Shown: in pieces, positions 1 through 64,000 of the stretch
Layout: every line of letters starts with the position of its first letter
How positions within the stretch are numbered: the first letter of the stretch is position 1
Origin: Asterias rubens
Taxonomy: Eukaryota
Assembly (NCBI RefSeq): GCF_902459465.1
Contig: NC_047075.1
Location: 12,214,001-12,278,000 of the forward strand
Length of the DNA stretch: 64,000 bases
Direction: 5' to 3'
Position numbers and translations under genes: made by a program
The notes under the pieces: generated by a model
Databases searched by the model: none
What the model was told of the DNA's origin: nothing
What the model saw: the letters and a program-made list of their open reading frames with translations, nothing else

Positions 1-13750: not shown

Positions 13751-13897
13751 CATATGCCACATTGTTTATCATAACTCTGTCCTCATCAAGGTCCGTCTCG
13801 CCATCTTCCTGGTTAACAATGCCATCCTTGGCAATGGGGTCCAACACATCCAGTACGATATCATATGTCTTGTTTGGTTTGGGCTTCGGACCCCCTC
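13751..13897 (-). pseudogene. Isolated exon resembling the C-terminal GGGP segment of Harbinger-associated Myb/SANT-like proteins
   Basis: AG/GT-bounded exon reading GGGPKPKPNKTYDIVLDVLDPIAKDGIV followed by an acidic stretch. Confidence 0.35.
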
Positions 13898-14183
13898 CTG
13901 AAGGCAAAAACATGTAAATTATTTCAGAGCAGTTCATCCCTTACCTTTATGACACTTGCAATACGCACTGTACAATAAAAGCACTGGAAGTAGTAACGGT
14001 TTTTATACCCCCCCCCCCCCAGTTCGAGCATCTGATTGGTGGATAACGTTGGTTATTACACGAGCACGAGTGGAATTCGAAAAAATATTGTGCTTGTGCG
14101 TCTCATATTAAATGAGGCGATGAAAAAACATTGTGCTTGTGCGTCTCATATTAAATGAGGCGAAGACAAAGTTATACATTTAA

Positions 14184-14594
14184 GGCCGGTTTATAGTCGG
14201 TCGCGCGACCATCGCGCGATGGAAATCTTGACGCGCGATCACTTTTTAGGGGGTTTATAGTTAACGCTCAGCCCTCAACGATCCATCAACGACCGTCGTG
14301 GAGGGTCGCTGGCGTCGTCGTTGTAGAGTTCAATTATTTGAACTCTGACAGCATCGCTGACCTCGTTTGTTTCAGCTGACCAATAGAATTGCCCGATCGG
14401 CAAATAATGATGAATATGCAAATTCCACATCCTAGCGACATTAAACAAAATGGAGGACCTTACTTTTGTTGAGCGGTTGCTTTCTGAGGTGCAGAATTTT
14501 CCGTGTATTTTCGCAATCAGACAGGCTGATTACAAAGACGTCGGCAAAAAAGAAAACGCATGGAAAACAATTTCATCGAGGTTGCAGTCAAACC
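14184..14594 (+). mobile_element. 5' end of a Harbinger-type element: TAA|GGCCGGTTTATAGTC terminus plus exon 1 of a MADF-domain gene (14450-14594)
   Basis: MEDLTFVERLLSEVQNFPCIFAIRQADYKDVGKKENAWKTISSRL followed by a GTAAGT donor at 14595. This is a MADF pattern (V..FP.I....DYK....K.NAW..IS). Confidence 0.7.
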
Positions 14595-15207
14595 GTAAGT
14601 AACATTACAATGTTGTCTTGTTTGTTGTTTGCTGTTTGTTGTCTGTTAAAAAAATAATTTATGGACGTCCAGGCGTCCAACATCCATACAATGTAACAAT
14701 TGAATTATACAATACATATAATTTAATTATTATAACATAACATAGACCTACATCCACGAACAAACGTATTCAACAAAATGTCAGCAAGCGCACGTTAAAC
14801 CATGATGGAACTTTTGTAATGGTTAAACAGCCTATTTGTGCAAACGTTTTATACGGCCTCATCAATGGTCATCCATGTATGTAGCTAAAAAATAAAATAC
14901 TTGAGTCTATTACTCTAACGTAGGCCTACATGTATTTTGTATATGAATCATATGAAGGACAGCACAGTGTACTGTGGCAGTGTAGGTAGGCCTATCGATC
15001 GACATATATATTAATATTAATGCAAATGGGTCTATTCCGTATTCGCATGACTATGAGTGTTCATCCGACGTTGCAAACGAAGCACATACATCGTATTTTA
15101 ATTATTTAAAAAAAAAGGTTGCTCTTGCTGTTGTCAACTAGGGCGATATCCAAATCAAAATAAAATAGGCCTAGCCGGAAGGCCTGGTTAGTGTAGTGGC
15201 CTGTTGT

Positions 15208-15627
15208 GGAAGTGTCGTGGCCGAGCGGTTAAGAGCACCGAATTCAAACTCTGGTGTTTCTGATCAGCAGAGTGTGGGTTCGAATCCCCAGCCGTGACAC
15301 CTGTGTCCTTAAGCAAGACACATAACCATTGCTTCGTCCTTCGGATGGGACGTAAAGCCGTTGGTCCCATGTGTTGTTTAAACGCATGTAAAAGAACCCA
15401 GTGCACTTGTCGAAAAGAGAAGGGGTTCGCCCCGGTGTTCCTGGCTGGATTGGCAGCATATTGCGCCACAGCACCTTGTAAACCATTACATTGTGCTTAA
15501 GGATTAGGTCTTATATTATCTCAGAAATCGCCCCCACTCCTTGCAGTAATAATACCTGGCGCTTTGTATCCTTTGGCAAAAGGCGCGTTATAAATACGGT
15601 TATTATTATTTATTATTATTATTATTA
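15208..15627 (+). mobile_element. tRNA-derived SINE (tRNA-Leu-like head, central body, (ATT)n tail)
   Basis: A-box TGGCCGAGCGG and B-box GTTCGAATCC; the head continues into GTGTCCTTAAGCAAGACAC and ends in an ATT-repeat tail. Confidence 0.85.
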
Positions 15628-16184
15628 GCCAGTAGTAAAAGGTACCTTACCTACTGGTAAAACTTCTTATAATAAGCAAAATTAATGTTGACGTTTTTAT
15701 TTATTCACGAGAGTTGCTGTTTCCATGGTTTAACTTCACCGGCGTGAAGTTGGTTACTTTATTGACGTTTGATGTTCAATGTCAAACGAGTTATAGTTAC
15801 CGGTTTGACATTCGTCTTAAATTTAAGTGCATGTTCTTTTCAAAAATATAAATCGTTCATTTCCTAGTGGTCAGACCCTTTCGTCCGGGCACTGCCCGGG
15901 CACAGCTGTGTAGAGGAGGGTCCAAGGAACACATCCATGGTAATTTTTACGCGGCCATTGGGGTCCTTACATATCATATATTTAATCTATTTTACTTATC
16001 ATTTTTGTCATATGTCTATGTGTAATATGCATTTTACCGACAAATGTAACGGTCAGTTTGTAGTGGTCAGAGTCCAGACCCTTTTGGCCGGGCACTGCTG
16101 GGTACAAATGTGTAGAGGAGGGTCCAAGAAAAACCTCCTTCAGTTTTTACCCGACCGTTGGGGTCCTTCTTTTTGTTTTTAGGT

Positions 16185-18075
16185 GTTCGTGCTGATGCAC
16201 GAACACCTATTGTTATTGCTCTGTTTTTTAGGTGTTCGGCCAACAGCCGAACAACTATTGTTATTGTTCTGTTTTTTTTTGTTTTTAGGTGTTCGGCCAA
16301 CAGCCGAACAACTATTGTTATTGTTCTGTTTTTTTTTTGTTTTTTTTTTCCTCGTGTTCTTCTTTCCCTGCGAACCTTCTCCAGCAATTTTAAACAAAAG
16401 TAAAGCTTGTACAAACTTAAAACTTACTATGTACATAGGCAATAGTGAGTAGACGAAACCGCCACTTTTTGGGAATGATGACGTCATTGATGACGTCATG
16501 GCAAGGTTTTTAAAGTTGAAAAACAACATTTGCTTTTCGCTGTATCTCAACGAATATTAATGCTATGATGTTCATACTTGGGCATCGGATAGATAAAGAC
16601 TTGGACAACATTTGAAAAGTTAACGCCAAAATCATATGGCCTTAACTTCCGGTCGTTACCCTGGGTCAAAGTTCGCCTTCGCATTTTTTCATCAAACAAC
16701 AACTTTTGAGCTTTAAAACAAAAGTAAGGGCTTGTACAAACTTAAAACTTACTTGGTACATAGGCACTAGTGCGTAGATGAAACTGCCACTTTTTTGGAT
16801 TGATGACGTCATTGATGACGTCATGGCAAGGTTTTTAATGTTGAAAAATTACAATTTGCTTGTTGCTGTATCTCAACGAATATTGAAGCTATGATGTTCA
16901 TATTTCAGCATCGGATAGATAAAGACTTGGACAACATCTGAAAAGTTAACGCCAAAATCGTACGACCTTAACTTCCGGGTCGTTACCCTGGGTCAAAGTT
17001 CACCTTTGTGTATTTTACATCAAAAAAACAACTTTTGAGCTTTTAAACAAAAGTAAAGCTTGTACAAACTTAAAACTTACTGTGTTCATAGGCAATAGTG
17101 ATTAGATAAAACCGCCACTTTTTTGGATTGATGACGTAATTGATGACGTCATGACAGGGTTTTTAATGTTCAAAAATGATCATTTGCTTGTTGATGTATC
17201 TCAACATATATAAAAGCTATGATGTTCATACTTGGGCATCAGATAGATATAGACTTGGGAAACATTTGAAAAGTTAACGCCAAAATCTTACGACCTTAAC
17301 TTCCGGGTCGTTACCCTGGGTCAAAGTTCGCCTTCGTGTTTTTTGATTCGTGTTTTTTCATCAAAAAACAACTTTTGAGCTTTTAAAGCCATTGGACCCT
17401 TCCGGTACAGAAACAAAAATAAAAGTTCACAGATTTACAAATAATTTACAGGGTTTACAGAAGGTAATGGTGAAAGACTTCTCTTGAAATATTAGTCCAT
17501 GAAATGCTTTACTTTTTGAGAAAAAGGTAAAATAATATAAATTTTCGTTAGCGAGAATTACGGATTTATTTTAAACACATGTCATGACACGGCGAAACGC
17601 GCGGAAACAAGATTGGGTTTTCCCGTTATTTTCTCCCGACTCCGATGACCGATTGAGCCTAAATTTTCACAGGTTTGTTGTTTTATATATAAGTTGTGAT
17701 ACACGAAGTGTGGGACTTGGACAATACTGTTTACCGAAAGTGTATAATGGCTTTAAGCAAAAGTTAAGCTTGTATAAACTTAAAACTTACTATGTACATA
17801 GGCACCAGTGAGTTGATGAAACCGCCACTTTTTTAGAATGATGACGTCATTGATGACGTCATGACAGGGTTTTTAATGTTAAAAATTGACCATTTGCTTG
17901 TTGCTGTATCTCAACGAATATAAAAGCTATGATGTTCATACTTGGGCATCGGATAAATAAAGACTTGGACAACATTTGAAAAATTAACGCTAAAATCGTA
18001 CGACCTTAACTTCCGGGTCGAAGTTCGGGTCAAAGTTCGCCTTCGTGTTTTTTTCATAAAAAAACAACTTTTCAG
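16185..18075. repeat. Satellite-like array: palindromic head units, then four ~330-bp tandem monomers (starting ~16391, 16715, 17045, 17757); Helentron/HINE-like organisation
   Basis: Perfect hairpin AGGTGTTCGTGC-TGAT-GCACGAACACCT. Monomers share aaagcttgtacaaacttaaaacttac, tgatgacgtcattgatgacgtcatg and acttccgggtcgttaccctgggtcaaag. Confidence 0.8.
17387..17752. mobile_element. MITE family A inserted at a satellite monomer junction, TTAA TSD
   Basis: TTAA|AGCCATTGGACCCTTCCGGT ... ACCGAAAGTGTATAATGGCT|TTAA; a related copy lies at 61971-62296. Confidence 0.85.
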
Positions 18076-18215
18076 CTTATCTACGGCATAACTCAAGATT
18101 GAGATCGATTTGAACCTTGAAACTCAATAGATAGTTGAACCCTAGTATTTTTAAGACAACACAGGCCTAATTACGTCATAATGACGTCATCAGGTATTGA
18201 ATAACAATAAAATGT

Positions 18216-18315
18216 NNNNNNNNNNNNNNNNNNNNNNNNNNNNNNNNNNNNNNNNNNNNNNNNNNNNNNNNNNNNNNNNNNNNNNNNNNNNNNNNNNNNN
18301 NNNNNNNNNNNNNNN
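18216..18315. other. Assembly gap (100 N)
   Basis: Run of exactly 100 N; contiguity across it is unproven. Confidence 1.
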
Positions 18316-21300
18316 TAATTATTAATATTATGAACAAAAGAAATCATAATTTTTTGCACAACTGATACATTTTTTGTGATCAAAAACACTCCATAGTTCG
18401 TCACTACTTTTATCAGTGAAGGATTCCCTCAGTGAATTACCATCTGTCTTTTGTTGCATTGGGAGGGACTCTACGATATTGTGCATGCTACAAGAAACAC
18501 CAACCGTGTGTGCACCGTGAAAGCAACCCTTTTTTGATGGGGCATTGGACGCCGTCTGCACCGTAGCTTTCACTCTACAATTCACGCTGAGGTAATGGCA
18601 CTGGAAATTGATCAAAACTTTCCATTTTTTTTCACAGTAAAGAAAGCTTATCTATCCCTTAAATACTGAACTGCATTACAAAGAAAACAACCATTCTTTT
18701 CTCCTCAAATATTAACAAAGAATTTCGTAAAAATGTACTCACACACAAAACAAGATGGTCGACTTCAGAAAAAGATTTGACAGCTAAAAAGTTGCTCTAG
18801 GTCAAAGGTCGCGCTTTAGGCTATGTCAATAATATCGAAGTCTTAAGATACAATTAATATCAATCTTATCTCGTTTGAACTTACGCTTGATCGATTTTAC
18901 GCTAAGATTGATTTTATGAAACAGAATTTTACAATTAATTGTAGACTAAGATTGATTCAGACTTAAGATTGATAGTTAAGATTAATTGTATTATGTTCTT
19001 TATGAAACACCACCCTGGTACTATAAAATAATTATAATAATAACATAAAGGTAATATAAGATTGAAGGTGGTCTTCAAGGTCTTCATGCTCTCCTGATTA
19101 ATTTAACATTGTATTGGGCACACTTTGTACATTCTCCAGCACACTTTTCTGAATCCAGGAATATCGCTAAAAACTGTTCAATGCCTTTCTGTTGTTTGCC
19201 CCTATCTAAATTTGCCTCTTCTAGTAAAACTGATGAGTAATTGGTCCTTATGTATTATGTTCATAACGGTATTTACTGTAGCCGTTTGTCATGCTGGCAT
19301 TATAGTTGCTTTTATCAAGGAATCTGTGTGTCATATCGTTATGGACAGAAGTTAGGATCTTGTATTGTACATTATTGGTGTGATGATGGGTAATAAATGG
19401 GTCTATCATTTTTGGATTCTGTGTCCGATCTGTTCTAGGAAGCAAGAAAAGTGTGTTATTTCATGCATGGCACAATCGGGGAACTTCTGTGACTCAAGAT
19501 GATGTAAGGTCTTCGTGGATTCTTGCTAGGTTTTTTTATTTAAAAAGTAAAACGATACCCTCCAATAATGTGGAACAAAGCGTGGTATAAGTTTTGCCAC
19601 ATCAGTGTCAAAATTTCCATTCAGTGTCAGTTTTCATCAACAAAATGCAAATTGAACATTGCTATAATTAGGTTTGGCTGACAAATGAAAACCTAATAAT
19701 CATAAAATTCTAAAACATAAAATGTATAACGTATTTTTTAAAAGATGACGCTTATCATTAAAGTTACAAACGGTTGCTGTTGTGTCGAAGGGACAAAATG
19801 CATCCTATCTCATCGTACGTATAACCCGCGTCAAAGTAGTGCCGCACCAATCCATATCTTTTACATTCTGTTAAGTTATTTGACATTCTATCATTTTTTG
19901 TTAATAGTGAAAACGCCCATTCCTATTTTCATTTATTTTATAACATCGTAGAGAACACGTTTTTTAAAGATACCTTAGGCCGGTTCGCAGGAATTAAAGA
20001 TGATGGTTAGCCCGTATTCCTCAACAAAAAATGAAGAACAAAATATTTACATATTTTTAACGCCAGGAACTGTAGGTAGAACGATTTTTTATCCAGACCA
20101 TTTCATTCTTATTGGTTGAGCTCCGGTCAATCAGGAGAATGTGCAACTTACTGAATATTCATGACTGTTCGTTACCAAGGATACAAGTCAATAAAACAAA
20201 CTCAAGGCATCGTCAGATTTATGTCTATTTGTTATTTGGAAGCACAGCTTGCATACACACAGGTCACAGCTCGGGTATCAGGAAAATTTGCATAGTTCCG
20301 TTGGCTTATGCGTTCATGCGTTCGTATTTCCGTTTACAACAAACAACATATAAATTATTTCAAGTTAACCAATTAAAACACTATTCATCCATACCTAATC
20401 AATCCAACTTACATAACACTTTCAAATACTAAAGTTTTAGTATGTGTTTGTGTTTGTTTGTTGGGGTGTTTGTTTGTTAACCTGTTCGTTGAGTGAAATT
20501 GTTTGTCCTTTTGTCTCTTGGTTGGACTGACACACTTCTTGGTGACAGTGCAGGCACTATTGTCAGTCCTGGCAAACCTGTAGTGTTGATGTCTTTCTGT
20601 TGTCCTCGATCATGTAGTACTTTTTTTTCTTTTTTTTTCTTTGACTGCCTGCCATCCTTTTTATATATCTTGATGTATCCCCCTTGTTACTGTTTTCCAA
20701 TCCAGATGTATGTTTTTATATAATTCATGTTTTAAAGAGTTTTTTCCTTTTCGTATAAATTTTTGTAATTTTTTGTATTTTATGTGAATTGCCAAATAAT
20801 AATAATAATAAATAATAATAAAGGATGATTTGACCATCTTTGGACTAATTTAATGATAGGCATACGCTTTAAATTTTATTTAATTTTTATTTAACGTTAA
20901 ATTGCTATCGGGGTGTAAAAACATATAACGCTTTCATGGTGCCTTGGACGAAAAAGAAATTAGTGAAAGATAAATGCTAGTTCGTTCGTGCTGACTTGCC
21001 CTATATATACGTTCAAATTCAACACTTTAATGCTGTTCGTGATTAGTTTTAATATTCTTATAAGGCCCGCATCCTACCTGCAGTTATTAAAGAATATGTT
21101 ACAATTCATAAACAACATTTCGAAGGGGCGTAGATAAATATAAAATATCAGATCTGCAACTGACAACATAGTGCTGTGCGAACAAAACTTAGGCCTAATT
21201 TCCCAATAAAAGCATCGAACACATGGGTCCATCCATTTCATGAAGGCAAAGGCAAGCAAAAACGACAACTAAACAGGATATTGCCTTCTCGGTGACGAAT

Positions 21301-21415
21301 CGATGATTCAGCAAGGTATAATTCATCACAATCGGAACTCAATCACATGTGTAGAAGAACCCTGAAGTAGGCATACGCCACTGGCAATTGCAGTTTAGTA
21401 AACAAAATAAAAAGT

Positions 21416-21545
21416 CCGACGGCCAACCCACAACTCCGACGGCTCATCTCACAACTACGACGCACAACTCACAACTCCGACGGCGCAACTCACAACTCCG
21501 ACGCCCCAACTCACAACTCCGACGGACAACTCACAACTACGACGG
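21416..21545. repeat. ~21-bp tandem repeat (cgacggcgcaactcacaactc), about 6 units; possibly subterminal repeats of a TAG-terminated DNA transposon
   Basis: Direct repeats followed by GGAGGCTGTCCTCTA, which reads TAGAGGACAGCC on the minus strand. Confidence 0.7.
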
Positions 21546-22095
21546 AGGCTGTCCTCTATGGAACACCATAGCTCGCAGTCACACAAAACACAACGCAAAA
21601 TTACATCGTAGTACTCAAACACTCCATCTAGCTACACACTCACACACAGTGTTTTCAATAATCAGGCCTAATAGTCTTGTTATTTTGCGTGCAACAAACT
21701 ATAATGCAAGAAACATTGAACGCTAGAGGGCTTTCCTAAATAATGTGATAGCGGGAGAGCCGCCCTCCGTTGGAAAAATTGCGCAACAGCTTTACGAAAT
21801 TAGTTTCAACCGCCTTGAGATTAAGACTTTCGGGAGATTCTGGTGTCCTAAAATTGCAATACTTACCAGCGTTGGTGCCCGAGCTAAACTCATACAACAT
21901 TGGCGCCGTCGCTGGTATCTTGGGCAACGTGGTGAATTTTCAGCAGTTCCTTGGGAATTATTAAGCGTGTTTAAAAAAAACTTCATAACGTGTTGGCTTC
22001 ATTGTTCAAACATGAAACATTTTGGACACCTTGGATGTACAATAAAGAGTATAGTTTTATAGTTTAATGTAAGATGTTTTTCCTATTGACTTTGT

Positions 22096-22785
22096 TTTAC
22101 TTTGGGGGGATTATCTTGCATGGCGGTACTTGCCAATAGTCAATGCGTTTGCAACAAGTCAATGCGTTTGCAGCATACTTCCCACTCGTCATTCTTGAGC
22201 AGATGCTATCTTAAAAAAGTCCAACCGGATCCGCTCAAATCTGACGAGGTCGAGCTGGCCTCGAACTTGCCCCCGTTGCCCACGCCGTCTATTATTTTCT
22301 CCCACCCCAAACCATGTTCTCTGATCCCTGATTTCAGCCTCCGTTAAAACCCTCCGGGTCAGCTGTACCGCAAAGTTCTTGTTGGAGCTACTGGCCCGGT
22401 GGATTTTAGCCATATCCACCATGTTGATGTCAAAGACAGCTGCCAGAAGAAGGGGACGAGGTTGGTATTGGACGTCCAGTCGTGCATTCTGGAGCTGTCC
22501 AAGGACCCTCAGCAGGCCCTGTAACCTCCCTAACATAAGTTGTTGGCCGACAAGAAGTTGATGAAGCACATCAACTTCTTGCGGCCCTTCTCCCCAGCTC
22601 TCACCTCCTCCTCCCTCACTTCTTCCCTCTCCATCCCATCTTCCTCGTTTTTTAGGGTACTAGGCTTCATCGCAAACTTAAACTGAGACGAGACAGCTTC
22701 AGCTTCTTTTTCACTTGGTCATCTCCTCCTTGTCCGTCTTCCTATCCTACTTGCGTGGTCTCTGTGATGTCCGCATCATTTATAC
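22096..22785 (-). pseudogene. Terminal exon encoding a BEN-domain-like protein, disrupted; probably transposon cargo
   Basis: Acceptor TTTCAG at ~22786. Acidic/charged stretch, then SSNKNFAVQLTRRVLTEAE...G...GQLDLVRFERIR...F...EWEVCCKRID, a BEN-like pattern with a frameshift near the end. Confidence 0.6.
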
Positions 22786-23239
22786 TGAAAAGCACGAGTG
22801 AGATTCAAATAACTTGAAAAGTAAAAACATTTTCTGTAGAGGCAGGTGGTCTCGAACACAAAGGTATTTAATGTTATTATTATTATTAATTATGATACTG
22901 CCAGCGAGCTTAGTTTTGGAAACGGTTATCAGGGGATAACTCAAAACAAAATCCAATGGAGGAGACACATAAATTTGACAATAAATTATGTGTCTACTTC
23001 ACTCTACTTACCTGTAGAGCGAATACTACAATTGCATTGTTCCCTATGCCGGCAGGCAAAAAGCTAAGAGTTTTACACACAATAGCGCCCTCAAGAGTCC
23101 CATCCCCGACGCCCTGTGACTAGCGCACCACGTCGGTGTCCTCTTTTTCTCTTAGCTGGCAAAGGCAGCAGACGTAAGTACGTGATTGTCCGTATTGCGG
23201 TAGATTTCTTTGCCCCTTGTAGCTAAAATAAGAGTATAG

Positions 23240-25300
23240 TTTAGCAGATATCCGATAGCAGGATAGTCTCTAAGTGTTGAGAATTTCTAGTAGAGTTGTT
23301 GAGAAATTGTAGAGTGAGATTTAAATATGAGTTATAAGAAATCGGGCAGGACAGGGCTTGTCGACGTAGGGGGGGACCTACATCCCTCCGAGACAGCCGG
23401 AGTCCTCGGGGGGGGGGGATTGCGACATTCGTCGCCGCCAAAGCAATCTCCCAGTCAGCCCCCTCAGCCATCGCCGGCTGCCGGGGCTGACGGATCTATA
23501 ACCGGCCGAGCGGGGGACTTTACGGTCTCGCCGTCTCCGCCGGGATCTGCCCGACAGAATGGGAAACGCCCCGGTAAGGCCAATAAATTGCCTAGTACCG
23601 GGGCGACACCCAAGAAGGGACGAGTTTGTAAGCGGGACTCCACTACGGGGCCCGCCCCATTGATCCCAGGCCAGCCAGCGGGGCACGCACAGCCAGAGGG
23701 GGTTCCCCTCCACGGCTCGGTGCATCCAGGGCTGAGTACGGGGTATGCACAGCCGGAGAAATTACCTCTCCACAGCTCGGTGTACCCGGCCCCCCACAGT
23801 GCACACGCAAGTGCCGCGGTGCCCAGGGATGGTCTTTTGTACCGCCGCCCCGACCAGGCAGCCTGCGCTATCGGGCTCGGGGCGCTGGCGGTTGCCAGGG
23901 AGATTGGCAATGGGGTACAGACCCCTTGGGGCTCCGTCGAAACGCTACGTTCCAAAGGGTCGGCCTCTACTTCAGGGTTTACCCGCTGCTCGGGGACGGC
24001 CCTCCAAAAAGGGCAAGAAAGCCCGCCCTTGTAATCCCAGCTCGAGGCGCTCTACCTCCGACCGTCCCCACCGTAATAAACGTCACAACGGTAAAGACCC
24101 GATCTTGAGGGAAGAATTTTTGGAAGCTTTTCACACCCTCGCGGACTCAATTACGGGTGGTCGCGAGGGTGGTGGACAAGGCCCGTCTGACTTTGCCACC
24201 GAACCGGTGCCCCACAGTCAACACGACCATGGGTGGCTTGCACCGAGCCAACGGGGACTCCCCCACATGGCTAGCCGTGCGCCGGATTCCCCCCCGGGTT
24301 TGCCACAACCGCCCCCTAACCCATACGTTCAGGGGCGTGTGGCTACCACCCAATGAGGACCGCCTCAGGGCCCGCCATGCATCAGCTTGCACCCGTCGGT
24401 GGCCTTTGAGTCCGACCACGGGCACCGTGATGATGCTGGTTCAGAATCTCGTTCCTCGATGACATCTCGTCCCTCCGACTCGGCCGACTTGGCCAATGAG
24501 GAGGACGAGTTGGTCAGCTCCATCCAACGGTTGTCAGTCTCCGAGACCGAGCTACGCTTGGTACAGAGAGACATGATAAAGAGTTCTGAATCTCCCCCGT
24601 GAGCCAGAGCCCCCCTCTGGCGAACACCATTCGTTCAAGAAGAGGGCGGGCCGTGCAACGGGCGCTACTATACCCTTCCCGGTGATGCCCCTAGATCGGG
24701 TGTGCAGCAACCGGATGGATGGGGTAATGGGAACGAAGAAATGGACCCCGTACTCAAAACGTACGGAGCCGTACTACCGTTTCCTTCCAGCGGATTTTGA
24801 GAAATATTTTGCCACTCCCGTCCTGCCGGACTCAGCCTCCGACATCTGGTCGCGGACAGGGGATCGTCGTTTTCCAAGCTCCCGTTTGCGGACAAGATCC
24901 GCGGCAAATTACAGGACGTCGCCCGAAAAATGGATCCTTCGGCGCGCATGGGTATGCGCACAACAACCTTTCTCCTGCTCCTATCAGAATATCTGGAGCA
25001 GTGGTGCGACGAGGAAAACATGTTGCCAGCGGACATGATGATTGCGGCCCTTCATTGTTAAGACAATGGTCTTTGTTCCATCCTCGACCAGTTCACAAAG
25101 ATAACGACCCTGGCGACGACGTCACGACACGCCAATGTACTGGATGCGCTTTTCCTGCCATCAGCCGGGGCGCGTAAACGCCTTGACGATCTACCGCTCA
25201 CCGGTGTTGACTTGTTTTCCGGGCAATTTGACCTCAGACCGGTGGGTCCTCGAAACAATCGGCTGCGGTTACGCCCTCGAGTTTACGAGGACCCCCCCCG
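23240..25300 (+). mobile_element. Degenerate DIRS-type (tyrosine recombinase) retrotransposon: gag-like region and the first residues of RT, internally deleted and 3' truncated
   Basis: GC-rich block. Gag-like C-terminus ...RKRLDDLPLTGVDLFSGQFD joined directly to SDRWVLETIGCGYALEFTRTPP, typical of the start of DIRS RT ORFs. Confidence 0.7.
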
Positions 25301-25371
25301 TCGAACATGCTCAGCCGGCCGACACCCCTGCCGTCCGACTTAGCAAAGCGCCGCTCCCTCGAGGGGGAAAT

Positions 25372-26280
25372 ATACAATTCAATTCAATTCAATAAACATT
25401 TATTTCGGTATTGCCCTCACATGATATAATACATCATTGGTTTTTCATAAATATTAACAGTGGCAGTTTTAAACAGTAGCCAAAATTATTAACAAGTCAG
25501 AAGGGCAAAACTTAGGATTGGGTGAAGCTTTGGCTTTTGTACCCTAACCTATTGACAGACTAACAAAACAATAAGACTCACAAAGACAAGGGACTACAAG
25601 GACATACGAGCAAATGTAGGTGTATCAACAATATACCAAAAGTAAGCCATGAAATATTTATAACGAATATGTATTGAGTAGTAATTGTTTTAATTTTTTT
25701 GAGAATACAGGTAGAGTGATTGCAGATTTAACAGAACCATCCAAATTATTCCAGTATGTAACACCGCGTTGAACAAGGCTGTTTTTATACATTGAGGTTC
25801 GGTTGCGAGAAACAAAAAGATTTTTCTTTGAAGTGCTTCGATTTTGTATGAATGAATGCCAGTAGTTAGAGTAAAAAATGAGCTAAAACAAGGTGGTAAT
25901 GCATTACTCATGTACTTGTACATAAATTTATCTAATTTCAAATGATAAAGATCATTAAATTTTAACAATTTAAGATTACAAAATAATGAAGTAGTATGAT
26001 CAAGAAAACCAGCGTTAGAAATGATCCTAACAGTTCGTTTGTAAAGTAAGAAGCCTATTACATTGTGTAGGCAAACCACCCCAAGTAAGAACTGAGTAAC
26101 TTAAATAGGGAAGAACAAAACAATTATATAGAGTTAATAAGACATGGCTCGGTAAAAATTTCTTTAGACGATTAATTATACCAATATTCTTTGAAATGAT
26201 TCAGCAAGTCATTTGTTAAAATATTGTCAATCAGAGTTGAACTACCTGCAGCTATTCTTGAATTAATGAATAAAAATTAC
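25372..26280 (-). mobile_element. 5'-truncated LINE 3' end (L2/CR1 group) with (ATTGA)n tail
   Basis: HTTSLFCNLKLLKFNDLYHLKL..FMYKYMSN.LP..F..FFT...IHSY C-terminal motif; AATAAA followed by the ATTGA repeat at ~25372-25400. Confidence 0.8.
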
Positions 26281-27192
26281 AGATACTTGTACTACAAAGT
26301 TACGGTAGCTCGTCTCTATAGTCTTTAGTCTCCCTGTACGTTCACGTACGATGAATGGCGATTGGCACGCAGTCTAGTATGACATCACACAGATGACGTT
26401 AAGTTTAGTCTCCACTTCAGGAGTTCACAGCGGCCCTCGTCTTTCAGTTCATCTCAAATAGGGAGTCTCATGGACGGGAGATCGAAGCCCCAAATAATGG
26501 CCATGGTTATTGTGCGGGCGAACTAACTTGAGGCGTCTTCAGGCTGAGTGTTGCGGTGTCGACCGGGGTTAGGAAGAATCGTTACTATGGCTCTGTTTTG
26601 CCTATAGTTTTTTGATCACAGATCAAACAAGACAGAATTCTTGTTGACTGTCTACCTGTTGCTTCAGGAAGCTTCACGCAGTTGGTACATTCTCTAAACA
26701 CTCAAGCTCACCATCAAAACATGCTCTCAAAATCAAAATCGTTCTGATAAAAACTAACATTCAATTTCACTAGCAAACTCACTCACTACTAAACTCCCAA
26801 AATCAACAAAAGAACAAACACCAACAAACGACAGACTAAACAACAAGAATAACAGAACTAAACGGGGACAATAACCACGGCCGATGTATTACGTAATGTA
26901 CTGTGACAACGAAAAAAGCGTCCTATGTTACACGAAAAAAAGCACTGGAAAAATACAGGAGGGTGCGATTTGTAGCAGCGGGAAAATTAAACGCGCGCGA
27001 TTGGCATAAGGCTATACGTCATGCGGGAAGGCTAAACCAATGTGTTGCAGGGGTGGCTAAAGAACAGTAAAAATAATTAAACGCAGCGCGATCCTGACAA
27101 ACATTCACATTGGAAGTTTATCAAATTTACATTTTACTGAGGGAATTTTAAATCTCAAGGGTTGGGACATCTAATAGGAGACTTTCCAACGC

Positions 27193-27298
27193 TAGATGGC
27201 AGCAGACATACCGGGTAAATTTCCATTGTTTACGTAGTTCTGAACATGCGCATAATTCTGAGAACAATGGATTTACCCGGTAAGTCTGCTGCCCTCTA
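27193..27298. mobile_element. 106-bp hairpin MITE with ~36-bp TIRs and TAG...CTA termini (Academ-like)
   Basis: TAGATGGCAGCAGACATACCGGGTAAAT ... ATTTACCCGGTAAGTCTGCTGCCCTCTA. Confidence 0.8.
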
Positions 27299-27439
27299 TC
27301 GTCCCAGAAAGTCTCCCTTTGGGGGTACCCCCAATCCCCACACCCATCCCACCCACTCCTCTATAGTTACACCACTGAGATCATTCCTTGCTCTCTGGTC
27401 TAATGTACTGTATGTGATGGTATAAATGCTACCTTCAGA

Positions 27440-28125
27440 CAGAGTTGCATAGTCACTGCACGTTAGTTGAAGAGCTTTCTTCAATACACTGCAATGCTGT
27501 ATCCCAAACTCTATGATGCTGCTTTTTATAGATGTCCAGTTGTCCATTATTCCAAATGCATGATCAGGATACATCGTTTTGTACTCCTCTTCAATCTATG
27601 ACATTCATTAGAATTAGAATAAACAGTCCTTGAGTTTTTTATTAATCTTAAATGCTTTATCCTGTATTTCAATATATGCAGAATGACAACAAAAATGAAA
27701 GGGCTCTATTATCTTTTTTCATAAAAATCACAAATAATGAACAGTTGGTAGGTTTTAACACACATTGTATTACCACAAGACAATGAAATTTAAACTATCT
27801 GTAACACACAGGGATATACGCAATTTGATGAAATGGACCAACAGTCAACTTTTCTGTTAAGGGTTCTTTAAAGTTTTGTTTTAATTACTATTCATGCTTA
27901 CCATCCCTTCATCCAACAGTCTTGGATACTCTGCAATGATTTCTCTGACTTTTCTTGCTTTGTCGTTGATCCACTTCCTTCTGTACTTTCTCGCATGTAG
28001 TCAATCACCTTGGTAGCTGGTTCTGTATTGTCCTTCAACCACTGCATCTTGTCTTTAGTAGAATCAGACATCTCCAGAGGTTCCACATCAGGGTCAGCCT
28101 CTGCTCCACTCTTAGCTGTAACTAT
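27440..28125 (-). pseudogene. Two exons of an uncharacterised, probably transposon-associated protein
   Basis: MQWLKDNTEPATKVIDYMRE...QDCWMKG (exon with donor at ~27900) and ...MYPDHAFGIMDNWTSIKSSII. Resembles TE accessory ORFs from memory only. Confidence 0.35.
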
Positions 28126-28799
28126 GAATGTAAGTCAATAGCAATTGCAAATTTATGTGTAATCACTAAAACTGTGTTTGGTGGTTAAGCATACCATGGT
28201 CAATTTACCTCAAATAATTTTGGGGGATGCCATAGAATGTGTGAATCAACAAGGTTGTAAGGGTATTTAATTTAAATATTTCAAGCTGCATCTTATAAAA
28301 ATGACAAGTCCCATTTTCCAGTGCTGGAGGTGTCAAGACTGGTCTCAGACTCGAGACTGTCTTGAATCATTTTATTTGAGTACTCGGACTCGGATTTGGG
28401 CTTGGATTACATTGACTCGAACTCTCCTGGTGTGGACTTGAACAACAGCACTGTCAGTTTCTTAAACACAAATTGAATTTAAATTTTTCATTTTGCAGAA
28501 AAGTAAATGATGAATTCAAGTACGACTTGCTTTTCTCTGAAGCTTTAGTAGACAAGCCCTTCTGAATCAGTTGTTTGCGAACATAACGAAGATGTTCTTC
28601 AAGGTATCCAGAGGCAGGACATTTGCTAGCTCCTTTTGCTTTATGTTTGCAGTGGCCGTCATTAAGTTATTATAGTTTAGTATTAATCAACAGTTAAGTG
28701 TTTCCTTAATTGGATTTTTTATATATATAAATATTCTAAATAAAATCCCAGCACTCTTATTCGTCAAGATCCATGACAATCGACAAGATCAAAATCTAA

Positions 28800-31700
28800 A
28801 TAGACAACAATAACAGGAGCTATTTATTTGAAAATAACCACTAAAAATGTAAAGCACAAGAACACAAAAAAAAATATACTAAATACGTACATGATGACTT
28901 TGTCTGCCTCAAATCTGTACAAAGTTAAATGAATTAAACTTGTTAGGAATAAATGAATCATGAAGGCAAGGAGCCGAGGGTAAGGTTTGAAATAGGGAAA
29001 AACCTTAAAACTCCCATTGGGCAATCTTAATTGCTTTCTTCTGGATCTTCCTCAGTCTAATCACCTCAGATATGGTGTTCTTAAAAAATGCTCCATCGTG
29101 GAGGATGTCGGCTACATTTCCAGGCAAAACTGAGGGGAAGTATTGAGACAATTTACCAAAAAGTTATAAAGAAGTGAATTCCAATTATTAAAAAATGAAA
29201 TAAAATCAATGCGTGTTCAACTGGTTAAAATAACAAACTTGGTTTCAGTTTGGTGATTTTTTTTTTTTTTTCAACTGAAACTTAATAACCACGTTCCTAC
29301 AACATTGTGCATCGTTGTTGTAAGGTTAGCATTAGATGCGTACGAGGGCAACGTCCGGACAATGTCACAGATACATCGGACTTCATCAGACAGTATCTTC
29401 TTTGCTTCCAGCAAAACCATGCGCTCTGTTGTCACAAGATTAAGGTCCGTGGCTAGGTCTAATCGCTTGGCCGGTTTGCGCCTTTGATCAGCTAGCAGTA
29501 CCAAGCTTTTTCTTGAACCCATCAAAGTTTCTTCCTAGCCCGGCTGATAATTGACATTGTCTGCCTCAAATCTGTACAAAGTTAAACGAATTAAACTTGT
29601 TAGGAATAAATGAATCATGAAGGCAAGGAGCCGAGGTTAAGGTTTGAAATAGGGAAAAACCTTAAAACTCCCATTGGGCAATCTGAATTGCATTCTTCTG
29701 GATCTTCCTCAGTCTAATCAGCTCAGATATGGTGTTCTTAAAAAATGCTCCATCGTGGAGGATGTCGGCTACATTGCCAGGCAAAACTGAGGGGAAGTAT
29801 TGAGACAATTTACCAAAAAATTATATAGAAGTGAATTCTAATTGTTAAAAATGAAATAAAATCAATGCGTGTTCAACTGGTTAAAATAACAAACTTGGTT
29901 TCAGTTTGGTGAAGTTTTTTTTTTCAACTGAAACTTAATAACCACGTTCATACAACATTGTGCATCGTTGTTGTAAGGTTAGCATTTGATGCGTACGAGG
30001 GCAACGTCCTGACAATGTCACACATACATCGGACTACATCACACAGTATCTTCTTTGCTTCCAGCAAAACCATGCGCTCTGTTGTCACAAGATGAAGGTC
30101 CGTGGCTAGGTTAAAACATGAAGATACTTTGTTCTTCACATTCATGTGTCTAACCGCTTGGCCGGTTTGCACCTTTGATCAGCTAGCAGTACCAAGCTTT
30201 TTCTTGAACCCATCAAAGTTTCTTCACAGCCCGGCTGATAATTGACAGCAGAATCAAATTTAACGAAGCACGAATATTGCTTTTCTTCGAGTCAGTTCTT
30301 TAACTCGCCATCGATGATGTTTTTTACTTGCAGCGTAATTTTGATGATGCTGCCGGCTCGAGGCATGTGTAGAGATAGTATCCCTATGGAGGATACATGC
30401 TCTATCGGTAGAGGACACTGCATCGCAGAAATCTTGCATGATGCACTGAGCCAGGATAACCTGCAAACACATTAACAATTACCCCCTTTTGTCACAAACG
30501 GCTTGAAGATTCACCGAATGGAACATTTTCAATGTTTTTCATTTCCGTTCATACAACAACAAATTTCAATAATTAGTATACAAAGCGATATTCTAAACAA
30601 ATCAGACAAAACCAAGATACACATGTCGAGTCCATACAACTAAACACAACAGACTGAACCAAGTTATACACATATTGAGTCCAAATAAAAGAAATCAACA
30701 AATTGAATTAATGTGTATGAATTCGAGAGAATGACGAGGCCGTGAGATGTAGATAAGATTGTACAGATAATTTCACTCGCAAAAAATCACAAAACAAGAT
30801 AATTCTTTCAGTTACATACAATACACATGTTAAATAAAAAAAAATACAATAAAAAATTTGAATTAACAGGTATGAATTCAAAAGAAGGACACGGCCTTTA
30901 TAAGTAGATAATTGCAGTTGTAACTTTAAAATTAATTTCAGTTGCAAAAAACCCCCTCAAAAACCCCAATATAATTCTTTCGGTGACCTAATATAAAAGA
31001 AATAAGCTCGTCTTGTCCCAGGGAAACAATTTTGTGGACTGTAGTTATGAATTTATTGACTTCACTACATATTTTGTGTGCAACATGAACCTTCACATGT
31101 TACTTTTCTACTTAGTTTTGTATCTTTATATTACCTGTTTCAGTCATTGACGTTGCAATTAATAACACACACTTCTCCTTATAAGTAATTCGAGATTTAA
31201 AACATTTTCAAGACCTTACCCCCAAAAGGTGGGCGTTTTGCAATCTCTGTGTGAGATATTCGTCACAGTGCAATTTATGTAGGACTGAGCATTCTCTACC
31301 TTTTTGAAGGCTGACGGCTGAAAAATTGACAGCGGAATAAAATCACTCGCACACGAGTCAGTTCTCTAACTGGCAATCGATGATGTGTTTTACTTGCAGT
31401 GTAATTTTCATGATGCGGCCGGCTCAAGGCTTGTGTAGAGATAGTACCCCGGTCTATCGGTTGAGGGGACTGCATCGTAGAACTCTTGCATCATGTACTG
31501 AGCCAGGATAGCCTGCAAACACACCAACAAGTACCCCTGTTGTCACAAACGTCTTGAAGATTCACCGAATAGAACATCTTGAATAGTTTTTATTTCCATT
31601 CGTACAACAAATAGTTTCAATAATTATTATATAAAGCAATATACTACACAGAACAGACTAAACCAAGTTATACACATGTTGAGTCAAATCAAAACCAATC

Positions 31701-32700
31701 CGTAAACTTGAATTAATAGGTATGAATTCAAAAGAAGGTAAGGCCTTTCTAAGAGCTAAGCTCGTCTTGTCTAAGGAAAAAAAAATTGTGTACTTAAATA
31801 AAATTCAAAATAATATTCCTTTAAATGCTTCACGAACAATAACGGTGGTTGTTGTAATCTTCTCTCTGCTTATCTTGAGATGTAAATGTTGGATGTAAGT
31901 GCAGTCGATACTTCCAACAATCTTGTCGAGGTGTCTGGTCCTGGCTCGGTTTCCAAATCCCTGTGCCGGAATTATTGGATTGTTTTCTTTAAAGACAGTG
32001 GACACTATTGGTCATTGTCAAAGACCAGTCTTCTCACTTGGTGTATATCAACATTTGCATAAAGTAACAAACCTGTGAAAATTTGAGCCTAATCGGTCGT
32101 CAAAGTTGTGAAATAATAAAGAAAGAAAAAAACACCCTTGTCACGGGAAGTTGTGTGCTTTCATATGCTGGATTTTGAGGCCTCAAATTCTAAACTTGAG
32201 ATCTCAAAATCAAAATCGTGGAAAATTGCTTCTTTTGGAATAGTATGTGACTAACTCAGAGGGAGCCTTTTCTCACAATGTTTTTTACTATCAACTCTCA
32301 AGTGTTACCAAGTGAGGTTTTATGCTGATAATTATTTTGAGTAATTACCAATAGTGTCCACTGCCTTTGACTGGCTGTTTATGCAGATTCTTTGATCTTC
32401 TGACTGAGATTTCGGGCAATAGTATATGGATGGATCTCACTTTTGTGAGATGCTACCCGCAAATTAGTGTTTGAAGGGTGACAACAGTCTTGGAAACAAA
32501 GGTAAACCATAAAACTAGACATCTTTTCCCACGTTACTTGTTTGCCGTTACTCCTCTTTTTCTGAACTTTCTCCAAAACGATGAGAGAAGGAGTATAAGT
32601 CAAGGATATAACAGTCTCATATCTTAAAAATTGCACGCCCTGGTGTGTTTCGCCCGGGCCCTAATGGTGTGGTTGTTGGGTGTGCGTTTCATCAACGCGG
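28800..32700 (-). mobile_element. Decayed Harbinger (DDE_Tnp_4) transposase with two internal duplications (28900-29556 / 29557-30247 and ~30310-30900 / ~31377-31745)
   Basis: Ordered remnants: N-terminal HTH-like GKQVTWEKM..V.L (~32500), KIVGSIDCTYI (~31900), FYSVNLQ.VCD..G...VFAGYPGSVHDARVLR (~31560-31480, again at ~30520-30420), and a THLM.PY-like segment (~30000 and ~29340). Confidence 0.7.
31993..32366. mobile_element. MITE family B (Kolobok-like, TTAA target) inserted in the Harbinger relic
   Basis: TTAA|AGACAGTGGACACTATTGGT ... ACCAATAGTGTCCACTGCCT|TTGA; the same family lies inverted at 59522-59820. Confidence 0.85.
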
Positions 32701-33559
32701 GCGTTTGAAAATGCAAGGAATGCAGGTTGAAGTGTTGATTATCTTGATCAGCTTCAGAAGTTACATTTCCAATTGTGCTGTTTTTTTTTTTGTTTTTTTT
32801 TTGGGGGGGTCATATATGCCTTTACCAAGTGCAGTCCAGAACATAGCTCGGGTTGAGTGCCATCTTCATTGCACTTGCGTACAAAATGGAGGAGTCCAAT
32901 TTGGGCTCACCCAAAATCTCGTTTCCGTTTGGGCCCCAGAATTACTGCCTCAACAAACAAACAAATACAGAATAATAAGGACAAAAGCAATCAAATCAGA
33001 GGCAAATTCATTCATTCATTCATTCTTTTTTATTAAAAAACCAACTGGCAGCACGAAGCTGAATAATGTGGCATTACAAGATAACAATATTGATAAAAAT
33101 AGCATAGATGAAAAAAACAAAAATTGCACCACAAAGGAACATTATATAACAAGACGACAATAAGTAAAAATAAATATTAGCTAAACCACAAAAAGACACT
33201 TTAAAAAATGCACAGGGTGTTGGGGGAACCCTCTTATACATAAAAACCCCACTATGGAATAAACCAGCTAAAAAAGAGAAACCCTAGCAGTTAAAAACTG
33301 AACGTATGACAAAAACAATGATAGCAACAAAGGGAAAACAAATTAGATAAAACAGAAAAGATTAACAAACAGTTACAGGATGTGGGAGACCCTCATTTAT
33401 GAGGGCATACTAAAGCATTGAAAATAAAATTTACAGCCCACACGCACACCAATAAAACAAAAGCAAATATGGAAGCTCCAGTCTAAGAGGATTGGTTTAA
33501 AAGTTTAGTGAGGAATGGAATTGCACTGTTGCCATAACGCTTAGTCCTATGTTTAGGCA

Positions 33560-34700
33560 CCATATATTTAGTAGCATTGCGAAGACCCATACTGTGAGTG
33601 TTGTTGTTATGAGGGAACCAACCGGCATATCTATCAGAGGTACTACATTTAACAGCAAAGTTAGTACATAATGTGTGGGCATATTAAGCTTGTAATTTTT
33701 TTTCATCTGTAAGTACAATATGCCTTGAGCAACAAATGCTGCTTGTTCACACAGAAACGTAGTATTATAGTATTTGAGATAGCTCATAACATGCTCAACA
33801 TGGATCCGACATCTAGAATTTTCATGATTGTACATGGACATTGCCAACTGATCTTCCACACTTTTAACTTGTCTGATAATTTGGCTAGGTACTTCGTCAT
33901 GATGGAGTACCGGTTGGTTTACCATTTACCCCAGGACCTCGGGAAAAACTTCTCCCTGGCCCTAAGCAAGGCAGATGGGCGTTCACAAACGATTGGCACA
34001 AACCAAAGAGGATAGCCTTTGAGATAGGTCATAACATGCTCAACATGGATCCGACATGATTGAACATGGATATGGCCAACCGATTTTCCCTCATATTCGG
34101 CTTGTCTGATTTGCTTGGCTTGTTACTTCGTCATGATGGGGTGTACCGGGTGGTGTAACCAGGAAAAAGCTTCTCCCTGTTCCAAGGAAGAAGAGCGTAT
34201 ACACCTGCATCGTTCATATGGACAGGAAACCCGCCGTAAACATATCTGATGTTTCTGTCATTGTCAGTGATATAAAATTAGTTTGGATATAGTGAGGCCG
34301 TTTTACATGTCATATGTTGGAAAATGTCTCATCCAGATCAACACCTCCATAACCCGGTTTCTAGCTAGATGTTGGTGTCTCTGCACAGCTCCTTGATTTT
34401 CTTGTGACGGCTGTAGATCCTGCAGGGTGATTCTCCTGTCGGTCAGAAACATCCCGGGAGATCAGGAGCGGCGTCAAAGTGCAGATCTCAAGGTGGAAGA
34501 AGTCTTTGTCCTTCAAACTGGGGAAACAGACGTACAGACTTGGATTCGCAGGAGATTATACCATGTTCTTGCTTACTTGAGGTTGACAGATGTGAAGCGG
34601 TTCAAACAGCACTTCAGATGCAGTACACCACAGATTTTGCTGCTTGAGGCACCCATTTCATTTTCAATGATGAGATCCTTATTCACCTATATATAGCGTT
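33560..34700 (-). pseudogene. Decayed ISL2EU/Harbinger-type transposase with a local duplication (~33770-33960 / 34020-34190)
   Basis: HTH_Tnp_4-like RVMEVLIWMRHFPTYDM (~34350-34300) and C-terminal YNHENSRCRIHVEHVMSYLK (~33835-33775). Confidence 0.5.
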
Positions 34701-34899
34701 ACTAGGGTAGTGCAGAAGTGATGTCACATGCAAAGTACGTAAGAAATGAGATGAAGTAGGTGGCGACAAGAAAAACAGACTAATAACAATAGACAAAAAA
34801 CTTGTGGTGCGTAAAAATGGAAGAATGAATTACAGATGTGAGCCCGCAGGTAGCCTTATCCCTCTGATAGCCGCAGTGCAGTTTATTTGAGGGCTGCTG

Positions 34900-35330
34900 T
34901 TGAAGGGGACATAACAGCGGCTGCTTGGAGCTGGTTCCATAGTCAGATGGATCGATGGTATGAGTATTTGTTCTCCGAAAGTCGCCCTTGACTAGACAAA
35001 CCGTGCAGCAGCCCACTGGACTTGTCTCAAGGCGGTTACTGTGTAAAAGCATATTCTAACTGAGGGCTTTGACTTCTTGTGTGCAGGGCGAGTATAACTG
35101 AGTAACCCAAAGGTGCGACCAGCCGTCTGCTTGATTTTCTTGCAGTGGTCGTCCCATCGAAGATCATGAGATCCATGTATGTACTCGTCTGTCCAAAGAT
35201 GTTGTAATGGAAAGTACTTGGGTTGCTCTTCTTTGTTATAGAAAGGATAGCACACTTTTTACGGTTAATATCTGGATGCAAACTCATCTGGAGAAGTATC
35301 ATTCAACCCAGCCACATACAACTTTTAAAA
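34900..35330 (-). mobile_element. Degenerate LINE RT C-terminal fragment
   Basis: INRKKCAILSITKKSNPSTFHYNI ... HDLRWDDHCKKIKQTAGRTFGLL in shifting frames. Confidence 0.6.
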
Positions 35331-35672
35331 ATCTTTGTTCAGACATAAACACTCCACCTGCATACCTGCCAACCATTCCAACTTTGACGTATTCATAACA
35401 GAAATACAAGCTGTACTCCGGATTACGAATGTATCACCCTTTATTACACATTTCCTCGAAATACTGTACATTGTGAATTAAATACAGCGATTTGTAAATA
35501 ATTTGAGCGGTATGATGTTTCAATTATATTTGTCGTCTGGCTTTCCAAACAATATGTTTGTTGTAACTTGTTAATTAAAAACAGTGATTTATGAACATTT
35601 TGAGCGGTTTGATGTTTCAATTATTTATCCGTCTTGCTTTTCAAACCATATATTTGTCGTTGAGCATGCAAT

Positions 35673-36522
35673 TGTAGTGTTTTGTTATCAGTCCGGAGAC
35701 AATTAAGGAAGGCCTGACACCTTGTTTTTGGGTTGCTCACTGATACGTTACTCTGCTGACAGATTTATTCACCATCCGAAGAAAACCTATTACAAACATA
35801 GATCCATAAATCTAATTAATTATCATGCATGTAACGACTAATATTTAAGATTACTTTTCCACAAGTAGCCTTCCACCTCAGTTACACTAAACAAGTCTAC
35901 ATAACACTTAATTATAGGCCGGATACATATCCATACAACGTGAACTTCAGATCATGTGCTGTATATTGATCAACCATTGTTACCCAGTTTCACCCAAATT
36001 AACCCTCTAAATTTCTACTCACCAACCGATCCGTTCCTCTATTTATTGGCAATCAAACTGGCTCCATGAGCGGGTCTCTCCAACTTCTTCCTCCACCCCG
36101 AATGTTGGATTTTACCCTCTCATCATTGTCATACGTGACACTCATTTAGAGACCAACAACGAAAAAGGACGCAACAAATAGACCCCTCCGCCTAAACCGG
36201 CTAAAATTACTACGCTACACACTGATTAATTACCAAACTCACCTATAATGAGCTGAATATTGAAAATAGCATAGTGAATATTTGTAATAATGTGTACAAT
36301 TACATTACATACAAGAATAAAGACGAGATTGAGACCCAAATTCTTTCTCAGATAAAATAATCCAAAAAGTTATGCCTTTTTACATCCTTGACATTTGTAT
36401 CCGTGCGACTACCGTTTAAGTACAATGGCGCCCTCTATCGTTTACCAAAGTCATTCAACAAACTTTTTATCACCGTAATTAACGAAATGCCCATGGGTAT
36501 CATAAAATATTGATTCATCACA
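35673..36522 (-). repeat. 3' LTR (850 bp)
   Basis: Matches 43400-44249; I spotted only one substitution by eye (caccgtaatt vs caccgtgatt). Confidence 0.95.
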
Positions 36523-36534
36523 TTCTCCCCTACT
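36523..36534 (-). promoter_or_regulatory. Polypurine tract (AGTAGGGGAGAA) abutting the 3' LTR
   Basis: Purine-rich run immediately before TGTGATG on the minus strand. Confidence 0.8.
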
Positions 36535-36792
36535 AGTTCGATCAACTCCTGAGGATCGATTGAATGATTCAGCATCACATGAGGATAAAAATGTTCCCCT
36601 TAATCTTACAAATAAGCGAATCATACTAATCACCAAAATACAATATGTATACCATCTTTCTCGCACCAACCCATATTTGCTTTATAGAACAGAGAAAATA
36701 TTTGAACAAAAGTTACATGTATTTAACCAAACTTTTTGTTTTTCTTTAAACCTACAAGAAAACACAATTAGCATATTATCATCTGACATTAA

Positions 36793-37374
36793 TTATGCCC
36801 ATACGCGAGATTCAAAGTACTTTGTTATCTGACGAAGCGTTTTCTCATACAGTGCCATTCCCGAAGTGTTCAGGTGGACCCCATCAAGGTTATACCGAGA
36901 GTTCTTTAACCCTCTGTGCTCCCACAACCACCATTGGTCTTCCACAAAGGTCGACTGCTGAATAAGATCATTAAATCTCTCTGCTCGATCATTAAATTCT
37001 TCGAGTGAGACCTGACCACCCCGTAAACCTCCTGTCCTAGGGAGTACTGGCAGAAACACTATTACCTCTGGGTTAATACCCCTCTTGGGTAACTCATACA
37101 CAAAGTCACAGAGTGAAGAATGCACTTGGTTTGGATTAACATTTTTAGAACACAAATCATTTGTACCCAAGTCAATAATTAAAACTAAAGGATTTGCCTG
37201 CCGTAAATATTCATAATACTTCCTCGGCCTTGCCCGAATCCTACTTAAAGTGAGACCGCCCTCACCAATACATGTAACAGGAACTACCTTACTCTGTAAC
37301 TCAATTTTAAACTGAGAACCTCGCTTCCTTTTCAAGCGTTTAACAAAACTGTGCCCAAAAAGGACAAAACTCAT
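36793..37374 (-). CDS. SGNH/GDSL-type hydrolase (esterase) ORF3 of the Gypsy element, 193 aa, intact
   Basis: Block I LFGHSF, block II GEGG, block III LGTND, block V DGVHLN; Ser-Asp-His triad present. Lies between the pol stop and the PPT. Confidence 0.9.
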   Translation of the reverse strand: MSFVLFGHSFVKRLKRKRGSQFKIELQSKVVPVTCIGEGGLTLSRIRARPRKYYEYLRQANPLVLIIDLGTNDLCSKNVNPNQVHSSLCDFVYELPKRGINPEVIVFLPVLPRTGGLRGGQVSLEEFNDRAERFNDLIQQSTFVEDQWWLWEHRGLKNSRYNLDGVHLNTSGMALYEKTLRQITKYFESRVWA

Positions 37375-37624
37375 TTTCCGTTTAAGAACACAATACTACA
37401 AAAGGGGGAGGAAGCCCTATCAACCCACTCCTTTACCACTTAATCAATTACAAATTTACACAATTTCCTATCACCATGTCAGTCCACTGGTAGCCAGAAT
37501 ACCCAGTGGTGCCCTACAGTAAGGTGTGCCATTGCGGAAACTGGATGCCCCAAGTCTTTCCAGCAAGACAACTCCCTGACCTTCTGCAATCACTGAGAAC
37601 CCCCGCCACCAGAGTAAAGACAAA

Positions 37625-40600
37625 TCACTTAATAGCTGAACAGGGCAATCTGAATGGATTGCTGTGTTTACCCCTTGTAGTTCGTTGAGAACTTCTTAGG
37701 TGCTCAGATGCAGGGCAATGTAAACTTGGGGGCTCCCCTACTTCTACATTGCTCACGCCCTGTAAATCTTGAACCAGAGACTGATCCCCTGAAGGCTCAG
37801 TGTGTAGGACCTCCCAATCTGAATCTCCATCAGACTCATCACTCTCATTTTCTGTGTCACTTTCTGCAAAGGGATCTAACCGCAAGAGTTTTCTATTAAC
37901 TACTCTTTCTGGGCCCCCCTTCAAGGGACGGATACGAAATACATCGCTATGCTCATTTATCCAAACGACCACATATGGGTCTCTTTCAAACTTGTCAGCC
38001 AGTTTGTGGCGTCCCTTGAATGCGCATTTTCTGAGTAGAACATGGGACCCAATCTCAATAGGTTTGCTAGGTTTTACTTTCCTATCATAAGTAGCCTTGT
38101 TGCGATTGCAGCTTTTTGCTACTCGTTCCTTTACTAACTCACTAGCTCTAGAGAGCAAAGAAGATTGTTCTCTGACAAAATCTTGATCCCAATCGTTATC
38201 AGTTCTCCCCAACATCTGGTCTAGAGGTATCAATGGTTCCCTACCAAACATAAGCAAATACGGCGCTACTCCAGTGGTGCAATGCGGAGTAGCATTATAC
38301 ACAAATACAAGGTGCTGTAAAAGGTCAGGCCACCTCCGCCTATCCCGCTCATCCATGGACTTAATGAGTCCAAACAGAGTCCGGTTGAAGCGCTCTGTTT
38401 GAGCGTTCCCCTCGGGGTGGTAAGGAGTTGTTCTGGTCTTTTTCATGCCGTACAATGCACACAATTCCCTCACAACTTCCCCTTCAAAATTCCGACCCTG
38501 GTCGCTGTGCAAACGACAAGGTATTCCATATTTGGAAAACCACTGATTCCTCAAGACTTTGGCAACAGTTACTGCATGTTGATCCTTACACGGATATGCC
38601 TGTACAAATTTTGTATAGATGTCGGTCATGACCAGAACATCCTCATAGCCTCCTGCCCCTCGATCAATTTTGACAAAATCTATGGCTAGCACTTCGAGTG
38701 GTCGAAATGCTAAAAGGTGCCGCATTGGCACTTTTGCTTGAGGCTCTGACGCCTTAGAGATTACACATTGTTCACAATGACCGATATGCCGACGCACTGA
38801 ACCAGCCATTTTGGGCCAAAACACCCGCCGCCTCAGGAGGGCACACGTTCTCACAACACCTTGATGCCCCCACCCATCATGACAACCCTCTAACACCCTC
38901 TGTTGTAAACTTGTGGGCATCAGTACTTGATCTAGTTCACCATGCAATGGGTCCATGACACGACGATGTAAAACACCATCCTTTTCTATGAACCTGGGCC
39001 ACTGCCACAACCACGATTTGATTTCTACTGGCTCCTCCCTTTCAGCCTGAAAAACTTCATTCGGTTTCCAACCTTGATCCCAACGTTCCCAGATACACTT
39101 CAGCACTGGATCAGCCCTTTGTAGGGCAGACAGCTGCTCTGGTGTCCACGATGGGAAAATACCTGATTGACACTTAACCTGTGGAGGTCCAGCCTTTGTA
39201 TCATGAGAAGTTAATACCTTATGTACCTCTATATGTTGCAATGGAACCACTGTGGAGTGGACCTTACATTGCAGTATTTCCTCAACTTCCCCTGTTAGTG
39301 AGTGACTTGGGTTGCGACTTAGTGCATCCGCTACACGATTACTAGCCCCTGATCTAAATTTCACATCAAAGGTAAAAGCTGCAAGTTGTGCTATCCAGCG
39401 CATTTCACATGCGCCCAACTTAGCTGTCTGTAGATAAGATAAGGGGTTATTATCTGTTAGCACTGTAAATGGTACCCCAAGGAGATAATCTCTAAATTTA
39501 TCAACCACAGCCCATTTTAGGGACAAAAGCTCCAACTTAAAAGAACTAAAATCGGGGTACCTAGCTTCAGCCCCCCTCAGCCCCCGACTAGCAAATGCAA
39601 CTGGATGTCTCTTGCCCTGCAAGGAGGCATCTATCTCCAACACAAATGGCCTAGAAAAATCTGGATATGCAAGCACTGGTGCTTGCGTCAAGGTCTGCTT
39701 TAATGTATCAAAGGCCACCTGTGCCTCAGAACTCCAACAAAATGGCGAAGGTTTGGATCTCGAATTTCCCTTAGCCAGTGAGGGCACTAAAGCATGCAAG
39801 GGTGCGGCAATTTTTGAAAAGCCGGGTACAAAGCGCCGGTAATAACCGGCCAGACCAAGAAATGACCGCAATTGTGCCCCTGTCTTAGGTATTGGCCAAT
39901 CCTCAATTCTCTTAATCTTGTCATTGTCTACTGCAACACCCTCTGGCCCTACCACATGTCCTAAGTAAGACACATGCCTACGAAATAACTTGCACTTTGC
40001 ACCCTTGATCTTAAGTCCAAAATCTGCCAATCTAGTGAAGACTCTGTCAAGCCTATCTATGTGTTCCTGTACCGTAGAGGAATATACCAGGATGTCATCT
40101 AAATAGATTAAAAGCTCTGATAAATTCAAGTCACCAAGGCACATCTCCATCACTCTCTGAAAGGTTCCAGGGGCATTTACCAGCCCGAACGGCATTCTCG
40201 TATATTCGAACAGCCCAAAAGGTACTCTGAATGCAGTTTTACTTATTGATTCTGAGTCCATTACAACCTGATGGTATCCATGGGCTAAATCTAATGAAGA
40301 AAAGTACCTTGCACCCTGGAGCGCCTCCAGCGACTCCTCGATACGAGGCAATGGAAATGAGTCTCGTACTGTTTTGGCATTAAGCCTCCTATAATCAACA
40401 CAAATCCTTAGCGACCCATCCTTCTTTTGGACCAATACAATGGGGCTGGCATAGGGGCTTTTACTCTTTTGTATGATACCTTGATCAAGAAACTTCTGGA
40501 GTAATTCCCTAACTTCTCTAAAATGTTGCGGCGGAATTCGTCTGTAAGGCTGGCTAATTGATTTATCATCAGTAGTGTCAATCTTGTGGGGAACCTTATC

Positions 40601-41812
40601 ACAAAGTCCTAAATCCAACGAATTCTGCGAGAACACCTTATCATGTTTCTGAATTAATTGCACAATTTTGTCCTGGTCTTCCTTACACAAATCAGCGCAT
40701 AAATCAAGACTTAATCCATAAGGAAGTTGGTACTCTGACCCATCCTCAAACACATACAACTCTCTTGCCCGTGACTCTACAGCATCCCCCATCTCAATGT
40801 CTAACTCATTGGAATCGACACCAGGGGCTCCCTCAGTACGACCAGTGTCTAAATATTCCCCAGACTCTGACAGACAATGATTCACTACAACATGAACACA
40901 ATCCACACCCGTCTCAAGTGCAACATTTGTCTTTGAGGATACCTCAGTCACGTAAGCAAGCTTTGTGTGTGGGGACAATTCAATCACCCGCATCCCTACA
41001 TTCGCTACCAACACATTTACAGTTCTACCACTAACTACTGTACACAGATCGTAAACGCGGCAATTTCCATCTATGTTACTGGTTTGACCTCCACTATCTG
41101 CACAGCTAGATAGACCCTCAACAAGGACAGTTTGCCCGTCAAGGCTACTTTGATTAGCCTGAACATAGCAGGTTATACTACGCACTTCCCTAGGCAACAA
41201 ATGTACTGGATTTCTACCTGTACGAGCACCCAGTGGGTCCCGTACACACTTATTTGCCCCATGTGACCCCTCAACTACTGGGTTTTTAGTCAGACTATAC
41301 CAATTAATGGCCATTGTCCATGCATCTGCATCTTTTTGTTCTAAATCAACCTCTATATCCTTCAGCTTATGAAGGACATTGCAACCCAACAATACTGGAA
41401 AACTTTTATGATTCCCTGCCTCACCCTTAGGAAATTCTTTGACCACCAAAAAATGTGCATCAATAGTCTGGTTATGTACCATCAGTGGGGCATGTATGTA
41501 CCCCTCAATTGGTACCTCACTATTCCCTGCCCCAAACACACGCAGGTAAGTACCTAGAGTTTTGACTCCACTCAATTTCCCTGCAAGGTGATCCCTATAA
41601 AAAGAGGCGCTAATCAGAGAAGTCTCTGCCCCGGTATCGAGGATACATTCCACTGGCACTCCAGCCAAAGCAATATGAGCCTTGGGGCTCTCTTTTACTA
41701 GACTGGTTAGTATGTCTTCATAAGACTTCTCTGTTAAACTTCCAACTGGTGAGGCCTTTCCAGATTGTTCCTCTGTCACTCGGCCTACAGTGGCAGAGAA
41801 GTCTGGTTTCCC
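37625..41812 (-). CDS. pol: Gypsy pol polyprotein (protease, RT, RNase H with an in-frame deletion, integrase), in the -1 frame relative to gag
   Basis: LDTGA protease; YLDD RT; IDASLQG|KRHPVAFASR RNase H lacking the usual LGAVL.Q strand; HHCC zinc finger; IDF...HSDQG...GNAQTERFNRTL integrase. Confidence 0.95.
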   Translation of the reverse strand, partial: GKPDFSATVGRVTEEQSGKASPVGSLTEKSYEDILTSLVKESPKAHIALAGVPVECILDTGAETSLISASFYRDHLAGKLSGVKTLGTYLRVFGAGNSEVPIEGYIHAPLMVHNQTIDAHFLVVKEFPKGEAGNHKSFPVLLGCNVLHKLKDIEVDLEQKDADAWTMAINWYSLTKNPVVEGSHGANKCVRDPLGARTGRNPVHLLPREVRSITCYVQANQSSLDGQTVLVEGLSSCADSGGQTSNIDGNCRVYDLCTVVSGRTVNVLVANVGMRVIELSPHTKLAYVTEVSSKTNVALETGVDCVHVVVNHCLSESGEYLDTGRTEGAPGVDSNELDIEMGDAVESRARELYVFEDGSEYQLPYGLSLDLCADLCKEDQDKIVQLIQKHDKVFSQNSLDLGLCDKVPHKIDTTDDKSISQPYRRIPPQHFREVRELLQKFLDQGIIQKSKSPYASPIVLVQKKDGSLRICVDYRRLNAKTVRDSFPLPRIEESLEALQGARYFSSLDLAHGYHQVVMDSESISKTAFRVPFGLFEYTRMPFGLVNAPGTFQRVMEMCLGDLNLSELLIYLDDILVYSSTVQEHIDRLDRVFTRLADFGLKIKGAKCKLFRRHVSYLGHVVGPEGVAVDNDKIKRIEDWPIPKTGAQLRSFLGLAGYYRRFVPGFSKIAAPLHALVPSLAKGNSRSKPSPFCWSSEAQVAFDTLKQTLTQAPVLAYPDFSRPFVLEIDASLQGKRHPVAFASRGLRGAEARYPDFSSFKLELLSLKWAVVDKFRDYLLGVPFTVLTDNNPLSYLQTAKLGACEMRWIAQLAAFTFDVKFRSGASNRVADALSRNPSHSLTGEVEEILQCKVHSTVVPLQHIEVHKVLTSHDTKAGPPQVKCQSGIFPSWTPEQLSALQRADPVLKCIWERWDQGWKPNEVFQAEREEPVEIKSWLWQWPRFIEKDGVLHRRVMDPLHGELDQVLMPTSLQQRVLEGCHDGWGHQGVVRTCALLRRRVFWPKMAGSVRRHIGHCEQCVISKASEPQAKVPMRHLLAFRPLEVLAIDFVKIDRGAGGYEDVLVMTDIYTKFVQAYPCKDQHAVTVAKVLRNQWFSKYGIPCRLHSDQGRNFEGEVVRELCALYGMKKTRTTPYHPEGNAQTERFNRTLFGLIKSMDERDRRRWPDLLQHLVFVYNATPHCTTGVAPYLLMFGREPLIPLDQMLGRTDNDWDQDFVREQSSLLSRASELVKERVAKSCNRNKATYDRKVKPSKPIEIGSHVLLRKCAFKGRHKLADKFERDPYVVVWINEHSDVFRIRPLKGGPERVVNRKLLRLDPFAESDTENESDESDGDSDWEVLHTEPSGDQSLVQDLQGVSNVEVGEPPSLHCPASEHLRSSQRTTRGKHSNPFRLPCSAIK

Positions 41813-42893
41813 GACCCTGTGTTTTGTGCATCTCCCATAGCCTGCCCTTGCCCCCCATTCGCTTTTTCGTGAGCCATACGAAGTTTACACTCATGCTTCA
41901 TGTGACCTGGGCGTTTACAATAAAAACAGCGAATCGGGGGCCTGTCCTGCCGCCTTCCTGAGCCTTCATACATGCCCTGGCTAGTTACCGTCCCACTTTG
42001 TTTCACCACTGCTTGCATAAGCGTAGTTATCTGTTCCTGCTGTTTGCAAAGAGTTTCTTGCTGTGTTTGCATACATTTAAGAATCTCTTGTTGTTGTTGC
42101 AACACTGTTTGCAACTGTGTGTCCCCTTGGGACTTGTTAACTACTTGGTTAATGCTAACATTAGCATCAGCCACTGGCTCGTCACTATTCAGATCATTTT
42201 CTGTACCTAGGTGATGCAAGTGCACACTTGCACCACGTCGAGAACCCCGAGGGTACTCCTCTAGATCTCTGAACAACTCGCGAGCTGAATCCCTCATTTC
42301 GGTAAAATCCTGATCCGGTTCAGCCAACTCTAAGCGCCTCAGCTCAAGCCTGACACCTTGATTCCTTGCGCCCGCCACAAACTGCCCAATCAAAACCCTA
42401 TCTCTCAAACCCTTCAATGCATCTTTCTCTGTTTCTGTAGCAACCTCTAAAATCCGATCATGCATTCGCATGAGCGAGCGGGAAAAATCCATAAGGGATT
42501 CGTCTTCCCTTTGCCGTCTTTCAAAAAGGGCCTTCTGAAGGGCCTGTACTGACTCCTCTGCCCCAAACTGACGCCGAAGGAGTTTTTTTAGCGCTGCATA
42601 GTCACCCGTTACATTCTCATTGTGGCATTTGATCTCATCGCGAGCAACACCCCCGCGAGGTGGTGGACAACCACTTTAGCCCTATCTACCTCAGGGATAC
42701 GACATTGTTGCAGATAAACCTCTGCATCTTCAAGCCATTCAATAATGGTCGGATCTCCCGGTTTACTAGGCCTACCATAGTATTTACCCAACTTCAAGGG
42801 CCTCTGAATGACATTCTTCGGTTTATCTTGCCGAAGTGCCTCGGTCAGCCCTGCGACCAAGCGCGTCACAAGATCAGCCTCTGGTACGGCCAT
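41785..42893 (-). CDS. gag: Gypsy gag (PNMA/Arc-like capsid region plus CCHC knuckle), broken by a 1-nt indel in a G-run at 42650-42654
   Basis: Adding one G joins HLAG to GVARDEIKC...QFG...RRQREDESLMDFSR; zinc knuckle CFYCKRPGHMKHEC. Confidence 0.9.
41806..41812 (-). promoter_or_regulatory. Candidate -1 ribosomal frameshift site G GGA AAC at the gag/pol overlap
   Basis: X XXY YYZ heptamer in the gag frame (TCG GGA AAC), 6 codons before the gag stop; a -1 shift enters the open pol frame (GKPDFSATVGRVTE). Confidence 0.75.
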
Positions 42894-43378
42894 TGTGAGT
42901 CAAGAAATTATGATTCAGTTATTGAAGGCTAACCAATTTGTACAATCAAAATTAAGTCATAAACACCTAAACCCAGGTAAATTTGCTTCAACAGGACCGG
43001 TTGGTTTTCACTAGGAATAAAACTAACACCTATACATTATCAGGTAAAATTTACTGACTAACAAACTATATATAGGCCTATCTAAATCCTACCAACAATG
43101 TGCGAATTGAATCGCATAATCCCACCTCACTGCTGATCAACCAGTTCAGTCCAGTTCAGTTCAGAGTCATTAGATTTCACATGTACATGCACATGTAAAG
43201 GTTGAGTTCGTAGCTCCAAAAGGGTCCAACAGCACTACCGCCACCGGGCTTCTCCACTTGCACTGCCACAGGCTATTCCAGTCGCTGTCCTCCACTTGGA
43301 TCCTCACTCCCTCTTCAGAACTCGGCCAATGCCCTCAATGTACTGGACGACAACCAGCAAAGCAGCAGATTAAAGCAA

Positions 43379-43395
43379 CCCCATCCGTGTTACCA
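43379..43395 (-). promoter_or_regulatory. Primer-binding site TGGTAACACGGATGGGG, tRNA-Leu-like by recall
   Basis: Starts with TGG 4 nt after the 5' LTR; tRNA identity not verified. Confidence 0.75.
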
Positions 43396-43399
43396 AATT

Positions 43400-44249
43400 T
43401 GTAGTGTTTTGTTATCAGTCCGGAGACAATTAAGGAAGGCCTGACACCTTGTTTTTGGGTTGCTCACTGATACGTTACTCTGCTGACAGATTTATTCACC
43501 ATCCGAAGAAAACCTATTACAAACATAGATCCATAAATCTAATTAATTATCATGCATGTAACGACTAATATTTAAGATTACTTTTCCACAAGTAGCCTTC
43601 CACCTCAGTTACACTAAACAAGTCTACATAACACTTAATTATAGGCCGGATACATATCCATACAACGTGAACTTCAGATCATGTGCTGTATATTGATCAA
43701 CCATTGTTACCCAGTTTCACCCAAATTAACCCTCTAAATTTCTACTCACCAACCGATCCGTTCCTCTATTTATTGGCAATCAAACTGGCTCCATGAGCGG
43801 GTCTCTCCAACTTCTTCCTCCACCCCGAATGTTGGATTTTACCCTCTCATCATTGTCATACGTGACACTCATTTAGAGACCAACAACGAAAAAGGACGCA
43901 ACAAATAGACCCCTCCGCCTAAACCGGCTAAAATTACTACGCTACACACTGATTAATTACCAAACTCACCTATAATGAGCTGAATATTGAAAATAGCATA
44001 GTGAATATTTGTAATAATGTGTACAATTACATTACATACAAGAATAAAGACGAGATTGAGACCCAAATTCTTTCTCAGATAAAATAATCCAAAAAGTTAT
44101 GCCTTTTTACATCCTTGACATTTGTATCCGTGCGACTACCGTTTAAGTACAATGGCGCCCTCTATCGTTTACCAAAGTCATTCAACAAACTTTTTATCAC
44201 CGTGATTAACGAAATGCCCATGGGTATCATAAAATATTGATTCATCACA
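43400..44249 (-). repeat. 5' LTR (850 bp)
   Basis: Near-identical to 35673-36522. Confidence 0.95.
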
Positions 44250-44737
44250 CAATAAAATCAGGGGGAGATTGCCACCCGATTCGCTTATACCCCCCTGATG
44301 CTCTTTGAGCACCGACAGGATTAGTCTTGGGCCATGACGATACTTTCGCAGATATACTGTCATACGAACGTCGGCCACGTAACCAGTTAAAAATCAAATA
44401 TACTTATGGCCAACTGTTGTTGGAATCTGCGAGGTTCTTGTAACAAGACTAACGGTGGGCACTTACCCCCATTTTCATTCTGCTCACCCGGATGCGTATT
44501 TTCGTTCCAGGAAGATAATGGGTAATTATTTTAGCACTTTCATCCTGGGAAAAACCTGCGAGCGGGAATGACTTCGTTGGTACCCACCATTATACTTGAA
44601 TGAACAAACTCAACATGACGGTCACCAGTGTTTGCTTTTGATCGATCCAAAGAAAGACGGAGTGCATTTGCGTGCAAACACGTCAGCTCCTAGCCTGGTT
44701 TCCATAAGTCTAAAGTTTGTGTCCTCAACCAAGGAAA

Positions 44738-44920
44738 ATGTCGCAAAAACGTTCGTTACAGAAATTTCGGGTGGACTATTCGAAGAAGTACCCAGGAATT
44801 GTTGCTTCTAAGCTTCGAGTCCACCATGCATTTTGTGCAGTATGCCGTGCTGACCTCAGCATTGTCCATGGAGGAATTTATGATGTAAAGAAGCATGTGG
44901 ACAGTAAGAAGCATACCTTT
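44738..44920 (+). pseudogene. N-terminus (BED-like zinc finger) of a hAT transposase, truncated
   Basis: MSQKRSLQKFR...AFCAVCRADLSIVHGGIYDVKKHVDSKKH. Confidence 0.7.
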
Positions 44921-45419
44921 CACAGGGATGAGATTCTTTCACTTTTTGGCGGAATTCCGACTTTCCGAATTTGAAAAAGCGTTTTTTTTCTTTCAGTTCC
45001 GACTTTTTTAAAATCTCCGACTTTGGCAAATTAATTGTTCTGAACCTTTCACTTTCCAACATTAAAATTAACAATAGATGTAATTTTTTTAGATACTTGC
45101 TATCAGGATCTGAAGTGCTCTCGTTCATTTCAGAATACTCGTACAATCATTGAAAACACGATGCACAAACCACGTTTACAGAGTATCTACCCACAGTCGC
45201 CCGCTACATAATACTCCATGCAGTAGGCACAGCATATTGAACAACACATACAGTCGTCCAAAGTCTATTCTGACCAACATTCCCCACGCTGTGATTGGCC
45301 ATTGATGGCTGTTGATAATTCCATATTCATGACCTTCTTCACTGGACTTCAATGCAGTACACATTCACGAACGGAGTAAAGAATTGCCGCACGTTGTGCG
45401 GTTATGCTTAGCCTGTAGG

Positions 45420-48400
45420 CTATGCACAATGTACAGCCTTGGAGGATAATAGCATGGACAACTTTTGCCAGCAGAGGGCGTTACGGGGCAACAGTTCATT
45501 GAAATATTTATCGATGTGCGTTGTTGACTGATCTGTTGCCATTACACCTGTTACTCTTGGAGATATTTGTGGTGGTCTCCTTACAAAGTTATCTAGAAAC
45601 ATTGTATATTCTATAATAAAGTCTGTACTAATATTATATTGTTCTGGATGTCTTGGTTTGTGTTGTGTTCTTATTAAAATCAACGGCAACGGTTTATGAG
45701 AAAATGTTGGAGATCCGGTTCCGTCGAATTGATCTGTTGAATTCTGTCCTCTGAAGTTTAACATTGCTTCGTCTATTTCATTGTATTTTTATGTGTCATC
45801 TTGTACGGTTGTGTATACTTGAAAAGTTTGTTGTGCTTTATTGGCGGGACTTGGTATTGTCCCACTTTTATAGTTATATGCTCTATAGTTGTCTCCCACT
45901 TGTGTTAGTCGTTCTCTTGCACAGTGGTCAAAGTTTGCAGATGTTTCATTCTTCCAGTAGTTTCCTTGTTGATCTTGTAATCCGAAACAGCTTAGTGGAT
46001 CTGTTTTATCTGCTTGTAGCACTTGTTCTGTTCTTAGTGCCGTCTCACTTGCTATTCCTATTACTGATGTTCCATAGTTTGTTATTGTGTTGTCTACTCC
46101 AATTGTTGCATTTGTATATTGATATTTTGCATTGTCTATATCTCTGCATTGATCTCCTCCGAATATAATCTTTTGTCCCATTGGAATTGTATGTTCCCAT
46201 GTTTCTCCACTTGCTTTTCTTTCAAATGATCCGTAGTCTCTCCAATTTATTTCGTCGTCGCATCCCATAAAAGTGGTCGCTATTACTTGTTTGTTCCAGT
46301 CCATCTATATTTATTACACTTCTCATTGATTCTTCCATTTGTGCTGATATTGGGAAGTGTACCGTTCTTTTTTTGCAAAAAATAGTTAATGGCCTGACGT
46401 TTCGACCCTAGCAGAGTCTTTCTCGAAGGCTAAATGACAACACAACAAACATGAACAGGTAACTAAGTGAAACATAAGCAGTGAAGTGGAAATACATGAA
46501 TGGGGTTAGAAAGCATACATAAAACAGCAGGGGGTAAACAATGAATAGGGGGACAAAAAAGGGGGGGTGAAGGGAAGGGACTGGCTTGACCACAAGCAAG
46601 AATATGGAAACACAAAGGACAACATCAAGGGTGGTGAGGTTGGGTAAAAAGTAATTTATTAGTGAATGAGGCTCAGGCTAAAAGGCTATGGGGAAAAAAA
46701 AAAAAAAAAAGGGGAGACGGAAAAACAAAAGGTATATTACTCGTTTCCTTCTTGGATGTTCAGACCATGGGGTTGAATGGTCTGGAGGCGTCTAATCCAG
46801 AGTTTCTCCCTACTCAAACGCACAGTCTCTCTGTGGTTGCCTAGTGCCTCTATGCCCTGTAAGATCATGTCAGAAATGGAGTGATTAGGAAGATTGAAGT
46901 GATGACCTACAGGTGTATCTAGCTTTTGGGTCTTGACTGTAGATCTGTGGCCATAGAAACGCCTCTTGAGTGTAGTTCTTGTTTCACCTATATATTGAAC
47001 ACCACAGACTCTGCAAGATATGAGATAAATGAGATTAGTGGTGGTGCAGGTGACATGACCCCTTGTCTTATGGGTGGTACCGCCGGTGTTACTGGTGAAG
47101 GAGTCCGATTCCCTGATGTGTTGTCTACAGACGATGCATTTGGAGATGTTGGAACACCTAAAAGTTCCCTGCGGTAGAGGCGGATTAACATCATCATTAA
47201 TGGGAGGGACTTCTGCTCGGACAATGAGATCCCTGAGACTTGGTGGGCGTCTGTAGGCAACTATGGGTTCTTCCTGCACAGCACGTTGAAGTCGATCTGA
47301 TGTGTGAAGAATATGATGGTTAGAACTGGTTATTTTACGAATGGGAGGAAGTGAGGGGTGGAAAGTGACAACAAAAGGAACTTTCCCCGTAGGACTCTGT
47401 TGTTTCTTGGGTTCTTTTTTTGGTAATGTTTTTACATCATCTTCTAATGGATAATGTATTGTGTACCCTTTATTAAGTGATATTTCCATTGGTTTTATTT
47501 TAAATGCTCCACTCTTATCTACGAATAATTCAACTCTTACATCAGTACTTGTTGCTATTTCTAAAGTATTTACATCTCTACCTGGTTTATGTATATATTG
47601 TCTTAAATTCTTTAATTTTATTTTTAATCCTTTTATTTCACAGCAGTCGTATAATGTTGCAATTTCTTGCCATACATTTGGATCCATATATTGTTGAAAT
47701 TGATCTATACCAATTATATGCCACCCCCTTCATAAGTAAATTGAGCAAAATCTGCTGGTTTTGCTGTGGTTGATGGACATGGTATATTTATTTGTTTTAA
47801 CCCTGGGTTTTTATTTTCATCAATTGAATGACTAAATTCTTTCTTAAATACTTGTGGTCCACTATGAACTTTAAGTTGTTGTGGTCTATTTTTTAAACTT
47901 TCTTGATAACTGTCTGGAAATTTAAATTTCCTAATGCACCACCACCACCCCCTCCTGCGCCCCCATCGGCGCTTCTTGCTGCTCTACCCGCATCTGTTTC
48001 ATCTTCCCCATCTACTTCCATTGTTCCTTCTTTGTCGTGTTCCCCGTTATTATTGTTATGTTCTAATGCGTCTTCAAATGTTTCTTCGTCACTATCCTCT
48101 TTATTATTTTTTTCTGGAGGTTCGTAACTCTCTTCGTCACTGTCTAAATCTAAATCGTCGTCACTGTCTGCATCTGAAAAGGAGTCATAAGGGGATTACG
48201 AGATGGAGTCATTATCAATTGGGTCGGAATCATTTTGTTCAGGTGCTGGTATTTCTTTATTTTTCTCTTCAGCTATATCTGTTTTTTTCTTCTTCTTGTA
48301 TATCTCTACCAATACGTTCTAAATTATCTACACTAAAATGTTCAATTGGGATATTATTTACTGGTACACTTTGTAAAGCTTCAATATTCCTGACAGTTTT

Positions 48401-48949
48401 CCCTTCTCTTTGGGCTTGTAAAGCCTTATCTCTATTAATATTGGTTTTATATATAATTATTAACTCTTCGCATCATCAGATATCCTGCTCGACTTTTTTC
48501 GTTATTTTGTTGTGATGTTTTACCTAAATAATTTTTATATCCCACTGTGTGTAAATTCTTTTTTGCTTTTTGTTGCTACTTCTGTAAAGTCTATCCCAAA
48601 TTGTCTTCCCAATTGGGCTGCTGCTACTCCAATTATTCCCAATGTTCCTGACCATGGATTATCTCCTCTTGTAAATTGTTCCCCTATAAATTCTTGATCT
48701 GCTTATGTTCTATCCCCCCTTCTGCGTAATGCCTGTCATGATCTCTGGCGATGCGATCAGTTTCGTCTACGGGTTTATTATTATTTAAATTAGTTTCACC
48801 TGTTCTTGGACCTACGAAATTACTAGTTGGTACATGTAATTTATCATTAAAAAATCTCCAAAACTTATTTCGTCATCTATTTTAGTAAATTTGGTGTTGA
48901 TGTTAGAATTAGGCGGTGCATCTGCTGGTCTTTTCCCCCCTTTTGGCAT
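45420..48949 (-). pseudogene. VP1: Endogenous parvoviral element 2: VP1/VP capsid gene with PLA2 and Gly-rich region; frameshifted and interrupted by Penelope
   Basis: ATG 48949; NFVGP (48821-48807) and PVDETDRIARDHDRHY (HDRHY at 48740-48726) then ADQEFI, a parvoviral PLA2; acidic region; DGGAGGGGGGALG (~47967-47930); GWHIIGIDQFQQYMDPNVWQEIATLY...LKIKLKNL; continues at 46304-45420. Confidence 0.85.
46376..47410 (-). mobile_element. 5'-truncated Penelope-like retroelement (GIY-YIG endonuclease plus 3' pLTR-like tail) inserted into the viral capsid gene, 12-bp TSD
   Basis: VPFVVTFHPSLP...PIVAYRRPPSLRDLIV...NLIYLISC..CGVQYIGET...RF..H...REKLWIRRLQTIQPHGLN. TSD GTTCTTTTTTTG at 46364-46375 and 47411-47422. 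Confidence 0.92.
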
Positions 48950-48985
48950 TTTTGTCCCTGTACATGTATATACAATAGACACATA

Positions 48986-49306
48986 TTATTTATTATTATT
49001 TCTTATTTGTACTCGGATTTCATTTTCTTTTATACTTTTACCTTGATCTTTATGCATTGCCTTCAATTGTAACACCACACTCACCATATCTCTAAAATTA
49101 TCATTACTTACAAAATCAATTAACCAATCCTTCTTTCTATTGTTGTAAGCATTTAATCCATATTTGAAAAAGTCTTCCCAAAAGTCTTTTTCTGTTTTGC
49201 TTGGTGAAACTCTTGATTCATATTGCACATTTAATGTGTACAAGTCATATTCAAGTATTTGACCGGTTTCCCCATTATGTAGCTTTTGTTGGCTTCTTGT
49301 CCTCAT
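48986..49306 (-). CDS. 106-aa middle ORF between NS1 and VP1 (putative NP-like viral accessory protein)
   Basis: ATG 3 nt after the NS1 stop; its stop is 36 nt before the VP1 ATG; uninterrupted; no motif recognised. Confidence 0.6.
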   Translation of the reverse strand: MRTRSQQKLHNGETGQILEYDLYTLNVQYESRVSPSKTEKDFWEDFFKYGLNAYNNRKKDWLIDFVSNDNFRDMVSVVLQLKAMHKDQGKSIKENEIRVQIRNNNK

Positions 49307-49309
49307 ACT

Positions 49310-50910
49310 TTATGCTTCTGATGGATTGTCCTCCTTGACTAGTTGGATATCTCCTAAGATCGCCTCTTGTGTTTCCTTATCTATTGATGCTAGTAAGGAC
49401 TCTAGTTCTGGATCCGTTTCCTTCTGAAAAATATCGACGGAATCAATAAATTCTTTAAAGTCATTATCGATTTCCATCTGTTCTGGTTTTGGCTTGAAGT
49501 CCTCATTGATTATATCATCGGGGACATATTCGCCAAGATTTGGAACACCTGGTGTGTGTTGCAAGTCTTGAACTGTGTCTTGTCTTCGCAACTCGAAGAA
49601 CGGGATAGTATCTTTGTCATCTATGAGTGGGTACATGCCACTGATTTGGCTACTGTCACTCTCATAGCTAGTTTGTGGTTCGTCATGAGTATAACGCATC
49701 CGTTTTGGGAATGGTGTGTCCAGAATTTCGTATACCTCAGGTTCTTCATCCTGGGCTTGTCTCGTACGCTTACATGTGTGATTTTTACACGTACTTTTAT
49801 CGTGGGCATCGACTTCTAAGATGTGCTTCCAGTGAGCCGATGCCTCCATTCTTGTGAATTTCTGATTCCCTACATTTGTTTTATCCATGACATCTTTGAT
49901 GAGGGCTCCCATCAGAATTTTCCCTCTCCCTGTGTAATCGAAGTCTTTGATACCTACTGTGCAAACAATAAGGTCGACCATATTATTTATATGTTGATGG
50001 ATGGCGTGCTCTTGATACTTGTCTTGGACTTTGGCAACCCCCTTGATTAGTTTCGAATAACACCCTGGGTGCAAGTCGGCTGACTTGTCTCCCCAGGGTA
50101 GTGTTTCCCATTCTATTTTGTTCCATTTATGAAGTTTGCACCTGTTCATCAAAGCGTCTCGGTTTAGTGAATTTATGACGTGTTTGAAGGGGTGTTGGTT
50201 AGTAGTTATTATACATGGCACTCTACCAATTATTGCCGCCCCTGCAAATTTCACTGCAATTTCAGCGTTTTCCCCACCAAGTAGTTCTTTCATTTTCTCT
50301 GACATCTGATCAGTGATTACAAGTTCATTGAAAAGGGTCCACCTTTTCCCTTTCATGGACATGAACTGGAATACATTTGCATCAGTCTGTCCTCCCCCGC
50401 CAATGATTGCGTGGTTTTGGCACGCTCTCTGAATTGGTCTCATAATCCACGACTAATTCCCAGCATTACTGGGTCCGTGGATGCACAACGAATTTTTCTT
50501 TTTGTTGGTTGTTGCCTTATTGAACACATTATGAATTTCATCTAACCATGTGTCCCTATCTTCAGAATGTATTTTGAGGAATTCATTCATTGCAGTGATG
50601 GACTCCTCTTTACTCATGATCTGAGTGCTTGTTGTTTCGTCGTACTGTGCATTGGTACCGTATCGATTTTGATACGTCTCAATATACTCATTGAGAGACT
50701 TTGCGTACTCTACACTCTTATAGTGTTTGGCCGCATTTTCCCAGATGCTTTTTGCAATTTGAGGATTAATAGTTGCTCTGTGTAGCAGGATTTGGTCAGT
50801 GTCTTCCATTTTACTCATATGTTTCTTAAGTTCGGGGACGTTGTCTAGTGACGTCTCCCCATACCTACACGTAACACGGTAAAATAAATTAAACCTATGC
50901 TCTGATACTG
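49310..50910 (-). pseudogene. NS1: EVE2 NS1 C-terminal half: SF3 helicase, Cys/His cluster and acidic tail; a single in-frame stop inside Walker A
   Basis: KKNSLCIHGPSNAG(N*)SWIMRP Walker A; RWTLFNE Walker B; MKELLGGE...VKF; CIITTN motif C. ORFs 50818-50453 and 50443-49310 share a frame. Confidence 0.9.
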
Positions 50911-50950
50911 ACTCTTTACGCCCTGTTTCATATTTGATCCCATCTTCAGC

Positions 50951-52614
50951 ATGGCGACAGATGGAAGGACAGATTATGAGGATGTAAAACTTTACTCTAT
51001 CTGCGCCCGTTACTTTGATGAGGGGCTTGGGAAAGTCATGTCGGTGTTACTGTCCCTCCGTGAATGCAATAAAGCGTCTACAGGCGAAAACATTTTCAAG
51101 ATACTACATTTTCAAGAACTTGACGAGTCTCACGTTCCCTGGAAAAATCTTGTTATAGTTTTGCTGCAGACAATGCATCGGTCATGCTGGGAAACAGAAG
51201 TTGCGGCATTTTTTACTACACGGGCATCATCTGTTTACAATTCAGGTTGGTGGCTTCAAAAGTCAATTCAGTTTGTTATTTAATTAACATGCATGCCATA
51301 ACTATTCAATTGTCCAAAATATGATTAAATTATGGTAGTTTTTAGACTTGGAGAGGATATAACCAAGAAAGACTAAATTTTAATCGATTTGTAGATCAGT
51401 TTGTTAATAAGTAAAATATACATGTATACGATATGTAGCATATTCTTATTCATACAACAATCTGAGCATTTGGGTTGACCACCCGTAGAGGAACCTCTGC
51501 CAAATTTTCCAATTTATTTCCGTTATGAAAATTATTGGCAACGCCCAAGTGAAGCAATATGTTATGCACCTGTCAGTATTCAATGAATGTAGGGGGGCCT
51601 ACTCACTGCAGTGCTACTTGTTTTTCTTCACAGGATGTGCTTGTCATTTGATGCACCTTGCTGCTGGTAAAGCAGCTGATCAACACCCTGTCAAGGTTGT
51701 TGAATTACTAGTCGATATATATTACTACCTCGAGAAGAGCAGCAAACGGAAACAAAAGTTCAGGGTGTGTCAAGAGAGGGCCGACGTTCCTAAACACAAG
51801 ATAGTCAACAAGTCTCTACCCGGTAGCTGTCATTAGAAAAGTACATCACACGACTCATGGAACAATGGAATGCAATACTTCCATACTTTCAAGGTCAGAT
51901 GGTCAGATGGCACTTGAGAATCAAAAAAAGGCAAAAGGCAGCTCCAAACGGAAAGATGCTCCCACTAAAACTGCTGAAACTGCTAAACTGAAGAAACAGA
52001 AGATAACCCATAGGGCGACTCCTGACTCTTCTAAGACATCCACTACTGCCAAGCCATCATCCATTGCCAGCACTTCCAAGCCACCAACCAGCACTGCCAA
52101 GCAACCAACCGGCACTGCCAAGCAACCAACCGGCACTGGCAAGCAACCAACCGGCACTGCCAAGCAACCTTCCAGCACTGCCAAGCAACCAACCAGCACT
52201 GCCAAGCAACCAACCAGCACTGCCAAGCAACCGACCAGCTCTGCCAAGCAACCGACCAGCACTGCCAAGCAACCTTCCAGCACTGCCAAGCAACCGACCA
52301 GCACTGCCAAGCAACCAATCAGCACTGCCAAGCCATCAACCAGCACTGCCAAGCAACCATCCAGCACTGCCAAGCAACCAACCAGCACTGCCAAGCAACC
52401 AATCAGCACTGCCAAGCCATCAACCAGCACTGCCAAGCAACCATCCAACACTGCCAAGCAACCAACCAGCACTGCCAAGCAACCAATCAGCACTGCCAAG
52501 CCATCAACCAGCACTGCCAAGCAACCAATCAGCACTGCCAAGCCATCAACCAGCACTTCCAAACCATGCACTGACAGCAATAGGAATACATCAACTTCCA
52601 ATACTGCCAAGTGA
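50951..52614 (+). pseudogene. hAT transposase catalytic core (intron-containing, frameshifted) ending in a Ser/Thr/Pro-rich repeat
   Basis: MATDG.TD (first catalytic Asp), ASTGENIF, GCACHLMHL (CxxH), DIYYYLEKSSKRK, RLMEQWNAILPYF. Confidence 0.8.
52043..52570 (+). repeat. 21-bp coding minisatellite (STAKQPT-type), about 24 units with a higher-order pattern
   Basis: Variants of gcactgccaagcaaccaacca; the QPS-QPT-QPI-PST block recurs. Confidence 0.95.
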
Positions 52615-52814
52615 TCAACTACTTCTGCAAAATCAGCTACCTCTAGTAACAGTACTCTGAAGCCAGCTATTTTTGTTCCTTATAATTTTTTTGTTTTGTG
52701 TGTTATGATTTTTAATGGTTCGTTGTTTGCAATGTTCGCAAAATAATCTTGTGTATAAAAAATAAGTGTACTTAAAAAAAAATCAAACTATTGACAAATT
52801 AATAGATTATTAGG

Positions 52815-55030
52815 GTAGAGGCGGGTAAATTCGACAGGGAGCAGAATTCGACAGGTCATTAATGATATGCATGATAAAATAAATACATCAGAGCTTGTAG
52901 TAAAAACAAATGTGTCATGTGTCTTACTTTTCCGGCTGATTGTTCTCGTCGTTCTAACAATTTTATTAGAAGTTCCAAGAAAGAGAAGAAATACGCTGAA
53001 AACTAGGTGAGTACATGCAGTGCGCTATACGCGCCATTGCTGTTGTGTGACGTAAGAGGTGTAGAATGCCCAGGGGGGCCATAGAAACATCAGAGAATAG
53101 TTCATGAGAGAATTTCATTTGGCCAATTTTCACGACGGGTCTACTATGGAATATAAGGGTGTGGGAACATAGGGGTGACGGAATATAGGGGTGTCGGAAT
53201 ATAGGTGAGTTGTCGGAATATAGGGTTGTCGGAACAAAGGGCTGTTGGAACATAGGGATGTCGGAATATGGAGCAGTCACCGGAATTGTGATGATAAATG
53301 TTAGTTAAAGGGGGGTTGGGAACTTGTCAACATTCGTCCATTAAACAATGTTCCTTAAATATTAATTTCAGGATCATGCTTCGCACCAAGAAACCATACT
53401 CTGCGGAGACACTTTAACGGGCATACAACTCCTTCACAAATAGTGAGATGTCCGTAAACAGAGCCAGCCGAGTGTTTGAAGTTCCACAAACAACACTCAT
53501 GGACAAAGTTCACCACAGAACACCCATCCACACCACCCAAGGACCCAAGCCTATACTCACGACGGAAGAGGAGAAGCAGCTGGCAGACTGGGTCATTCAA
53601 ATGGCTAAATTTGGTTGTGGCCGCACACGGAAAGAGCGGGTGCTGGTGGTGAAGAAGATCATCGACGAAGACGGGCTAGCCAACCCCATCAAGAACAACA
53701 CGCCAGGGAAGGAGTGGGTCAGTTTTCTGAAACTTCATCGAGAAATCTCCCTTAGAGTTCCTGAGGCCTTGGGCAAAGAGCGAGCCTGTGTGACCAAAGG
53801 AAAGATCTACAGATAGTTTGACGTAATGGCAAGATATTTTAAAGGTGAACATGTTGACAGCGGCAACCTCAGCATCTTTAACAACCCTGAGAGGATATTC
53901 AAAGCTGACGAAAGCGGGTTTCCACTGGCAGGAAAGACGTACTACGCAGAGCTAAAGACATATACCAGCAGACGTCATGGGATAAAACCCGGATAACCAT
54001 CATGGCGTGTGCCAATGCACCAATGATGAGGGGCTAGGTTTAACTACAACCACGTGGCAGGGGCACCTGAGGGCACATCAGTTTCTTCCAACAGTAAAGT
54101 CACGCCTAATTAGTCTCCCTGTAATTCTCTTCGTTGCTGGACATAGTACCAACGGCAACCTGCAGACGGCTATGTTTTGCAGAGATAGTGGCATAATCCT
54201 ATACTTTTTTTATTGCCTCCCATCCCATTGCACCCATCTAATTCAACCCCCCGATGTAGCTGTGTTCCGGTCGCTGAAGAAGGAGTGGTTTGACTGCGTC
54301 CGCAAGTACCAGACGGACAACCCTGGTGCCCAAGTTACAAAGAAGAGTTTTGCAGTGGTCTTCAATATCTCTTGGAGATCGTCAGCCATTGCGACCAGTG
54401 CCATTAATGGTTTCAGGAAATGTGGGCTCTTTCCCTTGAATCGGCAAGCTGCGACATTAGTAAGCTGCAGCATCAAGTGTTCCCACACCTTGGCAGCCTC
54501 GCTGAAAGCAACCAAGCACCTCAACCTCAAATCAATCTCCCCCTGAAAGAAATGACACAGCCCTCCGCACCATCAGAGAAACACGCCGCCCCCTTCGCAC
54601 CATCAGAGGAATACGCCACTGCCTCCTCTGCACAAGCGGCACTCGACACCCTAGAAAGTATTATTTCTCCAGGGAACAGACAGCTATTCGTCAGGCGACG
54701 AGCGGAAGGTTACAACTTAGAGGGCGACGAGTTGTATACAGCATGGAACAACCTGATTGAATCTGCTGAGGACATCACTGTAGCCCCTCAAGATCGGGGA
54801 CTGGATCCAGTTCCACACGCTAGCTCCAGCCCCTGGTACAGATCCATTCTTCAGACGAAACACATTGCGGTGCTACTACCACGTCAGCAGTCTTTTATAA
54901 TTACCTGAGGAACCCAGTTCACCCCAAGAAAGTGCCAGCCGCACTAACCAAAACGACCAAGTTCCCAAAGCTGTTTCAGGTTCAAGTTTCATCGCCTACC
55001 TCCACGAAAAGGAAAAGAAAAAAAAAACGG
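52815..55030 (+). mobile_element. Decayed pogo-family transposon: putative left end ~52815 and transposase from ATG 53376 (HTH_psq, CENP-B HTH, DDE_1)
   Basis: MSVNRASRVFEVPQTTLMDKV; GPKPILTTEEEKQLADWV; PGKEW; (N)ADESGFPL; LPSHCTHLIQPPDVAVFRSLK; several stops and frameshifts. Confidence 0.85.
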
Positions 55031-55039
55031 ACGAAGAAG

Positions 55040-58000
55040 ATGCTACATGTATCATCAAAGGCGAAAGATGGTTATGTGGTTCTTATTACTGCCCCCTCAT
55101 GATGCAACATCACTGGATCGTCTCGAAAATGCCTTGCTCGCCATGAACTTAAGTCAATATGCTAATATCGCCATAATGGGTGATTTTAATATAAACTGGA
55201 TGGAAGACCACGCTCTTTTGTTTCAGTTGAAAAATTTCACCTCTGCCCATGGACTCCATCAACTCATCAATGATCCTACTCACACCATGCCTAACAAAAG
55301 TGCTACCTTATTGGACTTGGTTTTACTACAAATCCAAGTGACTAACATTTCTGTTCATGATCCATTTTCCACATCTGATCATTCCATGATCAGTTTCTGC
55401 ATTCGCGGGTCTCCACGGGTCATGTCTAGAACAATGAATCGGCATTATCTTTATGCCAAGTGCAACACTGCGTATCTACGTGAGCTGGTAAGACGTTGCC
55501 CCTGGGACACAGCTTACTCTGGAGGTGTTGATGCCACATGGAACCAGTTGCTGGACCTTTTTTTTTCTTGTGTCAATGCGAGCATACCATGCAAAAGTCA
55601 ACGCAAACGCAGGAAATTTGGGGTCACAAGTGACATTCTTAAACTTGTCTCACTGAAACGGAAGTGCTTTCACAGAGTAAGAACATGTACAAATGATTAA
55701 CTTCGTAAGAACTTGTGGGGTCAACATTGCTCTGTTCGGAACAGATTGAAAAATAAGGTTAAATCTGCTAAAGCTAAGCATATTAATGACTTATTGAATC
55801 TTAAGGACAATGGTAAGCGTTTCTGGTCTTACATCCGAAACAAACGTTCTGTTGCTGAGGTAAGGGCATTTAAAATCAATGGTCTCATGTCAACTGACCC
55901 TATTGTAATAGCAAATGCTTTCAATAAAAGATTCACATCCCACTTTACCAAACCCAGCACAGGTAACGATATTACTTCACCTTCATTGGACATTCCTAAC
56001 ATGGGTTCTGTGTTAATCTCAACTTGGCGAGGAATTACAATCAGCTTATCGCCCCCTACACAGCACTGAGACTGCACTGCTTCATGTCAAAAACAACATT
56101 ATGGAATACATCCACAATCAACAAGGTGTGTTCCTGGTATTTCTTGACCTTTCTGCCGCGTTCGACACGGTTGAGCATAATATTTTGATGAGTCGAATGG
56201 CGAATGAAATCGGTCTTAGAGGAACAGCACTAGAGTGGTGCAAGTCTTATTTCACTGACAGATCGACCAAAGTCTGTATCAATGACACTTTCTCAGACCC
56301 CCATCATGCGAACTATGGTCTTCCACAAGGTTCAATCGTCGGTCCAGGTTCGTTCAAGATTTACATCATCCCAATCGGTCGCATTATTAGTAAACATCAC
56401 ATTCAATACCATATGTACGCCGACGACATCCAGCTATTCCTGAGTTTCAATCCTTCGGACTCTTCTTCCATTCAATCTGCTCTGTCGAGGCTCTCAGCTT
56501 GCATCTCTGAAATCAAATCGTGGATGACAAATAACATGCTCAAACTCAATGATAAGAAGACCGAATTCTTCATTGCCATTTCATCTCATAATAAACGCAA
56601 AATGCCTCCGGTGCACCTCCAGATTGGTACTGAAATTGTACTTCCATCTGAGACTGTACGCAATCTCGGGGTGCTGTTTGACAATCAACTATCAATGTCG
56701 TCTCATGTTACAAGCCTGTGTACTAACGTGACTTACCATCTCCGAAACATCACCCGCATACGGAGGTTCCTTGACAGAGACTCATGCCATCATATCATAC
56801 GATCCTTGGTACTTTCCAGATTGGATTACGCAAACGCAATTCTACTTGGCTCCAAAGCATCTGACATCTCCAAACTTCAAAAACTGCAAAATTGGGCGGC
56901 TAAACTTATTTTTTGTGCCAACAAGAGTGATCATGCCACACCTTTCATACATCAGCTTCACTGGCTTAACATCAACAACAGAATAAAATTTAAAATACTG
57001 GTCATTGTTTACAAATGCCTAAATGGTCTCTGCCCATCATACCTCACTTCATTCTTGTCACTCTATGCTCCTGAACGCACTGGATTGCGCTCTTCAACTG
57101 ACACAACTAGACTAGCGGTACACACAATTCACCCTCGCACTCTCAAATCAGCTGCTGACCGGTCATTTTCATTTGTTGCCCCCCAACTTTGGAACACTTT
57201 GTCTGCTTCTCTACGTTCTGCTGCTTCAATTCACACTTTCAAGAAAGGACTCAAAACGCATCTTTATACACAGTGATGTTTTATTTTTATTTTATTTTTT
57301 ACTTTGCTTCATCACAACCGCCGTGATCTAGATGGAATGGCGGTATATAAATACCTTGTTGTATGTATGTATGTATGTAACTCATGATGTGGTTAAAAAA
57401 AATAAAGAAAATGCCTGCTGGTAAAGCTGCCGGCCCGGATGGGGTCACTGTTAAAATGTTGAAATTGTGTGTGATGGAGATCGCTCCCATTCTGACAAAG
57501 TTTTTCAGTTTTTCTCTTGATCAGGGTATTGTGCCAAGTGCTTGGAAAGTTGCCAATGTTGTCCCTATTCACAAACAGGCTGTCAGGAGCGACATTGGCA
57601 ACTATCGTCCCGTTGCCCTCACCTGTGTTTTTTCTAAGCTACTTGGGAGTATTGTTTCTGATAATCTTCGTTCCCATCTGGAAGTGAATGGTCTGATGTA
57701 TGATTTTCAGCATGGTTTCAGGCCAGGCCGTTCTTGTGCAACACTCCTTGCTGACACAATAACGGAGTGGTCTGAAACACTGGATCAAGTCAAGTCATGT
57801 TTGCATGTTATATCTCTTGATTATAGTAAAGCGTTTGATTGTATTTCTCATAATATTCTTGTAAAGAAACTCGGATATTCCTATGGGATCCATGATTCCT
57901 TACTTTGCTGGATTAATTCATTCCTCACTGGGAGAAAACAAAAGGGAGTTTTTCACGGATCTGAATCAGGCTGGTCTAATGTCACTTCTGGAGCACCACA

Positions 58001-59405
58001 GGGGTCTGTCTTGGGGCCTTTGCTTTTTAACATTTATCTTAATGACTAACATATGCAGCTGTCTAACTCTCCTCGCCACTATGCTGATGACACTTTTTTG
58101 TATAGACAAATTCAGGGAGAAAATGATACTTTGTCCCTCCAGAGAGATCTTGACGAGATAAGTGCCTGGTCCAATAGAAATTTACTCCTTTTGAATCCAG
58201 GTAAATGCAAGTTTCTTTCCATCTCTAGAATGCGTCGCTGGTCATACCAGGCTTCATATTCCATAAATATTATGCTTATTTGAGAGGTCACTGAGCTTAA
58301 ACTACTTGGTGTACTTGTTCAAAACAATCTCTCCTGGGATGCGCATGTTAATTTTGTCACAGGTAGATCCTATAGAACTTTGGGTTTTATTCGTCATGTT
58401 GTGGGAGACTGCAACTCTAAAACACTGCTCACTTTGTACAAGTCTAATGTTTTACCTCTTTTAGATTATTGTTCTCCTGTTTGGCATACTTATCGTGTTA
58501 AACACGAGACTCAACTAGAAAAGGTTCAGAGGTATGCCACAAGGTTAATGCTTCATCAAAGGAGACAGGAACAACCCTACAATAGCAGGCTTATAGAAAC
58601 AGGGCTTTCAACCCTAAGTAGTAGAAGAGAATATCTGTTCTTTGCTTTTGTATGTAAACAATTAGTTGCTCACAATCATATAGGTGCCTTGTCATCCTTT
58701 TTATGCAAAATCTTGGTTAATGCTAGACACAAAGATGAACTTGTTTTTCATCATTTATCAGCCCGTACCTATTTGTTTAAATTTTCCATCCCCTGCCGTT
58801 TTGCTCGTGGCTGGAGCAACTTGCCTACTGACCTTGTTAACGATTTCATATGTGCCCCCTTACAGGAATTTTTATCTAAGCTCAAAAACCATTTTGATGT
58901 AAAGACTGGCTTTTTAAAGTTCTTGTTTTGCTCGTTTGCCTTTTTGTCCCTTGATTTGTATCATGTTCTATGCTTTTTAATTATTTTTATTATTGTTCAA
59001 ATTTTTCCACCCCCTGCTGTTTTGCTCTTAGATTGAGTTACTTGCCTGCTTACAATGTCTTTTCATATGTGTCCCCTTATCGGAATTTTGTTGTATTGCT
59101 CTTTAACCATTTTGATGTATAGACTTGCTTTTTTTACGTATATCATTTTATGTGTGTTTATCTGTGTATGTCTATGCTTGTTTGCCTTTTCAAATTGTTT
59201 AGTGATTTGTATTATCTTCTGTGCTTTTTTATATGCCCCCTCTTGCCTTAATGTATTTTTTAGGGTTTTAGGAGACATACGCCTTTTGGCGACAGTTATT
59301 TTTTTATGCTCTCCTGGGCACCCCACTGTTGTTTTACTTTGTTTTCTTAGATATTTGTAATGTATGTACATGTGCTTGTAAGTGTTATTGCCCGAATAAA
59401 TATTA
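55040..59405 (+). mobile_element. Degenerate CR1/L2-group LINE ORF2 (APE + RT) with 3' UTR and ATT tail, split by a younger L2 insertion
   Basis: APE: IMGDFN, LLDLVL, SDHSMI. RT: KAAGPDG, GFRPGRSC, LDYSKAFD, PQGSVLGPLLF, YADDT. The two halves rejoin as SVLIST-HDVV. Confidence 0.88.
56025..57378 (+). mobile_element. Young 5'-truncated L2-type LINE (open RT C-terminal ORF to 57276, (TATG)n tail) with an AACT duplication at the junctions
   Basis: QSAYRPLHSTETAL, FLDLSAAFDTV, GLPQGSIVGP, YADDIQLF, ADRSFSFVAPQLWN; about 415 codons without a stop; AACT at 56021-56024 and 57379-57382. Confidence 0.92.
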
Positions 59406-59521
59406 TTATTATTAACATGGGGGTGTCGGAATAACGAGCAGTCACCGAAGAAACTATTGCTAAGATCAGTACAACAGCAAGCATAAATTTACACAGATTT
59501 CAAATTTGCGGACTGCTTTAA

Positions 59522-59820
59522 AGGCAGTGGACACTATTGGTAATTACTCAAAATAATTATCATCATAAAACCTTTCTTGATTACGAGTAATGTGGAGAGG
59601 TTGACGGTGTAAAACATTGTGAGAAACAGCTCCCTCTGAAGTGACGTAGTTTTTGAGAATTTTCCACGAATTTGATTTCGAGACCTCAAGTTTAGAATTT
59701 GAGGTCTCGAAATCAAGCATCAGAAAGCACACAACTTCGTGTGACAAGGGTGTTTTTTTCTTTCAGATACACCTAGTAAGAAGACTGGTCTTTGACAATT
59801 ACCAATAGTGTCCACTGTCT
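59522..59820. mobile_element. MITE family B copy, TTAA TSD
   Basis: TTAA|AGGCAGTGGACACTATTGGT ... ACCAATAGTGTCCACTGTCT|TTAA. Confidence 0.9.
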
Positions 59821-60912
59821 TTAATTTAAAAATCATAATAACCTGATGTTGGTCTACAGACCAGGTTGTAAACCCAAAGCCTGCACTGACTCTGTCATAA
59901 TTAAAAGCAAACATTAAAAGGTAGAACTTAACTCACTTGACTTTACCCGGCCTATCTGGTCATTTCAAACATCTTGCAAATATAAACATGAAAACATGAA
60001 AGAAAAAAATGCTGTTTCATGAGTGGTCTCTTTCACCTTTCATCATTTTATGGCTGTTTTATTTGGTTGACGAGCTTCATATGCCCTGACCTCCCTGACT
60101 GCTGGTTTTACATATTCTGGGAGGTCATATACAACAATCTGCAAATCTCCCACACTAGCTTGACTTGCTGGGAGTTGCTTTCAATGAGAATGCACTGAAG
60201 AAGGCCAAACATTAATCAAAGGAAAGTGTTCTTCCTGGACATTAATCGGGTGCATCCATTTTACTAAACTGTCGTAACATTGCGATGACAGTCATCAAAC
60301 TGTTACAGGCTTACAGTTGAAACGAGGCACACTTCATGGCAGGGACTATGTACTTCTTACAGTTCAATACTCAGTCGGCAAGTTGAACTTGGCATTGGTG
60401 TCGACGACCCTGTGATAGAGTAATCAAACCAAGTGTACATGGAGAAGAAGACGCAGGCAGGAATGTAGGAAAAAGCTTAAAACTCGATTGCAGTAGAAGC
60501 ATCTGACATGGCCTACGACACTAAGGGATACCAGAATAAATCTATTCAACAATCAAAAAGTTTGTTTTCAGGTTGATAGTCAAAGAGTATTTAATAAAAT
60601 TAAGGATTTATTCCAATCCAACACCACAATCATTATGAAAAAGTTTTATATAAACTTTTGATTGCTGTCATTAACTCAAGGCAATAATTAAAATGTTAAT
60701 GTGTGACCATACAAGGTTTTAAATGTAGTATGGGGGTGTTAATCAAAAATGCATTTACTGAAAAACGACTCATTTAGCCTGACCGCATCACATGTATGTC
60801 ATGAAATTGAATGGTTATTGCTATTGCACTGTACCTTGTAGACTAAGACTACATTATCCGGCTGTATGATCGCTGAATCCACTCTGCTGATGTCATTCAG
60901 CATACTAACAAC

Positions 60913-60989
60913 GGTCGGCCAGTTATGGGAGTCAAATTTTTGACCCCCATAATGGCCGATCGTGTTTGACTCCCATAACTGGCAGACCG
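60913..60989. repeat. Hairpin with ~25-bp arms and a third, degenerate arm copy in the loop
   Basis: CGGTCGGCCAGTTATGGGAGTCAAA ... TTTGACTCCCATAACTGGCAGACCG. Confidence 0.75.
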
Positions 60990-61069
60990 TGCTAGTTCGC
61001 ACAGTAAAAAGAAAACCACGCAAATTCGATGCATGTTTGTGTTGATCATTGTATTCTACTTTTACAGTT

Positions 61070-61165
61070 GCGGGGACCAGCGATGGAGAATGCACGGTCT
61101 CCAAACTTCCTTGAGGATCGAGGTACTACTAGATTGGATTGAGATCGAAGACCTTCACGTTTGGG
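61070..61165 (-). mobile_element. Short L2 3' ORF fragment
   Basis: VPRSSRKFGDRAFSIAGPQL. Confidence 0.55.
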
Positions 61166-61970
61166 TTTGCTGAGATCTAGTGTGTCTGAAATGTAGGATG
61201 GGAAAGTATTGGATACAGTTATGTATACTTACTGGGTCATTAACAACTATACATGTTGCATTTTTTTCTTTCTTTTTCGACTTAGTTTTTCAATTGTTGC
61301 TGCTGCCAATTCTAAGTCTGTTGTCCAGTGTATTTTCTGAAAGTAAACACATACTTTGGATTTTGTGTTTTGAAACGAAAAAGACGGGTAAGGCGAACTG
61401 GTGGTGGCAGTGAGCCTGCTGAGCTGACAACGGCTCAGCTGTTACTTTCAGATTTTCCCTCAAATTTAAATGGCATTGTTATGAAAATCATGAGGGTGTT
61501 TTTTGGTGTCCACGTATTGAAATTTGAAACCGAAAGGAGCTGAGATTGAACCTGAAAAGCAGGAGCCTATAAATCATTCCTCATTAATAGTGTTTACCAA
61601 TAATTTTTGTGAACCTCATGGGTTAATTGTGATTTTTCCTCAAAATACAACTTAAACACAACCTTTGTACACAAGCAACGTTTTATTTTGAACATTTTTA
61701 ATTATTTATAACCACTAACTTCTCCTTTGTATGGGACCACATATTTGTTGTATTGGCATAATATTCAAAGTTAAAACTACACATACATGAAAGGTTGATG
61801 GTTTTCATGAGTTTTACCGTTTTTTGTGTAACTTTGAAGTTAAACAGTGATTTTACAGATAAATGCACACCGGATCAATTGAAAAGACAACGACTGTGCT
61901 CGGCTCACACATCTCATGGTGAATGGAAAAGGTATTTTTGATAATCTAATTGAAGGATGAACAACTTTAA

Positions 61971-62296
61971 AGCCATTGGACACTTTCGATGAACAGTATT
62001 GTCTAAAGGCCCACACTTCGTGTATCACAACCTTTATATAAAATAACAAACCTGTGAATATTTAGGCTCAATCGGTCATCGGGAAAAAAATAACGGGAAA
62101 ACCCAACTTTGTTTCCGCACGTTTCGCCGTGTCATGACATGTGTTCAAAATAAATCCGTAATTCTCGAAAAGTAAAGCATTTGATGAAATAATATTTCAT
62201 GAGAAGTCTTTCACCATTACCTTCTGTAGACCCAAGTTATTTGTATTGTAAATCTGTGATAATTTTTCTTTCCTGTTCCGAAAGTGAATAATGACT
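61971..62296. mobile_element. MITE family A copy
   Basis: TTAA|AGCCATTGGACACTTTCG ... CCGAAAGTGAATAATGACT|TCAA; body similar to 17387-17752. Confidence 0.8.
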
Positions 62297-64000
62297 TCAA
62301 AAGTCCCTAAAGGCACACTGTTTGTGTTTACTCAAAATAATTGTTAGCATAAAAACTTATTTTGTACCGAGCAATTGAGATTTCCCAATTGACACAAATG
62401 TCGGTGACTGGCAATCGATCAGTCTTTGCTAAAACATAACTACAAGGACAAGTAAACCAGCACAAGAAGATGAAAAGCGCTGCCCTTGCAGGTGAAATGT
62501 AGGAACACGCCCTAGAGAAACAACACCCCATTGAAAATATTGTGAAAAACATCTCGAAGTAGTACATACAATTTATTGTTATCCTTTCCGGTTAGTGTTA
62601 TTCTCCAATCAAATGGCAAAGATCTACAATGGTGTTATATCAAACAAATAAAATTTTTTTTTATTCATTTGTGCAACAGTTCGAATCTTTTTATCCGCCT
62701 CGTTGAATTCAACATTCAATCTTCCAACTCATCAAAATAATATTACCATTGCACTCATTACCATTAGTTATTGTTTGTTTCAAACCTTTGAATTCCATTT
62801 TCAAAACTATTTTTCTTTGATAACAAAAACTTACCGAATGCCACTTTGTTTTTGATAAGATAAACTCCAACTGCTGGAATTTTTTGTAAAGCATCACAGA
62901 TTTTGGGAGCTAATCAAATTATTTTCAAATTTGAACTTGTGAAAAATCTCAAAGATATTGACAACTTGCTCACGCGGAAGTCATGCAAATATCGTATGAA
63001 ATACGTTAAAAAATATAATTGTCAAAATTATCATAGAACGAGTTTGAATACCAGAGAAAAGTCGACCATATTTCCATTTGTTGCATATTGCTTTTTACTT
63101 GTATTCAGCTGTTTGTTTATCCTCAAAAACATGTGGAAATTTGGTTGGTTATTCTGTTTTTATCGATGGCAAAATTTCATGCTAGGCAAATTGTTGTGCT
63201 AAGCAGCGTTTTGAAATTGGCACCAACAGTCTCGCGACATACCGAGAGTCGGATTGCTAAGTCCGTGATGATGAAGCGGAATGACTGAATGAGCTGTTTG
63301 ACTATTTCATGCTGTATAAATTGAAGTTGCTGGCTAAAGAAAGAATCCCAAAACATTGCTTTCTTATCATTTATCACACAAGCCTCGGGAGGAGGCGCAA
63401 GGCGAGGTCGGAGCTTGCTTATGGGGCTGGCAATGCTGTGCCTGACAGTATTAATCTTAGAAACCATGTGTGTACTTGGAGGCCTGTTGGATCATGGTTG
63501 CTTAAAACGTATTGGACACTGTTGGTGATAACTCAAAAAGTCCGTAAGCATGTATATGGTAACAGTCAAAAGAGAGCTGTACAAAATATGAACCCTTGTA
63601 ATTTGAGAAACGGCACCCTCTTACGTAACATAGTTTTTACAAAACTTCGCTGAATGCATTCTATTTCGCATATGAAAACACACAATGCAACATTGATGTA
63701 ATTTCTTTCATTATGATGCTGCGTTTTAGATGACCAAGAAAATGTTTAGCCAAACGTTTCACAGGTTTGTTATTATGGTCACTTATGGGATACATCAAGT
63801 GAGAAAACTGGTCTGGGTGTGTTCTGTCTAACAATTGATGTCTTTCATTGTAATATTTGAAACATCCGATCAGCGAGTTTCTCTGTACAAACTATCTCGA
63901 GTGACAGCATGACAAAAGGATCATAGCAGCAATCATGTCAAAGTACCTGTTATTTGATAAGTTAGTATGAGAATTATCTGGTAATCTGCTCGGGAGGAAA

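Follow-up and report, generated by a model that had tools for sequence, protein, structure and literature searches.

Structure of the element

The window, the whole 64,000-nt stretch of Asterias rubens DNA that was analyzed, contains a complete Ty3/Gypsy LTR retrotransposon (Metaviridae) of 8,577 nt on the minus strand. It has the long terminal repeats (LTRs), target duplication, primer-binding site, and polypurine tract (PPT) of a Gypsy element, and gag is followed by pol in the order protease, reverse transcriptase (RT), RNase H, and integrase. The features are listed from the 5' to the 3' end of the element, in window coordinates.

43400..44249, minus strand: 5' LTR, 850 nt, TG...CA, one mismatch to the 3' LTR
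43514..43749 (5' LTR) and 36022-35787 (3' LTR), minus strand: GT-AG intron within the LTR, 236 nt, donor TTG/GTGAGT
43377..43395, minus strand: primer-binding site, complement of the host tRNA-Leu(TAA) 3' end with CCA added
41785..42893, minus strand: gag with CCHC knuckle, frameshifted near 42650 in the window copy
41769..41812, minus strand: predicted -1 frameshift signal, slippery heptamer G GGA AAC with a hairpin 6 nt behind
37625..41884, minus strand: pol (protease, RT, RNase H, integrase), from Pfam and comparison of copies
37465..37600, minus strand: structured spacer between pol and ORF3 (long stem-loop and hairpin), z -2.49
37396..37420, minus strand: splice-acceptor-like site (pyrimidine tract, TAG ending at 37396)
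36793..37374, minus strand: ORF3, stand-alone SGNH/GDSL hydrolase (predicted enzyme), 193 aa, 582 nt
36523..36534, minus strand: PPT, immediately preceding the 3' LTR
35673..36522, minus strand: 3' LTR, 850 nt, TG...CA

The window copy is flanked on both sides by the 4-nt target duplication ATTG, and a 4-nt duplication was present in 10 of 11 genomic copies. The primer-binding site was assigned from 16 nt identical to the ends of two tRNA-Leu(TAA) genes in the genome (G000). One of these genes (L035, 1441-1516), possibly a pseudogene, is 7 nt shorter than the other around the D-arm. The frames of gag and pol differ and overlap where gag ends, and the predicted -1 frameshift signal would be used at this overlap. 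Comparison of copies revealed an in-frame deletion in RNase H near 39617 in the window copy of pol. A hairpin-like inverted repeat at 36570-36535, just upstream of the PPT, is kept in the sister family L028. Elsewhere in the window, a very high-copy repeat at 46039-46770, which reached contig depths of thousands in each of the four runs examined, is probably a small transposon or satellite.

ORF3 encodes a predicted SGNH hydrolase

A sequence-only reading of this locus had described a 193-aa SGNH open reading frame with four blocks and a catalytic triad, located between pol and the PPT and inside the LTRs; its coordinates and residues were confirmed. The blocks are G7-H8-S9-F10 (a GHS variant of GDS), G40, G70-T-N72-D73, and D164-G-V-H167, and the SGNH residue set is complete (Ser9, Gly40, Asn72, Asp164, and His167). 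Pfam Lipase_GDSL_2 matched ORF3 with 30.3 bits (E 7.2e-07), slightly below the cut-off of 32.9, and the relative in family L029 cleared this cut-off with 43.8 bits.

The AlphaFold2 model of ORF3, built from a 20-sequence alignment, reached a pLDDT of 93.1, and its top fold matches were SGNH hydrolases only. Foldseek returned platelet-activating factor (PAF) acetylhydrolase (PAF-AH; E 4.9e-08, TM 0.70), and the fold search aligned the model with a GDSL-like lipase (VIA) at Z 17.8 and an rmsd of 2.6 over 173 residues. According to the model, a soluble SGNH fold spans residues 1-192. A PDB search with the single ORF3 sequence gave only spurious repeat-protein matches and one weak GDSL-derived scaffold, and no solved retroelement esterase appeared in the PDB sequence searches or among the fold matches listed. 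With its full set of catalytic residues, the ORF3 product is very probably an active serine esterase.

The product is basic, with a pI of 9.6, and the pI was 9.4-10.7 in all seven proteins examined. Neither a hydrophobic leader nor a fusion peptide nor a transmembrane anchor was found in ORF3, in which the highest 19-residue hydropathy is 0.93. Since it has no hydrophobic segment, the product, to judge by its sequence, is not a secreted or anchored envelope. The description of the gene as env-like in the sequence-only reading therefore holds for its position and fails for its protein.

A profile search retrieved 1,084 homologous clusters at E <= 1e-10, and the best 150 were almost all single domains of about 200 aa. 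Among 144 full-length homologues (170-330 aa), Ser, Asn, Asp, and His were all retained in 129, and block I read GHS in 132. Fused or longer homologues (477-2000 aa) were not found at E 1e-6 among 7,992 candidates scored, which is weak evidence, and none of 44 pattern matches from IMG/VR was a relative. No name was obtained for any of the 10 close-homologue clusters looked up; in a second homologue set, 3 of 52 were named (two uncharacterized bivalve proteins and one automatic esterase label). Sequence of the element is also present in marine metatranscriptomes.

Copies, age, and selection

The genome contains at least 11 near-identical full-length copies, the window copy included. Their paired LTRs differ at 0-4 positions, with the exception of one copy with a damaged 5' end, and this near identity indicates a recent burst. 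Gag and full-length pol frames are both open in 7 of the 10 non-window copies. Absence or neutral decay of the ORF in other copies, which according to the sequence-only reading would have spoken against its proposal, was not observed: ORF3 is intact in 10 of 11 copies, and its dN/dS relative to the sister family L028 is 0.16 (bootstrap 0.09-0.25, 178 codons), a value obtained by the Nei-Gojobori method from this single pair of families, in which ORF3 is 78% identical. In the same pair, dN/dS was 0.26 for gag, 0.28 for the protease region, and 0.09 for RT-integrase. The between-family value rejects neutral decay, and ORF3 is under purifying selection.

Under two organism labels, 94-96% of the words of the element were present in sequencing runs, and run X9 matched it with few differences. 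This occurrence may be due to recent transfer, to a closely related organism, or to a difference in labeling.

Distribution of ORF3 among Gypsy elements

All 17 genomic ORF3 matches of the first search sit behind a Gypsy pol and fall into four families; the pol of the other three families is about 89, 47, and 44% identical to that of the window element. A second genome search added one ORF3 locus behind pol and three decayed SGNH fragments, for which no pol was found within the 9.9 kb retrieved. An SGNH match was absent from all 14 other Gypsy loci, hand-picked out of 150 integrase matches. The ORF3-bearing families were monophyletic in the RT tree (100/98), from which L030 was omitted as too short, and in the integrase tree (100/99). 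Restriction of ORF3 in this genome to one clade with SGNH-less neighbors fits a single gain at the base of this clade.

A metagenome contig (L048) carries a Gypsy pol only 26-28% identical to the window pol, followed by a related SGNH ORF3. In the esterase trees its protein joined the L029 and L030 proteins and did not branch outside them (98; 100/99 in a second tree). An esterase clade of the window, L029, and L030 proteins was rejected (p-AU 0.006), in a test of one case where the group was defined by the pol trees, the esterase tree had already been seen, and the window protein is a long branch. The 14 other loci of the L048 search comprised 5 short contigs with no pol match, 2 bacterial in character, and 7 weak ones that were left out. 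The discordance between the trees suggests that the esterase was likely exchanged between Gypsy lineages.

The Gag protein gave a weak PNMA match (E 0.047, below the cut-off) from the broken window gag, and this match was absent from the L029 gag. The Barthez lineage of Gypsy elements is the source of PNMA genes, according to the available part of PMC3670739.

Acceptor-like site and the region upstream of ORF3

The pyrimidine tract and AG ending at 37396, 21 nt before the ORF3 ATG, are exactly as the sequence-only reading had given them, and no ATG lies between. By an ad hoc score, a simple pyrimidine count with a maximum of 19, this site ranked first among the 121 YAG sites of the element (8,577 nt), in which 3 of 189 ATGs have a site scoring >=14 within 25 nt. 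Three families have a pyrimidine tract with YAG ahead of the ATG, at distances of 21, 18, and 15 nt and with differing tract sequences; the scores in L028 and L030, 13 and 12 of 19, are modest for T-rich DNA. In the fourth family (L029), the nearest acceptor-like site precedes the ORF3 start by about 60-70 nt, with an intervening ATG, and the distant element L048 has no acceptor-like site before ORF3 by the same score. On unspliced RNA, upstream ATGs at 37532 and 37477 (out-of-frame or short) lie between pol and ORF3.

Among the joints listed from contigs of eight sequencing runs, none led to 37395, and contigs of X1, X2, X7, X9, and X12 run unbroken across this position. All eight runs were available as contigs, which lose rare forms, and only X3 and X4, with thin coverage of the element, are recorded as RNA; the missing junction is thus a weak negative. 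A deletion ending at 37395, as a fossil of spliced RNA, was found in none of the 10 other genomic copies. The proposal of a spliced esterase message is partly supported, by the selected SGNH gene and by the recurrence of the acceptor-like site in related families. Splicing of ORF3 to the acceptor at 37396 is considered fairly probable.

Internal deletions in L020 and L027 and a joint 39321-41826 (X2 and X10) were rejected as splicing products, as their ends are not GT-AG. In run X10, contig breaks at 37376 and 37485 imply a variant form, at positions that differ from the acceptor. A second acceptor-like motif at 36775-36752 (CTAAT, pyrimidine tract, and TAG), 40 nt behind the ORF3 stop, is shared by the 10 intact copies and is not evident in the sister family.

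The spacer at 37600-37465 was matched in stability by only 3 of 200 shuffled sequences and occurs twice in the sister family (L028, 2285-2420 and 2630-2765). Two-sided changes were observed in 3 of 41 stem pairs among three sequences. The L030 family has a different duplicated segment, of 66 nt, at the spacer position. An Rfam search of four ORF3 loci gave no match at E <= 1.

An intron in the LTR

In 4 of the 11 copies, neither LTR contains the 236-nt intron, which is excised precisely, and the family LTR thus exists in a long form of 850 nt and a short form of 614 nt. Precise loss from both LTRs is expected from reverse transcription of spliced RNA, and the joint itself was found in contigs of five of the eight runs: RNA of the element passes through the spliceosome. 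The donor is conserved at the same place in the LTR of the sister family, with a diverged intron interior, and the L030 LTR also has a donor-acceptor pair. Donors of the form G/GTRAGT occurred in 3 of 3 LTRs of ORF3-bearing families versus 2 of 7 partly covered LTRs of other families, too few for a conclusion. No similar LTR intron was found in the literature searched (mainly open-access, supplements excluded).

The sequence-only reading had sought the donor of the ORF3 message in the 5' UTR (43378-42894). This location was not borne out, with the best donor there scoring 6 of 9 compared to 8-9 for the donors in the LTR. The donor of the ORF3 message is most likely the one at 43749 in the LTR, a strong donor with evidence of use. 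Because this donor precedes the primer-binding site, a message spliced from it would have no primer site and could neither prime reverse transcription nor give rise to a genomic copy; the absence of the spliced form from the 11 copies agrees weakly with this donor.

In one contig of run X2, the LTR donor (43749) is joined to a host short-chain dehydrogenase exon, at the point directly after that gene's own acceptor. The LTR of this family was not found near those dehydrogenase genes (L046 and L047, around 1500) in G000, and thus the sampled animal probably has a copy inserted at this place, by which the host transcript is driven or trapped. In run X7, depth at the LTR intron boundary was 252 spliced plus 48 unspliced, compared to a mean of 88 in the upstream LTR contig. 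Contig depth is a poor measure, and as a hint these values would place the transcription start 65-110 nt upstream of the donor (43750-43860).

Proposed role of the esterase and alternative explanations

The explanation that we prefer, at about even chances for the whole, is that a young Gypsy clade keeps an SGNH gene for a soluble esterase, made from spliced RNA and acting on lipids within the cell. The small SGNH protein of the third gene, with its full catalytic set, is the predicted enzyme; it would be translated from a spliced subgenomic RNA in which the LTR donor (43749) is joined to the 37396 acceptor, and its service to the element would be intracellular, through binding or deacylation of membrane lipids and not in the manner of an envelope. 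By analogy with the esterase of the zebrafish LINE ZfL2-1, the basic surface may bind acidic phospholipids and aid particle assembly or trafficking at membranes, a tentative proposal that stands nearly as good a chance of being right as wrong. The ZfL2-1-type LINE esterase, the basis for this membrane role, has no detectable sequence match to ORF3 in the PDB searches, and an assay of any LTR-element esterase was not found in the literature.

An internal promoter, or internal initiation on genomic RNA aided by its structure, might instead account for ORF3 expression, the acceptor-like site being a T-rich by-product or seldom used. The eight runs with no listed junction to 37395, the conserved structured spacer ahead of ORF3, and the lack of a scored acceptor in L048 would all suit this route. 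It is nevertheless rather unlikely, since the site tops all 121 in the element and lies 15-21 nt before the ATG in three families, a working donor exists in the LTR, and spliced ORF3 messages are the rule in the insect endogenous retroviruses (ERVs) covered by the available text of PMC12992720. The possibility that ORF3 is a captured passenger with no function for the element can be regarded as negligible. Changes among the 11 near-identical copies are few and uninformative, and rotifer ORF3s evolve neutrally within genomes (PMC5408684), as a passenger would, but the dN/dS of 0.16 between families and the retention of the gene where pol is only 44-47% identical largely refute it.

The substrate may also be something other than a membrane. 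An esterase acting on acetyl or acyl groups of glycans, signaling lipids, or modified proteins could blunt host defense or alter the cell state to the benefit of the element in the germ line. The closest folds, PAF acetylhydrolase, sialate O-acetylesterases, and carbohydrate esterases, are tied within about 1-2 Z, and the module appears mobile between distant Gypsy lineages, as accessory anti-host genes are. Fold matches at 16-20% identity are, however, uninformative on the substrate, and the ZfL2-1 esterase was inactive on histone-derived acetyl peptides in the part of PMC3905857 available, which leaves this host-directed activity unlikely. A substitute for an envelope, which would remodel membranes for particle exit or entry and for spread between cells or hosts, is very improbable. 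It would account for the env position and for the near-identical element under two organism labels, and the idea has been raised for rotifer GDSL ORF3s (PMC5408684; and in the available part of PMC6431247). Yet ORF3 has no hydrophobic leader, fusion peptide, or anchor, the rotifer authors deem an env-like role unlikely for the same lack (PMC5408684), and the second label may stand for a close relative or a label difference. A bolder extension, in which small, basic GHS-type esterases are a module traded among distant Gypsy lineages of aquatic invertebrates, the LTR donor of this clade alternates between the LTR acceptor and that of ORF3 so that the ORF3 message has no primer site, and the enzyme opens an envelope-less, lipid-remodeling route between cells, is speculative and distinctly unlikely as a whole.

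Comparison with known systems

Retroelements of several classes retain SGNH esterases. A hydrolase ORF is part of Ngaro elements. An SGNH esterase is found in ORF1p of CR1/L2, RTEX, and Penelope-like elements, e.g., zebrafish ZfL2-1, whose esterase hydrolyzed pNP esters and bound acidic liposomes, as described in the available part of Schneider et al. 2013 (PMC3905857). On that account, the ZfL2-1 type shares with ORF3 a retroelement-borne SGNH domain, a conserved active site, and a basic protein; there the esterase forms part of ORF1p, following a coiled coil, in elements that have no Gag, whereas in the window element it is a free ORF3 beside Gag.

The errantiviruses (gypsy and ZAM, with spliced env-F) also have a third gene past pol with an acceptor-like site before it, according to the accessible text of Senti et al. 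2025 (PMC12992720). In contrast to errantivirus env as presented there, ORF3 has no signal peptide, fusion peptide, or anchor and has an enzyme fold, and the errantivirus donor lies past the primer site, within gag or ahead of it, whereas the candidate donor of the window element lies in the LTR.

The closest parallel is provided by the Vesta elements of bdelloid rotifers, which have a GDSL/SGNH ORF3 behind pol with intact catalytic residues (Rodriguez, Kenefick, and Arkhipova 2017, PMC5408684) and are mentioned again in the parts available of two reviews (PMC6431247 and PMC5718144). The GDSL esterase as a separate ORF3 is restricted to a subset of Vesta families (PMC5408684). A layout already well documented for the clade was named by the sequence-only reading as grounds against its proposal, and Vesta largely provides one, in rotifer elements and not in this clade. 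An SGNH ORF3 in Gypsy elements outside rotifers was not found in the literature, searched mainly in open-access articles with supplements excluded, and the window family may already be catalogued in Repbase, Dfam, or GyDB. Vesta is the only account of an LTR element of this kind that was found, with few copies and no evidence of selection. The window family adds a young 11-copy element, a bare 193-aa domain, purifying selection, a clade defined against SGNH-less neighbors, and a likely case of esterase exchange between lineages; with these properties, expression and assay of the enzyme should be straightforward, as should a check of the splice model.

Both elements are of the Ty3/gypsy type, with a separate ORF3 past pol that encodes a predicted SGNH hydrolase with no transmembrane or coiled-coil part. 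A dUTPase between protease and RT is a feature of the Vesta clade (PMC5408684), and no dUTPase family was found among Pfam matches to the window pol at E <= 0.1; the window element was therefore not filed as Vesta. The LTR of the window element is 850 nt, compared to 159-551 nt in Vesta, and its ORF3 is a bare 193-aa domain (582 nt), compared to GDSL amplicons of 1.3 kb. Purifying selection between families and the LTR intron also set the window element apart from Vesta. The layout is thus already known from rotifers, and the window family is probably a further, separate lineage.

Follow-up and report, generated by a model that had tools for sequence, protein, structure and literature searches.

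Parvoviral genes in the genome of the starfish Asterias rubens raise the question of whether they represent, as a first-pass annotation proposed, an undescribed virus lineage that mixes traits of different parvovirus groups, and what has become of them in the host. Within the stretch of 64,000 nucleotides analyzed here (contig NC_047075.1, positions 12,214,001 to 12,278,000; hereafter, the window), the region concerned is a decayed, doubly truncated endogenous parvovirus embedded in host DNA. Comparison with sister copies (tblastn and blastn), together with a right junction found in single contigs, places it at 45510–50950 on the minus strand; the span originally given, 45420–50910, captured the element but not its limits. 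With high confidence, we regard it as a truncated copy from a new sister branch of the Caledonia and Millport starfish viruses, likely an inert fossil left by one of several germ-line insertions that were likely independent.

Of NS1, the window copy retains the C-terminal part; a middle ORF of 106 aa is intact, and VP, with its PLA2 region and Gly tract, is much broken. The NS1 remnant (49310–50950, minus strand) comprises the SF3 helicase and the C-terminal region: homology begins at 50950, corresponding to residue 354 of an 840-aa relative, and the HUH domain is lost. Thus, the helicase was correctly recognized (match to B19 NS1, E = 4.6e-5; PF01057, E = 4.4e-9 in a sister copy), but what had been taken for NS1 is its C-terminal part only, and the Walker A motif, described with an intact GK, reads GPSNAGN and then meets an in-frame stop (50453–50455), with GK found in sister copies only. 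In sister-copy NS1, an HLH-type motif of the HUH endonuclease is detectable by pattern only, with no Pfam match.

The N-terminal half of VP (47423–48949, minus strand), which includes the unique region, an acidic stretch, the Gly tract (~47936–47966), and the first capsid-core strands, is spread over several frames with stops; its segment 47424–47729 matches PF00740 at E = 0.045. The capsid core continues at 45510–46363 (minus strand), with an in-frame stop at 45789–45791, and ends ~180 aa short of relatives. The Gly tract and the GWHII..YMDPNVWQ segment are present in VP on the minus strand, as first described. VP is interrupted by a Penelope-type GIY-YIG element of 1,035 bp (46376–47410, minus strand; PF01541 above cut-off), flanked by a 12-bp direct repeat (46364–46375 and 47411–47422), likely a target-site duplication, and loose contig ends pile up at 46374–46380. 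Counting this one, the family occupies at least 41 near-full-length places at 93–100% (among 48 matches, from 40 of 2,328 candidates scored), and the insert is 97–98% identical to most family copies; judging by these values, it is young. An open frame of 330 aa joining VP to GIY-YIG (46740–47729) is taken as a chance in-frame insertion. The window copy cannot encode a whole NS1 or a whole VP and is most likely inert. After insertion, it would have decayed through stops and frame changes, and the Penelope-type element would have entered VP recently, when the copy was already in place.

Where does this copy belong? Helicase matches were recovered in the same genome from 25 of 30 candidates, and they form two groups, A and B, with copies of both sharing the same gene order. 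Caledonia 1–3 reside in this genome: one of its VPs is identical to ASM94081.1, and a single 30-kb cluster contains perfect matches to the primer pairs published for all three viruses. In the window, no site comes within 3 mismatches of any of the 8 primers, and we found no named record for the window's group. The lineage and its gene order, presented as possibly undescribed, have already been published as the Caledonia and Millport starfish parvo-like viruses, which largely amount to the published echinoderm element of the same layout that the first-pass annotation named as speaking against novelty. In the helicase tree, the window's group joins the published viruses in a clade (99/94) nested within a lineage supported at 100/100. 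The helicase region is 54–56% identical between them, NS1 is 46% identical to that of Millport over 413 aa, and the VP pieces are 38–64% identical. On these sequence comparisons, the window's group forms a new sister branch to a starfish lineage that has been reported before but is still unclassified, and this genome shows that lineage to be about twice as diverse as reported. The Caledonia and Millport viruses share with the window's group the monosense order, a VP of ~985 aa, and its PLA2-like, Gly, and core motifs, whereas the published table gives no more than two ORFs for any virus, without a middle or 5′ ORF, the Walker A string of the window's group is absent from the alignments published for them, and the window copy, unlike these viruses, is broken. 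Between the window helicase and most sister copies, pS is 0.73–0.88 and pN 0.10–0.22; synonymous sites are near saturation and, therefore, the divergence arose under selection before insertion. No relative was confirmed among 63 and 215 pattern matches in viral and metagenome contigs, respectively; one further pattern scan yielded 116 stretches, mostly large contigs, of which L153 alone was used.

The middle ORF (48986–49306, minus strand) is ATG-led, uninterrupted, and belongs to no known family. It begins 3 nt past the NS1 stop and ends ahead of the VP ATG at 48949, so that the non-overlapping arrangement holds in the window copy but not in group-B copies, where the ORF overlaps the end of NS1 and the start of VP. 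Against three sister copies, its pN/pS is 0.22–0.38, compared with 1.0–2.8 and 11–24 stops in shifted frames; 6 of 16 pairs, all from group B, show dN/dS of 0.48–0.92. Elsewhere in the window, the same group is represented by a further, separate element with a broken N-terminal half of NS1 (11391–12865, minus strand); we consider it a different copy because ~135 NS1 codons overlap with the main element. Upstream of this NS1 lies a small 5′ ORF (13065–13259, minus strand), 64 aa from a conserved ATG, with one hydrophobic segment and no Pfam match at E up to 10. Both small ORFs evolve under purifying selection, and the lineage likely carries in them two small genes that have been overlooked and left unannotated. 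As for the intactness of the middle ORF in the window copy, it fits chance over 106 codons and also fits retention. Profile comparison with 10 NP1 sequences gave no homology (1.3% and 0.2% probability), and the resemblance to the bocaparvovirus plan is thus one of position only; because the group A and group B profiles do not match either (0.5%), homology between their middle ORFs is likewise positional.

In the helicase tree, 14 Parvovirinae references form a 100/100 clade, Densovirinae a 99/97 clade, and hepan and penstyl viruses a 94/90 grouping, real hepan-type genomes included, in each case without the starfish lineage. The expectation of a deep branch is borne out in that the helicase lies outside the sampled Parvovirinae and Densovirinae and the chaphama-, hepan-, and penstyl-type viruses of Hamavirinae, Hepanvirinae, and Penbrevirinae, and the invertebrate host of the lineage is upheld. 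Grouping with an iteradensovirus was rejected (p-AU = 0.005), whereas sister positions to Parvovirinae (p-AU = 0.33), chaphamaparvoviruses (0.10), and the hepan-like helicase (0.47) are compatible with the data; we claim no sister group, because three of four sister placements were not rejected.

The PLA2-like motif of the unique region (48688–48842, minus strand), described as clear, does exceed the Pfam cut-off (PF08398, 29.4 bits versus 23.9), but it is split over two frames, so that AD..F is not in one frame with the rest; the corresponding region of group-B VPs falls below the cut-off. HD..Y is kept in 7 of 7 sequences in the motif comparison and GPG in 1 of 7, and the GP-to-HD spacing is 22 in the starfish lineage versus 19 in all 37 Parvovirinae and 16 of 21 densoviruses. 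The domain, a predicted phospholipase, matches profiles of densoviruses (97.8%, E = 7e-13) somewhat better than those of Parvovirinae (95.8%, E = 7e-9). The jelly-roll capsid is indicated by a PF00740 match in an unbroken relative at E = 8e-4, below cut-off, and by an Atlas feature score of 0.95 with TM 0.53–0.58 to PF00740 clusters. The capsid core matches the Parvovirinae profile at 89% (E = 2e-6), chaphamaparvoviruses at 32%, and ambisense densoviruses at 0.7%; it is closer to Parvovirinae capsids than are those of chaphamaparvoviruses (7%) or densoviruses (4.9%). The capsid of the lineage, then, likely resembles vertebrate parvovirus capsids and not densovirus capsids. AlphaFold modeling of the capsid region gave no usable structure (pLDDT 29.6 and 30.7); Foldseek returned nothing at E up to 0.001, all listed rows being parvovirus capsids, and VIA-align generic jelly rolls only (Z up to 6.8), neither of which we count as evidence. 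Searched against PDB sequences, a profile built from 11 VP rows found nothing under E = 0.29, and a local HMM was unable to rank reference capsids (best 13.2 bits).

This distribution of affinities could reflect recombination, with a helicase of one line joined to a vertebrate-type (Parvovirinae or chaphama) capsid core and a densovirus PLA2. We consider such a history possible but doubtful: the capsid match spans only 88 of 478 columns, single-genus profiles vary from 2.5 to 86%, and plain descent is enough, because a sister position to Parvovirinae or chaphamaparvoviruses was not rejected. A recombinant origin would concern the virus and is compatible with the endogenous copy favored here.

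Bocaparvoviruses share a middle gene between NS1 and VP, PLA2 with a Gly tract, and weak capsid-core similarity, but NP1 is twice the size of the middle ORF and the starfish helicase falls outside Parvovirinae. Chaphamaparvoviruses are also monosense, and, as suggested, the GWHII segment recalls them, a capsid stretch of 50 columns including it aligning at 30% identity; by contrast, the reference VPs are ~500 aa, the PLA2 motif occurs in 0 of 4, NP is unrelated to the middle ORF, and the helicases form a separate clade. Iteradensoviruses and the sea-star densoviruses, described as ambisense (PMC7737747), likewise have invertebrate hosts and PLA2, and the iteradensovirus is monosense with a Gly tract, but there is no capsid-core match. 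The first-pass annotation took PLA2 and the Gly tract to recall Parvovirinae; densoviruses, too, include monosense genomes that encode PLA2, and Gly tracts are found among them as well (L086; PMC6521121). In a 2026 account (PMC13426907), PLA2 is described as limited to two subfamilies and rare transfers; here, a PLA2-like domain resides in the VP of a lineage whose helicase belongs to neither.

The source virus would likely have had a linear ssDNA genome ending in hairpins, with four genes all carried by one strand, namely, a small membrane-type ORF, NS1, the middle ORF, and a VP of ~985 aa comprising a PLA2-like unique region and a Gly hinge, and would have replicated by the NS1-driven rolling-hairpin mechanism established for the family. 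Group-B copies carry palindromes of ~119 nt on the 5′ side of NS1; no terminal hairpins were found at the truncated window copy. More tentatively, the starfish lineage might constitute an unrecognized subfamily-level branch of Parvoviridae with this monosense plan of four genes, among them one for a small membrane protein 5′ of NS1, and an invertebrate-deuterostome relative of the vertebrate Parvovirinae capsid, combining PLA2, Gly hinge, and capsid core with a helicase outside both VP1-PLA2 subfamilies, its many diverged strains being archived by the host as piRNA memory. Taken alone, the window copy is an ordinary viral fossil in decay; of greater interest is the lineage, which bears on the origin of the vertebrate parvovirus capsid and on parvovirus taxonomy.

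Could the host nevertheless keep the window copy as an antiviral piRNA template, or have co-opted its middle ORF? Antisense 5′U RNAs of 26–30 nt, abundant and piRNA-like, are reported to derive from group-B sequences (PMC6085071), the insertion is common to several samples, and the window is rich in transposon remnants, with Gypsy-type, LINE-type, and HTH_psq matches among the 21 ORFs scanned. However, identity to group B is ~68% at the nucleotide level in the best-conserved stretch, so that the copy could hardly target group-B viruses, and the low dN/dS between copies is a product of evolution in the virus rather than in the host. A host function is thus unlikely; any role left for the copy would be that of an antisense piRNA template, by analogy with the report on the sister group.

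Less probable still is that the lineage is a divergent member or close sister of the hepandensoviruses (Hepanvirinae), as suggested in a 2019 review that describes a close relationship between the starfish viruses and Hepandensovirus (PMC6521121). Very large VPs in both and the AU result fit this affinity, but the hepan and penstyl grouping excludes the starfish lineage, the capsid profile match is 0.7%, the PLA2 motif occurs in 0 of 3 hepan loci, and the gene order differs. Finally, a contaminating exogenous virus or mis-assembly, for which one might invoke the possibly over-assembled group-B tandem arrays on a 52-kb contig, is highly improbable and largely refuted for the window copy: its genes are broken by stops and frame changes, it carries a host transposon between flanking repeats, and it sits within a 14.7-Mb contig. 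In 4 of 4 runs, drawn from 4 studies of which one may be the source, individual contigs span the right junction with the host flank. Some of the copies may be host duplications, given that L015 and the window copy share 88% identity.

The element on the minus strand of 45510-50950 is a decayed endogenous parvovirus, in which NS1, a middle ORF and VP follow one another in that order. The helicase stretch of its NS1 matches B19 NS1 (E 4.6e-5), and homology to an 840-aa relative begins no earlier than residue 354 of that protein, so that the endonuclease half is missing; in addition, the Walker A region carries an in-frame stop. The middle ORF (106 aa, ATG start) is uninterrupted. VP is split among several frames with stops and ends about 180 aa before the end of the VP of its relatives, while containing a Gly tract, the GWHII..MDPNVWQ segment and a PLA2-like segment that scores above the Pfam cut-off. 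The first-pass annotation thus largely holds in its observation, i.e., gene order, ORF and motifs, and is corrected for the lost half of NS1, the Walker A stop and the broken, short VP. The proposal of an undescribed lineage, however, does not stand, because the available text of PMC6085071 already reports sequences of this lineage. The lineage is known, though unclassified, and the window element is a divergent new member of it. The lineage includes group A, to which the window element belongs, and group B, which holds the published Caledonia and Millport starfish parvo-like viruses.

A protein search over 1.84 billion representatives yielded 517 matches; the best 150, those listed, include two unnamed NS1 proteins of full length, P0029 and P0030 (905 and 856 aa, 35% and 33% identical, on 5.8- and 6.8-kb contigs), which belong to the lineage. 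In the helicase tree (142 columns and 71 rows, including 30 unnamed matches hand-picked for outer clades, with four near-duplicate references left out), support is 100/100 for the lineage and 99/94 for the clade of the window group and the published viruses. Separate clades hold the references, which were labelled by motifs, one named cluster and known genome layouts: Parvovirinae with 14 rows, Densovirinae with 10, chaphama-type with 4, and hepan together with penstyl types. On an earlier helicase set, sister placement to a hepan-like row (p-AU 0.47), Parvovirinae (0.33) or chaphamaparvoviruses (0.10) was in no case rejected. Grouping with an iteradensovirus was rejected (p-AU 0.005). Thus, the lineage lies outside all sampled groups, as the suggestion of a deep branch had anticipated, and its sister is left unassigned.

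The capsid core probably resembles that of Parvovirinae. A profile of the capsid region (11 rows) gave 89% (E 2e-6, 88 columns) against 37 capsids from Parvovirinae, 32% against 4 chaphama capsids, 0.7% against 21 capsids of ambisense densoviruses, and under 1% against hepan and penstyl capsids, while reversed controls stayed at or below 0.4%. Profiles built from chaphama and from densovirus capsids matched the Parvovirinae capsids at 7% and 4.9%, respectively; ranking by genus is unsafe because single-genus profiles span 2.5 to 86%. In agreement with the profile result, the Millport VP in the Atlas is matched to PF00740 clusters (score 0.95, TM 0.53-0.58, on a poor model). Our own capsid structure models were of too poor quality and were set aside. 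In the parvovirus family, NS1 drives rolling-hairpin replication, and the Gly hinge enables PLA2 exposure and, through it, endosome escape. The PLA2-like segment retains HD..Y in all 7 copies and scores slightly better against densoviruses; its spacer is three residues longer and its calcium loop is altered, the enzymatic role being putative. The lineage is of interest for its tree position, for a capsid core of vertebrate-like type combined with PLA2, and for the middle and 5′ ORFs, two genes that have probably gone unannotated.

Both small ORFs are under selection. For the middle ORF, dN/dS is 0.10-0.25 in all 6 pairs from group A and 0.21-0.92 across the 10 pairs from group B, against 1.0-2.8, with many stops, in shifted-frame controls; judged by this pattern, it evolves as a protein-coding gene. 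It matches neither NP1, which leaves the suggested likeness to bocaparvoviruses positional only, nor chaphama NP, nor the middle ORF of the other group. The 5′ ORF (60-74 aa, upstream of NS1 in the 7 copies examined), unremarked in the first-pass annotation, shows pN/pS of 0.33-0.42 in each of the 8 within-group pairs that were tested, of 9 possible. Its product, which has a single hydrophobic segment and then basic residues, is predicted to be a membrane protein. It is gone from the main element.

Helicase searches of the same genome gave at least 25 matches among 30 candidates, split into groups A (six further loci, 72-84% identity) and B (mostly 45-59%, tandem arrays included). Across 17 stretches examined, copies of both groups display first NS1, next a middle ORF (about 95-106 aa) and last VP, with uninterrupted frames in some group-B copies. 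For the helicase, compared between most group-A copies, pS is near saturation (0.73-0.88) and pN is not (0.10-0.22), which suggests several mutually independent germ-line insertions of viruses that had diverged beforehand. Host duplication probably accounts for some copies as well, given that one locus shares 88% identity with the window element and that two group-A loci (L012 and L014, contig C24), which lie some 465 kb from each other and point in opposite directions, have common flanks; this pair represents either a duplication or an uncollapsed haplotype. The 52-kb contig C78 (loci L022-L027) consists for the most part of group-B copies arranged head to tail at intervals of about 7.7 kb, reflecting concatemer insertion, host amplification or over-assembly. 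Loci L017-L019 lie on contig C10, at about 10.748-10.776 Mb.

Among eight published primers, three Caledonia pairs match exactly, all inside a single cluster spanning about 30 kb, in which the Millport pair has no exact match; none of the eight matches the window within 3 mismatches. The exact matches make Asterias rubens the probable host. The available text of PMC6085071 gives at most two ORFs per virus and describes the starfish sequences as accompanied by antisense piRNA-like RNAs and likely endogenous, integration being beyond what that study could test; that of PMC7737747 traces A. rubens elements to the genome. Group A has no named record in protein searches, the available PMC6085071 alignments or the non-subscription literature searched.

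The window sits inside a 14.7-Mb contig. The virus-host junction near 50950 is spanned by single contigs in 4 of 4 runs from 4 studies (0-5 differing letters; one run is possibly the assembly source), and the left junction, among the listed pieces, in a single run. Hence, the broken copy is chromosomal and common to several samples. After insertion, it would have decayed and then received, within VP, a 1,035-bp GIY-YIG element of Penelope type (46376-47410), flanked by two exact 12-bp repeats. The insert has a constant length of about 1.03 kb, recurs with identical ends at many places and gives no reverse transcriptase match, likely representing a non-autonomous family; the family is high-copy, most members being 97-98% identical (48 matches when 40 of 2,328 candidates were scored), which argues for recent arrival. 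The viral element is probably inert at present. Because its surroundings are transposon-rich and the sister group is reported to yield piRNA-like RNAs, the locus is a plausible piRNA source.

These surroundings include, on the minus strand, a second group-A element (11391-13259), consisting of a broken 5′ half of NS1 with the small hydrophobic ORF kept upstream, and a Gypsy-type retrotransposon (36796-42675) with gag, an unbroken 1,419-aa pol frame and a GDSL/SGNH-like ORF downstream. A 21-bp tandem array (52067-52562, 23.6 copies) lies within a frame of 269 aa rich in Thr, Ala, Lys, Gln and Pro, with an HTH_psq fragment close by at 53418-53813.
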